DNA of 62,580 nucleotides, the filler included, from Nitrospinota bacterium (GTDB lineage: Bacteria; JAUXIQ01): NCBI GenBank assembly GCA_030620925.1. It is 13 parts of 13 records of this genome, joined end to end, with 100 filler letters (N's around TTAATTAATTAA, not from the genome) between each part and the next. Parts side by side here need not be neighbours in the genome. Positions count along the whole stretch, not along the records: positions 4,184 to 10,090 come from JAUXIQ010000147.1; 12 more parts are not named here. The stretch is one strand, 5' to 3'. Positions 1-62,580 of this stretch are shown piece after piece. Both the position numbers and the translations under genes were made by a program. Position 1 is the first letter of the stretch. Every line of letters starts with the position of its first letter. Below the pieces are notes generated by a model. It made no database searches and was not told the origin of the DNA. It saw only the letters and a list, made by a program, of their open reading frames with translations.

Positions 1-121
1 AATACCCCTTGGAATTGAACTTATCGCTCATCACGATGCAGTCCTGTGGGCAGAAGTTAGCGCAGTACCCGCAACCTTTACACAGTTCCGCATCGATAAC
101 TATTTCGCCTTTAGCTGCCAT
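1..121 (-). CDS. 4Fe-4S dicluster ferredoxin, 2-oxoacid:ferredoxin oxidoreductase delta-subunit-like (3' truncated by window edge)
   Basis: Manual translation MAAKGEIVIDAELCKGCGYCANFCPQDCIVMSDKFNSKGY, with a CxxCxxCxxxCP motif and GGAG RBS upstream of ATG 121. Not in the ORF track. Confidence 0.85.
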   Translation of the reverse strand, partial: MAAKGEIVIDAELCKGCGYCANFCPQDCIVMSDKFNSKGY

Positions 122-398
122 GACGTTCTCCAAATAACAGGTTAATGCCGCTTATAACCCAAAGCAGACACTTGACTCCCTAAACCGACCAACAAAATGT
201 TTACTATAATACGCATATGCAGACTAAAGTCAATTCTTTTGGGAAGCGCTGTTCGACAGGGGCCGGAGAAGCTATATTAGCGGGATAAAAAAATGACAGG
301 ACGGCAATGCACAAAACCTTCAGTAAGGAGTCTTACTCCGTGAGAGGCGGGGATTTAAAAAAAGATTTCGCAGGGCAGTATATAGCCCGTTTTGTTAT

Positions 399-755
399 TC
401 AGGGTTTCATGAAATCCAGGGTCAACCGCTTCGCATCCACGTCGTAATCGGTCTCCACCTGAATGTCATCCCTTATAAAATTTGAATCTTTACAGGAGGT
501 TCTTATAAAAAACTCGGTCTCCCGGGGAACGAAAACCTGCTCGTCCAGCAGCACATCCCCGTTCAACCGCCACGATATACTAACGAACCCCGCTTCCTCG
601 AAATGGCCGCACGATGTCCAGGGATGGCCTTTGACTAATAGATGATCTTCCTCCTCGGGCGGGAGGCTATCGCTGGTGGCGTAGTAATCTCCACAACCCC
701 ATAAATCACCGAAAAGCTCCCGCAGTATAGAAGCTCCAGCCGATATATTTCCCAT
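399..755 (-). CDS. hypothetical protein (about 118 aa)
   Basis: ORF 399..800; ATG at 755 has a GGAGGG RBS. Protein-like composition but no family recognised. Confidence 0.5.
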   Translation of the reverse strand: MGNISAGASILRELFGDLWGCGDYYATSDSLPPEEEDHLLVKGHPWTSCGHFEEAGFVSISWRLNGDVLLDEQVFVPRETEFFIRTSCKDSNFIRDDIQVETDYDVDAKRLTLDFMKP

Positions 756-802
756 GACCCAATTCCCTCCCCCGGAGTCTTCTCCGGGTTTAAAACTCAA
801 TC

Positions 803-850
803 AATAATAAAGGGAGGTATGTGGGGTAAAATCCCACCTTGCCCTCCCTT
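803..850 (-). terminator. putative intrinsic terminator after dodecin
   Basis: Hairpin AAGGGAGG...GTGGG/CCCAC...CCTCCCTT followed by a T-rich tail on the minus strand. Confidence 0.5.
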
Positions 851-879
851 CATCCTGAAACAGTTATCAATAGACCAGA

Positions 880-1080
880 TTACACCTTGCAGCCAACTTT
901 CAACTTCACCTGAAACTCCGCCACCATTCCTTCCCTCACGGCGCCCCTCATCTCCACCACTTCGAACCAGGCGGCTTCGCCCATTGAGGATGCGGCTTTC
1001 TCGACGGCGTTTCGTGCGGCATCGGCAAAACTCTCAGTTGAGCTGCCCACCAATTCTTCCATTTTATACGTTGCATTCAT
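880..1080 (-). CDS. dodecin (flavin-binding protein)
   Basis: 66 aa: YKMEELVGSSTESFADAARNAV...WFEVVEMRG...EFQVKLKVG. AAGGAG RBS before ATG 1080. Confidence 0.9.
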   Translation of the reverse strand: MNATYKMEELVGSSTESFADAARNAVEKAASSMGEAAWFEVVEMRGAVREGMVAEFQVKLKVGCKV

Positions 1081-1467
1081 AACAGACTCTCCTTGATATT
1101 CCTCTAATTCAATTTTCAAAACCACAAAAAAGTTGCGCCCCTCTCACCAGAATAGACCTTTGGAACAAGCTGATTTTACGCTCACTCCATCGACCCAAAA
1201 TATTTTCCTGTCTTGCAATAAAATTTATCCTGCTATTTTAAATTGACAATAGCTATCTCATTTCTTATTGAAACAAATCGGGTTGATACCCCCCCGGCAG
1301 AACCGCCTTCAGCGCCTAAGAATCTTTATTCGCTTCGGTTTAGCGGCTCAAAGGACGCGCTTATTCACTGATAATCAGTATCAGCAGGAATCCAGCGGCT
1401 ATTTTAATCGGAGAAGCGGTTCAGGGGTGAAAGGACTGTCTTCTGTCAGGAACGGCATCCCTTACGA

Positions 1468-2979
1468 TCACGCCCGGGGATGGCGCAACAGGTGCTTTTT
1501 GACCTTGCCGCTTGCAGTGCGCGGCATCTCCTCGACCAGGACTACATTCTTGGGAATCTTGTAGCGGGCGAGTTTACCCTCGCAGAAATCCCCTATCTCC
1601 TCCAGGGAGATCGATTGGCCTTCCGCGGGAACTATGTACGCCTCGCCCACCTGCCCCCATGTATCGTCCGCGACGCCGATCACCGCTACCTCGCTGATCT
1701 TGGGGTGTGTGGATAGGAAGTTCTCCACCTCCGATGGGTAGACGTTCTCCCCCCCGCTGATGAACATATCCTTCCTGCGGTCGGCGAAATAGATGAAACC
1801 ATCCTCATCCTTATATGCCAGGTCGCCGGTATGAAGCCATCCGTCCCGGATGGTCTCTTCAGTAGCCTCCGGTTTGTTCCAGTAGCCGGTCATCAGGGTC
1901 GGGCCGCTGAGGATGATCTCACCCACCTCGCGGGGGGCCACCTCCTCCCCTTGATCGTTGACTATCCTCACGTCCACGTGAAACACCGGCCTTCCGATGG
2001 AGCCCGCCTTGCGCACCGAATCCGCCTCGCTCAGGGAACAGATGATGGAAGTCTCCGTCTGGCCGAAAAGCTGAATGAAAGGGACGCCCAGCTTCTGATA
2101 CTCCTTGATGAGAGAAAGGGGCACGGTCTCCCCGCCCGCACCAAGCAGGCGAAGGGAGCTCAGGTCGTATTTATCCAGGTAGCCGCCCCGCAGGATCATG
2201 TTGAACATGGTGGGCACGCCGCCGAAGAGGGTTACTTTATGTTTTTCAATGTCGGCACAGCATTTTTCGGGATCGAAGCTCTCGTAGAGAATGGCGGTTG
2301 CTCCCTTATAAAGGGTGGGGACCATACCCACGTTCAGGCCGCCGGAATGAAAGAGAGGCATGGGGATGAGCATCACATCATTATGGCGGAGATCAAAGAA
2401 AAGCTCGGCGTTGAAAGTGTTCCAGAACGTCTTGCGGTGCGAGAGGAGCGCTCCCTTGGGGTTTCCCGTAGTGCCCGAGGTGTACATTATTACCTGTGGG
2501 TATTCAAACTCGGCAGCCGATTGAGGCTCGACGGCGACGGCACCGGCAACAAAATCACTATAAGGCCGGCCATCTTCAAGCCTCCACTCCCCCACCCCCA
2601 CGTAACCGACTTCTTCCCCTTCAAGCAGACCGCTCAGGGAGCGCACCACCTCAGACAGCGCCCCGCTGAAAAATAGGAAGCGAGGGGAACTGTCTCGCAT
2701 CTGGTACTCGAGCTCAGTGGCGGTCAACCGGAAATTAAGGGGCACGAAGATGGCGCCTATCTTGGAACAGGCGAAATATACTTCGATGAATTCAGGGCAG
2801 TTTAAAAGCAGGGCGGCCACCCGGTCTCCGTTACGGACGCCCCCCGCCAGCAACGCATTTGCGGCAAGGTTCGAGCGCTCGTTCAATTCCCTGTAAGATA
2901 TATGCTCATCGCGGAATATTATGGCCGTCTTATCCGGATGTAAATCCGCCCTCTTTGCTATCCATTGTCCGATGTTCAT
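1468..2979 (-). CDS. long-chain fatty-acid/aryl CoA ligase (ANL adenylating family)
   Basis: YTSGTTGNPKG P-loop, FGQTE, HTGD, SGGENVYP and PRTASGK motifs. Confidence 0.93.
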   Translation of the reverse strand: MNIGQWIAKRADLHPDKTAIIFRDEHISYRELNERSNLAANALLAGGVRNGDRVAALLLNCPEFIEVYFACSKIGAIFVPLNFRLTATELEYQMRDSSPRFLFFSGALSEVVRSLSGLLEGEEVGYVGVGEWRLEDGRPYSDFVAGAVAVEPQSAAEFEYPQVIMYTSGTTGNPKGALLSHRKTFWNTFNAELFFDLRHNDVMLIPMPLFHSGGLNVGMVPTLYKGATAILYESFDPEKCCADIEKHKVTLFGGVPTMFNMILRGGYLDKYDLSSLRLLGAGGETVPLSLIKEYQKLGVPFIQLFGQTETSIICSLSEADSVRKAGSIGRPVFHVDVRIVNDQGEEVAPREVGEIILSGPTLMTGYWNKPEATEETIRDGWLHTGDLAYKDEDGFIYFADRRKDMFISGGENVYPSEVENFLSTHPKISEVAVIGVADDTWGQVGEAYIVPAEGQSISLEEIGDFCEGKLARYKIPKNVVLVEEMPRTASGKVKKHLLRHPRA

Positions 2980-3186
2980 TATGCCTCCGACTGTGGATGG
3001 CCCTGCGGTATATCAAAACGGAGCACTATTATATAAGAAGGCTCGAGCGAGGGCGAGGGGGAAAATCTTACTTTTAGGGTGCTGAAAAGTTTTATGAAGG
3101 AGTTTGAACCCACCTTCGGCGGGTGAAAACTGAGGTATTCCTAAAGGGTTTTCTACAAACAGTACAGTAACCGCGGTAGGGACAGT

Positions 3187-4083
3187 TCACTTGCCGCAGC
3201 AACGTTTGTATTTCATGCCGCTGCCGCAGGGGCACGGCTCATTGCGTCCGACCTTCTTGCCTTCCCGTCGAACCGTCTTCACAGCGGTGCTCCCACCCTG
3301 CGCTTCAGGAGGGGAAGCGGTGGGGATCTCTCCGCGATGCTCAAAGGTTCGGCTTTGCCTGCCCATGGTGTCTTCCCGTTTCTCATCCTCTTCAACGAGG
3401 GTCATCTTGCTCAAGTATTCTACGGTTTCCTCTTTGATACGCTCCACCATATCCATGAACATGTCGTAGCCTTCCCTCTTGTATTCTATAAGAGGGTCTT
3501 TCTGGCCGTAACCGCGGAGGCCTATACCTTCCTTGAGGTGGTCCATGTTGAGGAGGTGGTCCTTCCACTGGTTGTCGATCACATGGAGCATGACCATACG
3601 CTCGATCTCTTTCATATGCTCGGCGCCGTTTTCCTTCACCTTCTGCAGGTAGTTGTTCTTAACTGCATCCTGGATGTGTTCCCTCATCTCGTCCCGGTCC
3701 ATCTCGACCACCTGAGGTGAGTTAGTGAGGTCCACCACGATACCGAACAATCCGAATATACTCTCCTCCAGACCTTCGAGGTCCCACTCGTCTGGATAGA
3801 GCTCCTCCCCGGCGTGTTTCGCCATCGGGTCTTCAACCAGTTCCTCCATCATTTCCAGGATATTTTCGCCGAGGTCTTCCCCATTAAGGATCATGTGCCG
3901 CTGCTCGTAGATCACTTCCCGCTGTTTGTTCATCACGTCATCATATTCGATAAGGTGCTTGCGAATATCGAAGTTGTGACCCTCGACGCGCTTCTGCGCG
4001 CTCTCAATGGCCTTGGAAAGAAGATTATGCTCTATGGGCTGGCCATCCTCCATGCCCAGCTTCTCCATGATGCCTGAGATGCG
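3187..4083 (-). CDS. secA: preprotein translocase SecA, C-terminal part (5' truncated at contig end)
   Basis: AQKRVEGHNFDIRKHLIEYDDV, LRGYGQKDPLIEYKREG and the SEC-C motif GRNEPCPCGSGMKYKRCCG. Confidence 0.98.
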   Translation of the reverse strand, partial: RISGIMEKLGMEDGQPIEHNLLSKAIESAQKRVEGHNFDIRKHLIEYDDVMNKQREVIYEQRHMILNGEDLGENILEMMEELVEDPMAKHAGEELYPDEWDLEGLEESIFGLFGIVVDLTNSPQVVEMDRDEMREHIQDAVKNNYLQKVKENGAEHMKEIERMVMLHVIDNQWKDHLLNMDHLKEGIGLRGYGQKDPLIEYKREGYDMFMDMVERIKEETVEYLSKMTLVEEDEKREDTMGRQSRTFEHRGEIPTASPPEAQGGSTAVKTVRREGKKVGRNEPCPCGSGMKYKRCCGK

Positions 4084-4183
4084 NNNNNNNNNNNNNNNNN
4101 NNNNNNNNNNNNNNNNNNNNNNNNNNNTTAATTAATTAANNNNNNNNNNNNNNNNNNNNNNNNNNNNNNNNNNNNNNNNNNNN
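4084..4183. other. artificial contig spacer, first of 12
   Basis: N44-TTAATTAATTAA-N44 (all-frame stop linker). Repeated at 10091, 13958, 18185, 22159, 28123, 35967, 39497, 45588, 49955, 55235 and 59525, each 100 bp. Confidence 0.99.
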
Positions 4184-4362
4184 CAGCGTAAAGGCGGTTT
4201 CAAAGATTTCCTGAAAGCCCGGGACGGCGACTTCCTGCCCGAACCCTTCGGGCCGAAGTCTGCGCCGAAAAAGTAACGGGGCCAAATTCATATTCCATAC
4301 TACCGGGCCGTTTCCGACGGTCAGTGACTGAGTCCACCCTTCAGGCGGGAGAAAAATTGTTC

Positions 4363-4410
4363 TTGACACCTTTCGCCTGATCGGTGATAATACCAACTGG
4401 TTGGTATTAT
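4363..4410 (+). promoter_or_regulatory. sigma70 promoter with overlapping palindromic TetR operator
   Basis: TTGACA(4363)-17 nt-GATAAT(4386). Perfect 11-bp inverted repeat ATAATACCAAC-TG-GTTGGTATTAT at 4387-4410. Confidence 0.8.
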
Positions 4411-4431
4411 AGATAGAAGGATGATCGATAA

Positions 4432-5025
4432 ATGGATAGTTATACTCAGAAGAGAGAACATATCGTCAAAACCGCCGCCAGGCTGGTGCACGTCAACGGG
4501 TTCAACAACACCAGCATAGACGACGTCTTGAAAGAAGGCGGCGTGGGTAAGGGCCAGTTCTTCTACTACTTCAAGAACAAGGAAGAGCTGGGATACGCCA
4601 TCCTGGATAGCCAGTCGAAGTCCACCGCCGAGAGATTGTGGGATCCCGCCTTTAACAGCGACCTTGACCCCCTGGGCAAGATATACAGGTTGCTGGATAA
4701 CGTGGTGAAAGTCCATCGGGAACGGGGATGTACCGGAGGATGCCCTATAGGCAGCATGGCCCTGGAGATGGGAGACATACATGAGGGTTTCAGGAAAAAG
4801 ACGGACGGAGTTTTCCGTTCCTGGGCCCGGAGGATAAAAAAGACTCTCCGTGAAGGGGTGAAAGACGGCCAGATAAGGGAAGATGTCAACGTCGATGAGC
4901 TGGCTGATTTTATTGTCGCCTCCATACAGGGGGCCATTCTGCTTTGCGTGGCCGGTAAGGATATAAGGGTGATGCGGAGATGTTTCCGGAACCTTAAGAA
5001 ACATCTGGAGTCTTTGCGGGTCTAG
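4432..5025 (+). CDS. TetR/AcrR-family transcriptional regulator (NemR/LmrA-like)
   Basis: N-terminal HTH GFNNTSIDDVLKEGGVGKGQFFYYFKNKEEL; C-terminal GCTGGCPIG motif. Confidence 0.93.
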   Translation: MDSYTQKREHIVKTAARLVHVNGFNNTSIDDVLKEGGVGKGQFFYYFKNKEELGYAILDSQSKSTAERLWDPAFNSDLDPLGKIYRLLDNVVKVHRERGCTGGCPIGSMALEMGDIHEGFRKKTDGVFRSWARRIKKTLREGVKDGQIREDVNVDELADFIVASIQGAILLCVAGKDIRVMRRCFRNLKKHLESLRV

Positions 5026-5170
5026 TATTTTTGTGAATATTCACTATACGGGCCGGTTGGTGTTGGGATTGGATAAGTCCGGACCGGAGTAAAAGAGGTA
5101 TCCGAGGATGACGTCACCGGGAAGGCGAAGGAGGTTTTCATTCTAGGGATTATAAAGAAGGAGATAAAAC

Positions 5171-6154
5171 TTGCAATATGATGAATTGATGGAAACGGCC
5201 CTTATGAAGATGGAAGAGAAGGGGGCGCTCAAGCGGTACACGGGTAAGGGAGCCGAGACCGGTTATGCCGGGAGATACAACAGAGAAATTTTCAAGGCCT
5301 TCGGCTTCAAGTTCAGGATGATAGATGCTGTAGCCGCCGATACATCCATGACGCTGTTCGGCAGACAGTTCAAGACCCCCGTTATGTGCGCTGCCTTGTC
5401 AGGGATGACGGATATCACCGATGAGCCTTTAGCTAAAATAGCGAAAGGGGTTTCGGAAGCGGAATCCCTGATGTGGGTGGGTATCACAAACGAGGAGCAA
5501 TTCAGCAGTGTCCTTGCCACTGGAGCGCCCACGGTACGCATAGTAAAGCCCTTTGCGGATATGGAGAAGATGTATGGTGAAATCAGGCAAGCCGAAGACG
5601 GAGGGGCGTTTGCCGTGGGCACGGATATAGACTTTTTCTTCGGTGGAAAGGTCGGGGAGAGGATGTTTGCCCCTGCCGCCATGGGTCCCAAGAATAGCGA
5701 AGAACTCAAGGAGCTCATCTCAGCCACCCGGTTACCCTTCATCTTGAAAGGGGTGCTCAGTGCGGAGGATGCTCGGCGGGCCGTCGATTTGGGGGCCGGA
5801 GGGATAGTGGTTTCCAATCACGGGGCGGCCATTATAGACTTCAGCGCCCATCCCCTGGAGGTGCTGCCCGAAATAAAAGAAGCAGTAGGGGATAAGATAC
5901 CGGTGTTTGCGGATAGCGGGTTCTTGAGGGGTTCGGACATTGTTAAAGCGCTGGCCCTGGGGGCGGATGCCGTTTGTGTGGGTAAGGCTCTCATTATGGG
6001 ACTGGCGGCCAATGAGAGCGATGGGGTCAGGGAAATGGTGGAGATATTGACCGAGGAAGTGCGCCGGATTATGTCTGTTACCGGATGTCCTGATCTATCC
6101 AGTGTTGATGAGTCTATCCTGGTGAGGAGAAATCTTTTCCTGCAGGAAGACTGA
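5171..6154 (+). CDS. FMN-dependent alpha-hydroxy-acid dehydrogenase/oxidase family protein
   Basis: PFILKGVLS, GIVVSNHG, DSGFLRGSDIVKALALGADAV. AAGGAG RBS and TTG start. Confidence 0.88.
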   Translation: MQYDELMETALMKMEEKGALKRYTGKGAETGYAGRYNREIFKAFGFKFRMIDAVAADTSMTLFGRQFKTPVMCAALSGMTDITDEPLAKIAKGVSEAESLMWVGITNEEQFSSVLATGAPTVRIVKPFADMEKMYGEIRQAEDGGAFAVGTDIDFFFGGKVGERMFAPAAMGPKNSEELKELISATRLPFILKGVLSAEDARRAVDLGAGGIVVSNHGAAIIDFSAHPLEVLPEIKEAVGDKIPVFADSGFLRGSDIVKALALGADAVCVGKALIMGLAANESDGVREMVEILTEEVRRIMSVTGCPDLSSVDESILVRRNLFLQED

Positions 6155-6210
6155 ACCCGGAATTTAGGTCTTTTAACGCAGTTCAAACTTTATTAGAGGA
6201 GAACAGAAAG

Positions 6211-7068
6211 ATGATCGACGGATTTAAATTCTGTCCACCAGGGCTTCCCGACCGGCTTCAGCAGATGAAGTTCGTGGAGCATGAAGATATTCCCTGGGCA
6301 CCCGTGAACAAGAAGATAGAAGACTGCAAGTTCGCTATCCTCTCCACCGCGGGTATCTCCATGAAAGGGGATGTTCCATTCGATATGGAGCGCGAGTATA
6401 AGGAACCTACCTGGGGCGACCCGACTTTCAGGGTGATTCCAAAGGATGCCAAGCAGGCTGACCTTGAGGTAAATCATCTGCACATAAATACCAGAGATAT
6501 CGAAAAGGACTTCAACTGCGCCTTCCCTCTCGACCGTTTCAAAGAGCTGGAAGAGCAGGGACGGATAGGCTCCTTCGCCGAGAATAACTACTCAATAATG
6601 GGATACCTACCCACCCCTCATACCGGTGAGCTTATCAAAGGGACTGCTCCTGCAATAGCCGATAAGATGAAGGCGGATGGTGTGGATGCGGCGTTTATGG
6701 CCCCCGTCTGACCGCTCTGCAACCAGTCCGTGGGACTGGTTCAGAGGATAGTTGAGGAAGCAGGCATTCCCACCATATCCCTGACTCTGCTGCCGTTCAT
6801 CACCCGCAAGGTGAAGGTTCCCAGGGCTCTGGCGATTGAGTTCCCCTTCGGCCATCCTTTCGGGAAACCTTTCGACAATGAGCAGCAGCTCAGCATCATA
6901 AACGATGGTTTGAGGGAGCTGGAATCCATCCAAGAGGCGGGCACTATTCTGGACCTTCCTTATAAGTGGCCCGAAGAGGACTTCAAGAAGCAGGACTGGT
7001 GGCCGGAGGAGCACCCGCCCATAGTCAAGTTCATGCAGGAACAGCTAGCCAAGAAGAATAAGAAGTAA
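6211..7068 (+). CDS. PrdB/GrdB-family reductase selenoprotein B, 285 aa with Sec167
   Basis: ORFs 6211..6711 and 6730..7068 are in the same frame, separated only by TGA 6709-6711. Read-through gives DGVDAAFMAPV-U-PLCNQSVGLVQRIVEEAGIPTISL. Family motifs GDPTFRVIP, DFNCAFPLDRFKEL and VPRAL..FPFGHPFG are present, and a SECIS hairpin follows the UGA. Confidence 0.92.
6715..6746 (+). promoter_or_regulatory. bacterial SECIS element
   Basis: CTCTG-C-AACCAGTCC-GTG-GGACTGGTT-CAGAG: a 5+9 bp stem with one bulge. The apical loop starts with G, with 18 nt between the UGA and the loop. Confidence 0.85.
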
Positions 7069-7073
7069 GAACA

Positions 7074-7125
7074 TTGAGGGAACCCTTTTGAAAAAGGGTT
7101 CCCTCAAACTCCCCCCAAAACTTTT
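7074..7125. repeat. intergenic palindromic repeat, family A (probably also the terminator of the selenoprotein unit)
   Basis: Perfect 16-bp inverted repeat TTGAGGGAACCCTTTT-GA-AAAAGGGTTCCCTCAA plus ACTCCCCCCAAAACTTTT flank. Related copies at about 7233-7331, 36689-36718, 42778-42831, 54340-54483 and 60753-60790. Confidence 0.75.
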
Positions 7126-7333
7126 GTCATTGTCGATTGGTGCTTTCCCTCACTGACGTTCTGGATAATGTTTATTAGGTCTATTCCTATTGGCGGTGTT
7201 CGGATTAGTTTACCCTGAGCGGCATCATACCCAAAAGATTCGGAGGGAATTTGCCCCGCGGAAGGCGGGGTTTTCAAAAGGGTTTCCTCAGTAGCATGGG
7301 GAAGATATTTTTATAAAAAAGTTTCCTCAAACA

Positions 7334-8491
7334 TCAATAGGAGCGTGGCAGGCCCAACGATTCGGCAATGAAATTGCGGGCCATGTCGTTACTCACCGGA
7401 CTGAAAGTGCCCAGCCGCGCGTCGCGAAAGTAGCGCTGCATGTCCTGCTCCATAAGGTAGCCGTGCCCCCCCAATATGTGCATCCCAGTGGAAGCGGACC
7501 TGAATGCGACCTCGGAAGCTATCATCTTGGCCATGGTGGCCTCGTAGCCGCAGGGTCGGCCGAGAGATTGCAGCCATGCCGCGCGGTATACCTGCCACCT
7601 GGCGCACTCCACCTCCGCGGCTATATTGGCGATGCGATGCTGGATGGACTGGAATTGGCCGATGGGTTTATCGAAAGCGTGTCGCTGTTTGGCGTATTCC
7701 AGCATGTCCTCTAAAGCCGCCTGGGCGATGCCTACTCCCATGGCCCCCAGGGTTATTCGCTCGTTGTTGAGGGTTTGCAGCAGGTGGTACCAGCCCTTGT
7801 CTATCTGCCCCAGGAGGTTCGTCTTGGGGACCTTCACATCTTGCAAGATGATATGGTTTATGCCAGATGCGCGCATGCCGAACTGGTTCAGGCGCTCCAC
7901 GGTGATGCCCGGGCTTTTCATGTCGGTGATGATCAGGGACAGCCCGTGAGATTTCTTGGGAATGGGCTGGCCCGTGCGGGCCACGGTGACCATGAAGTCC
8001 GCTTCATGGGCCAGGGTGATAAACATCTTCTCCCCGTTGATTACGAAGTTATCCCCGTCATACTCCGCCCGGGTGGTGAGTGAAAGGACGTCGCTGCCGC
8101 CGCTGGCTTCCGTCAATCCCAGGGCGTAGAGTATCTCCCCTCTGGCCAGCCTGGGCAGATATTCCGCCTTCTGCTCGGGGCTTCCGAAATAGTCTATGGA
8201 TTTACCCCCGAAGCACATGGATACCACGTAGGCCAGGGCGCCGGCGGTGAGTCCCCTCGCTAATTCCTCTATCAGAATGGTCATATCCATTTCCGTGCCG
8301 CCGGTGCCGCCATACTCCTTGGGGAGAGGCAGACCCAGCCAGCCCATTTCCGCCATTCTATTCCACAGCTCGCGGGGGAATCGGCGTTGTTCGTCGCACT
8401 CCCGCGCATAAGACCTGGGGAACTCTTTTTCCAGAAGTCTCCGGACAGAATCCTTTAGCATCTGTTGTTCTTCGCTGAAATCGAAGTCCAT
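7334..8491 (-). CDS. acyl-CoA dehydrogenase
   Basis: GLTEASGGSD, NGEKMFIT, RHAFDKPIGQFQSIQH, ILGGHGY. Confidence 0.95.
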   Translation of the reverse strand: MDFDFSEEQQMLKDSVRRLLEKEFPRSYARECDEQRRFPRELWNRMAEMGWLGLPLPKEYGGTGGTEMDMTILIEELARGLTAGALAYVVSMCFGGKSIDYFGSPEQKAEYLPRLARGEILYALGLTEASGGSDVLSLTTRAEYDGDNFVINGEKMFITLAHEADFMVTVARTGQPIPKKSHGLSLIITDMKSPGITVERLNQFGMRASGINHIILQDVKVPKTNLLGQIDKGWYHLLQTLNNERITLGAMGVGIAQAALEDMLEYAKQRHAFDKPIGQFQSIQHRIANIAAEVECARWQVYRAAWLQSLGRPCGYEATMAKMIASEVAFRSASTGMHILGGHGYLMEQDMQRYFRDARLGTFSPVSNDMARNFIAESLGLPRSY

Positions 8492-8766
8492 TCCTATTTC
8501 CCTCCCTCAGGAAAATCGATCTCTTAAAGTAACGAAATAAATATTGCGAAACGCCGACGGTTAAGCATATTTTATTAGATAGCGCCGCACAAGGGAAGTT
8601 CCAATACTCTCCATTATAATTATATTTCACATTTACCGGTACATTCCATGAACATGATCATCTATTGCATCGTCTCAAGGGCCGATGCGCAGGTTGTAAT
8701 AAATAACGTTGGATGTTAAAATTAATTTAGCTTAATTATGGCGTCTTTTCTACGGAGGCATCCGGA

Positions 8767-10090
8767 GTGATAAATACCGATTTCCTGGTGGTGGGCAGCG
8801 GCATCGCAGGGCTTTCCTTGGCCCTCAGGGCTTCTGAAAAGGGATCGGTGGCGGTTGTTACCAAAAGGTCACTCGAGGAGTCCAGCACCAAGTATGCGCA
8901 GGGAGGTATTGCATCGGTACTCAGCGAGGAAGACTCCTTCGACCTCCATATACAGGACACTTTAGAGGCCGGAGCGGGGCTCTGCCACGAGGACGCAGTG
9001 CGGGTGCTGGTGGAAAACGGGCCCCAGCGGATAAAAGAGCTGATGGAATGGGGGGCCAAGTTCACCTTTCGGGAGAATGAGGGCGAGATGAGCACGCTTG
9101 ACCTGGGCAGGGAGGGGGGGCATTCCCGCAGGCGCATAGTCCATGCCGCAGACCTCACCGGCCTCGAGGTGGAAAGAGCTTTGATCAAAGAGGTGGCCTC
9201 GCGACACAACGTGCACATTTTCGAGTACCACATGGCCATAGACTTCATCACCAGGGGAAAGCTGGAAGAAGATGTTCCCCTCGGTTCTCCGGAGGACACC
9301 TGCTTCGGTATCTACGCGCTGAACACTGAGGAAGGAACGATCGAGACTTTTCTTTCACCTGCCACCATGCTCGCCACCGGGGGGGCGGGAAAAGTCTACC
9401 TCTACACCAGCAACCCCGATGTGGCCACCGGCGACGGCGTAGCCATGGCCTACCGCGCCGGAGCCCGGATCGCCGACATGGAGTTCATTCAGTTTCATCC
9501 AACTTGTCTTTTCCATCCGGAAGCGAAGTCTTTCCTCGTTTCAGAAGCGGTGCGAGGCGAGGGGGGCATACTCAAACTCAAAGACGGCTCGACGTTCATG
9601 GAAAACTATCATCATCTTGCTTCTCTGGCTCCCAGGGATATTGTTGCCAGGGCCATTGATAACGAGATGAAGAAAGGCGGAGACGACTACGTGCTGCTGG
9701 ATATAACCCATCTCCCCGGGTATCAGATAAGAGAGCGTTTCCCGAATATATACAAAGAGTGTCTCTCTTTCGGTTACGATATGACTGATGAGCCTATACC
9801 CGTGGTACCTGCCGCCCATTATACTTGCGGCGGAGTGCTCACCGACCTCTGGGGCAGGACCAACATCAAGGGGCTCTTCGCTTGCGGCGAAGCGGCCTGC
9901 ACAGGGGTGCACGGCGCAAACAGGCTGGCCAGCAACTCGCTCCTGGAGGCGCTGGTCTATTCTGAAAGGGCCTTCAGAGCGGCATGTGAAGAGAGAGTGG
10001 AAAGAAGCCCCGAAATCCTGGACGTGCCCAAATGGGATACCGGCAAGGCGGTGAACAGCGACGAATTGGTGGTGGTGTCACATAACTGGG
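8767..10090 (+). CDS. nadB: L-aspartate oxidase (3' truncated)
   Basis: GSGIAGL, STKYAQGGIA, REGGHSRRRIVHAAD, FIQFHPT, LAPRDIVARAI, HGANRLASNSLLE. Confidence 0.96.
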
Positions 10091-10404
10091 NNNNNNNNNN
10101 NNNNNNNNNNNNNNNNNNNNNNNNNNNNNNNNNNTTAATTAATTAANNNNNNNNNNNNNNNNNNNNNNNNNNNNNNNNNNNNNNNNNNNNAAGCTGTTTT
10201 ACGGCCTATCGGCCCTGAGTACGTCTTGCAGGAAAAGTCTCCTGGCAGGTGGACGGACGTCTTAACTTTCGGCCCTGAATAGACCAGCAAACGGAAATCG
10301 TGCAGGTCTTATTGTGCGTAGAGAGGAAACCTCTCAGGCCGCTATACCTGATTTGCCCTCGGTTTTATGCTATGCGTTCCATCTATTGAATGGCCTTTGT
10401 AGGG

Positions 10405-13347
10405 TCATGCTTTTGATATGGATACCCTGGTGTCGAAAAGGGATGCGCAGCCCCCTATCTTGTCTTGCAGGCTTACGTTTTGCAGGAGGGGATCGAGCCT
10501 CATGATTGCGTTGGCGGCTATCACCCCCACCCCTCTTGTGCGGTCGAAAGCGGATTTTTTGCCGTCTATCATTCTGGGTTTGGAGCCCATTTCCCAGTGG
10601 CCGAAGCTGTGGGGCACGACCACCACTCCGGGCTTGACACCCTCCATGATAAAGGCCCGCCCGTAAACCTCACTTATAAATGATCGTGACCTCATAGCCA
10701 CCTTGTCACGGTTATGCAGCCCCAGTTTTTTGGCGTCGATGGGGTTTATAACGACAAAGTTGTCCGGCATCACCTCCATGAGCCACCTGTTTACCACCGT
10801 TCTGGAATTAGCGTGGAATATATACTTATGGGTGATCAACTGGAAGGGATGGTCGGTATCTTGTATTACTCTTCCCGCCACGTCCTGGATGGGTTGATAT
10901 ACAGGCAATCCTGCATAGCGCTCCCCGGTGATGGAATCTTTAGTCGTAGCAAGGGTCTCACTGTAGATGTGGCATAAATTGTTATATTTGTGGGCGGCCT
11001 TGTCAAGGTTAAGCTCTTTCCCGTATTCTTCGAAACGCCCCCCTTTGCTCAGGATATGTTGAATTTTTTCTTTTTCCGTACCACCCGGTACGGGGCCGTT
11101 GATGGAAGCATCGTAGGCTACGTTGGCTATGATTCTTTTATAAAAATCCCAGGCGCGGTCAAGCGAGCCCCCTTCGGGGAAGGCGTTTTCACCGAAGCCC
11201 GGAAGCTTCAGCTTCATTCCTATGGCGATGAGGATGTCTTCCACCATCCTGGTTTCCGGATGCAGCGGCTTGTATTCTCCGGTGTCGGGATTCAACTCTC
11301 CTGCTACGGGCTGCCCTACGCCTGTGGTTTTGCTGGTGATGATGGGTGAGACGGCGGTCACAAACCATTTCTCAAGATAGACGGTGTCGGGGAGAATGTA
11401 ATCGGCCAACGCCGCGGTTTCGCTCATCTCCACGTCGATGGCCACCAGCAGGGGGATTTTCTCCTTATCCTTGAGCACCGTAGAGGCCAATTCGGCGGCC
11501 CCCGGGACGGAGTAGGCCGGATTGCCGAAGTAGAGCATCAAGGCTTTGATAGGGTAGGGATAGTTCTGAGATATACCCGCCAGTATCTCCTGGTAGTTTC
11601 CATGTTCGGCCAGGGGAGACCAGGGCCTTCCGGCCGGATATCCCTTTCTCTTGAATTCGCTGCTATCCTCGTAATAGTTCCCGGCCCGGTTTATTTTGAC
11701 ACCCCTGGATTCCGGAGCCCCTTTTATCCGCATTACTTGATATTTCGCCTGAGGCTCCTCTCCCACGTAATCCCAACTGCCTCCGCCTTTTATCAGGCCT
11801 CCTTTCCAGTCGAAGTTTCCGATGAGCATGTTGAGTGAGATGATCGTTCTCGCGGTATATACGCCGTTGGTATGTTTGGAGACTCCGTTGTAGAAATCGG
11901 CCACGGCCTTTTTCCCGTAACTGGTGAACTCTCTGGCCAGGCCCTCTATGGCTCTGGGCTCGAGGTCCGCCGCCCGGGCATACTCCTCGATGCTCTTCTG
12001 CATCACCTCTTCCCTGAGGAGGGAGAAGACGGTTTTGCAGGGGATGCCGTTGACCTTTATTTCCGCCTCGAGGTCGCCGTGGTTCACGCTGGTATGCTTC
12101 CGGGGAACGCCTTTCACGGAGACCACGTGTTCGCTGCCTTTAGCTCCCTTCCCCATGTCTTTGGCCCTTAAATAGGACATATTGTCCAGCCGCACCAGGT
12201 ATGTGGCGTCGCACCAGGTGGGTTCGCCGTCTATTTGGGCCGCCCTGTCGGTGGTGTTTTCCAGGTAGCGGTAGTCGTACCTTTTGTTCTCCATTATCCA
12301 GCGCATCATGCCCAGGGCCAGCGCGGCGTCGTTGCCGGGTTTAATGGGTATCCACTGGTCGGCGTTGCTGGCGGAGGCGGAGAGGCGGGGGTCCACCACC
12401 ACCCACTTCAGGTTCCTGAGGTTGAACTCCAACAGCTTATCGCGCTCTTCTTCCTGGATGGACTCTGAACCTCCTCTCAAAACGCCCTGAGATTTCATGA
12501 GCTTTCTTATCAGCACTTGTGCCGGGAAGTTGGCGTCCAGGGGCGACGTGCCGAAGAAGATAATATATTCAGCGTTGAGAATGTCCGGCTTCATGTCATC
12601 GGTTTTATCATCCAGGGATAGTCTGTAGGCGGTGTGGTATGTTGCGGAGCCGATGCTGGGCAGCCGGGAGGTGATGTTAACCGTGCCGTAAGCCTTGAGG
12701 AACCTCTGGATGAACAGATGCTGCCCCAACCCGCTTTCACCGCTCATGAACACGAATTGGTTGGCCCTGGGCCCCAGCTCCGGCGCTTGGGGATCGATGG
12801 GAGTTTTAAGGTCACGCAGCCCCTTGAGGCCTTCCACTTGCCCTTCTCCGAAGAGGTCTCCCCCCTCCACTATCTCGGATATAGCCTGTTCCCAGCTTAT
12901 GGTCTGCCACTTTCCGGAACCGCGGGGACCCACCCTTTTGAGGGGCTGCTTTATGCGCATCGGGTTGTAGAGCGTCTGTATGCCCGATTGCCCTTTTACA
13001 CATAGTGAGCCGGTGAAGCGGATGGCTTTTTCCAGGGAGGTATCGTATGGTATATGTGGTTCGAGAGTGTTGGGGTGGTAGGGGTTTCCATCCAGTTTGA
13101 TCAGGCGCCCGTCTTTGATCCTGGCTTTGACGCCGCAGAAGCCGGGGCACATCTGGCATACGGTATATTTCACCTGGACACCGAAATCTGTTTCCACGAC
13201 GTCTTCCGCGGCGGCACCCCATATTTCTTCGTCCACCTTTTCCTTGGGAAGCTCGAAGGGTATGAGGGTGTTGGTGCAGCCTGTCAGGGCGGCTCCACCG
13301 CCTACAACGGCCATTTTTTTAAGGAAATTTCTTCTCTGTTCATCCAT
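10405..13347 (-). CDS. Mo-bisPGD oxidoreductase catalytic subunit, tetrathionate reductase TtrA-like clade
   Basis: Tat signal RRNFLK with lipobox LTGC; FS0 motif CQMCPGFC...C; GNPYHP; RVGPRGSGKWQTISWEQAI.EIVEGGDLFGEG; ADYILPDTVYLE. Confidence 0.88.
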   Translation of the reverse strand: MDEQRRNFLKKMAVVGGGAALTGCTNTLIPFELPKEKVDEEIWGAAAEDVVETDFGVQVKYTVCQMCPGFCGVKARIKDGRLIKLDGNPYHPNTLEPHIPYDTSLEKAIRFTGSLCVKGQSGIQTLYNPMRIKQPLKRVGPRGSGKWQTISWEQAISEIVEGGDLFGEGQVEGLKGLRDLKTPIDPQAPELGPRANQFVFMSGESGLGQHLFIQRFLKAYGTVNITSRLPSIGSATYHTAYRLSLDDKTDDMKPDILNAEYIIFFGTSPLDANFPAQVLIRKLMKSQGVLRGGSESIQEEERDKLLEFNLRNLKWVVVDPRLSASASNADQWIPIKPGNDAALALGMMRWIMENKRYDYRYLENTTDRAAQIDGEPTWCDATYLVRLDNMSYLRAKDMGKGAKGSEHVVSVKGVPRKHTSVNHGDLEAEIKVNGIPCKTVFSLLREEVMQKSIEEYARAADLEPRAIEGLAREFTSYGKKAVADFYNGVSKHTNGVYTARTIISLNMLIGNFDWKGGLIKGGGSWDYVGEEPQAKYQVMRIKGAPESRGVKINRAGNYYEDSSEFKRKGYPAGRPWSPLAEHGNYQEILAGISQNYPYPIKALMLYFGNPAYSVPGAAELASTVLKDKEKIPLLVAIDVEMSETAALADYILPDTVYLEKWFVTAVSPIITSKTTGVGQPVAGELNPDTGEYKPLHPETRMVEDILIAIGMKLKLPGFGENAFPEGGSLDRAWDFYKRIIANVAYDASINGPVPGGTEKEKIQHILSKGGRFEEYGKELNLDKAAHKYNNLCHIYSETLATTKDSITGERYAGLPVYQPIQDVAGRVIQDTDHPFQLITHKYIFHANSRTVVNRWLMEVMPDNFVVINPIDAKKLGLHNRDKVAMRSRSFISEVYGRAFIMEGVKPGVVVVPHSFGHWEMGSKPRMIDGKKSAFDRTRGVGVIAANAIMRLDPLLQNVSLQDKIGGCASLFDTRVSISKA

Positions 13348-13369
13348 TGGCAGAGCCCCTTGCCTTTCT

Positions 13370-13957
13370 TCAGCTTAATGGGATTTTGTATGCGGTAAAA
13401 ACCAATGTGTAACGCATGAAGAATACGCCTACCATTATTAATACCGAGTTGATGCTGACGAAAACGGGGTGAGTCCTGGTTCTGCGATAGGCCAACAGGA
13501 TCAGTGGAATGAGCATCCCCAACACCAGCTCGCCCCATATATATTCCGGATCGTGAAAAGCGATGCTCAGTGCCGCGATACCGTCTTCTACGGAGAGCCC
13601 CAGCACCAGCCAGAAGGATGTCACCCAGAACATATCCAGGATTATTATTGCCAGCATCATTTTGCCCAGGCCGTCCAGCAGTTCCCTGTCGTGTTCCCTG
13701 CCCAGCAGCTTGTTCTGCGAGAGGACTATCAGCAGCAGAAGGGCTATCCCCGATAGGAGGGCCGAGGTGAGGAAGTAGCCGGGCATGAGGGCTGAATTCC
13801 ACCAGGGGCGGGCCTTGGTAACGCCGAACACGAAACCCGTATAGGCGTGCACGGCAACAGCCAGGGGGACGATGATGGTCCCCAGTATCTTGGTGGTCTT
13901 GTTATCCCCTATATACATGAACCAGATGTAAATGAAGGTGAGGATGGGGTAGAGAGT
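13370..13957 (-). CDS. NrfD/PsrC-family membrane anchor subunit (5' truncated)
   Basis: VHAYTGFVFGVTKARPWWNSALMPGYFLTSALLSG with multiple transmembrane helices; directly upstream of the Mo subunit. Confidence 0.9.
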   Translation of the reverse strand, partial: TLYPILTFIYIWFMYIGDNKTTKILGTIIVPLAVAVHAYTGFVFGVTKARPWWNSALMPGYFLTSALLSGIALLLLIVLSQNKLLGREHDRELLDGLGKMMLAIIILDMFWVTSFWLVLGLSVEDGIAALSIAFHDPEYIWGELVLGMLIPLILLAYRRTRTHPVFVSINSVLIMVGVFFMRYTLVFTAYKIPLS

Positions 13958-14057
13958 NNNNNNNNNNNNNNNNNNNNNNNNNNNNNNNNNNNNNNNNNNN
14001 NTTAATTAATTAANNNNNNNNNNNNNNNNNNNNNNNNNNNNNNNNNNNNNNNNNNNN

Positions 14058-14188
14058 AACTGGGCGGCGCGGTTGAGTAAAGAAAAGCCATGGGTGTATG
14101 GCGGGACAATCGGAGCCTTATTAATCGCGAGTTTCATGTACGGTTGTGTGCGCGGGGGGGGGTGAGATTCCCCCCGTCGACTCGAAAC
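14058..14188 (+). mobile_element. degenerate group II intron 3' end (domains V-VI and RT/maturase tail remnant)
   Basis: GAGCCttattaatcgcgagtttcatgtaCGGTT (DV-like, AGC triad, 14113-14146), then a GGGGGG-TGAGAT-TCCCCCC..ACTCG DVI-like hairpin. Preceded by NWAARLSKEKP...GGTIGA, resembling an intron-encoded protein C-terminus. Confidence 0.72.
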
Positions 14189-14812
14189 TTTGAGCCTGTG
14201 GCAGCCAACCCCTATATGTAGTATCGGTCTTAATACACCAATGATAGAAGGTCTCCCTCAAGCCTTCCCAAAGAATTATCTTGTTAACACAATAATGAGA
14301 TTTTGCTATGATGATAGGGTGTGTCGGATTAAATATTACACAAAATCAGGCGACTATTTAAAGGGGAAATAAAAAGTGACATTATAAATAATATAGTTTT
14401 CAATAAATCTATACTTACCCGCTTTTGCCGAATTGAGAAAAGCATCGAACTGTTGTTTGGTGCCAGCCATAGCCTTTATTTCCACCGGCGATAAATGTGT
14501 CGGCCCCCATATGAAAAGTATACGAGGGATTTGTTCCCGTGTTACCGCACGGCAGAGAGTTTCGCCGATATCGGCCCCTTAGAAAGTTGGATATTGTGAA
14601 GGCAAAAAGATTACCCAAACCCTTCGTTTACTTCATTCCTATCCTATAAAAATTCCTTGCAATAAGTCGTCTGTTTCATATAATTCCATTATAAAATTGA
14701 TGTGAGAGATGTTTTAATACCTGTCGAAGACTTCTTAATCTGTATTATATTATAACTTATTCGGCGCTATGTTTTACATTTTGCTTATCGGAGCCCTGGG
14801 AGGATAGTTGCA

Positions 14813-16354
14813 ATGGGAATAGAAAGTGCCCTCCAATTAACTCATGTCAGCTTACTCAAGAAACAGGCCGAACTATACGGCGACAAGCCTTTATACTACT
14901 TCGAAGACCGGAAAGTCGAATACAACGAGTTCGACCACAAGACCGACATTATTGCCAAAGGGTTGGAAAAAATTGGTGTAGAAAGGGGGGATAGGGTAGG
15001 GATACTTCTGCCCAACGGGAACGAGGTGTTGGAATCGTATTACGGGATATGGAAGAACGGCGGTATATCCGTATCCTTGAACCCCATGTACACTGGAAAG
15101 GAAATCGAGTACATAATTAATAATGCGGAAGCTAAATACCTCATCACTTCTGATTTTTTCAGGTCCCGCCTCGAAGCGGTGAGGCCCAATATGCCGTCTT
15201 TAGAGGGGGTGATCATGGTAACCCCTGATCCGACACCGGATAGCATACCCTACGCTGATATAACTTCCGGTTCGGAGCGCATAGGGGACAAAGGAATTTT
15301 GCCAGACCATCCGGCGCAGATAATGTATACATCCGGTACCACTGGCAAGCCGAAAGGGGCGGTCCTCCCCCATAACGGGGTCATCGCAGCCTCCTCTGCG
15401 ACCCCTAATTTGGGCTACTTCGGTCCCGATGACAGCACGGTCTGCGCCCTTCCCTTATTCCACCTGTTCGCGGTGGTGGTGTTCGCAAGCCACCTATACG
15501 CCGGTGGGAAAGGGATAATCATCCACGAACGTTTCGACGCAGAAGCGGTATTGCAAGATTTCGGCAAATATGGGACCTCGATATTTTTCGGCGTGCCCAC
15601 CATGTATTCTTTCCTGCTGGATTCGTATGATCCCTTAAGGCATAATGTGGATAAAATGAGGCTGGGCATAGTAGGCGCCGCACCGGTTCCCGTGCATGTC
15701 ATGCGGGAAATTGAAAAGGAATTCGGAATGACCATTATAGAAGTGTTCGGCCAGACCGAGTCCTGCGGCGGCGGCGCCATCGAACGACTGGAAATGGAGC
15801 GCAAAATAGGTTCCTGCGGCATTGCCATACCCGGCCTGGAGCTTAAAATCGTTGATGAAAACGACAACGAGCTCATGCCCGGGGAGTTGGGTGAAATCGT
15901 TACGCGCGGGCCCATGCAGATGAAGGGGTACTGGAACATGCCTCGGGCCAACCAGGAAACCTTGCGCAACGGCTGGCTGCACAGCGGCGACATGGGCAGG
16001 ATGGACGAAGAGGGGTACGTGTACATAGTGGACCGGTTGAAGGATATGATCATCACCAGTGGATTTAACGTCTACCCCAAGGAAATAGAGGATGTCATCT
16101 ATTCGCATCCCGCCGTGCTGGAAGCTACAGTGGTGGGGGCGCCGGACGCGACCAAAGGTGAGTTAGCCAAAGCGTTTGTGGTGGTCAAGGAGGGATCGAG
16201 TGTAACTGAGGAGGAGTTGAACGCCTTCTGTCGCGAACGCCTCGCGGCGTATAAAACCCCACGTATCTATGAGTTCAGGGACTCCCTCCCCAAGAGCCCG
16301 CAAGGCAAGATCCTTAAGAGGGTTCTGCGTGACGAAATGAAAACCGAATCGTGA
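14813..16354 (+). CDS. long-chain fatty-acid/aryl CoA ligase (ANL family)
   Basis: YTSGTTGKPKG, FGQTE, HSGD, SGFNVYPKEIE, PKSPQGKILK. Confidence 0.93.
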   Translation: MGIESALQLTHVSLLKKQAELYGDKPLYYFEDRKVEYNEFDHKTDIIAKGLEKIGVERGDRVGILLPNGNEVLESYYGIWKNGGISVSLNPMYTGKEIEYIINNAEAKYLITSDFFRSRLEAVRPNMPSLEGVIMVTPDPTPDSIPYADITSGSERIGDKGILPDHPAQIMYTSGTTGKPKGAVLPHNGVIAASSATPNLGYFGPDDSTVCALPLFHLFAVVVFASHLYAGGKGIIIHERFDAEAVLQDFGKYGTSIFFGVPTMYSFLLDSYDPLRHNVDKMRLGIVGAAPVPVHVMREIEKEFGMTIIEVFGQTESCGGGAIERLEMERKIGSCGIAIPGLELKIVDENDNELMPGELGEIVTRGPMQMKGYWNMPRANQETLRNGWLHSGDMGRMDEEGYVYIVDRLKDMIITSGFNVYPKEIEDVIYSHPAVLEATVVGAPDATKGELAKAFVVVKEGSSVTEEELNAFCRERLAAYKTPRIYEFRDSLPKSPQGKILKRVLRDEMKTES

Positions 16355-16695
16355 GAGAGATCGACTGCATAGGGAGGTTACGTAAAGAATTACCGCCCAT
16401 GGGTTTTACATACTTTACCCTTATGAGAATATCCCCTTTACTTTATGAGCACCCTGAAAAAGTCGATTCATTTTAATTTTTCTTGCTCTGGGGATTGGAA
16501 TAATTTAAGTCATTTAAATTAATCGAGCTGACTGAAAAAGCTGATTGAAGAACAGCACGGTAGAATCCAGCGAAACTAGGCGAAAGTTGGACTGATAAGG
16601 TCGAATATTTTTCTTGACTTAATCTTGCCGGGCGATAACATTGAAAATTTGTGATTTATGGTCAGGGTACATTATTGATGGAAAGGGGGGTAACG

Positions 16696-17853
16696 TTGAC
16701 TCTATCAGGTATTTTGGACAAATGTAGGGAAATCTGCGAGGACCCCGATTTCCGTGCGGCTATAAAGTGGAAGGAGGAGCAACCCGGCAGGAAAGTAGTC
16801 GGCTGCTTCCCCGTTTACACTCCTGTGGAAGTCATCCACGCTTGCGGCCTGCTGCCCGTAGGGGTCATGGGGGCGGGCAACCTCATCGAGATTGACCGGT
16901 CGGACTCGCTCATCCAATCCTTCATCTGTTCCATAATCCGCAGTACCACGGAGCTGGGGCTCACGGGGCGGCTGGATTTCATGGACGCCATCTATTTCAC
17001 CTCCATTTGCGATGCCGCCCGCAACCTCTCCGGCGTGTGGCGGATGAAATTCCCCGACCTCCTGGTGGAATATATCCATTTCCCTCAGAACATGACCTCC
17101 AAGTATGTTGTGGACTATTACCGCAACGAGCTCGACCGCCTCAAGAGCAACCTTGAAAGGCTAACCGGTCGCCAGGTAGGTGAGGAACAGTTGAGGGAGA
17201 GCATCGCTCTGTTCAACCGTTATCGCAACCTGTTGGAGGAAATCTACAGTATCAAGCGAGAAAAACCCTGGCTAATCTCCTCCGAGGAAGCCTATGCCAT
17301 CATGAGGGCCACCACTTCTCTCCCCGTGGAGGAGAGCAACGCCATGCTCCAGGAAGTGCTCGACTCTCTGTCCGACAGGGAGGCGAGGCCCAGGGACGGC
17401 ATAAGGATAATCATTGAGGGAGCCTTCTGTGAGCAGCCCCCCCTGGAGATGCTCAAAGCCATAGAAGAGGCGGGAGCTTTCATCGTAGACGACGACTTCC
17501 TGGTGGGTTGGAGGTGGTTCAAGGGAGACGTTCCTCTCGATGGCGATCCACTGACCAACCTGGCGGATTCCTACATCAGCCGGAGCGTCTATTCTTCGGT
17601 CCGCCACTATGGGAACAGACCGCGGGACAAGGAGCTGGTGGATAAGTTTCACCGATCCAGAGCCGAAGGTGTCATATTCTGCCCCGCTAAATTCTGCGAG
17701 CCGGCCCTGTTTGACTATGTCATCTACAAGGAAACCATGGAGAAAGAGGGCATTCCCTACTTAGCCATGGAATTTGAGGAAAAGATGGAAGTCTTCGAGG
17801 GGATACGTTCCCAGGTGGAGACCTTCGCCGAGTCCCTTCTCTTCTTCGCATAA
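16696..17853 (+). CDS. bcrC: class I benzoyl-CoA reductase subunit C (BcrC/BadD type)
   Basis: PVYTPVEVIHACGLLPVG, QSFICSIIRSTTELGLTGRLDF, SICDAARNLSGVW, GAFCEQPP, KFCEPAL. TTG start chosen from the GGGGGG RBS. Confidence 0.8.
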   Translation: MTLSGILDKCREICEDPDFRAAIKWKEEQPGRKVVGCFPVYTPVEVIHACGLLPVGVMGAGNLIEIDRSDSLIQSFICSIIRSTTELGLTGRLDFMDAIYFTSICDAARNLSGVWRMKFPDLLVEYIHFPQNMTSKYVVDYYRNELDRLKSNLERLTGRQVGEEQLRESIALFNRYRNLLEEIYSIKREKPWLISSEEAYAIMRATTSLPVEESNAMLQEVLDSLSDREARPRDGIRIIIEGAFCEQPPLEMLKAIEEAGAFIVDDDFLVGWRWFKGDVPLDGDPLTNLADSYISRSVYSSVRHYGNRPRDKELVDKFHRSRAEGVIFCPAKFCEPALFDYVIYKETMEKEGIPYLAMEFEEKMEVFEGIRSQVETFAESLLFFA

Positions 17854-17864
17854 GGGACAGGACC

Positions 17865-18184
17865 ATGGATGTTCAGCTAAAACACAAAGACGTAGCGAGG
17901 CACTACCAGAAAGAGCTTCTCACCAATTGGTATGGGCGTATAACCAGGTCAAGGGAGGAGGGGCGCCCTCTGGCCTACAGCTTCATTCCGGGCAACGTCT
18001 CCGAGCTGCTCCGCTCCTTCGGCTTCGAGGTGACCTTCCCCGAGGTGAACGCGCTGCAGTGTGCCATAAAAAAGGTCTCCGGCGGTTACATTCTCAAATC
18101 CGAGGACATAGGGCACTCCTCGGACGTCTGCAGCTACATGAAGAACGACGTGGGCATCATGCTAAGCGGTGGTAAAGGGCCTGA
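17865..18184 (+). CDS. bcrB: class I benzoyl-CoA reductase subunit B (BcrB/BadE type, 3' truncated)
   Basis: FIPGNVSELLRSF...PEVNALQ...EDIGHSSDVCSYMKNDVG; directly follows bcrC. Confidence 0.78.
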
Positions 18185-18286
18185 NNNNNNNNNNNNNNNN
18201 NNNNNNNNNNNNNNNNNNNNNNNNNNNNTTAATTAATTAANNNNNNNNNNNNNNNNNNNNNNNNNNNNNNNNNNNNNNNNNNNNCG

Positions 18287-18859
18287 GCTCGACAACTGCT
18301 GAGGGATGCCGGATGGAAGGATAGAGACAGGGACGGCATACGGGAAAAGAACACGCTCGAATTGAGTTTCAAGCTTTATGCGGAAGAGGGCTGGGTAACC
18401 GGCCTGAAGATGGCCATAATTGTAAAGGATGCTTTCAAGAAGCTGGGGATAAATGCCAAGGTGGAGAAAATCGAGCGGAGCACACTGCTGGAAAAGCTGC
18501 GCGATGGCTCTTTCGAAGCCGCACTGGTTCGCCTGGAGACTACCCCATACACCGATCCATATCAGTTCTGGCATTCCTCTCAGGCGGACCGGGGATACAA
18601 CTTTTCCCGCTTCGTAAATACAGAGGCCGACTACCTACTGGAACGCGCCAGACTCGAAAAAGACGCCGGAAGCCGCTCTAAACATTACGCGAAGCTGCAA
18701 CAGATCATTCATAATGAAATTCCCGTCATCTTCCTCTTCTCGCATCAGACGCTGATGGCGATCTCCCCGCCCCTGCGGGAACTGGATATAAACCCTTCGG
18801 ATATATACTTCCCTTTTCGTATGCGGAAGGTAGAGGAAGGCACCGGCCCTACTAATTAA
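18287..18859 (+). CDS. ABC peptide/nickel substrate-binding protein (family 5), C-terminal part
   Basis: ARQLLRDAGWKDRDRDGIREK, DPYQFWHSSQ, YNFSRFVN, LQQIIHNEIPVIFL. Confidence 0.85.
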   Translation, partial: ARQLLRDAGWKDRDRDGIREKNTLELSFKLYAEEGWVTGLKMAIIVKDAFKKLGINAKVEKIERSTLLEKLRDGSFEAALVRLETTPYTDPYQFWHSSQADRGYNFSRFVNTEADYLLERARLEKDAGSRSKHYAKLQQIIHNEIPVIFLFSHQTLMAISPPLRELDINPSDIYFPFRMRKVEEGTGPTN

Positions 18860-18919
18860 AACAGTGTTTAAGACATACCGCCGCCCTCATTGAAAAAACC
18901 GGTATCGGGTGACAGGAGC

Positions 18920-19237
18920 TTATTCAGCTTTCTTTTTGGGAAGGGTGGGCCGGGTTTCGTCTACAGTTTCCTGCTGGTCGCCCTTTTGCTCCACGAGAGA
19001 CTTGACCTCTTTCTTGGTGGAACTCATGGCCAGGGCCAGAGAGGTAACCATGAAAAGAATAGCCGCTATGGTGGTCAGCTTATGAAGGAAAGTGGTGGCC
19101 CCGCGTGGGCCAAACAGGGTTTGGCTAGCCCCTCCAAAGGCTGCGCCCATGGAGGCACCCTTCCCTGTCTGCAGAAGAACGATTATTACCAGGGCAAAAG
19201 CCACCAGAATATGCAACGACAAGATGATAGAAATCAA
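18920..19237 (-). CDS. secG: preprotein translocase subunit SecG
   Basis: VLLQTGKGASMGAAFGGASQTLFG...FLHKLT; follows tpiA. Confidence 0.96.
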   Translation of the reverse strand: MISIILSLHILVAFALVIIVLLQTGKGASMGAAFGGASQTLFGPRGATTFLHKLTTIAAILFMVTSLALAMSSTKKEVKSLVEQKGDQQETVDETRPTLPKKKAE

Positions 19238-19241
19238 AAGG

Positions 19242-20012
19242 TCAAACCTCCTTGGCTTTAATCGCGCTAAAAACGATCTCCTTGAAAGAGTCCGGGGTCA
19301 AGCTGGCTCCGCCCACCAAGGCTCCATCAATATCCACTTCCCGCATTAGTTCAAGAGTGTTGTCGGGGCTGACGCTTCCCCCGTATAGGACCCTCGTCTG
19401 AGCGGAAAGCTCCTTTCCCCACGTCTTCGCCAGCAGCTCTCGAATATGCGCATGCACTTCCTGGGCCTGTTCCGGCGTGGCGTTTCTCCCAGTGCCGATG
19501 GCCCAAACCGGCTCGTACGCTATAATTATACCTTTTATTTCCTCTCCGTTCAAGCCCTTAAGCCCTTTTTCCATCTGGCTTTCCACTATCTCCAGGGTCT
19601 TCCCCGCGTCCCTCTGCTCAAGGGTCTCGCCGATGCACATTATGGGGAGCAGCCCTCCCTGAAGCGCTGCAGCCACTTTTTTGTTGACTGTCTCGTCGGT
19701 CTCGCCGAAGTAGCGCCGCCTCTCTGAATGCCCCACGATGACGTGGGTGCATCCCACATCCTTCAACATGTCCGGCGACACCTCGCCGGTGAAGGCGCCC
19801 TCTTTTTCCCAGAAGATGTTCTGCCCCGCCAGGCCTATGTTCCTCTTCCCCAGCGTGTGCCTCATCGGCAGGAGTGCGGTAAAAGGGGCGGCGATGATGA
19901 CTTCGGCCTCCGACCTTTCTTCCCACCCATCCAGGAACAGCTCCAGGAAGTGCAGGGCTTCCCCCACGGTCTTATTCATCTTCCAATTTGCCGCCGCTAC
20001 GGGAACTCTCAT
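19242..20012 (-). CDS. tpiA: triosephosphate isomerase
   Basis: AANWKMNK, GHSERR, AYEPVWAIGTG, YGGSV, LVGGASL. Start placed at MRVPV. Confidence 0.98.
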   Translation of the reverse strand: MRVPVAAANWKMNKTVGEALHFLELFLDGWEERSEAEVIIAAPFTALLPMRHTLGKRNIGLAGQNIFWEKEGAFTGEVSPDMLKDVGCTHVIVGHSERRRYFGETDETVNKKVAAALQGGLLPIMCIGETLEQRDAGKTLEIVESQMEKGLKGLNGEEIKGIIIAYEPVWAIGTGRNATPEQAQEVHAHIRELLAKTWGKELSAQTRVLYGGSVSPDNTLELMREVDIDGALVGGASLTPDSFKEIVFSAIKAKEV

Positions 20013-20145
20013 CTGTCTCCTCTCCGGGGGCTCAATCGACACGCATATCGGGGGAAAAAATCCCTCACGCATGATATTCGATTTATATCTCGAACCTGAC
20101 AGGGGAGAATTATAACCGTATTTCCTGAACCGTGCGCAGTCTATA

Positions 20146-21147
20146 TTAACTTGTTATCATATATTCCATCAAGTCTTTTAACCGGCAGGAGTATCCCCAC
20201 TCGTTATCATACCAGGCCAGTACCCCTACCATCTTACCCTCTACCACCCTGGTGGAAAGGGCATCCACCACGGCGGAACGAGGATCGCGTTTGAAGTCTA
20301 CGGATACCAGGGGCAACTCGCTGTAGCCCAGGATGCCCCGCAGTCCGTTATGCGCCGCCTCTTCGAAGGCGGCATTGACCTCCTCCTTTTCCGTTCTTCT
20401 CTCCGTTTCCACCACCAGGTCCACAAGGGAAACAGTTTCTACAGGGACCCTCACCGCCAGGCCGTCCATCCTCCCCTCAAGCTCGGGAAGAACCAGATGT
20501 ATGGCCGATGCCGCGCCGGTAGAGGTGGGTATCATTGAAGCCGATGCCGATCTGGCGCGCCGAAGGTCTTTGTGCGCTATGTCGAGCACCGACTGGTCAT
20601 TAGTCACCGCGTGAATGGTGGTCATGAACCCCCTGACTATGCCGAAATTCTCCATGAGCACCTTGGCTACGGGTGCCAGACAATTGGTGGTGCAGGAAGC
20701 ATTGGAAATTACGTTGTGCGCCAGGGGGTCGTATAACTCATGATTTATCCCCATGCAGATGGTCACATCGGGATTTTTTGCCGGCGCGGATATGACCACC
20801 TTGCGCGCCCCGGCTTCCATATGCCTCTGGGCCATGGTCCTCTCCTTGAACAGACCCGACGACTCAAGGACGTAGTCGACCTCCATATCGCCCCAGGGGA
20901 TATCTTTCGGATCACGTTCTGCGGTCACCAGCACCGTCTTCCCATCCACGGCGATACTTTTATCACTCCCCTCAACGGACCTTTCGAATATGCCCTGTAT
21001 TGAGTCGTATTTGAGCAGATGGGAAAGCGTCTGCGCGTCGTACAGGTCATTTATGGCCGCTATTTCCAGATTACTGGCCCCGAAGGCGGCCCTGAAAAAA
21101 TTGCGCCCGATCCTGCCAAATCCATTTATGCCCACTCGGACAGCCAT
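20146..21147 (-). CDS. gap: type I glyceraldehyde-3-phosphate dehydrogenase
   Basis: GINGFGRIGR, SNASCTTNCLAP, WYDNEWGYS. Confidence 0.97.
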   Translation of the reverse strand: MAVRVGINGFGRIGRNFFRAAFGASNLEIAAINDLYDAQTLSHLLKYDSIQGIFERSVEGSDKSIAVDGKTVLVTAERDPKDIPWGDMEVDYVLESSGLFKERTMAQRHMEAGARKVVISAPAKNPDVTICMGINHELYDPLAHNVISNASCTTNCLAPVAKVLMENFGIVRGFMTTIHAVTNDQSVLDIAHKDLRRARSASASMIPTSTGAASAIHLVLPELEGRMDGLAVRVPVETVSLVDLVVETERRTEKEEVNAAFEEAAHNGLRGILGYSELPLVSVDFKRDPRSAVVDALSTRVVEGKMVGVLAWYDNEWGYSCRLKDLMEYMITS

Positions 21148-21628
21148 TTTTAGCAATCCCCCTTTCTAAGAATCCCGGCAGACTCCATCAAGCCCTCAGT
21201 GTGTCCGGGCATATTCGGTGAAACAGTGTGGTCTTTCTTTAAAATATATGTATCTCTTATATCATGTTTAATTATTATGGTCAATCAGCCCCAAAACAGG
21301 GCAACCTGCCACCGAATATCTAAAGGACTAATACGAGGTTCTATTTAATCCGCCAGTAACTGTCAGGTGAGTCACCTTATGCCCTCAAGAAGCCTCTCAA
21401 ACGGAAGAGAACAGATGGACCGATAAACAGCACTTTTGAATTTACTCAAAATTACGGTGAATTATGGTTCAACTCCCGGTAAAGGCTTTTTCTTTTATTC
21501 TATTACACTTGCAAGAAGTAATCACCGTTTCGAGCGCCAGGCCGCGGTTATACACTTCTTGACAATTTATCGGCTGGTAATATGTTTACAATTAGAACAA
21601 AACACGTTAATAAAAAGAGGTATATAAA

Positions 21629-21829
21629 GTGGCAAGCAGCAAGAAAAAAGTTTTCAAAACATCAGATTTAGCCCGTTTTCTCAAGGTGAGTCCCGACGAG
21701 ATCAGCTACTGGGCCAGAAAAGGGCAGATTCCAGCATACAAAGAAGGCCGGCAATGGAGATTCAAGAGAAGCGATATCAAAAAGTGGGTTAAAAAGAGAG
21801 AACCTTCACTGTCCATTACTAATCTGTGA
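21629..21829 (+). CDS. small excisionase-like helix-turn-helix DNA-binding protein
   Basis: TSDLARFLKVSPDEISYWARKGQIPAYKEGRQWRFKRSDIKKW; AGAGG RBS with GTG start. Confidence 0.85.
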   Translation: MASSKKKVFKTSDLARFLKVSPDEISYWARKGQIPAYKEGRQWRFKRSDIKKWVKKREPSLSITNL

Positions 21830-21948
21830 ACACAACTGAGCGTGTAGCCGGTCAACGATGATCCAAAAATATTAAAAAGTATGCACTGGTCAGGAAGTTG
21901 AGTCGACGGGAGCTATGTAGGGCGGATTGGTATATCTAAATATGTCGC

Positions 21949-21983
21949 AAAAAAGCCCCATCCGTTGGAAAGGGGATTTTTTT
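21949..21983 (+). terminator. putative intrinsic terminator
   Basis: A6-GCCCC...GGGG-A-T7. Confidence 0.55.
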
Positions 21984-22085
21984 ATGTGCGCGCCCGGAGT
22001 TGCCAGGACAACCAATCTGTGTTAAGGTATCATGAAATTTCGCCAGTTATATTCTGCAATAATAACCACACCATAGGGAAGAAAA

Positions 22086-22158
22086 ATGGCTAAAGATAAG
22101 ATAAAAGTGCTTCTCGCCAAACTTGCCATAGACGGACACGACCGTGGAGTAAAAGTCA
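22086..22158 (+). CDS. cobalamin-binding subunit of an acyl-CoA mutase (N-terminal fragment)
   Basis: Manual translation MAKDKIKVLLAKLAIDGHDRGVKV contains the DxHxxG B12-binding motif; cut by the contig end. Confidence 0.85.
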
Positions 22159-22259
22159 NNNNNNNNNNNNNNNNNNNNNNNNNNNNNNNNNNNNNNNNNN
22201 NNTTAATTAATTAANNNNNNNNNNNNNNNNNNNNNNNNNNNNNNNNNNNNNNNNNNNNG

Positions 22260-22637
22260 GAAGTCACCCTTGAGGACGTGGAATGCATCATGCGGGCGAC
22301 CAGCGGCTCCGTCTCCCTCAACGACTCCATGTCCGACGAGGGGAGCACAAACTATATAGATTTGCTGGTGGCGGAGAACGGTACCAGCGCAGACGGCAGA
22401 ATCGAAGAGGATGACCTCAAGGAAACCATTAATACGCTGGTCAACGAGCTCACCGCCAGGGAGGGCAAGGTAATTAGGATGCGGTTCGGCCTTGACGGAG
22501 GAGAGCCACTTACGCTCCAGGAGATAGCCACACATCTCAACCTCAGCAAAGAGCGAATCAGGCAGATAGAGAAGCGGGCCAAGAACATCCTTCGCAAGCG
22601 GGCGGTAAACAAAAATTTGGCCGATTTGCTCAACTGA
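22260..22637 (+). CDS. sigma-70 family factor (RpoD/RpoS-like), regions 3-4, 5' truncated
   Basis: VSLND..., LTAREGKVIRMRFGL, TLQEIATHLNLSKERIRQIEKRA. Confidence 0.92.
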   Translation, partial: EVTLEDVECIMRATSGSVSLNDSMSDEGSTNYIDLLVAENGTSADGRIEEDDLKETINTLVNELTAREGKVIRMRFGLDGGEPLTLQEIATHLNLSKERIRQIEKRAKNILRKRAVNKNLADLLN

Positions 22638-22668
22638 AACATATCGGCTTTTCTAATAGACCGGTGCA

Positions 22669-22705
22669 GAAAAAGCCCGAGCCTGAAAGGCCCGGGCTTT
22701 CTGTT
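22669..22705. terminator. likely bidirectional terminator
   Basis: GAAAAAGCCCGAGCC-TGAAA-GGCCCGGGCTTTCTGTT between convergent genes. Confidence 0.7.
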
Positions 22706-22767
22706 ATATAGCATAGTTCAGAACGGGCTCGCTTGTGTGCAGTCGCCCGCCGGCAAGGCGGCCACCC

Positions 22768-25386
22768 TTATTTGAAAAACTCTTTCGGAGCCCGCTTTAG
22801 ACTTTCCACCTGCTCCATGGTTAACTCTTTTATCCGATCCTCTTCTATCACGGTGGGGGAGATGAGGATCACCAACTCGCTTTTGCTCCTCATTTCGAAC
22901 GACTGCCGGAATAAGGCCCCCAGAAGCGGTATTTTACTTAAAAAGGGAACCCCCGAGCGCTGGGTCTGCACACGGTCCTGGATGAGGCCCGCTATGACCA
23001 GTGTCTGCCCGCTCATCATGGTAATCACCGTGTCGGTTTCACGGGTGGTCAGTCTGGGAGCCGTAGCATTTGCCGGCCCGACGACGGTTTCGAGTAGTTC
23101 AGTAATGCTAGGGTGCACCCACATGGTGATCCTGCCGTCAGGGTTCACCTGGGGAGTAACGTCGAGGACCAGCCCCACGGTTATGTTCTGAGCCGTGGCG
23201 GATAATGTGGCAACACCCTGAGTAACGGTTGTCACTACGTCGAAGAAGACCTCTTCCCTGCCCACCTTGATCACAGCCTTCTGGTTATTAAGGGTGGAGA
23301 TTTTGGGGTTTGACAGGGTATGAATATCTCCCTGGACGCTCAGGGCGTCAATAATGAAGGTGACGTTATCGTTATCGGTCACCCCGAAGTTGAAAACGCC
23401 GGTGGGTATGGTAGCCGGAACGCCGACCCCTATCATCGACTGATCGACCATCAAGTTTCCGCCCAGACCCCCGGCCAGGTCGCCGGCTATTTCTCCCACC
23501 AGGGACCAATCGACACCCATCTGAAAATCATCGGAGAGGATCACCTCCATGATGGTGGCCTGGATCATCACCTGCCTTAAGAATGCCCCCTCAACGGTCT
23601 CCAGGAACTCCGCCGCCCGGGCCATGTCGTCGGGCGTGGCTGTAATCTGTATTATGCCCGCAAACTTGTTGACGATGAGCATCTTCTTCCCGTCGGCTCG
23701 AGTGGGCTCTACGCTTGCGGTGCCGAAAAGTATCATGTTCAACCCTTCGGTGATGGTGCCCCAGATATCCGGCGCGTCTTCGGTAGTGATCGTGCTCTGC
23801 CCGGTGGCGGCCCCCCCGCCTTCATCTTCGTCATCGCCTCCGCCGGTGGTCAGCGCCCCCGTGCCGCTGCGGGTGGTGGCCATGTAGTTGATGTAGAAGA
23901 CCCGCGTCACATACTCTATTACTTTCTTTTTCTTCTTTTTAGCGGTAATAATGGGAGTACCTTCTGGTGTAAATCCCTCTTCTTCAAGCGCTTCTTGTCG
24001 TTTCTTGCGGGCTATCTTTTCCTGCTCGATAATATCTTTCTGATCGATCCACAGGACGTTACCCTCCTGCAGAAAATTGTACCCGTAGATTCTGAGTATC
24101 AGGTCAAGCACCTGATCCCAGGGAACCTCTTCCATTTTCAGGTTCACCGACCCGCTCACCGAGGGCCCGGTGATTATGTTAAGTCCGCTCACCTCCGCCA
24201 GCAGACGCAGAACATCTTCCATTTCAGCTTCCTGGAAATCAAGCGAGATTTTGGCGCCCTTATACCTTCCTCTGACCAGCCTGGGGACCACTTCTTTTTT
24301 CTCTTCTTCCACTCCCGGCTTGGGCGGGACGGCTTTAGGCGGGGCAGCCTTGGTGGGAGCAGCCTTGGGTGGCGCCTTGGCGGCAGCAACAACCGGCGGC
24401 GGCTCTGCTATGTCCAACTTGATGGTGTTGCCCTCCTGATACACGATGTAGGGGGTAGTCTGGCTAAGCAAGGCTACTATCCGGGCTATGGGGCGCCCCG
24501 CCTCCTGGGATTGGCTCAGACTCACGCTCTTGAGCGACCCCAAGGGTACATCCGGTTCCAGCTTCTGCTCCCCTATAACCAGGGCGTCCTTTATCTCCAG
24601 CATAAGCCTCAAGGGGTCTTTCAATTTCACCACTTTGAACTGTGGGTTCTCGCCCGTAAAGTCCGTTTCCACACGCACCTGTTTCTGCTTCGCCAACCTC
24701 CCATATCGCATGCCGGTGACTTTGATCGATGGCGGCGCGTCCATCGGTTTGAGCTCGGCGCCGGGCTTACTGAAAAAACTCACCACTATATTGTTCTCTT
24801 CCCTTAAAATACTGTAAGGGACCATCTTGCTGAGCTCGATTTCCAGGCGGGTAATGTCCTTATCTTGCAGGTAGACGGCGCTAACGGTTTCGACAGGCTC
24901 CTGGTTAATTTTTGAGGGTTCTTTGAAAGATCCCACACCTGTTCCGAAGATGTTTATGGCCAACCGGGGCGGTGATTTGAGGGGATAAGCGGTAAATTGA
25001 AGCAGTGAGGTGGCACCCACCGTTACCTGCAGGCCGCCGGGAAACTCTGCGACGGTCAGCTCCGTCAGCTTAGGCTGTTCACTCACCTGCTCTGTTTCAG
25101 CACCGGCTGCAGGAGCAGGGGCTTTCTCCTCAGCTTCCTTCTTTCCCGCGGTTGCCTCTTGTTTCAATTCGGAGCGTAGCTTCTCGCGCGCCTCAACCCT
25201 GGCGCGAGCCTTTTTTAAGGCTTCCTTCTTGATCGCTTCTCTCTTCTCAGGAGAGGGGGGACCGGCTTGTCCTTTCCTCCCCTCCGGCCTGGCGCAGCCG
25301 TATAGCAGTAACATAACCGCCAAAATGGATGCCATAACTCTCAGCTTCCGCCCGATTTTTGCATGATCGGAATATAATAAATTCAT
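22768..25386 (-). CDS. type IV pilus-family secretin (lipoprotein, 2 AMIN-like domains, N0/STN, MshL-like secretin core)
   Basis: Lipobox LYGC; PPRLAINI and DPLRLMLEI AMIN-like repeats; ISLDFQEAEMEDVLRLLAEVSGLNII..VPWDQVLDLIL; secretin signature SGVPFLSKIPLLGALF...SELVILISP. Confidence 0.9.
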   Translation of the reverse strand: MNLLYSDHAKIGRKLRVMASILAVMLLLYGCARPEGRKGQAGPPSPEKREAIKKEALKKARARVEAREKLRSELKQEATAGKKEAEEKAPAPAAGAETEQVSEQPKLTELTVAEFPGGLQVTVGATSLLQFTAYPLKSPPRLAINIFGTGVGSFKEPSKINQEPVETVSAVYLQDKDITRLEIELSKMVPYSILREENNIVVSFFSKPGAELKPMDAPPSIKVTGMRYGRLAKQKQVRVETDFTGENPQFKVVKLKDPLRLMLEIKDALVIGEQKLEPDVPLGSLKSVSLSQSQEAGRPIARIVALLSQTTPYIVYQEGNTIKLDIAEPPPVVAAAKAPPKAAPTKAAPPKAVPPKPGVEEEKKEVVPRLVRGRYKGAKISLDFQEAEMEDVLRLLAEVSGLNIITGPSVSGSVNLKMEEVPWDQVLDLILRIYGYNFLQEGNVLWIDQKDIIEQEKIARKKRQEALEEEGFTPEGTPIITAKKKKKKVIEYVTRVFYINYMATTRSGTGALTTGGGDDEDEGGGAATGQSTITTEDAPDIWGTITEGLNMILFGTASVEPTRADGKKMLIVNKFAGIIQITATPDDMARAAEFLETVEGAFLRQVMIQATIMEVILSDDFQMGVDWSLVGEIAGDLAGGLGGNLMVDQSMIGVGVPATIPTGVFNFGVTDNDNVTFIIDALSVQGDIHTLSNPKISTLNNQKAVIKVGREEVFFDVVTTVTQGVATLSATAQNITVGLVLDVTPQVNPDGRITMWVHPSITELLETVVGPANATAPRLTTRETDTVITMMSGQTLVIAGLIQDRVQTQRSGVPFLSKIPLLGALFRQSFEMRSKSELVILISPTVIEEDRIKELTMEQVESLKRAPKEFFK

Positions 25387-25646
25387 TTTATATTGTTCTC
25401 TCCCTTACCAGGTTATCTTTGTTATCTTTTAAATCTTAGCTTTTAGCCATACTTTGGTAACAAGATACAATTTGTTTATAATAAATATCATATCATAGTC
25501 CATTAATTTAAATTACGGCAAAAAGTAAATTTAAGTTAACATAATTTTTTGATTCTTTCAATTTTTTTTTTGTTTTTCAGCGCTTGATAAACTCAGACTC
25601 TACTTGTTAATCAATTAGATACGGGCAGCGTGCTGTCGTCCATGCG

Positions 25647-26564
25647 CTAAGGGCGCAGAATTTCCAGCACGTGCCGTCGGGTGGGAAGCGAGCTGAAGTG
25701 TTCTATTATATAATCCCCATTAATGAGCCCTTTTTCCGTAATCACCCCTGTCAGCCGTTCCAGGGGGGTCGAATCAAAATAACAGTTGATGACATTCAGG
25801 TTTCTGGGCGGTAGTTCCATAACCTGTCGGGGATCATACCTGTCCAGTTTAGGTTGATAACCCAGTGGAACCGGCAGGAGCTTTTCGCTGCTGCACAGTG
25901 CGTAGCAGGGAATACCCTGTTTCTCAGCGGCCATGGCCAAACCGCTTGTACCCGCTTTGTTCACCAAACCGTCCGGTGAAAGGGTGTCCCCGCCCACCAT
26001 AGCCATGCTCATTTCATCTATGAACACGAACGCCGAGGCATCAGTCAAAAGCACCGTTTCTATGCCCGCACCCGCTAAAACCTCAGCCAGCATGGCCCCC
26101 TCCATCATGGGGCGTGATTCGAGGCAGTAAACGCTGAAATCCTTCCCCTGGCTGCGGGCTCGTATGGCCGCCTCGGCCACGGTAGCGCTGTAAGATATGG
26201 TCATTATCGAACTGCCGTCATCGATTGCAGAGGCGGCATGCTCGGCCACCAGTGAGACGTTCTCTTTCATGAGAGCAATAAATTCATTGATGTTGTCCAG
26301 GGCGTTGCTCACCCCTTCTTTCACCCCGGCGCTCTTCTCAGCTCCCGCCAGGGCATGAGCGGCCAGGTTAGCGAGCGAAGCCATGGCGGGTTTGGCCGAG
26401 TATATCTCCCTGGAGGTCTTCAGGATGTAGTCCGTGAGTTCGGTTACCGTCTGGAAGGTGTTCGACTTGACGGCTCTCTTAAGCGCCTCCGCCGCTTTAA
26501 GGGTAACCTCTACGGCTCCCGATCTATTGTCAGACCTGATTTCCTCGATCATATCCCTTACCAC
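25647..26564 (-). CDS. eIF-2B alpha/beta/delta-family protein (sugar-phosphate isomerase fold, archaeal aIF-2B-like)
   Basis: DNRSGA, KPAMASL, TISYSATV, ESRPMMEG, VGGD, VNKAGT, YFDSTP, ITEKG. Confidence 0.85.
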   Translation of the reverse strand: MVRDMIEEIRSDNRSGAVEVTLKAAEALKRAVKSNTFQTVTELTDYILKTSREIYSAKPAMASLANLAAHALAGAEKSAGVKEGVSNALDNINEFIALMKENVSLVAEHAASAIDDGSSIMTISYSATVAEAAIRARSQGKDFSVYCLESRPMMEGAMLAEVLAGAGIETVLLTDASAFVFIDEMSMAMVGGDTLSPDGLVNKAGTSGLAMAAEKQGIPCYALCSSEKLLPVPLGYQPKLDRYDPRQVMELPPRNLNVINCYFDSTPLERLTGVITEKGLINGDYIIEHFSSLPTRRHVLEILRP

Positions 26565-26737
26565 CTTCTGCCTCCTCAGCTAAGAGATTGAAAAACTTTA
26601 TCTCTATAGATATATCCTGCTCTTCCCTTTGGCAAACAACCCGGAGCCAGGCTCCGTTGACAGAAATAGGGAAATGTGGAATAATTCTACGCTGGTTTTC
26701 CCTTTATCTCTCAGCGAGCGGAGGGTCCCTGAGTAGG

Positions 26738-27517
26738 ATGGAAATCATAGCGGTGGGCAGGGAAATCCTGATGGGTACCACCCGGGACAGCAACTCCTGC
26801 TGGCTGGCGGGAGAAATCACCCGGCTGGGGGGGCGGGTAACCAGATTCACCGCCGTCGACGACGACGTCAAGGAAATAGCTCGCTCCATAAGGGAGGCGT
26901 TCAAGAGGGGCGCAGAGTGCATAATCACCACCGGCGGGCTGGGGCCCACCTTCGATGACCTTACATTAAAGGGAGTCGCCAGGGCGACGGGCGCCGAACT
27001 TGAGCTGCACCAAGAGGCGCTCTCTTTCGTGAAGCAGAGGTACAGATATTTCTACCGCCAGGGTTATGTAGATACTCCTGAGCTAAACCCCTCTCGGGAA
27101 AAGATGGCCTGTCTGCCTCAAGGTGCGGATATGCTTAAGAACCCCGTGGGAACGGCGCCGGGGGTCAGCCTGCACCACGGCGACTGCACCATTGTCTGCC
27201 TGCCGGGGGTTCCTGAGGAGATGAAGGGCATCTTCCAGGGCTCGGTCAAGCGGCTCCTTCGTAAACTTATGACCGGCGATTATCGCTGGCAGACACGCAT
27301 CCGCAGCGGCCAGGGGGATGAATCGAAGATGGCGGATGCCCTGGAGGGGCTGGTGAAAAGATATGAAGGGGTGCACATAAAGTCGCATCCGAAGACTTTC
27401 GGCAGGGAAACCTCCATAGAGATAGAAATAACCGCTGAGGGGAGCAGTGGAAGCGAAGCCAGGAAAAAGGGGGAAAAGGTGGAAAAGGCGCTAAAGAAAC
27501 TCCTGGAAATAGACTGA
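26738..27517 (+). CDS. CinA N-terminal/COG1058 molybdopterin-binding-fold protein without a PncC domain
   Basis: EIIAVGREILMG...DSNS.WLA, TTGGLGPTFDDLT, NPVGTAPG, LPGVPEEM. TTGACA-17-AATAAT promoter at 26657-26685. Confidence 0.88.
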   Translation: MEIIAVGREILMGTTRDSNSCWLAGEITRLGGRVTRFTAVDDDVKEIARSIREAFKRGAECIITTGGLGPTFDDLTLKGVARATGAELELHQEALSFVKQRYRYFYRQGYVDTPELNPSREKMACLPQGADMLKNPVGTAPGVSLHHGDCTIVCLPGVPEEMKGIFQGSVKRLLRKLMTGDYRWQTRIRSGQGDESKMADALEGLVKRYEGVHIKSHPKTFGRETSIEIEITAEGSSGSEARKKGEKVEKALKKLLEID

Positions 27518-27679
27518 TCGTAAACCCCGCGGGAGGCGCGGCCAGGAAAAACAACCGAATTGCATGGGAGGAATTATGCAGGGGCGCTGCTTGCCGCGCC
27601 CAATGGATTTTCACCTGATTTTCATGCCTGTAATATGTGAGGTTAATCGGATTTTCGAGGCATTAAAGAGGAGGACGAG

Positions 27680-28122
27680 ATGGATTTTGCCGTATCTGAA
27701 GAGTATCGTGCGTTGAAGAGAGTGGCCCGCAGGTTCGTGCAGGAAGAGTGCAACCCGCGGGAAGAAGAAATCGAGCGCAATAACGAATTCCCGAAGGAGT
27801 TGATGAAAGAGATGGCCAAGAAGGCCGTGGACATAGGCATCTACGCCCTGGACCAGCCGGCGGAATACGGGGGCGGAGGGGAAGGGCTGATGTGCAGGGT
27901 CATGGTGGCGGAGGAATTCGGCCGGACCACAGACGCCTTCGATTTCCTGCACGCCGGCGGGGACAGCATGATCGCCCGCTACGGAAGCGATGAGCAGAAG
28001 GAAAAATATCTCAGGCCGTTGTGCAACGGCGAGATGTTCGTAGCCATCGGGATGACCGAGCCCGACGCCGGCTCCGACGTGGCCAGCATCCAGACCACCG
28101 CCGAGAAAGACGGCGATAACTA
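27680..28122 (+). CDS. acyl-CoA dehydrogenase (3' truncated)
   Basis: PAEYGGGG, GSDEQKEKYL, MTEPDAGSDV. Confidence 0.92.
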
Positions 28123-28251
28123 NNNNNNNNNNNNNNNNNNNNNNNNNNNNNNNNNNNNNNNNNNNNTTAATTAATTAANNNNNNNNNNNNNNNNNNNNNN
28201 NNNNNNNNNNNNNNNNNNNNNNCCTTGATACTTGGAACTCGTACAGACATA

Positions 28252-28846
28252 CTAAAGGCCGTGATCCTCCCACTTCGGGTCCCGTTTTTCTACGAAAGAG
28301 CGCGCCCCTTCGCTGTGCTTATCTCCGCGGATGAACATGCTCATTATGCCTTCCGTTTCCAGGAAATGTCTCTCCTCCATGGTGCGTCCAACGCCGCGGA
28401 CGACAGACTCTTTATCCCTTCGGATGGACCCCTGCGGCAGCTCGCAGATGGATTTCGCCAGCTCTTTCACACGGGTCATCAGTTGGTTCTGCGGCACCAC
28501 TTCGTTGACCAGGCCGATGCGGTAGGCCTCCTGGGCGTCTATGCGCTTCCCGGTAATAATCAGCTCCATAGCCCTCGCTGTTGTAAACCGACACCCGGAA
28601 CTGGTCGTAGGTTCCGATGTCGGTGAGAGCGGTGGCATCGTTGAGGTCCCACCCGGCGGAGAAGGCTTTATCCCCGGCCCCGGTGAAAATAGCCACGAAA
28701 GCGTCATCGTCATCTCGGAAAGTCTTCCAGGCGTCCTGCAACTCGAAGCTGGTAGCGTTGTTGATGCAGTTATGCACCTTCGGCCGGTTGATGGTTATGG
28801 TTACTACATGGCCCTCTTTTTCATACAAGATGTTCTCATAAGCCAT
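28252..28846 (-). pseudogene. enoyl-CoA hydratase/crotonase with internal deletion and frameshift
   Basis: N-half (ITINRPKVHN..AFSAGWDL) and C-half (RAMELIITGKRIDAQEAYRIGLVNEVV..FVEKRDPKW) are in different frames and abut at about 28577. The central KP..AAVNG..GG.E..D.R segment is absent. Confidence 0.8.
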
Positions 28847-28906
28847 ACGTCACCTCCTGAATATTATGTTTCTTAAGGTAGAATTCTACATTCGAGGGAA
28901 TCGGCA

Positions 28907-28947
28907 CGAACCGGTTTCATTATGTTAGCTTTATGCGGCGTCTTCAA
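28907..28947 (-). promoter_or_regulatory. sigma70 promoter plus downstream motif GAAACCGGTTCG
   Basis: TTGAAG-17-CATAAT immediately followed by the motif; same layout as 30084-30124. Confidence 0.55.
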
Positions 28948-28972
28948 TAGCTTTTTCTTCTTTATATTGTGA

Positions 28973-29989
28973 TCAGGAGGGATTTTTGTGAGGATTAAGC
29001 GCCTTGAACCCCGAGGTTACCAGGTAGCAGAGAGAGTTCAGTATATAGGGTATGGTGAAGCCCATCTGGGGCAGGTTAAGACCGCCCCGACTGTTCTCTT
29101 CAATGGAGAGGCATGCCTGTATGCCGGCCATTGCCAGTTTCAACATGGCGAGTGAATGATAAAAACGCAGGTTACCTGTCTCTTTGCCGCCCGCTTTTCT
29201 GTAGAGTGCGAAAAAATCATCACTGTCCATGGGCAGCCCCAGGGCCATGGCCTTACCCGGGTAAAGCCATCCCAGGTCCAGCGCCGGGTCGCCGATACCT
29301 GCTATTTCCCAGTCCAGAACGGCCACTATCTCGTCGCCGCTGAATAGAACGTTCCCTACGTTGTAGTCGCCGTGGATAAGTGTCAGCTCGCCGCTCTGAG
29401 GGATATTTTCCTCGAGCTTATTGAGTACGTTCTCCAGAATCTGCCTGGGGATGCCCTTAACAGCCTGGAGCCTGGCCCTGCACTTCCACAGCTCCGCGGC
29501 CGCGAACCGTGAGGTATCCCCTGGAGCATCTTCGGCGGGGAGGCCCAACTTCCGCCAATCCGTGGAGTGGATTTCGGCCAAAGTTCTTGCGTATTCCCAG
29601 GAGAGTTTCTTCTTCTTTTCGGGAAGCATGGCATGGTATGCGATTGACAGGGTGTCCCCGTCCATTTTTTCCATAATAAGGAAAGGTTTCCCCAGTACAG
29701 ATTCGTCTTCTTCCAGCAGCAGCACCCCCGGTACGGGGACAGGCGTGCTCTTCAGGGCCTTCAGCAGATGATATTCGCTTGCCGGTTGATAAGGCTCCAT
29801 GATACTCTTTTCGGGGGGCATCCTCAGGATATACTTTCGTGTCCGTGTGGAGCCGTTCTCACGCCAGCTCAGCGTGAAACCGACCATCCTGTTGGAGTTT
29901 CCCTGGTTAATGCGTTGAAGCTCCACGACTTTCAGGTTCTCTTTTTGCTGGAGCGCGGCACGGAGGTATGTTTCGAGTGTGGATTTCAA
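28973..29989 (-). CDS. phosphotransferase (APH/ACAD10-11 N-terminal-like kinase)
   Basis: YILRMPP, PVPVP, LIHGDYNVGN, AVLDWEIAGIGDPALDLGW. Confidence 0.9.
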   Translation of the reverse strand: MKSTLETYLRAALQQKENLKVVELQRINQGNSNRMVGFTLSWRENGSTRTRKYILRMPPEKSIMEPYQPASEYHLLKALKSTPVPVPGVLLLEEDESVLGKPFLIMEKMDGDTLSIAYHAMLPEKKKKLSWEYARTLAEIHSTDWRKLGLPAEDAPGDTSRFAAAELWKCRARLQAVKGIPRQILENVLNKLEENIPQSGELTLIHGDYNVGNVLFSGDEIVAVLDWEIAGIGDPALDLGWLYPGKAMALGLPMDSDDFFALYRKAGGKETGNLRFYHSLAMLKLAMAGIQACLSIEENSRGGLNLPQMGFTIPYILNSLCYLVTSGFKALNPHKNPS

Positions 29990-30083
29990 TATCTTCGATC
30001 CCTATATGATCGTGAATTCCGCTTCATCGGTTATAAAGAATAATATGAGTCGGAACGCACCTTACGCCCCTTTTGCATTTCAT

Positions 30084-30124
30084 CGAACCGGATTAATGAT
30101 AACTTAAGGGGAAACTATTGTAAA
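30084..30124 (-). promoter_or_regulatory. sigma70 promoter plus downstream motif TAATCCGGTTCG
   Basis: TTTACA-17-TATCAT immediately followed by the motif. Confidence 0.55.
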
Positions 30125-30338
30125 ACCGCGCACCGGCACCGCCGCAAGCGGAGCGAGATTTTTTCCTGAGACTTCTTAACGCCTGTGATCGTGTAACTGT
30201 AAAAAGAGGTGTGAAGGAACAAATGATAAATAACCGCAGAATATGGCCGGGTTGACATAATCCCAATTGATGATATTTTAACTGTATAGCTTTTCCTTTT
30301 GCTCAAAGTATTATTTTTTAGATCGCGCATGAATTGCA

Positions 30339-31361
30339 ATGGATGACTCAAAAGATATCAGGATAGAAAGTATAACACCGGGAGCCGGCGTGGAAGGAGG
30401 TAAAATCTTCCTGGAATGCCCAGGATACAATCCCGCCATGTTCGCCGATACGGTTCTGAAAATTAATGGAACACCTGCCCGGATGAGCACGGTTGCCGAC
30501 GGGTTTATCTCAGCATTCATATCACCGGAAGCAACATCGGGCCCCGTGATTCTGGAAGTGGGCGGATTGGCCAGCAACGAAGTCTTTTTGGAAGTAGCCC
30601 ACAAGCTCGCAACAAATCTCCACCCGGTGGCCAACCCTGCCATCGACAATGAGGGGAGCATATATATTACTTTGAGCGGTATGAAGGGACAGAAACTGCC
30701 CGTTTCAGTCTTCAAAATGAGCAGCGGGGGAAGTATTATGCCCTTCGTTACTGATATCATCAACCCTACCGGTATAGCAATCAACAGCCATGGTGAACTT
30801 TTCGTAAGCAACCGGCACGACGGAACGGTGCACAAAGTTTCTTCGCTGGGAAACCATGTGACCTTCGCCAGTGAATTGGGCGTATGCACAGGCCTGGTTT
30901 TCGATAAGGAGGAGAACCTCTATGTGGGGGACCGCGAAGGGGCCATTCTCAAACTGGACCCCGATGGCAAAAAAGAGACTTTTGCCAAATTGCCTCCCAG
31001 CGTAGCCGCCTATCATATGGCCTTTGGTCCCGATGGATGTCTTTATGTCACCGGGCCCACCATGACCGGTTACGATTACGTGTACAGGATAAACGGCGTC
31101 GATTCTGCTGAAATATTCTTCTCAGAGCTCGGCCGCCCTCAGGGGCTTGCTTTCGACGCCGAGGGCAACCTTCATCTGGTAGGCTACTATGAAGGCCAGG
31201 GCGGAATTTCAAAGATCACACCCGATGGTGAGATCACGCATGAGATTGCCGGCATAAATCTTGTGGGATTGGCTTTCGACGGCCTTGGTAACATGATTAT
31301 CACCGGTGTATCATCAGTTTACAAAATAAAAATGAACATGATGGGATTGCCGTTGATGTGA
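30339..31361 (+). CDS. IPT/TIG domain + NHL/SMP-30 beta-propeller protein
   Basis: IESITPGAGVEGG...SGPVILEV followed by repeated PTGIAI/GLVFD/PQGLAFD blades. Confidence 0.8.
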   Translation: MDDSKDIRIESITPGAGVEGGKIFLECPGYNPAMFADTVLKINGTPARMSTVADGFISAFISPEATSGPVILEVGGLASNEVFLEVAHKLATNLHPVANPAIDNEGSIYITLSGMKGQKLPVSVFKMSSGGSIMPFVTDIINPTGIAINSHGELFVSNRHDGTVHKVSSLGNHVTFASELGVCTGLVFDKEENLYVGDREGAILKLDPDGKKETFAKLPPSVAAYHMAFGPDGCLYVTGPTMTGYDYVYRINGVDSAEIFFSELGRPQGLAFDAEGNLHLVGYYEGQGGISKITPDGEITHEIAGINLVGLAFDGLGNMIITGVSSVYKIKMNMMGLPLM

Positions 31362-31432
31362 TTGGGGGCTCCCGAAGAGGTGAGCCTTATTGTATCATTT
31401 CTATATATCCCTTGAATTGGAGGAAGCTATAT

Positions 31433-31942
31433 ATGCTTAGAATGAAAATCGACATGGTGGCTTTTGACCAGAGCAAGGGAGCGGCGGTAGTCTCGCTGGT
31501 GGATGATAGCGGCGAGAGAAAGCTGCCTTTGCTGATTGGCATCACAGAGGCTATGGCTATCTTCAGAGAACTTAACCGCACTCCGTCGGCGCGCCCCATG
31601 GCCTATGACCTTTTCAAGAACTTTATGGATGGCGTGCAAGCCGATGTTGAGAAAGTAGTTGTGGACACTATAAAGGAGGATACGTACCTGGCCTGGATAC
31701 ATTTTCGGGTGGGAGACTCGAAGCTGGTTTCCGATTCCAGACCGAGTGACGGAATTGTGATGGCCTTAAAGTGTCAGGCGCCCATTTACGTTGAGGATAA
31801 GGTTTTGGACCGCGCGGAGAAGATAGGGTTTCTCGTACAGGAAGGTGAAGAGGGCGAGACCCCGGACCTCCAGCAGTGGCTCGATGATGTGAAACCTTCC
31901 GACTTCGAAGAGGGAGGTGCGGAAGAAGAGGATATTGAATGA
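31433..31942 (+). CDS. bifunctional nuclease family protein (DUF151)
   Basis: LPLLIGITEAMAI, RPMAYDL, DSRPSDGIVMAL...APIYV; GGAGG RBS before ATG 31433. Confidence 0.92.
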   Translation: MLRMKIDMVAFDQSKGAAVVSLVDDSGERKLPLLIGITEAMAIFRELNRTPSARPMAYDLFKNFMDGVQADVEKVVVDTIKEDTYLAWIHFRVGDSKLVSDSRPSDGIVMALKCQAPIYVEDKVLDRAEKIGFLVQEGEEGETPDLQQWLDDVKPSDFEEGGAEEEDIE

Positions 31943-31995
31943 TACCTTTCACATTCCCCTCCGGTGAGAATTGCGGATAACAGGGAAACGATTGG

Positions 31996-32424
31996 ATGAA
32001 GCGCGAAGAGAAGATACTCAGCGATTATCTTTCAGCGAATAATCTCAAATTTACCCAGCAGCGAAAAGTCATCCTGGATGCCTTCCTTTCTCTGGAACAT
32101 CATGTAAGCGCTGAGGAACTTTATGATAAACTCAAGAAGAAAGACTATGGTATAGGTCTGGCAACGGTGTACCGCACGTTGAATATTTTCAGCTCCTGCG
32201 GGCTCGCACAACAGAGGCAGTTTGGAGATGGACAGAGCAGATATGAACATGAGGTGGACCATGGACACCACGACCACCTGCTATGCCAGCAATGCGGAAA
32301 GATCACCGAGTTTGAAAACAAACACATAGAAGAGCTTCAGAAGGAAGTGGCCAAGGAAAAGGGTTATGTGGTGTTCACGCACAAGCTGGAGCTCCACGGG
32401 CTTTGTCCGGATTGTGCATCTTAG
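31996..32424 (+). CDS. fur: Fur-family transcriptional regulator
   Basis: HVSAEELY, GLATVYRTL, HHDHLLCQQCG, HGLCPDC. Confidence 0.9.
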   Translation: MKREEKILSDYLSANNLKFTQQRKVILDAFLSLEHHVSAEELYDKLKKKDYGIGLATVYRTLNIFSSCGLAQQRQFGDGQSRYEHEVDHGHHDHLLCQQCGKITEFENKHIEELQKEVAKEKGYVVFTHKLELHGLCPDCAS

Positions 32425-32512
32425 CCGGTACATTATTCTTCCGAAAGGTAAAAAAAAATCGGGCGGCCAAAAAATAACCGCCCATATTATTTCAACTGAA
32501 GCCGTCAGGCGA

Positions 32513-32926
32513 TTAAACCTTATCCGCTTCCAGCAGTAGCTTTAAATTTTCATCGGATTCGGGGGTGCCGTGGTGTACGGACACCAGGTGGACCACCCGG
32601 GCCGCAGTCTTCTCATCAAATCCCAGCTCCGACAATAACCTCTCCGAAATTTCCACGCCGGTCTCGCAGTGCGTGGGTATTTTTACCGACTGGTCTTCTA
32701 TGTTGCCCACGAAGTCGTTCCCATAAGGGGCCGCATACCCTATATCGTGGAGGTAGGCGGCCGTGGTGAGAACGACCGTTCCCTCTTCACCTAAATTTTC
32801 CCTTTCGAGGATTTTCTTCATGTTGGAAACCACGCTCATGGTGTGGTCGTAATATCTGGGCACGCTGTTTAAAAAGAGGTCCTTTATTTTTTCTTCCAGC
32901 CCTTTTTCTAACTCTTCAAGCGACAT
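32513..32926 (-). CDS. HD-domain protein
   Basis: DHT...AAYLHDIGY...HH...EAD. Confidence 0.8.
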   Translation of the reverse strand: MSLEELEKGLEEKIKDLFLNSVPRYYDHTMSVVSNMKKILERENLGEEGTVVLTTAAYLHDIGYAAPYGNDFVGNIEDQSVKIPTHCETGVEISERLLSELGFDEKTAARVVHLVSVHHGTPESDENLKLLLEADKV

Positions 32927-32955
32927 ATGTATTTACCTTATATTTCGAGCGCACT

Positions 32956-33432
32956 TTATTCCTTCAGATCGCCGCGCACTCCGATCTGCGTCTTTATCAG
33001 GGGTATATCCTTACCCGACGCTGAAATGGCATGCTCCGCCGCATGCACGATACCATAGCAGCAGGGTACTTCCATGAACAGCACCTGGATACTCTTTAGA
33101 TTGGAAGCGTTTATTATCTGGGTGATTTTTTCAGCGTAGAACTCTATGTCATCCAGTTTGGGACAGCCTATGGCAAGCGCCTTACCGTCCAGGAAGTCGG
33201 TATGGAAATCCGCATAGGCGAAGGGAACACAGTCCGCGGCGAGTACAAGGTCGGCGTTCTGAAAGTAAGGGGCCGTGGGGGCAACGAGAGTCAACTGCAC
33301 AGGCCACTGAGTCAGCGAAGACTTGCCGATGCTTTCCTTGTTGGCGGTGGCGACACCATCAGCTTCCTTGGTGAACTGCTGCTCTTCGCACGATGGGCAA
33401 CCATCGTTATGTTTATTCTGATCAATGCTCAT
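32956..33432 (-). CDS. Cys-rich iron-sulfur protein of the type usually fused to a ferredoxin in hcp-associated clusters
   Basis: LTQWPVQLTLV, ADCVPFA, IGCPKLD, MEVPCCYG. Confidence 0.8.
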   Translation of the reverse strand: MSIDQNKHNDGCPSCEEQQFTKEADGVATANKESIGKSSLTQWPVQLTLVAPTAPYFQNADLVLAADCVPFAYADFHTDFLDGKALAIGCPKLDDIEFYAEKITQIINASNLKSIQVLFMEVPCCYGIVHAAEHAISASGKDIPLIKTQIGVRGDLKE

Positions 33433-33510
33433 TATTTCCTCCTGAATTTGCTGTTACCGTGACTTTGAAATTTGTATCGTGATTTATAAGACAAAACCCA
33501 TCCGTGTTCT

Positions 33511-33524
33511 TTGACTCAGGTCAA
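33511..33524. promoter_or_regulatory. CRP/FNR-family (HcpR-type) box
   Basis: TTGAC-TCAG-GTCAA upstream of 33432(-). Confidence 0.72.
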
Positions 33525-33536
33525 TTATCGTCCATT

Positions 33537-33962
33537 TTAGAAAAAATATTTATATATCATGTCAAATCTTCCATGGCGGATAAGGTAGGCCCCTGAGAAA
33601 CGCATCACTTCCTTTATTTGTCGTCGGTAATCGTTTGCGAAGCAGTGCTCAAGGCACTTCTTGCAGCGGGGTTTAGGGTCGAAGGGGCACAGCAGCCGTT
33701 TGGTGGCGCCGTGCATCAGCAGCCGGCTGCATTCATCGCACAGGTCCACCCTCGCTCCATCGAGTACAGCGGCCAGTTTCCCCTGCGCCGTGAAAGGTTC
33801 CTTAGGGTTGTGGATATGATTGCACCGGCAGTAGATTTGGACAAATTTTACGAGGACGCGGATGTCCTTTTTCGCCCTGGGGAAATCGAGGCAGTGTTCG
33901 ACCACGTAGATTTCGCGGGGTATTTCGTCGCATAACTTTTCGGTTCCCGCACTCTCAGCCAT
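33537..33962 (-). CDS. YgbA-family (nitrous oxide-stimulated promoter family) protein
   Basis: FVQIYCRCNH...LCDEC...CPFDPKPRCKKCLEHC...IKEVMRFSG. Confidence 0.9.
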   Translation of the reverse strand: MAESAGTEKLCDEIPREIYVVEHCLDFPRAKKDIRVLVKFVQIYCRCNHIHNPKEPFTAQGKLAAVLDGARVDLCDECSRLLMHGATKRLLCPFDPKPRCKKCLEHCFANDYRRQIKEVMRFSGAYLIRHGRFDMIYKYFF

Positions 33963-34068
33963 TTTCTTTCACCAGTTCAAGCATCGGTTCAAGTGGACAT
34001 CCGCATCCTCGATTAGGAAGGAGGGGTTATTATGATATTAAATATATACGTAGTAAGGATACGCGTAA

Positions 34069-34082
34069 TTGACCGAAGTCAA
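34069..34082. promoter_or_regulatory. CRP/FNR-family (HcpR-type) box
   Basis: TTGAC-CGAA-GTCAA upstream of the ygbA-like gene; TATATT -10 at 34046-34041(-). Confidence 0.72.
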
Positions 34083-34141
34083 GATTGGAGGAAATATACG
34101 GAATTTGACAAATAGAGGAGTTCTGCAATAGATGCGTCTTC

Positions 34142-35965
34142 TTACGATAATTCTTCGATGAGGGCCTTTGCGTCTTTGAGGTCGGCGGTGTCGAAGCCTT
34201 CGGTGAACCAGGTGTAGACAGGGGCGAGCAGGTCGCGGGCTTCTTCACGTAAGCCCTGACTCTGCCAAAGTCGGCTCAGGCTCATGGCTGCCCTGAGTTC
34301 CAATGATTTAGCTTGCTGGCTCCGGGCAACTTCTAGGGCCTTATTAAAACATGCCTCCGCCTCTGCCTGATTCCCCTCGTATTGAGCCAGCAACAACTCC
34401 CCCTTGAGGCGATGCAGCTCCGCCTCTATATAACGCTCCCCAGTTTTATCAACTGTGCCCAGCGCTTCTGAAAGCGCCGTTAGTCCTTCCTTTGACTGCC
34501 CCGCTTCCCCATATGCTTCAGCCAGAAGGGAAAGCATAATTGGCCGCCCCATCTCTGCCCCAGTAGCCCGGAGGGCAACTAAACCCTGGCGTAACTGCGT
34601 AATCCCTTCCTCTCCCTTTCCCTGTTTGGCCAGCGACCAGCCCCGCAGGAGTTTCCCCGCAACCAAATAGAACGTATACCCATGCTCTGTGCAAAGCTCA
34701 ATGCTTGTCTCTGCATTCTCTTGAGTTAGTTGCTCCTCTTGGCGGTGCTGATGGACCAAAGCAGCAAGAATAAGGGCGTGGGCCAGGTTAAAGGGGTGAG
34801 AAGGCTCCTTGGCCAAGGTCAACGCTTCGTGGCTCCTCTCCCGGGCCTGGTCCTGATGGCCAAGATACCATAGGACACGGCCTGCATAGGATAGGCAGCC
34901 CACCCCGAGGTCCAATCCGGGGCGGTACCGCTGAGGATCATAGAGGGTAATCCCTTGCTCCAGGTGCTCTCGAGCAGAGTCAAACTTTCCAAGTAAAAAA
35001 AAGGTTACCCCCAGCGCATAGTGAGCCTCGGAGAGGAGAGCCGTTTTTTGCTGCCGCTGGGCCAGCGTGAGGAGCTGTTCTCCCAGCTCAAGAGCCATCT
35101 GCAACTCCGCCCGCACATTATAAAACCCCCACAGCCCCGCCAGCACTCTGAAGAGCTGAGGGTTTTTCCCCACCTTTTGGCACAGCTCCCGCGCTCGGGT
35201 GTAGGCCAGTTCCACTTCCGGGTCAGCAAAGCCCTTGGTAGCCATCACAACTAAGCCGTGGGTGATTTGCAACGTAAGTTCTTGTTGTGCACGCTGGGGA
35301 GTGTCTGTTAGTGTCTTGAGCAGCTCCAGTCCTTTGGTGACATGGCTGACAGCTTCCACATTGGCCGAGCGCCGCATAGCGCGCTGACTCGCCTGTTGCC
35401 AGTAACCGATAGCCTGCTCATTCAGGCCCGCCTCAGTGTAGTGATGGGCCAGCATTTCATAGAACTCTTCCAACCTCTTCGCGTAGAGCTCTTCTATGGT
35501 CTTTCCAATCTCTGCATGAACCTCCTTCCTCCTCCGTATCAATATAGAATCATAGACTACCTCCTGGGTCAGGGCATGCTTGAAGATATAAATCGATTGA
35601 GGAAATATACCTCTCTCATAGAGGAGCTCCGAGTCTTTTAAAGCTGAGAGATGTGATAATAGTTCCCGTTCCGATAGGCCCGTCACCTTCTTGACCAGAT
35701 CATAGCTGAACTCTCTCCCAATTACAGACCCCTTCTGGAGAACCTCCTTGGCTTCCTCGGGCATCGAGTCCACCCTAGCCATAATGACGTCCTGGATAGT
35801 GCTTGGTACTGCAACAGAAATGATATCTTTTGATATACCGTATCTGCCATTCCTGCTCTCTATGATATTCAGCTCTTTAAGCGATTTAATCAGCTCCTCG
35901 ATGAAAAAGGGGACCCCTTCCGTCTTCTCAAGAATAAACTCCTCAAGTCCACTCTCTATTTGCTC
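34142..35965 (-). CDS. STAND-type AAA ATPase + TPR protein (cyclase/kinase-associated type), 5' truncated
   Basis: The frame stays open to the contig edge: KTEGVPFFIEEL, TIQDVIMARVD, SVIGREF, YIFKHALTQEVVY, AKSLELRAAMSLSRLW, WFTEGFDTADL. Confidence 0.88.
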   Translation of the reverse strand, partial: EQIESGLEEFILEKTEGVPFFIEELIKSLKELNIIESRNGRYGISKDIISVAVPSTIQDVIMARVDSMPEEAKEVLQKGSVIGREFSYDLVKKVTGLSERELLSHLSALKDSELLYERGIFPQSIYIFKHALTQEVVYDSILIRRRKEVHAEIGKTIEELYAKRLEEFYEMLAHHYTEAGLNEQAIGYWQQASQRAMRRSANVEAVSHVTKGLELLKTLTDTPQRAQQELTLQITHGLVVMATKGFADPEVELAYTRARELCQKVGKNPQLFRVLAGLWGFYNVRAELQMALELGEQLLTLAQRQQKTALLSEAHYALGVTFFLLGKFDSAREHLEQGITLYDPQRYRPGLDLGVGCLSYAGRVLWYLGHQDQARERSHEALTLAKEPSHPFNLAHALILAALVHQHRQEEQLTQENAETSIELCTEHGYTFYLVAGKLLRGWSLAKQGKGEEGITQLRQGLVALRATGAEMGRPIMLSLLAEAYGEAGQSKEGLTALSEALGTVDKTGERYIEAELHRLKGELLLAQYEGNQAEAEACFNKALEVARSQQAKSLELRAAMSLSRLWQSQGLREEARDLLAPVYTWFTEGFDTADLKDAKALIEELS

Positions 35966-36066
35966 CNNNNNNNNNNNNNNNNNNNNNNNNNNNNNNNNNN
36001 NNNNNNNNNNTTAATTAATTAANNNNNNNNNNNNNNNNNNNNNNNNNNNNNNNNNNNNNNNNNNNN

Positions 36067-36399
36067 ATACATGCGGTCCCCATATATATTTACTCCATGA
36101 CGGCGCAGATGAAAGCCTACCTGGACAGATGGTGCGCCTTCTACGACGCGGACTGGAAGTGTCAAAAAGAATATCTACCGGAAATGACGGGTAAGAAGAT
36201 AGGGCTGATTACCGTCTGCGGAGACCAGGACACCTCAATATGCAGCCCCACGGAAGACGTGTTCAAGAACTTGTGTAAATTCTGCCAGATGGAGCTCGTG
36301 GGCTGCCTGCAAGCCTCCGCCTATGCCAGAGGAGAAGTGGAAAAAAACAAGGAAGCCATGCAAGCGGCCTTTAAGCTGGGGCAGGACGGAGCTTCCTGA
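36067..36399 (+). CDS. flavodoxin-like/NADPH-dependent FMN reductase family, C-terminal part
   Basis: PIYIYSMTAQMKAYLDR, GKKIGLI, AFKLG. Confidence 0.8.
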   Translation: MHAVPIYIYSMTAQMKAYLDRWCAFYDADWKCQKEYLPEMTGKKIGLITVCGDQDTSICSPTEDVFKNLCKFCQMELVGCLQASAYARGEVEKNKEAMQAAFKLGQDGAS

Positions 36400-36423
36400 T
36401 CCATCAGCGAACCATCTATAAAT

Positions 36424-36718
36424 GAAGCAGCGCCTTTCAGGCGCGGAAATTGAAAGAGCAACCGCAAAAGTTTTGAATGGAGCATACCCCGCGGAACGCC
36501 ACACGGGTATTCTCCATCCCTGTCATTCTTCGTCCCGCAAAGCGAGACTCCGTTCAGAATGACAATTGAAAGAATTTAATTCGCGCCTGGAAGGCGCTCC
36601 TACTCAAAGGCCTTACGAAATACTTTCAATCCAAAAGCTGTAAGAGCGCCTTCCAGGCGCGAAGGTTGAAAGGACAAACGCAAAAGTTTGAGGGGGCATT
36701 TTGAAAAATGCCCCCTCA
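36424..36718. repeat. cluster of REP-like palindromes
   Basis: GTAGGAGCGCCTTCCAGGCGCGA at 36603-36581(-), with variants at 36640-36662(+) and 36424-36446(+). TGTCATTCT...AGAATGACA at 36521-36564. Family-A palindrome at 36689-36718. Confidence 0.75.
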
Positions 36719-36828
36719 CAAGTTATGGAAACGGGTGGGTATCCCAAGTAAGTCAGGCTCCGCTGGGAGACGGTACGGGAAACTCCTCCCCTTCCCTGCA
36801 GCAATCTATATTCTTTAAGCGGGTAAAC

Positions 36829-37341
36829 TCACATTTTTTTAAAAACGTTCCCGCCGCATTCCGGGCACTCGGGAAGAGCGGCTAAAGAAGGAATAACAAT
36901 TTCATTGTCACAGCGTTTACAGGCGTAGTTTCCCTTCTTCACTTTCTCCTTCGAGAAGTAGGCCATTCCTTTTTCCAGCCCGTTCTCCACTTCACCGGCA
37001 GTCGATTTCACCTTTCCGGACACTCCCCGCAACAGGCTCCTGGCCTCGTTCATTATACGCTGGCTGGGTCGCGTCCAGGCCTGATTTTCCAGTTTCCGAA
37101 GGCCCTTTTTTGCTTTACCCAGCGTTTCCCGAGCCTCTTTTTCCACCGCCTTGGCGATGATCTCAAGCTCCTCTTCGGTAGCGTCGGTGGTCTTCCGCAA
37201 TCGTTCTTTGGAAGCTTTTAGAGCGGCCTTGACGTCTTCCAGGCGCTCTGCTTTCTGCCTTCTAAGCTCTACACTGAACTCTTTAGTGAATTTGTTATAT
37301 CTGGCAACTGCGCGTTCCTTTAACTCTTCTGCTTTCAGCAC
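36829..37341 (-). CDS. coiled-coil protein with C-terminal zinc ribbon (DUF1451-like)
   Basis: GNYACKRC...LPECPECGGNVF; GGAGG RBS. Confidence 0.75.
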   Translation of the reverse strand: MLKAEELKERAVARYNKFTKEFSVELRRQKAERLEDVKAALKASKERLRKTTDATEEELEIIAKAVEKEARETLGKAKKGLRKLENQAWTRPSQRIMNEARSLLRGVSGKVKSTAGEVENGLEKGMAYFSKEKVKKGNYACKRCDNEIVIPSLAALPECPECGGNVFKKM

Positions 37342-37452
37342 CTAACTTCACCTCCCTTTTGGTTATAGACCTCTATTTACCCGCAAAAATTCCGCTTATT
37401 AGTAAATTTGGTGTTTTTAAACCCATATTTCAACTATATTCGGCATTCACCA

Positions 37453-37956
37453 CTATAAAGAATATCCGTGCAGCCCGCTGGCCAGACGCTGGATGGCCAG
37501 GCTCTGCTCGTTTTTTTCCCGGTGAAGACGTTCCAACAGCTCCTTCAGCTCTTCGTCGTCGCGGTTGACCGACTGGGACATATAGCGGTAGTAGAGGCTG
37601 TTAAGCCGGTCCACGTCTCCGGCCAGCTTCTCCCACAGAGTCCCTTCCAGAGGCTCCGGCTCAGACACCTCCGGCAGTCCGCTGCCTATGGCCCTGATCT
37701 TCTTCGCCAGTAGCTCAGATGCCTCCTCGCTCATTCCAGCCAGTTCCATCAGCCTGTCACTATAGTGACCGTAAGGCATGCTACGGGCGTGATCACTGAG
37801 ATGAGAGGCCAGGGCCTTCTCCCGCAGGAAATCATCTTTCAGGAGGCTCAGGGGATCATCCCCCCTCCCCTCGAAGATAAACCTCAACAACCCGGCCAAA
37901 CCGGCCTTCAACAACCCGCCATTCCGCGCCTCCTTCGCCAATTTCAACCCCCTCAT
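37453..37956 (-). CDS. hypothetical protein, possible ferritin-like four-helix bundle
   Basis: Helical pattern LREKALASHLSDHA...LLAKKIRAIG...LLERLHREKNEQ; co-oriented with clpB-dnaJ. Confidence 0.6.
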   Translation of the reverse strand: MRGLKLAKEARNGGLLKAGLAGLLRFIFEGRGDDPLSLLKDDFLREKALASHLSDHARSMPYGHYSDRLMELAGMSEEASELLAKKIRAIGSGLPEVSEPEPLEGTLWEKLAGDVDRLNSLYYRYMSQSVNRDDEELKELLERLHREKNEQSLAIQRLASGLHGYSL

Positions 37957-38016
37957 ACTTGCCTTGTTAACTCAGCGCCCCCTCTGAAAGCCTCTGTTCA
38001 GGATCAATTGAAGGGT

Positions 38017-39000
38017 TTATCCGGTGGTGCCAGTTTTCACCGCGCTCTCTTCCCCTTTAATCAGTAGGTCCAGCTCTCTTATCAGCTCTTCTTCCCTGGG
38101 GCTTAGCTTTTCGGGTATCTTTATGCGCACCTTGACTAAATGGTCGCCCCTCCTCTCACCGCCGCGCCTCTGAACCCCTTTGCCCCTCAGCCGGAACGCC
38201 TGCCCGCCCTGCGTGCCGGGAGGTATTCTCATGACTGTTGCGCCGTCCACCGTCTCCACGCTGATCCTGGCGCCCAGGGACGCTTCGGCAACGGACAGCG
38301 GCACCTCACTATGAATATTATAACCCTCCCGCTTGAAAAATGTGTGAGGTTTTACCTTCAAATCAATGTAAAGGGTCCCGGGTGGGCCGCCGTTAACTCC
38401 GAGACCCCCTTTCCCGGGAACCCGGAGCCGCGAGCCGTCCTCAGCACCGGCCGGAATCCTCACCTCCACCGACTCCGCCCGCTTCGTACTCCCCCTGCTC
38501 CCGCAGGCCCTGCATGGAGCGCCGCCGTCGGTCATACCCCGGCCTGAACAGCGGCCGCAGGGTGCCTCGTCGGTGATGGAAAACCTGACCCTGGTGCCCT
38601 TTACCGCCTCTATAAAACCTATTTCCAGCGATGCCCGGGCATCAGGGCCTTTCCCCGGCCCGCTGCTGAACCCCCCCAGGATGTCACCCAAGTCGAAAAA
38701 AAAGTCCTGGTAGGGCGGTTCCGGGGATGTATGCCGCTCTTCCCGCCAGGTATACCACTGATCGGGATCGAAACCGTTGCGGAAAGCCTCGTGACCCAGG
38801 CGGTCATACTCCTTCCTCTTCTCCGGGTCGCCAAGCATTGCGTAGGCTTCGGATATGCGTTTGAACTTCTCCTCGGCGTCCTTAGAGTTAGGGTTCACGT
38901 CGGGATGGTATTTCCTGGCCAGCTTCCGATAGACCTTTTTTATCTCCTTCTGGCCGGCTTCCCTGCGCACACCCAGTATGTCGTAATAGCTCTCGCTCAT
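38017..39000 (-). CDS. DnaJ/CbpA-class co-chaperone (J domain, partial zinc finger, C-terminal domain)
   Basis: YYDILGV, YHPDVN, only two CxxCxxxG repeats, [15 protein letters not shown]. Confidence 0.92.
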
Positions 39001-39051
39001 CTGCCATTCACCACCTGTTTAATATCCGGCATCTTATTGCTGAACGCCCCT

Positions 39052-39496
39052 TTATCGGCCTGCGGTAGCGGGGACATGACGGAAAACCATCTCCCCGTCA
39101 TGCGCGTCCACTTCCACCTCCTGGCCTTCTGCGAACTCCCCTTCCAGCAGCTTGACCGCCAGCGGGTCGAGTATGCGCCGCTGGATGGCCCTCTTGAGCG
39201 GCCTGGCCCCGTAGACGGGGTCGTATCCCGCCTCTATCAGCAGGTCTTTTGCGGCCTCGGTAAGGCTCACACCCATCTTGCTTTCCGCCAGCCGCCCTTT
39301 AAGGCGCTCCACCTGAATATCCAATATGTGGAGGAGGTTTTCTCTGCTCAGGCGGTGGAATATGATGGTGTCGTCCACCCTGTTGAGGAACTCCGGCCGG
39401 AATTGAGCCTTCAGAGATTCCATGACCCGCGACTCCATCTCCTGATAATCGCCCTCGCCCAGGTCCTGAATATACTGGCTGCCCGTGTTGGAGGTC
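39052..39496 (-). CDS. clpB: ClpB chaperone, C-terminal part
   Basis: TSN, FRPEFLNRVDD, GYDPVYGARPLKRAIQ. Confidence 0.9.
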
Positions 39497-39641
39497 NNNN
39501 NNNNNNNNNNNNNNNNNNNNNNNNNNNNNNNNNNNNNNNNTTAATTAATTAANNNNNNNNNNNNNNNNNNNNNNNNNNNNNNNNNNNNNNNNNNNNCGGG
39601 TGCGAAAGTGTCGCCCGACTTCCTGATGGACGCCGTAAAAG

Positions 39642-39971
39642 ATGGCCGATGATGAATGCCTGGTGTCGGATAAAGTTCTGGGCTTCAGGATGAAAGAAGT
39701 GCTGGATATCATCCGGGCCACTGCTTCCAGGAAGGGATGGGATATAATCAATAATGAGGGTGGCCAGGGCTCATCCGGGTTGACCGTCAGATTTTCCGGG
39801 CGGTCCGCCTGGTGCAGATTTGAAGTAATCGAAGTAGAGCCACGGCCCCTGGGCGGTAGATTCAAAATGCCCCAGACACGCCTCATCGTGCGGGCAGGCG
39901 GAACCGATGAGAAGCAGATAGAAGAGCTCCAAGGGGTTTTACATATAGCTTTCCTGCGCGCCGGAGGGTAA
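39642..39971 (+). CDS. hypothetical protein
   Basis: Tightly packed with the downstream genes; ends FLRAGG. Confidence 0.6.
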   Translation: MADDECLVSDKVLGFRMKEVLDIIRATASRKGWDIINNEGGQGSSGLTVRFSGRSAWCRFEVIEVEPRPLGGRFKMPQTRLIVRAGGTDEKQIEELQGVLHIAFLRAGG

Positions 39972-39975
39972 AAAA

Positions 39976-40209
39976 ATGGAAGACTACTGGATAAAAGTTT
40001 TTACTGCCTACAGCGAGCATGAAGCGCATATAGTGAAAGGTCTGTTGGAGAGCCAGGGCATAACCTGTAAAATCAAATCCATGGCCGTGCCTCAATATCC
40101 GTTCACTGTGGATGGATTGGCGGAAAGGGAAATATACGTCCTGGAAGAGCAATATGAAGAAAGCGTATGGCTGCTCGAAGAAAATCTCGAAAGAGGTGAG
40201 GGGGAATAG
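39976..40209 (+). CDS. DUF2007-like small protein
   Basis: EAHIVKGLLESQGI...EIYVLEEQYEES; GGAGG RBS. Confidence 0.8.
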   Translation: MEDYWIKVFTAYSEHEAHIVKGLLESQGITCKIKSMAVPQYPFTVDGLAEREIYVLEEQYEESVWLLEENLERGEGE

Positions 40210-40218
40210 TCTCCGCTG

Positions 40219-42396
40219 ATGGACGAGAATAGCGAACAGCTCGAAGGAGTCCTGGAAAGGATCGTATATTCCAACGAGGACAACAACTACACCGTGGCCC
40301 GGTTAAAGGTCCAGGGGCATAGTGAGCTGGTCACCGCGGTTGGAAACCTCGCCGGTGTGAGCGTGGGGGAAACCCTCTCCGTCACCGGCGCCTGGGTAAA
40401 CCACAAGAAGTTCGGGCAGCAGTTTCGCGTGGACAGCTTCATCACCAAAGTGCCGGCCACCATTAAAGGGATGGAGCGTTACCTTGGCTCCGGCCTCATA
40501 AAAGGCATAGGCCCCGTCATGGCCAAACGCCTCACTCAAAAATTCGGGCTGAATACACTCGATATCATCGAAAACAAGCCCCGCAGACTCACAGAGATCG
40601 AGGGGCTGGGGCCCAAAAAGGCGGAATCGATAACCAACGCCTGGAAGCAGCAGAAACATATCAGGGAGGTGATGGTATTCCTCCAGGGTTACGACATCAG
40701 CGCCACCTACGCTGAGAAAATATACAGGGTCTACGGCGGCAGCACCATCTCCCGGGTCAAAGAAGACCCCTACTGCCTGGCCGCCGATATAATGGGCATA
40801 GGGTTCAAGACCGCTGACAAGGCGGCCCGCAGCATGGGCATACCCGCCGATTCCCCCAAACGGGCCATGGCGGGGATCGTATACCTTTTAGACGAAGCCG
40901 CTGGCGAAGGCCACCTTTATCTGCCCCGGCAGGAACTGTTGGACCTGACCCGGGAAAAGCTGGAAATTGACGGAGATATCACCGAACAGGCCATCCTCTC
41001 GCTGGCCGCCGACAAGCGAATACATATAGAGAACGCTTTTGACGGGGAAGAATCGGTCTACCTGGCCGCTCACTATCAGTCGGAGAACGACTCGGCGAAA
41101 AAACTCGAAACCCTGAAACAGGAGCACTCACAGCTCCCTCTGTTGGAAATAAATACCGTCTTTAACGAGCTGGAGGATAGAGGTAATATCCAATACACGG
41201 ATAATCAGAAAAAAGCCGTGGAGGAAGCTCTGCGGCAGGGCGTCCTGGTAATCACCGGCGGTCCCGGCACCGGTAAGACCACCCTGATTAAAGCCATAGT
41301 AACCGTCTACCAGCTCCTCAAAATTAAAATCATACTCGCCGCACCGACGGGCAGGGCCGCCAAACGGCTCTCCGAAGCCGCCGGCCTCCCGGCCAAGACC
41401 ATTCACCGCCTCCTGGAGTTCAACCCTGCCAGGGGAGGTTTTCAGAGGGATGAATTCAACCCCCTTCAGGCCGACGCCGTCATCATCGACGAAACCTCGA
41501 TGCTGGATATCCCCCTTTTCCATCACCTGATTAACGCCGTTCAGCCGGGGACGCGCCTGATACTGGTGGGCGACGTAGACCAGCTCCCCTCGGTGGGGCC
41601 CGGCAGCTTTTTAAAGGACGTCATCAACTCCGGGGTTTTCAAGGTGGTATTGCTGAAAGAGATATTCAGGCAGGAAGAAGAGAGCGCCATCGTGCTGAAC
41701 GCCCACCGGATAAACCAGGGCGAGAAACCTGAATACAAGAGGAAAGACGGCGGCAAGAGCGAATTCATATTCGCCCGGAAGGAAGAGCCTGAGCAGGTGC
41801 TTCGCCATATCAAAGAACTCTGCACCCGCATTTTGCCGACCCAGCACGGCTGGAAAAACAGGCACGACGTTCAGGTCATCTGCCCCATGAACAGGGGCGT
41901 GGTGGGCACCTGGAACCTGAACTCCGAATTGCAGAACACGCTTAATCCCAGAGGCCCCCAAATTGTCAGAGGAGACAAAATATTCCGGCTCGGAGACCGC
42001 GTCATGCAGGTCCAGAACAACTATGATAAAGACATTTTCAACGGGGACCTGGGGAAAATCGCCGCGGTGAATACCGAAGATAACAAGCTCCTGGTCGACT
42101 TCGAAGGACAACTGATGGATTACGAAGCGGACGAGCTCGACGAGCTGGCGCTCGCCTACGCGGTGTCCGTGCACAAATCGCAGGGCAGCGAGTATCCGGT
42201 GGTTGTAATGCCCCTGGTCACCCAGCATTTCCCCCTCCTCCAGCGCAACCTGCTCTACACCGGCATTTCACGCGCAAAGAAGCTGGTGATCCTGGTAGGT
42301 CAATATAAAGCCATGTATATCGCCATCAATAACGATAAAGTCCAGCAGCGCTACACCCACTTCATGAATCGCCTGAAAGAAGCGGCAGGCGGCTAG
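40219..42396 (+). CDS. recD2: ATP-dependent RecD-like DNA helicase (RecD2)
   Basis: YLGSGLIKGIG, GIGFKTAD, GGPGTGKT, APTGRAAKRL, DETSM, GDVDQLPSVG, HKSQGSEY. Confidence 0.95.
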   Translation: MDENSEQLEGVLERIVYSNEDNNYTVARLKVQGHSELVTAVGNLAGVSVGETLSVTGAWVNHKKFGQQFRVDSFITKVPATIKGMERYLGSGLIKGIGPVMAKRLTQKFGLNTLDIIENKPRRLTEIEGLGPKKAESITNAWKQQKHIREVMVFLQGYDISATYAEKIYRVYGGSTISRVKEDPYCLAADIMGIGFKTADKAARSMGIPADSPKRAMAGIVYLLDEAAGEGHLYLPRQELLDLTREKLEIDGDITEQAILSLAADKRIHIENAFDGEESVYLAAHYQSENDSAKKLETLKQEHSQLPLLEINTVFNELEDRGNIQYTDNQKKAVEEALRQGVLVITGGPGTGKTTLIKAIVTVYQLLKIKIILAAPTGRAAKRLSEAAGLPAKTIHRLLEFNPARGGFQRDEFNPLQADAVIIDETSMLDIPLFHHLINAVQPGTRLILVGDVDQLPSVGPGSFLKDVINSGVFKVVLLKEIFRQEEESAIVLNAHRINQGEKPEYKRKDGGKSEFIFARKEEPEQVLRHIKELCTRILPTQHGWKNRHDVQVICPMNRGVVGTWNLNSELQNTLNPRGPQIVRGDKIFRLGDRVMQVQNNYDKDIFNGDLGKIAAVNTEDNKLLVDFEGQLMDYEADELDELALAYAVSVHKSQGSEYPVVVMPLVTQHFPLLQRNLLYTGISRAKKLVILVGQYKAMYIAINNDKVQQRYTHFMNRLKEAAGG

Positions 42397-42420
42397 AGAG
42401 CCTTTCTGAAGGGGCAGCCG

Positions 42421-42606
42421 ATGGGATTCCAGGACTTCTTTAAATATTGGGAGAAAAGTTGGGCCCCTCTTACATCTCCATTAATAGAAATAATCAGAAA
42501 ATTGACCGGCAAACACCAGCCCGGAAAATGCCCCCGGTGCAATTTCAGAGTCAACAAAGAAAATAACGTATGCTCGAACTGCGGCCACGACCTGACGTCT
42601 AAATAA
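42421..42606 (+). CDS. small zinc-ribbon protein
   Basis: CPRC...CSNCG; AAGGGG RBS. Confidence 0.55.
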   Translation: MGFQDFFKYWEKSWAPLTSPLIEIIRKLTGKHQPGKCPRCNFRVNKENNVCSNCGHDLTSK

Positions 42607-42840
42607 TCGTCATACCCATCACGCCGAAGGCGTGATGGAGGGGAGTTTGGCACCGCCGCCAGGCGGGGCTCAAACACCGCAATCCCGTGATAAGCGGGAT
42701 TGCGGGATAAAGGATGTGAATCGAAAAATTGAGGAAGCAGCCAATAGCTGACTGACGCATTAAAGCCTTAACTTACCAAAAAGTTTTTAGGGGGAGTTTG
42801 AGGGGGCGTTTTTACAAAAAAGCATTCTCAATAATAATCA

Positions 42841-45587
42841 ATGACACTGCAAATAATCTCAGGCGGCGCGGGAACCGGTAAAACACAAAGGTGCATGGAC
42901 CTGCTCCTGGAGGAAGTCTCCGGGGGCAGAGCGCACGAAGTGCTTTTCCTCCTCTATAATAACCATCAGGTGCAGACCGTCAGAGAGTTCCTCCGGGAAA
43001 ACCTGGAAGCCTATATAGAACCCTCACTGATGACTTTCCAGGGGCTCATCCGGGAAATTCTTTATCAGGGCCTTTCATCGCCTCCCTCCATAGCCCCCGA
43101 AAACCTCGCCCTGCATCTCTTCCGCAAAGCCGTGGAGGATTGCGACCTGTCCTATTATCGAAACGCCGCACAGGGCGGCATGCTCAGGCTCCTCAAGAAA
43201 GTGGTAGACGAACTTAAAACCAACTGCGTCTCACCCGGCTCACTGCGGGACGCGACACGAAAACTATCAGGCGGGCGCGCTTATACCGCGACCCTCATGA
43301 AAAAGGCTGCGGAGCTCAGCGATATTTACGACCGTTACCAGCACCTGCTGCGCGACTACGGATACGAAGAATGGCCCGATGCGGGGTTTCGGGCCATCGA
43401 GCTGCTCCGGAGCGAGCCGGAAATTTTAAAACAAAAGAAGCTGCTCTTGATGGACGGCTTCTTCTATCTCACGCCCTGGCAGAAAGACATGCTGTCGACG
43501 CTTTTAGATAATGTGCCGCGCTCGATCGTAACCATCTGCCACGAAAATGGAAGGCTGGAAGTTTTCAGGGCGCTCGAAGATATGCACGCCTTCCTCACGG
43601 GCTTTTCAGAGGGTGAGGTGATTTACCTTGAAGAAAATATGAGGGCCAAGGCCCCCTCGCTCAGACACATCGAGAAGCATATCTTCAACCCCGAGGCGCC
43701 CCCCATCCCTGCGGACGAATCCCTCAGCATATACGAAGCCGGACCGCAGGATGCGGAAGCGGAGCTGATCGCCCGCACCATCAAACGGATGGTCATGGAA
43801 GAAGATTACCATTACCCGGATTTCGGCGTCCTGCTCAGGAGCGACTCCACTTACAAAGACATCTTCAAGCAGGTATTCAAAAGGTTCGACATACCCCTGG
43901 TGATGTCCCGCAATATCGACCTGAAGGACGTATCAAGCTTCAGGGCCGTGCTGACCCTCCTCGAGCTGGCTGCGGGAGAGTGGTCCAGGGAAAAGGTAAT
44001 ATCCTTCATGAGGGACGCGGGTATAGCAAGGGATATGCAGGACATATCCCCCTTCTCCGCCCGCGTCGTGGATCGTATTGAAAACCTCGCCATCGCCCTG
44101 GGCATAAACGATAAGAAACGCTGGCTCGATATTTTCGGCCCTAATTCCAAAAGTAGAGGGAATCAAGATACAGCACAGGCCAGGGCCGTCCGGGAGCTCG
44201 TCCACCTTGAAGAAAAAATAAGGAACGCGCAGACCTCCCGAAGCCTGGTCGGGGCGTTGTCAGAGGTTATCGGTGAGCTCTATATGCTGGAAAACGCTTT
44301 CGTCGATGCGGCGGCTGGCCCCGTTAACGGCCAATCCACCTGCCCCGATATCAAGGGGCCGGAAGTGAGAATAGAAGCGGCGGCCATAGTAAAACTGCAC
44401 GGTCTGCTGGGCCAGTTCCAGGCCCTTACCGAAATGGATGGAAACGGAGCCGCGAGACCGATCGAGCTGCTCGAATTCATAACCGACAGCGCCGAAACCC
44501 TGAACGTGGAAATACCCGCTGAAATGCAGGCAGGTGTATGGGTTTCAAATATATTCGAGTCGAGGGTTCCGGAATTCAGAGTGGTCTTCGTGGCCGGTCT
44601 GCAGGAGGGCCTGTTTCCGCCCGGTTTCAGAGAAGACCCCATATTTCAGGACCGTGAAAGGAAGCTCCTTAACCGGAACGGAAATACGCTTCTCCGGGAC
44701 AGGACGGCACTGGTAGACAGGGAAAGATACCTCTTTTACATCGCCCTGACCAGGGCTTCCGAGAGGATGACGCTCACCTATCCCGGCATGGACTCATCGG
44801 GCAAGAAAAAGCTCGCTTCATTTTATTTGGACGACCTGCTCAAGCTGTTCACTCCCAGGAGCATGGCCGAGCGCACTTCCCTGGTGAACACCGCCCGAAT
44901 CCTCCCCTCCCCTCACGAAATTATGAGCGAAGATGAGCTCATTAAATTCGTTGTTCGCGGATTAAACGACGAGCTGTCGCAGGACGACAGCGCCGGGCAG
45001 CACAAAATAAGCTCGCTATACAACCTGGCGCTGGACAGAACCCCTGAAATGTTAAGGGAAACATTGATCGCAGCAAACTCAGAACAAACCCTATCCTTAA
45101 GCGGTGACAGCACGCACTATCTTACGCAAAGGGAAAAACCCTACAGCATTTCCGAAATTCATACCTACGGTCAGTGCAAATTCAGATACTTCTGCCGGTA
45201 TCTTCTCGGGCTCCAGCCAAGGAAAGAATACTTCATCGATTCCGCAGCAGAAGGAGACATTTATCATGAGGCGTTGAGGAGAATCTACCTCAAGACGGTG
45301 CAGGAGAAGACGACTCCATCAACCGTCGACGGCGAGACTTTCGTGCAGGCCGGTCTGCAAGAGCTGGAAGCGGTTATGAAAGAGAGTTATGCGCGCCACC
45401 TGACGACCATCAGAGGAAACAATCTGCAGGAAAGAATGAAGAAGGCGTTCCGAAATTTTTTGGAAACGGAATACCAGTTTCAGGAACATGGAAAAACGCG
45501 CCCTGCATACCTGGAACTGAGCTTCGGGGGCGGGAAATCCAAAGAGCCGCAAGACCCCCGCTCGACCGCAGAACCTCTGCGGCTCTC
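42841..45587 (+). CDS. addB: AddB/RexB-like helicase-nuclease subunit (3' truncated)
   Basis: N-terminal GGAGTGKT, DGFFYLTP, ERYLFYIALTRA, start of the nuclease domain SISEIHTYGQCKFRYF. Confidence 0.78.
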
Positions 45588-45938
45588 NNNNNNNNNNNNN
45601 NNNNNNNNNNNNNNNNNNNNNNNNNNNNNNNTTAATTAATTAANNNNNNNNNNNNNNNNNNNNNNNNNNNNNNNNNNNNNNNNNNNNAGCCAAATGCCGA
45701 GGATGATGAGCCTGCTGATGAACCGGGGAAAATTAAACTGCAAAATGAGGGGGATGATGTCGAGTTTGAAATAGAAGATGATACCCCCGACGAGGATAAA
45801 GAGTAAAGAGGCCGACAGGATAAATTCACTTACTGCGGTTTTTCGTTTTATATTGATCGGTTCGGCACATGCCGGATTGGAATCTATTTTTAGCCTGCCT
45901 GTCGAATACGGAGTCTATATTCCCGCTGAAATAGAGTT

Positions 45939-47078
45939 TCATGTATACGATTTTTTCTTCTTGTCCGCGGATTCTTCTAGCTGGAAGCCTCTATTTTCAG
46001 CTGCTTCTTCGACCTCTTCAGTTTTTTCCATCTTGATTTTCAGGCGCAGGTCGTTGGGGCTGTCTGCGTTGGCGATTGTTTCATCATAAGAAATCCTGCC
46101 TTCTTTATATAGGTCGTAGATTGCCTGGTCGAAGGTCTGCATCCCTTCCATATTCCCGGAAAACATAGTGTCTTTCAGGGTATCGATTTCTCCTTTCTGG
46201 ATGAGGTCTTTGACCCTCGGCGTGTCGAGCAAAATTTCCACAGCCGCCGCTCTTTCCCCGGTAGTCGTTTTAATCAGTCGCTGCGAAATAATCGCCCTCA
46301 GGTTGAGAGATAGCTGCATGAAAAGGGTGGGGTGGAATTCGGTGGGGAAGAAGTTGTATATACGCTCCAGAGCCTGGTTGGCGTTGTGTGAGTGCAGTGT
46401 GCCCAGACATAGATGGCCTGTTTCCGCGAAATGGAGGGCGGACTCCATGGTTTCCAGGTCGCGTATCTCACCTATCAGAATGACGTCCGGCGCCTGCCGC
46501 AATGCGTTTCTCAGTGCGTTATGGAAGGAGTGAGTATCGGTGCCTACTTCCCTTTGGGTAACCACCGATTTCTTGTGTGTATGGACAAACTCTACAGGGT
46601 CCTCAATGGTGATAATATGCCCCGGCATATTTACGTTTCGATAATCTATCATCGCCGCCATCGAGGTGGATTTTCCCACTCCGGAAGCTCCCACCACCAG
46701 AACGAGCCCTGCTTTTGTCATGATGATATCTTTAAATATATTCGGGAGATCAAGCTCTTCTATGCTCATGATTCTTAGGTTGATCAGACGAACGACCAGA
46801 CCCACCTCTCCCTGTTGCTTGAATATGTTCACTCGAAATCGGCCCAGCTCGGGGTATCCAAGCGCCAGATTCATCTCCATTTCGCGGGCGAATTCTTCCT
46901 TCTGCCTGTCGCTCATTATATCGTAGGCCAGAGTCTTTACGGCGTCACCGTCCAGAACGGTTTTGCCTGCGGGCCTGGTTACACCCTGGATGCGGTACAT
47001 GGGGGGAGTACCCGCAGTCAGATAGACGTCAGAGGCTTCGTTTTCCACCATTACTTTTAAGAATTCTTTTATGTCCAT
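45939..47078 (-). CDS. pilU: type IV pilus retraction ATPase PilU
   Basis: GASGVGKST, EDPVEF, LRQAPDVILIGEIRD, FAETGHL, GMQTFDQ, ADSPNDLRLKIK. Confidence 0.93.
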   Translation of the reverse strand: MDIKEFLKVMVENEASDVYLTAGTPPMYRIQGVTRPAGKTVLDGDAVKTLAYDIMSDRQKEEFAREMEMNLALGYPELGRFRVNIFKQQGEVGLVVRLINLRIMSIEELDLPNIFKDIIMTKAGLVLVVGASGVGKSTSMAAMIDYRNVNMPGHIITIEDPVEFVHTHKKSVVTQREVGTDTHSFHNALRNALRQAPDVILIGEIRDLETMESALHFAETGHLCLGTLHSHNANQALERIYNFFPTEFHPTLFMQLSLNLRAIISQRLIKTTTGERAAAVEILLDTPRVKDLIQKGEIDTLKDTMFSGNMEGMQTFDQAIYDLYKEGRISYDETIANADSPNDLRLKIKMEKTEEVEEAAENRGFQLEESADKKKKSYT

Positions 47079-47123
47079 GATGCGTTCCTTAAGTAGGGGT
47101 GGGATTATACTGTAGTCACAATT

Positions 47124-48176
47124 TTATCGGTCTGCCGCGAACTGCTGTTGTAGCTTCGGACTCTTCATCAGTGCCTCTTCCCTGGTTATAAGCCCCCTTT
47201 TTATCAACTCTTCCAGGGATTGCTCCATGGTCTGCATTCCCCATTTTTGACCGGTCTCTATTACTGACGGTATCTGGTGTATCTTGTTCTCCCGGATCAG
47301 GTTTCTCACGGCTACTATCCCTATCATTATCTCGAAGGCGGGCACACGCCCTGAGCCGTCTTTCTTTTTGCACAGCGTCTGACAGATGACGGCCCGGATG
47401 CTTTCTGCGAACATGGTCCTGACTTGTGCCTGCTCGGCGGAGGGGAACACGTCTATAATCCTGTCCACCGTTTTGGGGGCGGTGCTGGTGTGTAGCGTTG
47501 CGAAAACGAGATGGCCCGTCTCAGCCGCGGTTAAGGCCAGAGAAATGGTCTCCAGGTCTCTCATTTCTCCCACCAGTATCACGTCAGGGTCTTCTCGAAG
47601 GGCGCTCCTGAGGGCGTTGGAGAATGAATGGGTATGAGGCCCCAGCTCTCTCTGGTTTACCAGGCAATTCTTTGATCTATGGACAAACTCTATGGGGTCC
47701 TCTATGGTGAGTATATGCGAACTTCGCTCGTCGTTAATGGAATCTACCATTGCCGCCAGGGTGGTGGATTTCCCGATGCCGGTGGGGCCGGTAACCAGCA
47801 CCAGGCCCTTCTCGGCCTGGCATATATCTTTCAACACCTTGGGCAGGCCGAGCTGTTCGAAATCCATCACTTCAGTGGGAATCTGCCGGAAAGCGGCCGC
47901 CTCGCCTCTGCGTTGAAGGAAGCAGTTGACCCTGAACCTGGCTATTTCGCCTAGCTCTATAGAGAAATCCAATTCATGGGTTTCTTCGAAAGTTTTGATC
48001 TGCTTCTCGTTCATAATCTCATAGAGCATTTTATGTACGTCATCTCTGCTCAGCACGGGCGATTTAACCTTACGCATAGTTCCATGCACACGGATCAGGG
48101 GGGGCTCGCCAGAGCTGAGATGGACGTCTGACGCGCTAGATTTAATTGCAAACATCAGCAGCTCTGAAATATCCAT
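47124..48176 (-). CDS. pilT: type IV pilus retraction ATPase PilT
   Basis: GPTGIGKST, LREDPDVILVGEMRDLET, AVRNLIRE motif. Confidence 0.96.
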   Translation of the reverse strand: MDISELLMFAIKSSASDVHLSSGEPPLIRVHGTMRKVKSPVLSRDDVHKMLYEIMNEKQIKTFEETHELDFSIELGEIARFRVNCFLQRRGEAAAFRQIPTEVMDFEQLGLPKVLKDICQAEKGLVLVTGPTGIGKSTTLAAMVDSINDERSSHILTIEDPIEFVHRSKNCLVNQRELGPHTHSFSNALRSALREDPDVILVGEMRDLETISLALTAAETGHLVFATLHTSTAPKTVDRIIDVFPSAEQAQVRTMFAESIRAVICQTLCKKKDGSGRVPAFEIMIGIVAVRNLIRENKIHQIPSVIETGQKWGMQTMEQSLEELIKRGLITREEALMKSPKLQQQFAADR

Positions 48177-48815
48177 TATTTACCTCTCTACGTAGATGGA
48201 TTATTGCTTACTTTTTGAGTCAGTTCGGTTAGGCTAGCTTACACCTTGTCTTATGTTTAATCGCTTTATTCGGCAAATACTTTAGTTCGTATTTGCACCT
48301 GTAACATCGTTAGTGTAAACCCCTGCACCCGTATTTTCGTCTTATATCCTGTAATAGTTACGGGTGGGGCATACGGTGAAAATATATGGGTAAAATAAAT
48401 TCAAGGCATTAAAAATATAAAATGGAACTATTAATTGAATAAGACTTTTTAGGCTTTACACTGAAAAAGATCATGCGTTAATAGAACGTATAATGTTTTT
48501 TGTTTGTAAACATTCGGGAAAATCTAGCCAGATGCCCTGATCGAGAGTTGATATTGTCGCTTCAGTGCCATCAGTCCTACGTTTTCAGGGAAAAACTGCC
48601 GATGAGAAGGTCGCGGGGAGAAGTACTGCTCAGGGGAGTTAAAATCGGTGCCTCATTTATGCACTTGTGTCTTCGTCTGATGGTGTAGTATAAATTTTCT
48701 TAGTAATTAACACTATGGGAAATCAATCCGTGCTAAATATTAAAGAGGTTTTTCAAGTCGGTTTCCTTTATTATAATCGACCTGTTATTAATAGTGCTTA
48801 TTGAGGTATGACGTC

Positions 48816-49664
48816 TTGCAGGCAATCGAAGCGCGCGAGCTGGTTAAAGCATACCGCGGCCGCAGGGTGGTGGATGGTGTGAGCCTGCGTATTGAGGAAG
48901 GGGAGGTAGTGGGTCTTCTGGGCCCCAACGGCGCTGGAAAAACCACGAGTTTCTACATGATCATCGGAATGATCAAACCGGAAGAGGGCAGCGTGCACAT
49001 CAACGGACGCGATATTACCGCCCTTCCGATGTATCAGCGGGCCATCATGGGTATAGGCTACCTTCCTCAGGAGACCACTCTTTTCAGGAAACTCACCGTG
49101 AGGGAGAATATACTTTCCGTGCTGGAGAACATGAAGCTGAGCAATATAGAGAGTAAACGAAGGGCCGACGAACTCATGGAAGAGTTCAATATTACGCATA
49201 TCAGTGATACCAAGGGGCATGCTTTATCGGGCGGGGAGAGCCGCAGGGTGGAAATCGCCAGGGCGTTGGCCGTTTCTCCCAGTTTTCTGCTGCTCGACGA
49301 ACCTTTTACGGGCATCGACCCCATAATGATCGCTGAGCTGCAGAAGATCGTCTTTAGATTAAAGGACAGGGGTATGGGGATACTGATCACGGACCATAAC
49401 GTCAGGGATACACTGGAAATAACGGACCGCGCCTACATACTATACGAAGGCAGAGTGCTGGAAAGCGGTCTGCCTGATGAGATAGCAAGAAGTGAAAGGG
49501 CGCGCCAGGTTTACCTTGGGGATAAATTTCATATGGACTATATTAACATGCAAGAAAATGATCTCGTAAAAAGGATTGACGCTTTGAGGGGTTCCATGCG
49601 AGATATCCTCAGCGAATTGAAACGCCTGGGAGGAAAAGAGAGTAGGCGAAAGGAGTCTAAATAA
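48816..49664 (+). CDS. lptB: LPS export ABC ATPase LptB with C-terminal extension
   Basis: GPNGAGKTTSFYMI, LPMYQRA, GYLPQE, LDEPFTGIDP, ITDHNVRDTL, VYLG. About 43 extra residues follow YLGDKF. Confidence 0.9.
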   Translation: MQAIEARELVKAYRGRRVVDGVSLRIEEGEVVGLLGPNGAGKTTSFYMIIGMIKPEEGSVHINGRDITALPMYQRAIMGIGYLPQETTLFRKLTVRENILSVLENMKLSNIESKRRADELMEEFNITHISDTKGHALSGGESRRVEIARALAVSPSFLLLDEPFTGIDPIMIAELQKIVFRLKDRGMGILITDHNVRDTLEITDRAYILYEGRVLESGLPDEIARSERARQVYLGDKFHMDYINMQENDLVKRIDALRGSMRDILSELKRLGGKESRRKESK

Positions 49665-49954
49665 TGAGATTTACCTTTAAACATATAAATGTAAACACTT
49701 GTATACGTAGAGGATATATTTTAGGTGTGGCCCTGATACTTTTGTTGTCAGGGGGATGCCTCGCATTTTCCAGCTCCAATGCCGCAACTTCGGATGATCT
49801 CAGGATAGACCTTGATGTGGAGGAATATTATCTGGAGAACGGGTTGAAAGTCCTGGTTCTGGAAGATCATGCCAGCCCGGTGGTTTCAGTGCAGGTATGG
49901 GTAAAAGTGGGGTCCAGAAACGAAAAGCCGGGCTATACCGGGATTTCTCATCTG
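49664..49954 (+). CDS. M16 (pitrilysin) family peptidase, N-terminal fragment
   Basis: Signal peptide, LENGLKV, VWVKVGSRNE..GISHL (start of HxxEH). Confidence 0.88.
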
Positions 49955-50145
49955 NNNNNNNNNNNNNNNNNNNNNNNNNNNNNNNNNNNNNNNNNNNNTT
50001 AATTAATTAANNNNNNNNNNNNNNNNNNNNNNNNNNNNNNNNNNNNNNNNNNNNACCGTTAGGCATAGGTTATTTTTGTAATGGTAAGGTGAAACATGGG
50101 TAAGAACGAAAAAAGAAGAATAAATCCGTTTCCAGGAGAGTGTCC

Positions 50146-50559
50146 ATGGTGGAACAGGAATTCGACGTTTCCGAATACGAGGGGAAGCAAGATCATATAA
50201 GGTCCCTGGAAATACCCTTCGGGCTGGAGGCCTGGGAGAACAAGTATTCGGATGTAGAATACGCGGTGGAGCACGAGTTGACCGAGTTCACCTGCATCTG
50301 CCCCAAGACGGGTCAGCCCGATTACGCCACCTTCAAATTGAGCTACGGCCCGGATAAAAAGTGCATAGAGCTGAAGTCTTTGAAGCTCTACCTGCAAGCC
50401 TATCGAGACGTGGGCATCTTCCACGAGCACGTCACCAATAAGATACTGGAGGATTTCGTGGAAGCCGTGGAGCCGCGCTGGGCGGAGCTTGAAGGGCGCT
50501 TCAACAACCGGGGCGGAATTGTCACCACGGTCAAGGCGAGATACGACAGTAAGAAGTGA
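50146..50559 (+). CDS. queF: preQ0 nitrile reductase QueF (short type)
   Basis: EFTCICPKTGQPDYA, ELKSLKLYL, FHEHV, RGGI. Confidence 0.95.
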   Translation: MVEQEFDVSEYEGKQDHIRSLEIPFGLEAWENKYSDVEYAVEHELTEFTCICPKTGQPDYATFKLSYGPDKKCIELKSLKLYLQAYRDVGIFHEHVTNKILEDFVEAVEPRWAELEGRFNNRGGIVTTVKARYDSKK

Positions 50560-50578
50560 AGTCAGTTATCGAAACGGC

Positions 50579-51298
50579 TCACCATAGCTCGGTGGCGATC
50601 TGCTCTTTGCTCACCCCCATATCCCTGAGGCAGTATGTCAGCATGAGCATCATCTCCTGCGGCCCGCAGATGTAGTAGGATTTGTCCGCCGGGTCGGAGA
50701 TGGTTTCCTCCAGCATGGGCTGATCAACCCTGCGGGTCGCCCCCTCCCAGTCGGTGGGAGAGGAACGGGTCAGTGTGAAATGGGCGGTGAACCCCTCCCA
50801 GCGGGAGTCCATGCCCAGCAGTTCCGGGAAAAATATTACGTCCTCGAAAGACCGGCAACTGTATATCAGCGTCGCCGGTGCAGGAAATTGCAGGTCGCAC
50901 AGGTATCTGAGCATGCTCATGATGGGCGTTATCCCGATTCCGCCAGCTATGAAGACCGGCTCCCCGTCCTGAGAGGGTTCGTAAACGAAGTCCCCTTCCG
51001 GCCCCCTGATCTCCAGCGTGGAGCCGACTACCGTTTCGTGCAGCTCCTGCGTGAAGGGTCCCCTCTTCGAAACCGCTATTTCCAGGTATTCCTTCTGCAG
51101 AGGCGATGAGGTGATGGAAAAACCGCTCCACTCACCTTCGAGTTCTCTGTTTTTAGGGTCCGTTAGCCCGATGTCCAGGTACTGCCCCGACTTGAAGCTG
51201 AGCTGCGCGCCTTCAGGCAGTTCAAGCTCCATGCCCTTCACCGTCGGCGTTAGCTGAACGGTCTTTTTCACCGTTACGATATGTTGTTCCTTTCCCAT
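50579..51298 (-). CDS. FAD/NAD(P)-binding ferredoxin-reductase (FNR-like) family protein
   Basis: GQY, FSITSSP, GPEG, AGGIGITP, YICGP. Confidence 0.9.
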   Translation of the reverse strand: MGKEQHIVTVKKTVQLTPTVKGMELELPEGAQLSFKSGQYLDIGLTDPKNRELEGEWSGFSITSSPLQKEYLEIAVSKRGPFTQELHETVVGSTLEIRGPEGDFVYEPSQDGEPVFIAGGIGITPIMSMLRYLCDLQFPAPATLIYSCRSFEDVIFFPELLGMDSRWEGFTAHFTLTRSSPTDWEGATRRVDQPMLEETISDPADKSYYICGPQEMMLMLTYCLRDMGVSKEQIATELW

Positions 51299-51458
51299 GT
51301 CCTTAATGAATATATCCCCTGACGGTAAGAATGGGATACCCGCCCATTAATGGGTGGGAGCATCATGATTTTCACGAACCCCCGGACTCGTCCGGGGGTA
51401 ATAACCCCGCCACAAGTGACGGGGTTCGGCGCCCCGCTATAGCGGGACTGGCGCGGTA

Positions 51459-51511
51459 GTAGGGGCGTATTGCATACGCCCCAATAGGGCGGGTTACAAA
51501 CCCGCCCCTAC
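51459..51511. repeat. GTAG-type REP doublet
   Basis: GTAGGGGCGTATTGCATACGCCCC-AATA-GGGCGGGTTACAAACCCGCCCCTAC; a near-identical reverse-complement copy lies at 55471-55523. Confidence 0.8.
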
Positions 51512-51565
51512 ATAATCGCGCGTGCGGCGGGATGATCGCTCTGGTTATGCTTGCCTTGGCCATAT

Positions 51566-51634
51566 GGTAATGATTATCAAATACATATTGACGCAGACGC
51601 CGTCGCGCCGCATATTATCACTAAAAAGGTGATA
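51566..51634 (+). promoter_or_regulatory. suf operon promoter with candidate Fur box and Rrf2 operator
   Basis: GGTAATGATTATCAAATAC (51566-51584); TTGACG-17-CATATT (51588-51616); inverted repeat TATCAC-N7-GTGATA (51616-51634). Confidence 0.55.
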
Positions 51635-51658
51635 TTTACCTTGAATGGAGGGCGACCC

Positions 51659-52084
51659 ATGAAATTGACCAGAGCTACAGACTACGCTCTCTTTGTGACC
51701 GCCCATCTGGCGACGCTTGAGCGGGGTGAGATCACCAGTATCAGGGCCGTTGTCTCTGAGTATGACATACCGGAGCGGTTCCTGGCCAACATCGTCAACA
51801 AGCTGGCCGGTGCGGGAATAATCGCTTCCATGAAAGGGGTTAACGGCGGGATAAGACTGGCCAGGGACGCATCACAGATAACCGTTCTACAGGTGGTGGA
51901 ATCCATGGAAAAGTCGTTGGCCCTGGTGAAGTGCCAGAGCGCTGAGCCTTTCTGTCCGCTGGTGGATAGCTGTTTGGTTAAAGGATTGATGGATCATGTG
52001 TATCAAGAGATGAGGGAGACCCTTGGCCGGACGACAATAGCCGACCTCAAATTTTACGCTGACCGGGGTAAGGTGATGATATGA
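51659..52084 (+). CDS. Rrf2-family regulator (IscR-like, three Cys)
   Basis: MKLTRATDYAL, GVNGGIRLA, C-x6-C-x5-C; GGAGG RBS. Confidence 0.92.
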   Translation: MKLTRATDYALFVTAHLATLERGEITSIRAVVSEYDIPERFLANIVNKLAGAGIIASMKGVNGGIRLARDASQITVLQVVESMEKSLALVKCQSAEPFCPLVDSCLVKGLMDHVYQEMRETLGRTTIADLKFYADRGKVMI

Positions 52085-52163
52085 ACGCGCCCTTCGAAAA
52101 CCGATGCAAGAGGTCTCATCCGAAGCGTCGGGCGGCATTGATTTAAAGAGGAGTTCCACAGAG

Positions 52164-52940
52164 ATGAATCCTATTCTTGAAATTAAGGATTTATACGTGA
52201 GCATCGATGGGAAGCAGATTCTCAAAGGGATAAACGTGGAAATCGGCCCCGGAGAAGTACACGCCCTCATGGGAAGAAACGGTTCCGGGAAGAGCACTCT
52301 CGCCTACGCCCTGATGGGCCATCCCAAATACGTTGTGGATGAGGGGCGGATATTTTTCAGGGGGGAGAACCTCCTGGAACTTTCCCCCGATCAGCGGGCG
52401 CGCAAAGGGCTTTTCCTGGCCTTCCAGTATCCCATGGCCGTGCCCGGGGTGAGCGTGGCCAATTTTTTGCGGACCGCGGTAAATGCGGTGAACGGTGACG
52501 GGGGCGAGAAGAAGTCCATCCCCGTATCCCGCTTCCGCAAGGAGCTCAAGGAGAACATGAACCTGCTTAAGATAGAACCCTCCTTCGCAAAGCGCTACCT
52601 GAACGACGGGTTCTCAGGAGGGGAGAAGAAGCGGATGGAGGTGCTTCAGTTGGCCATGGTCAAACCGGCCCTGGCCATCCTGGACGAAGCGGACTCCGGG
52701 CTTGACATCGATGCGCTGAAAATTGTCTCTGAGAGTATAAACAGGGTCATGGATGGGGAGATGGGAACGCTGATCATCACCCACTACCAGCGCATTCTAA
52801 ACTATATTAACCCGAACTTCGTGCACGTGATGGCCGATGGCCGCATCGTGGCCTCAGGGGGACCGGAGCTTGCACGCAAACTAGAAACTCAAGGATACGA
52901 ATGGCTTGAAGGGGAGGGGGTTTCCGCAGATGCCGGTTAA
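52164..52940 (+). CDS. sufC: Fe-S assembly ATPase SufC
   Basis: [41 protein letters not shown]. Confidence 0.97.
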
Positions 52941-54333
52941 AGAATTGGACGTAGGTTTGGATGAGTACAAATACGGGTTCAGAGACCCGGAAAAATATGT
53001 TTATAAAGCAAAGAAGGGTCTCTCCCGCAAGACCGTGGAAGAAATTTCATGGATGAAACAGGAGCCCGACTGGATGCGCAAGTTGAGGTTCAAATCCCTG
53101 GATATCTTTGAGAAGAAACCGCTTCCCACCTGGGGCGGCGACCTGACGCAGCTCGATTTCCAGGATATCTATTACTACATCAAACCCGCCGAGAAGCAGG
53201 GGAAGACCTGGGACGAAGTCCCTGAAGACATAAAGAAGACCTTCGAGCGCCTGGGTATCCCCGAGGCAGAGCGCAAGTTCCTGGCCGGTGTGGGGGCGCA
53301 GTATGAATCAGAGGTCGTCTACCACAGCCTCAAAAAGGAGCTTGAGGAAAAGGGCGTGATATTTCTGGATACCGATTCGGCTCTTCGGAAACATCCCGAT
53401 CTGTTCAAAGAGTATTTCGGCACGGTGATACCTCCTGCTGATAACAAAATGGCGGCGCTGAACAGCGCCGTGTGGAGCGGGGGCAGCTTCATTTACATCC
53501 CGGCGGGGGTGAAAGTGGATATGCCGCTTCAGGCCTACTTCAGGATAAACGCTGAGCGCATGGGCCAGTTCGAGCGTACGCTCATCATAGCCGAGGAAGA
53601 CAGCCAGGTACACTACGTGGAAGGCTGCACCGCTCCCATCTACGACGCCGATTCGCTGCACAGCGCGGTGGTGGAGATTATAGTCAGGCCGGGCGCCCGT
53701 GTCCGATATACCACCATACAGAACTGGTCCAACAACGTCTATAACCTGGTTACCAAGCGGGCGGCGGCCTACGAAGGGGCGACCATGGAGTGGATAGACG
53801 GAAACCTGGGAAGTAAGCTCACCATGAAATACCCCAGCGTTTACCTCATGGGCCCCAAAGCCAGGGCGGAAATCCTCTCCATAGCTTTTGCGGGCAGGAA
53901 CCAGTATCAGGACGCAGGGGGAAAAGTGATCCACGGCGCGCCGGAGACTTCCTCGACCATAACCTCAAAATCGATAAGCAAAGACGGCGGAAGGACCGCC
54001 TATCGCGGCCTGGTGAAGGTCTATAAGGGGGCCGGGAACATCAAGTCCACGGTGAGATGCGACGCCCTGATCCTCGACGGGGAATCGAGGTCGGACACCT
54101 ACCCCTACATGGAGATCGACGAGGAGAACGTCAATATAGGCCACGAAGCCACGGTGAGCAAAATCGGCGAGGAGCAGTTGTTCTACCTCATGAGCCGGGG
54201 GTTGAGCGAGCAGGAGGCGGCGATCATGATAGTGAACGGTTTCATCGAGCCTCTGGTGAAAGAGCTGCCCATGGAATACGCAGTGGAGATGAACAGGCTC
54301 ATAGAATTGCAGATGGAGGGCTCAGTGGGGTAA
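52930..54333 (+). CDS. sufB: Fe-S assembly scaffold SufB
   Basis: [47 protein letters not shown]. Confidence 0.97.
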
Positions 54334-54513
54334 AGCTTGCTTGAGAGGGCCTTTTTGGAAAAACCCCGCGTTCCGCGGGGTCAAACTCCCCCCGACCCCG
54401 CGTGTGGCGGGGTTTGCATGGCATGCATAAAAGTCTTGGGAAGGGGGTCTGGGGGAAACACTTATACAGAAGGGTTTCCCCCGGGGAAAGTTCTGAATGG
54501 AGAATTCGGCAAG

Positions 54514-55234
54514 ATGGTTGAGAGCAGTCTGATTGAAGAAATATCCGAAGCGAGGGGCGAACCGGGCTGGATGAGGGAAAAGCGTATGAACGCTTGGCGG
54601 TTATACCGGGATATGCCCTCTCCCTCCGGCGGCGAGGAAGCGTGGCGGCGCACGGACGTAGGTTTATTTGAATTTAAGGATGATGAACCCCGTCATTACA
54701 CTGGAGACGGGTTAAGCGAAGCGGAAGCGGAACGGGTAAAGACCCTCGCACCTCGAAACGGCAATTTCCGGTATGCCGGGGAACTTATACATAAAGACTT
54801 CAAGGCCAGGGTTGTAGGAAACGGTGCGGGCGCAGACAATGAGGGCCTCATATTCACGAACCTCGGTTCGGCGTTAAGGGAACATCCCTCGCTGATGGAA
54901 GAATATTTCATGACCCGGTGCCTCCGGCCGGAGAGGAGCAGGTTCGACGCGCTGCACGCCGCCCTCTGGACCGACGGCGCACTCATCTACGTGCCCGAAG
55001 GGGAAGAGGTGGCCCTGCCGCTTCATTCGCTGTTCTTCATGGAGCGTGAGAGAGAAGCCTTTTTCCCTCATTTGCTGGTGGTGCTTGAGAGGGGGAGCAA
55101 AGCTACAGTCTATGCGGAGTGGCGTTCAGCGGATTTTGAGTCGCGAGCGCTCAGTTTCCCCGCCGTCGAAGTATTTGTAGGTGAAGGGGCGACCCTCAAC
55201 TATCTGGGCCTCAATGATTGGGGTCGCGGCGTCT
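54514..55234 (+). CDS. sufD: Fe-S assembly protein SufD (3' truncated)
   Basis: EPGWMREKR..EEAWRRTD, FDALHAALWTDGALIYVP. The true start lies after a repeat-derived region. Confidence 0.88.
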
Positions 55235-55364
55235 NNNNNNNNNNNNNNNNNNNNNNNNNNNNNNNNNNNNNNNNNNNNTTAATTAATTAANNNNNNNNNN
55301 NNNNNNNNNNNNNNNNNNNNNNNNNNNNNNNNNNAGACAAAACGCAGGGTTTGCATGGATAAGC

Positions 55365-55558
55365 GAGATTCTTCGCTTCGCTCAGAATGACAAGATGCGC
55401 AGTGCCAGGGGCCGCGCCCTGGGCAGGGCAATCCCGTCGGACGCGGGACTACCCCTACCGTTATCGTTGCGTAGGGGCGGGTTTGAAACCCGCCCTATTG
55501 GGCGTATGGCAATACGCCCCTACACCGCGACTAGCAGGGGCGACCGGCCGGTAGCCTT
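55365..55558. repeat. cluster of REP-like palindromes
   Basis: GAGATTCTTCGCTTCGCTCAGAATGACA; GTAG doublet at 55471-55523; GCAGGGGCGACCGGCCGGTAGCC variant. Confidence 0.75.
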
Positions 55559-55616
55559 TGTCCCTCTGCTGGCGTCTGGAAGACGCACCTGGAAAATAGG
55601 ACCGTCTCTCGAGAGT

Positions 55617-56804
55617 CTATTTGAAGCCGAGGGGCGGCGGGTAGTATTGGGGCAGGAATCGCTCCCGCCCCACTTCCGGGTTTACCGCGCAGCGCACCGA
55701 AAAACCGCTGAACAGAGTCTTCAGGCAGTTATTGCAGCGGATACATTTGGTGATTTCTTCCTCTCTGCCTTCCCTGGTCTTGTTGGGCCATTCGGGGTCG
55801 GCGATCAGTCCCCGGGATAGTGAGATGACGTCTGCCATACCTTCCAGGACGGCGTGTTCGGCGAGGGAAGGGCTGTGCACGTTGGGGCATAAGACGGGAA
55901 TCTCCTCCACCGCCTGCTTGACCGCCTGCGCCTCGGGAAGGATGACACCCTCATCGTTGGGGAAAAGATAGTTCAGCGCTTCGTAGCGGCCCGAAGAGAG
56001 GTGTATGAAGTCGATACCCTCTTTTTCGAGGATGGAGGCTATGCGGCAGGTATCCTCTATGGTCAGGCCTCCTTCTATGTGCTCGTCTCCGCTTATCCTG
56101 AAACCCAGAATGAAGTCTTCCCCCACGGCGGCCCTTGTCTTCCTGTATATGTTAAGGAGGAGGTTGAGCCTGTTCTCGAATGAGCCTCCGTATTTATCAC
56201 TGCGCTGGTTGGAGAGGGGCGATATGAACGCTCCCAGCAGGTAGCCATGCGCGCCGTGTATCTCTATGCCGTCGAACCCCGCCCGCTCGATGCGGAGTGC
56301 GGCCTGCACGAAATCGTCTTCCAGCTCTTCGACCTCCCGGGTGGTCAGCTCTCTGGGCGCTTCGCCCTCGGTATCTTCCCATAACTCGAGACCTCTGCAG
56401 GAGGTGCCCTTCGGCACCCTGTAGGGGATGGGGGAGGGCGCCACCAGCTCCACGTCGGTTCTCCGGCCCTTGAAGTACTGTGCACCCAGACCGATGCTGA
56501 GCTGCACTATAGCGGCTGCATCGAAGGCGTGAATTGCATGCGATAACTCCCACATGCCTCTGAAATTGAGATTGGTGTGGAAACCTATGGGACCTTTTAT
56601 ATGTTTGTAAGTTGCCAGGCTGTGCTCCACGGTTATCCAGCCGGCGCCTCCCCTGGCTCTGGCGACGTAGTGGCACAGGGATTGATCTGTGATTTCTCCG
56701 TCAGGGCCGGCGGTCCCCATGCCCGTCGGTGCGAAGGCGAGCCTGTTCTTGACTTTGAGTTTGCCTATGCGAATGGGCTCGAAGAGTTTATTGTATTCTC
56801 CCAC
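55617..56804 (-). CDS. NADH:flavin oxidoreductase (Old Yellow Enzyme family)
   Basis: LFEPIRIG..KNRL, ARGGAG, AGFDGIEIHGAHGYL, RSDKYGGSFENR, CIRCNNC..CAVNP. GTG start chosen from the GGAGG RBS. Confidence 0.92.
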   Translation of the reverse strand: MGEYNKLFEPIRIGKLKVKNRLAFAPTGMGTAGPDGEITDQSLCHYVARARGGAGWITVEHSLATYKHIKGPIGFHTNLNFRGMWELSHAIHAFDAAAIVQLSIGLGAQYFKGRRTDVELVAPSPIPYRVPKGTSCRGLELWEDTEGEAPRELTTREVEELEDDFVQAALRIERAGFDGIEIHGAHGYLLGAFISPLSNQRSDKYGGSFENRLNLLLNIYRKTRAAVGEDFILGFRISGDEHIEGGLTIEDTCRIASILEKEGIDFIHLSSGRYEALNYLFPNDEGVILPEAQAVKQAVEEIPVLCPNVHSPSLAEHAVLEGMADVISLSRGLIADPEWPNKTREGREEEITKCIRCNNCLKTLFSGFSVRCAVNPEVGRERFLPQYYPPPLGFK

Positions 56805-57134
56805 GACGTCGAACCTCCTCTCCCTTACCCTTGTCTCACGAGACCCTTCGCAAGGGTGCTTCGCGGACTGGTGGTAGGAAACAGAATCGATACTTTTCTT
56901 GTCCGGTTGTCTGGTTTTATCTGTAGCAGAGTTTGTGCCGGTAGTCAAACCTTATCCCCATTTCGATAGCAGGCAGACGGAGGAGAATTTCTACTTAGAA
57001 CCCCCGATAGAGGTGCGTCCTTGACAAACGGCTCAAGTAATCGGATAATTTTAGATTCCACCGGTTATTAACCGCCCCTGGATGGACTTTTACTCTGTGA
57101 ACCTCACCGGAAGGATCACCACCGAGAGGGATTT

Positions 57135-57539
57135 ATGGATATACACGACGATGACTACTGTTTCGGCTGCGGTAAGAAAAACGAGGCGGGGCTGCATCTC
57201 GAGCACCATCGGCTGGGCGACGGCCTCATCAAAGTGGATTTCATCGTGGGCAAACAGCACGTCGGCTGGCAAGACACGCTGCACGGTGGATTGATAAGCT
57301 GTATTTTCGATGACCTTCTGGGCAAGACGGCCATGGACCATGGGGTATATGCGGCTACAGCACGCCTTGAGGTGAGGTACTTGAAGCAGTCTAAGGTGGG
57401 CGAAAAGCTCTCCTTCTACGCTCGTCTCCTGAAGAGGGTCAAAAAACTCCTCCTGGTCGAGCTTCATGCCGAAAACGAAGAGGGCCAGCCGGTGGCCACC
57501 GGCAAAGGCAAGCTTTTCATCGTGGATAAACAGAAGTAA
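57135..57539 (+). CDS. PaaI-family hotdog thioesterase
   Basis: CFGCG..N..GL, HGGLISCIFDD, TARLEVRY. TTGACA-17-GATAAT promoter at 57021-57049. Confidence 0.9.
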   Translation: MDIHDDDYCFGCGKKNEAGLHLEHHRLGDGLIKVDFIVGKQHVGWQDTLHGGLISCIFDDLLGKTAMDHGVYAATARLEVRYLKQSKVGEKLSFYARLLKRVKKLLLVELHAENEEGQPVATGKGKLFIVDKQK

Positions 57540-57581
57540 TGGATAGCCGGTTCCCTGGTAGAAATGGCTGTTCAGGGCCCT

Positions 57582-58214
57582 TTAATACTTGGGATGACCG
57601 AAGTGGTTCGTCCTTATGCAGTTTTCGATCCTGACGGGGGCTGTTTCGTAATATTCACTCCGCGTTCTTCCCGGTTTAAGCCGCCCGGCATATGTATCCC
57701 ATATGTCGTTAAAGCGGGGATGGGTGAAATTGGGGCTGGCGTTGTGTGCCATCTCATGCAGCAGGGTTCTGAGGATTTCTTTCTCGCCCCGTCGTAAGAG
57801 CTCCTTGAGGTTTAACTGCATGGCGCTGAAGGCGTAATAGGAGTTAAACTCCGCAGCCAGGGGGGCGGCGTTATCGGTGGAATACCTTGCCACCGCAGCC
57901 CCGATGTTTTTTCCCAGTTGGTCGTTCTTTATATGCAGTATCATGGATCTTTGATAAGCTTCGAGCACGGTTTCCTGTTCCTCAGGTGTAATATAACCCA
58001 GGCACTGTTCCAGCTTCTCCCGGGCCTTGTCCTGAAGCCTGGTTATTAAGTTGATCTCCTCCTGAGTCCAGTTCCCGGAGAAAACGTAGTTTTTACCCGA
58101 ATAGAAGACTTTTTCTCGACCGCCTCCCCAGGCGGCGGAATTGGAGAGTAGAAAAAGAGATACGCTGAGCATCAGCGCGGCGACGATGTTGCCCTCCTCC
58201 CGTCGAATTTTCAT
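57582..58214 (-). CDS. hypothetical exported protein with HExxH motif
   Basis: Hydrophobic signal ending AWG; TLLHEMAHN...H. Confidence 0.65.
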   Translation of the reverse strand: MKIRREEGNIVAALMLSVSLFLLSNSAAWGGGREKVFYSGKNYVFSGNWTQEEINLITRLQDKAREKLEQCLGYITPEEQETVLEAYQRSMILHIKNDQLGKNIGAAVARYSTDNAAPLAAEFNSYYAFSAMQLNLKELLRRGEKEILRTLLHEMAHNASPNFTHPRFNDIWDTYAGRLKPGRTRSEYYETAPVRIENCIRTNHFGHPKY

Positions 58215-58698
58215 GAAGCATACCCTCCGCGGCGACAAAGAAGTAGTACTTCCAGCTGTAATCGTTTCCCCTCTCTTTCCGGCAAGCGTGTAAAGGATAT
58301 TGCTACTGAATATACAAGAATGATTTCATCAGGTCAACAAAAAAGTAAAAATCCGTTATCATTTTTCCAATTTAATTTTGCGCTAATCCATAGTTAGGAT
58401 AGGAAACAAAGATTTACTTTCTTATAAACATAGTCTAAATAGGGTTATATAGTCCATAAAAAACACTGTTGATATATCAAACATTGTTTGTATGCTTTAA
58501 TTTATGTACTGTCACCGACCCTCTGCAAGCGAAAATTCCTTGTTGCTTTTGGTGAGCCAAACGACCGCTGCAGTTTTGACAATGCAGTGAGGGGATATAT
58601 CTTAGGCAAGTAGGACTATTTATGTCCAATTTTAAAAATAGGCTCGATGAGAAGATCAAAATCAGGGTATATATCTTTCCGTGAGAAGGAGCGGCACC

Positions 58699-59524
58699 GT
58701 GGTCAAAGAGATAGAGTGGATGGAATGGGGTGAAGAGGCGTTCAACCGGGCTGAAGCGGAGGATAAGCCCATTCTGCTCGGCATCTCCGCCGTCTGGTGC
58801 CATTGGTGTCACGTGATGGACAACACCACCTATTCTGATCCGGAAGTGGTGGAGCGCATCAGTGAATGTTTCGTCCCTGTAAGAGTTGACAACGATCGGA
58901 GGCCGGACATCAACAGCCGATACAATATGGGCGGATGGCCCACCACCGCTTTTCTCACCCCCGAAGGTGATGTCATCACCGGCGCGACATATATACCTCC
59001 GGCCGAGATGAAGACGGCCATTGCCCGCGTCCTCGAGAATTTTGAGTCGAATAGAGATGAACTGAGTTTCTCGCCTGAACGGGAGAAGAAGCTCGAGGAG
59101 CTTCTTCTCCCTTCCGATTCGGATATCGGTTATCTGCTCAAGGAAGCCGTAGTCGATTACGCGGTCTTGAGCCTGTTCAGGAGTTACGATCCCGAATACG
59201 GCGGGTTCGGGCGAGCCCCCAAGTTCCCACATGCTCACGCTCTCTGTTTCATGCTGCGCCATCATGAACGCTCAGGTGACGGGGCGCTGCTGGACATGAC
59301 CATCCAGACGCTCGACAAAATGGGATGGAGCGGTATGTACGATTCCGTTGAGGGAGGTTTTTTCCGATATTCGACTGACAGGGAGTGGAAGGTGCCTCAT
59401 TTCGAAAAGATGCTGGAGGATAACGCTTTGCTGCTTCGGGTCTATCTCATGGCATATCAGCATACCTCGCAGGAAAAATACGCGGAGAAAGCCGCTGATA
59501 TCATGAGGTTTATAGACCATAACC
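58699..59524 (+). CDS. thioredoxin-domain DUF255 (YyaL-like) protein, 3' truncated
   Basis: WGEEAF, WCHWCHVMD, RPDI, GGWP, GGFGRAPKFP, PHFEKML. Confidence 0.92.
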
Positions 59525-59669
59525 NNNNNNNNNNNNNNNNNNNNNNNNNNNNNNNNNNNNNNNNNNNNTTAATTAATTAANNNNNNNNNNNNNNNNNNNN
59601 NNNNNNNNNNNNNNNNNNNNNNNNCTTCCTCCGCCCCCGACCATGGATGGGTGCTCTCCCCAAAGGCGC

Positions 59670-60716
59670 TCAGGGAAACAGGGGGGCCGCACGCAGCCCT
59701 TCCGTTTCATCGAAGCCGCAGATGATGTTCATGTTCTGGAGGGCCTGCCAGCTCGCCCCTTTACCCAGGTTATCTATAGCGGATACCACAATGAGCTTGC
59801 CGGTCCTGTGGTCCACTTTCAACCCTATATCGCAGTAGTTCGATGCCCTGCTCTCAGCGGTGGCGGGGAGCTCACCCTCTTCTCTCACCCTTACGAAGGG
59901 TTCGTTCTCGTAGAATTCATGGTATAGGTCGACCATTTCGCCCGTAGTGCGATCCTCCGTCAGGGACAGATAAATGGTGCTCAGGATTCCCCTGGTTATG
60001 GGGATGAGATGGGGGGTGAATACCACTCGAAGTTGTTTCCCGGCCAGGCGGCTGAGCTCCTGCTCTATTTCAGGGGTGTGGCGATGTTCCGCCACGCTGT
60101 ATGCTTTAACGCTTTCGTTGCACTCGGTGAAGTGCTGGGGGAGGGCCACCTTCCTCCCCGCGCCCGAAACCCCCGATTTCGAGTCTATGATTATGTCTTC
60201 CACGTCCACCGGCCCCTTCTCGATCAGCGGGGCCAGGGCCAGAATGGCGCTTGTCGGATAACAGCCCGGATTTGCGACGATATCCGCCTTCTTTATTTCT
60301 TCCCGGTTCAACTCCGGAAGGCCGTAAGCGGCCCGGCCCAGCAGCTCGGGGGCGGGATGCCGGACGGAATACCACTCTTCGTAAACGGCCGTGTCGTTCA
60401 AGCGGAAATCGGCGCTGAAGTCCACCACCCGTTTGCCCTCCTGCACCAGGTCGGAAACCACTTTCGCCGCTTCCGTATGAGGGAGGGCCACGAAGACTTG
60501 GTCGCAGGCGGAAGCCACTTCTTTTGTGTCCAGCTTGGCGCAACGCAGGGATATCAGTCCCTGCAGCGAGGGGAAAACGGAGGCTATATCCCTTCCCGAG
60601 TAGGTCTCCGAGGTAACCATCTCCACGGCTACCCCCGGGTGGGCCACCAGGAGGCGAAGCAACTCCACGCCCGTATACCCGGTCGCCCCCACCACGCCTA
60701 CTTTTACCTTGCCCAT
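59670..60716 (-). CDS. argC: N-acetyl-gamma-glutamyl-phosphate reductase
   Basis: GATGYTG, SADFRL, ANPGCYPT, SGVSGAGR, HRHTPEI. Confidence 0.96.
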   Translation of the reverse strand: MGKVKVGVVGATGYTGVELLRLLVAHPGVAVEMVTSETYSGRDIASVFPSLQGLISLRCAKLDTKEVASACDQVFVALPHTEAAKVVSDLVQEGKRVVDFSADFRLNDTAVYEEWYSVRHPAPELLGRAAYGLPELNREEIKKADIVANPGCYPTSAILALAPLIEKGPVDVEDIIIDSKSGVSGAGRKVALPQHFTECNESVKAYSVAEHRHTPEIEQELSRLAGKQLRVVFTPHLIPITRGILSTIYLSLTEDRTTGEMVDLYHEFYENEPFVRVREEGELPATAESRASNYCDIGLKVDHRTGKLIVVSAIDNLGKGASWQALQNMNIICGFDETEGLRAAPLFP

Positions 60717-60841
60717 CTTTACCGCCAACCCGCCGAAATGTCCTGATTAAATTTGAGGGGAACTTCCTTTTAAGGAAAAGTTCCCCTCAATACAATTTCC
60801 CCGTAAAATTGTTCAGCACGGCGAAACTCAGGGCCCGAAGT

Positions 60842-61234
60842 TTATCTCTTGGAGAACTGGAACCTGGCCCTGGCGCCTTTCTGGCCGTACTTCTTCCGCT
60901 CTTTAACCCGTGGGTCCCGTCGAAGCATCCCTGCTTTTTTGAGTATCTGGCGCAGTTCCTGGTCCGATTCCAGGAGAGCCCGGGCTATGCCGTGCCGCAC
61001 GGCGCCGGCCTGTCCGCTCAGGCCGCCGCCCTTGACGGTTATATATAAATCAAATTTATCCATTGTCTCGGTGAGTGCCAGCGGCTGCAAAGCGATTTTT
61101 TTGGTCACTTCCTTGGTGAAATACTCGTCCATGGGTTTCTTGTTCACCAGTATCGTGCCGCTTCCCTCGCCCAGCCACACCCTGGCCACGGATGTCTTCC
61201 TGCGGCCTGTAGCGTAAAATCGATTATCCTCCAT
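60842..61234 (-). CDS. rpsI: 30S ribosomal protein S9
   Basis: [36 protein letters not shown]. Confidence 0.99.
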
Positions 61235-61268
61235 ACCGACCCGATTAGCCTCCTATGGAATAGAGATG

Positions 61269-61700
61269 TTAAAGTTCCAGGGGAATGGGTTTTTGTGCCT
61301 TATGCGGATGATCGCTGCCGGTGTATACCTTGAGTTTGGTGAACATCGCCCGGCCCAGCCGGTTTTTAGGCAGCATTCCCCTCACCGCTTTCTCGATAAC
61401 CGTTTCCGGTTTCTTCTCCATCATCTCACGGGCGGTAGCGGATTTGATCCCGCCGGGGTAGCCCGAGTGCCTGTAATAGATTTTCTTGTCCAATTTATCA
61501 CCCGTGAGACGCACCTTATCGGCGTTGATGATCACTACGTGGTCTCCAGTATCCACGTGGGGGGTATAGATAGGTTTGTGCTTACCGCGGAGGACTTTAG
61601 CCACCTCGCTGGCCATCCGACCGAGCACCTTATCCTGCGCATCGACTATATACCAGATGCGCTCTATTTCCTCTTTCTTGGCTGAAAATGTCTTGCTCAA
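61269..61700 (-). CDS. rplM: 50S ribosomal protein L13
   Basis: [31 protein letters not shown]. Confidence 0.99.
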
Positions 61701-61813
61701 CGTCTCTCACCTATGTCGAAGATATTTTAAATTCCATGTTTATACTGAGATGCCGCTCCTCTCAGCGGGTCAGTAATTTGAGCGCAAATCTCCCCTTTAA
61801 AATACGAAGAATA

Positions 61814-61842
61814 ATAATAGTTTCGGAAAAGGCGGTTGTCAA
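61814..61842 (-). promoter_or_regulatory. sigma70 promoter of rplM-rpsI
   Basis: TTGACA-17 nt-TATTAT. Confidence 0.8.
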
Positions 61843-62117
61843 GTTAAATTGGAGCGCGAAATCGCAGCCGAGGAAGTATATCGCGCACCGCGGATTAAAA
61901 CATCGAGAATAGACCTCGGTTAAGGCGCCTCCTCGCGGCGGTCTGTAACGACAACGGTCTTATTCCGGTCTATGCCCTGAGAGAATGTATATAAATTTTT
62001 TGTCGTTGTAAAAAATATTTGTGCACTGTTATAATTGTCCGGCTTTCCCGGTGGTAATGATTACATTTTGTTATTCAGGCGTTGCTTCACTCAGTAAATA
62101 GAATGAGGAGGAACATC

Positions 62118-62580
62118 ATGACTAAATCCCTTTATGACCTTACCGATCAGGTGGCGATAGTTACTGGCGGAGGGAAGGGAATCGGAAAGGCCCTGGCCAT
62201 GGGTATGGCGGATGCGGGGTGCCACGTGGTGGTGTGCGCTAGAGAGCTCGATCCGCTTGAGCAGGCCGCAGAGGCCATCCGTGAGAAAGGCCGAAAATCG
62301 TTGGCAATTTCCATGGACCACCGCAAAGAAGAAGACGTGCAGGGCATGGTCAAACAGGTGGTGGACGAATTCGGCCGTATAGACATCCTTGTCAATAACG
62401 CGGGCGGGCAGGGGTTCATCTGCGATCTGGTAAACTTGAGCCCCGGAGGTTGGGACGCGGTGATAAACGTTAACCTCAAGGGTGTTTTCATGTGTACCAA
62501 ATACGTCGGCGAGGTGATGATCAATCAGGGGGGAGGCAAGATCGTCAACATCACCTCCGTAGCGGGCAGGGACGGCACCC
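62118..62580 (+). CDS. short-chain dehydrogenase/reductase (3' truncated)
   Basis: Manual translation MTKSLYDLTDQVAIVTGGGKGIG...GRIDILVNNAG...VNLKG...GGKIVNITS; GAGGAGG RBS. Absent from the ORF track. Confidence 0.93.
   Translation, partial: MTKSLYDLTDQVAIVTGGGKGIGKALAMGMADAGCHVVVCARELDPLEQAAEAIREKGRKSLAISMDHRKEEDVQGMVKQVVDEFGRIDILVNNAGGQGFICDLVNLSPGGWDAVINVNLKGVFMCTKYVGEVMINQGGGKIVNITSVAGRDGT

Follow-up and report, generated by a model that had tools for sequence, protein, structure and literature searches.

The locus at positions 6211-7068 raises the question of whether a single in-frame TGA terminates a small gene or is read as selenocysteine (Sec) within a longer one. Two ORFs occur here in one frame, 6211-6711 (166 aa, ATG start) and 6730-7068 (112 aa, GTG start), and their sole separator is one TGA at 6709-6711. 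Reading this codon as U joins them into a product of 285 aa, ...AFMAPV-U-PLCNQSVGL..., with U as residue 167. Both the split frame and the read-through product had been put forward in a preliminary description of this DNA, and both were recovered as claimed. We regard 6211-7068 as one gene, with UGA as Sec, coding for a 285-aa selenoprotein of an orphan PrdB-like type, at a probability of roughly 0.85. The comparison of related sequences speaks strongly for Sec decoding.

The window, that is the whole stretch of 62,580 nt that was analysed, consists of contigs of a Nitrospinota MAG (2,504,022 bases in 445 contigs; completeness 89.47%, contamination 3.55%) strung together by pairs of 44-N runs, and is not one molecule. 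Because the window joins separate contigs, gene adjacency across the N junctions is meaningless. The selenoprotein gene is located on contig G000:C300, corresponding to window positions 4184-10090. A SecA C-terminal fragment at 3187-4068 seems to be truncated where its contig stops, at 4083. The closest relative of the encoded protein is found in a MAG labelled 'uncultured Nitrospinota' by NCBI (here the sister MAG, locus L025), with 80% protein identity, the same TGA and the same length. The features of the window discussed below are:

4084-4183, 10091-10190 and ten more: contig junctions, N filler
4432..5025, plus strand: TetR-family regulator, first gene of a conserved three-gene block (Pfam TetR_N and TetR_C_13; same place in L025)
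5171..6154, plus strand: FMN-dependent (alpha-hydroxy-acid type) dehydrogenase (Pfam FMN_dh, 236 bits; conserved upstream in L025)
6195..6202, plus strand: Shine-Dalgarno-like AGAGGAGA, read from the sequence, its GGAG core ending 9 nt before the ATG at 6211
6211..6708, plus strand: selenoprotein gene, codons 1-166 (pN/pS 0.17 against the 80%-identical sister copy)
6709..6711, plus strand: UGA, probably read as selenocysteine, residue 167 and first position of U-P-L-C
6712..7068, plus strand: selenoprotein gene, codons 168-285 and TAA stop (7066-7068); homology to the PrdB model continues to residue 253
6715..6746, plus strand: SECIS-type hairpin inside the coding sequence, from the fold of the RNA after the UGA and from covariation
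7074..7107, strand not assigned: terminator-like hairpin with a 15-bp palindrome, between the convergent selenoprotein and acyl-CoA dehydrogenase genes

The translation signals are arranged around the pair of ORFs as around one gene. In the sister locus, GAGGAGGAG occupies the position equivalent to AGAGGAGA. Inspection of the sequence ahead of the GTG at 6730 revealed no Shine-Dalgarno-like sequence, and this GTG is the loop of the hairpin itself. The terminator-like hairpin at 7074-7107 follows the second ORF only, and L025 retains it by way of compensatory changes.

The preliminary description had expected homology to PrdB/GrdB proteins to run unbroken across the UGA. This was borne out by the NCBIfam model TIGR04483 (PrdB), which spans the UGA in a match of residues 29-253 to positions 20-234 of the 238 in the model (E 4.5e-49, 167 bits). 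A scan of genome contigs with the single protein as query returned one locus. As synonymous sites are saturated between the sister copies, selection is given in proportions: pN/pS is 0.17 over codons 1-166 and 0.128 over codons 168-285. Downstream of the UGA, third codon positions hold 56 of the 77 differences from L025, and this substitution pattern indicates that purifying selection persists past the UGA. The AlphaFold2 model, built on a 59-sequence alignment, predicts a single domain spanning the UGA (mean pLDDT 94.1, pTM 0.93), with Sec167 in a loop joining a beta-strand (160-164) to a helix (170-183) that is opened by Cys170. Four columns are invariant among the 59 aligned members, namely D100, P106, U/C167 and R205. 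A usable solved structural relative did not emerge from the searches of the PDB by sequence (nothing under E 0.29), by Foldseek against the PDB (none at E <= 0.001; query-normalised TM-score never above 0.31) or by a wide VIA-align search. The best match of the latter, a LacI-type regulator at Z 8.8, belongs to the generic LacI/periplasmic-binding/SDR-like alpha/beta matches that form the background level of this tool.

The relatives of the protein show what occupies the position of the UGA, and how it has been handled in databases. A protein collection clustered at 90% yielded 386 matches at E <= 0.001, the best 120 of which were examined. All 120 are fragments of 156-205 aa that break off at the UGA and span 47-58% of the query; the top entry is the window's own product, 166 aa long. 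The splitting by gene callers that had been anticipated is thus evident both for this gene and for these relatives. In an exhaustive search of representatives, the best 150 were scored at the column of residue 167, where Cys or Sec had been predicted. Cys is present in 57, while 61 end before the residue (the same alignment offset in 51), four have a gap, one starts after residue 167, and the remaining 27 carry another residue (S in 8, G in 7, D in 4, W in 4, E in 2, R in 1 and N in 1). The Cys-form homologues are single polypeptides covering both halves. Tryptophan stands at the Sec column in the representatives P0126, P0147, P0175 and P0269, and glycine in P0142, P0163, P0164, P0172, P0190, P0224 and P0243; these may be Sec genes translated under a code with TGA as a sense codon.

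Searching the DNA of 401 genomes with a profile produced 58 family matches in 42 of them. An in-frame TGA is present in 53 of the 58, two of which also contain an in-frame TAG (L066 and one match in G396), and five have no stop. The phylum search around G040 covered only two genomes. Among the 33 family loci that were read, the TGA falls at the same alignment column in 32, and the remaining one is a Cys form. The motif in the 32 Sec forms is UxxC in 29, UxxD in two and UxxxC in one, so that the resolving Cys is not universal. The two loci with Asp in its place are L028 (G001:C106) and L066 (G117:C108), with the motifs U-P-L-D and U-P-H-D, respectively.

Bacterial SECIS elements are recognised, in bSECISearch-type approaches, as a stem-loop directly 3' of the UGA whose apical loop contains a G and keeps a constant, short spacing from that codon. 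Refolding of the RNA after the UGA in the window gave the G-first hairpin that the preliminary description had drawn: an outer stem of 5 bp (6715-6719/6742-6746), a one-base bulge at 6720, an inner stem of 9 bp (6721-6729/6733-6741) and the loop GUG (6730-6732), which starts 18 nt after the UGA. The 61-nt stretch has a folding energy of -25 kcal/mol (z = -2.34), and four of 200 shuffles are at least as stable; by energy alone, the hairpin is only moderately unusual. An Rfam scan of 6500-7000 at E <= 10, run as the SECIS search suggested earlier, returned no SECIS family, giving only chance eukaryotic and archaeal matches. Part of the stem is moreover forced by the conserved peptide N-Q-S-V-G-L.

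The hairpin rises above chance through comparison, that is, through its recurrence in the same register in relatives and through covariation, the latter missing in Cys forms. When the 45 nt after the UGA were folded in the 32 distinct Sec forms, the apical loop started 17-18 nt after the UGA in 27, a G was among the first two loop positions in 30, and an apical stem of 7-9 contiguous pairs was present in 25. The window hairpin and the Sec forms thus show a stem-loop of the bSECISearch type. With the structure of the window imposed on 31 of the 32 Sec forms (L059, which has a one-codon insertion, was left out), 70.3% of cells pair, a value reached by none of 500 shuffles. The covariation score is 0.293 compared to 0.140 in shuffled alignments (again 0 of 500 as high), and all slid registers are worse. 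Pair 21:37 is UA in 14, CG in 12 and GC in two Sec forms, and pair 25:33 is UA in 13, AU in 8, GC in four and UG in three; the swaps at 25:33 couple the first base of a Ser/Thr/Ala codon with the third base of a Gly codon. Across the family, the inner stem alone is conserved.

The Cys control was derived from the metagenome scan by alignment, in which the pattern had C at the Sec column and hence recovered Cys forms only (14 loci). It comprises 12 sequences, two of the 14 being identical to others over this stretch; L071, the Cys form from the genome search, is unmatched by the motif pattern and left out. In these 12 Cys forms, which encode a similar peptide, pairing reaches 46.4% of cells, a level attained in 308 of 500 shuffles, and covariation scores 0.103, attained in 181 of 500; both figures come from a small set drawn from a different subclade than the Sec forms. 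In fixed register, the inner stem retains a mean of 7.19 of its nine pairs in the 32 Sec forms, compared to 5.79 in the 14 Cys forms. Median folding energies are -17.8 kcal/mol in Sec and -14.0 kcal/mol in Cys forms; since this separation is weak (one-sided Mann-Whitney p = 0.06), the pair counts were relied on instead. Third-position differences from L025 are rarer in the 12 SECIS codons (6712-6747; 3 of 12) than elsewhere downstream (53 of 106), which fits an RNA-level constraint on synonymous sites in what is a small sample.

The selA, selB, selC and selD genes predicted for this organism are represented in the MAG by selA (611 bits) and selB (415.5 bits), neighbours on C407, by two copies of selD and by a tRNA-Sec (78.3 bits, anticodon TCA, called tRNA-SeC by ARAGORN). 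All of these score above the curated cut-offs, and they sit on other contigs of the bin than the selenoprotein gene. The selD copies (L010, G000:C134:3689-4615, and L011, G000:C51:87-1013; 398 and 383 bits) each carry one in-frame TGA, and SelD is therefore itself taken to be a selenoprotein in this MAG. TGA is the commonest ordinary stop, ending 13 of the 24 longest non-overlapping ORFs of the window, including both genes flanking the selenoprotein gene. The code is thus standard, and the UGA at 6709-6711 needs a local signal. By the standard bacterial mechanism, the hairpin at 6715-6746, within the coding sequence just after the UGA, would recruit SelB and tRNA-Sec, and these would decode the UGA as Sec.

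Three other accounts of the locus have to be weighed against this one. If the TGA were a real stop, there would be two small genes here, or a pseudogene produced by nonsense mutation or sequencing error. This is highly improbable given that 32 of 33 loci of unrelated genomes have the TGA in the corresponding column, as has the 80%-identical sister copy, that the codons beyond it remain under purifying selection, and that Cys-form homologues extend as single polypeptides over both halves, even though translation table 11 does yield two ORFs and gene callers report the 166-aa product. The start of the second ORF, the GTG at 6730, coincides with the hairpin loop without a Shine-Dalgarno-like sequence before it, and the modelled fold is that of one domain. 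We find it just as hard to credit that ribosomes insert Cys, Trp or Gly at the UGA, by near-cognate suppression or genome-wide reassignment. The ordinary use of TGA as a stop, extending to the gene immediately upstream, argues against this, as do the full Sec machinery in the MAG and a hairpin that covaries in UGA forms only; the tryptophan and glycine residues at the Sec column in four and seven representatives, which could be taken in its favour, are perhaps gene calls made with TGA as sense.

The third account accepts a selenoprotein and holds it to be a genuine PrdB of a D-proline reductase (Stickland-type) complex, with its partner genes on parts of the MAG that were not assembled. The top NCBIfam match is TIGR04483 PrdB (E 4.5e-49), many relatives are named 'D-proline reductase (dithiol) PrdB' by JGI, and the completeness of the MAG is merely 89.47%. 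The match falls well below the equivalog cut-off of that model, however (167 versus 300 bits), and the neighbours are TetR and FMN dehydrogenase genes rather than prd genes. PF09338, the pyruvoyl subunit PrdA/GrdE, was not found in the sister MAG or in this MAG, where absence is unproven given 89.47% completeness and 445 contigs; the same search recovered it in all four control genomes with long GrdB-type matches. Family members occur in 42 genomes, and PF09338 is present in 11 of these and absent from 31; restricting the comparison to the 37 with a completeness of 90% or more and a contamination of 5% or less leaves 28 without it. For each of the ten long, low-scoring GrdB-type matches, a PF09338 gene is located no more than about 2.5 kb away, which holds for none of the 48 short-type matches, and none of 92 flanking ORFs at 31 loci belongs to PF09338. 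A genuine PrdB is accordingly very unlikely. The preliminary description was right as to the PrdB/GrdB relationship, with the qualification that the protein is PrdB-like and not PrdB, since it misses the cut-off and no PrdA was found.

The selenoprotein is therefore placed more broadly. It is a member of Pfam PF07355 GRDB (35.7 bits against a gathering threshold of 22), and it misses the cut-offs of the TIGR01918 selenoprotein B subfamily (41.7 versus 65.45 bits) and of TIGR01917 GrdB (36 versus 602 bits), the latter match being limited to model positions 218-429. The Sec-containing UxxC motif of PrdB is present as U-P-L-C at residues 167-170. The protein falls in a short PrdB-like branch of the GrdB/PrdB superfamily (PF07355). 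With no pyruvoyl partner (PrdA/GrdE) beside it, we do not count it among the subunits of D-proline or glycine reductase. The label 'D-proline reductase PrdB' is probably wrong for this short orphan branch.

Evidence on the role of the protein comes from its genetic surroundings and from the model. The TetR, FMN dehydrogenase and selenoprotein genes form a same-strand block common to the sister MAG, beyond which the genes differ. The FMN dehydrogenase gene ends in an ordinary TGA 56 nt before the selenoprotein start, no terminator-like site is predicted between 6154 and 6211, and the two genes are probably co-transcribed. An ORF on the minus strand at 4321-5004 (227 aa) matches no Pfam family and shares 48% identity with an ORF of the sister MAG; as it lies antisense to the TetR gene (4432-5025), it is considered a conserved shadow ORF rather than a gene. 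The FMN_dh neighbour was seen in the window and the sister MAG only, and neighbours elsewhere vary widely: the same-strand upstream genes include an Old-Yellow-Enzyme-type flavin oxidoreductase (L028), an aldo/keto reductase (L070), a FAD-binding oxidoreductase (L051) and two HSP20 genes (L065, L073). As Sec167 is placed in a strand-helix loop and Cys170 is the first helix residue, the chemistry suggested by the motif and the model is most likely that of a selenol nucleophile resolved by Cys170, whereby the selenol of Sec167 would attack, form a Se-S bond with Cys170 and then be re-reduced. From the neighbours it may be guessed, with low confidence, that the protein acts as a reductase dependent on Sec, within a module for small-molecule, electrophile or peroxide stress.

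The MAG encodes a second PrdB-like selenoprotein, 34% identical to the first and with the motif U-P-L-C-H-R-A-V-V, whose gene lies 14 nt downstream of a gene for a 164-aa peroxiredoxin. The latter matches AhpC/TSA over its full length (117-130 bits) and has Sec at its peroxidatic site (F-T-P-V-U-T). The loci concerned are:

L024:1545-2036 and L024:866-1528, minus strand: adjacent selenoprotein pair, on G000:C8, outside the window
L059:964-1425, L061:2230-2727 and L029: further loci for the peroxiredoxin pairing

The peroxiredoxins were found by a same-strand neighbour scan that included read-through ORFs, the both-strand version giving mostly noise. In this subclade, four of the five loci have a peroxiredoxin/PrdB-like pair, with three unrelated genome families represented, and the pairing goes unmentioned in the available portions of PMC2398784 and PMC13188914. 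Taken jointly, the observations allow a tentative proposal, which we consider possible rather than probable: the short PrdB-like proteins would be separate, stand-alone Sec-dependent reductases without a pyruvoyl subunit that defend against reactive small molecules, the copy in the window working with the co-transcribed FMN dehydrogenase under a TetR switch, and the paralogue clade serving as the dedicated redox partner of the Sec-peroxiredoxin encoded upstream.

The family itself has been recognised for some time. With 42 genes, 'Proline reductase PrdB' (motif UXXC) ranked third in abundance among the selenoprotein families of the Sargasso Sea survey (Zhang et al. 2005, PMC1088965), and the GOS data contained 235 Sec forms and 110 Cys homologues of the PrdB family (Zhang and Gladyshev 2008, PMC2398784), according to the available parts of these papers. 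'Proline reductase' selenoproteins have also been described in Deltaproteobacteria that are not Stickland fermenters, namely Anaeromyxobacter, Geobacter and an Olavius symbiont (PMC1794560, PMC1976440). In the available portions of later sources, a 2016 survey counts proline reductase selenoproteins in 110 organisms (PMC5029168), a review from 2026 includes D-proline reductase as TIGR04483 with UxxC (PMC13188914), and BSepDB places NCBI-labelled Nitrospinota MAGs (GTDB UBA8248) among the most selenoprotein-rich bacteria (PMC13326102). The portions available of these papers do not discuss the missing PrdA, and those of PMC1088965, PMC2398784, PMC1794560 and PMC1976440 do not comment on the gene neighbours of PrdB-type selenoproteins. 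A literature search for 'PrdB-like' together with 'selenoprotein' found nothing.

The gene is a further member of a long-known, widespread selenoprotein family and would not surprise a selenoprotein specialist. As surveys since 2005-2008 have ranked the family with the most abundant selenoproteins of the environment, this is an ordinary find, and the epithet 'hidden' given to it in the preliminary description does not hold for a family recorded as selenoproteins since 2005. Its value lies firstly in annotation, in that one 285-aa selenoprotein (Sec167) should be called in place of a 166-aa fragment and a leftover ORF, a correction that extends to most of its database relatives, given that the best 120 of the 386 matches are all fragments. 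The known range of the PrdB-like family further gains a sparsely sampled lineage, and the in-frame SECIS of the family gains clean comparative support.

Compared to known systems, the protein resembles the clostridial D-proline reductase PrdB (TIGR04483) in size (the model has 238 positions) and in the presence of Sec in UxxC at the same column, judging by the UxxC entry in the available part of PMC13188914. It differs in that no PrdA was found with it and in its lack of a prd operon, the context being instead one of TetR and FMN dehydrogenase genes. With GrdB, GrdF and GrdH it shares PF07355 and Sec at the homologous site, but their models comprise 431-435 positions, and the window protein matches only the C-terminal part (approximately 209-429) at 36-46 bits. 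GrdB proper has about 430 aa with an N-terminal domain, as opposed to the 285 aa of the window protein, for which no PF09338 neighbour was found. As in thioredoxin-type CxxC/UxxC proteins, the model places the nucleophile at a strand-to-helix connection and the partner Cys, three residues on, at the start of the helix, a placement which suggests Se-S redox cycling, although the predicted fold differs from that of thioredoxin and gives generic three-layer alpha/beta matches only. The closest correspondence is with the environmental PrdB family of the Sargasso Sea and GOS surveys (pfam07355), with which the protein shares the Pfam family, the UxxC motif and the mixture of Sec and Cys forms; nothing essential sets it apart, the window member simply coming from a sparsely sampled lineage.
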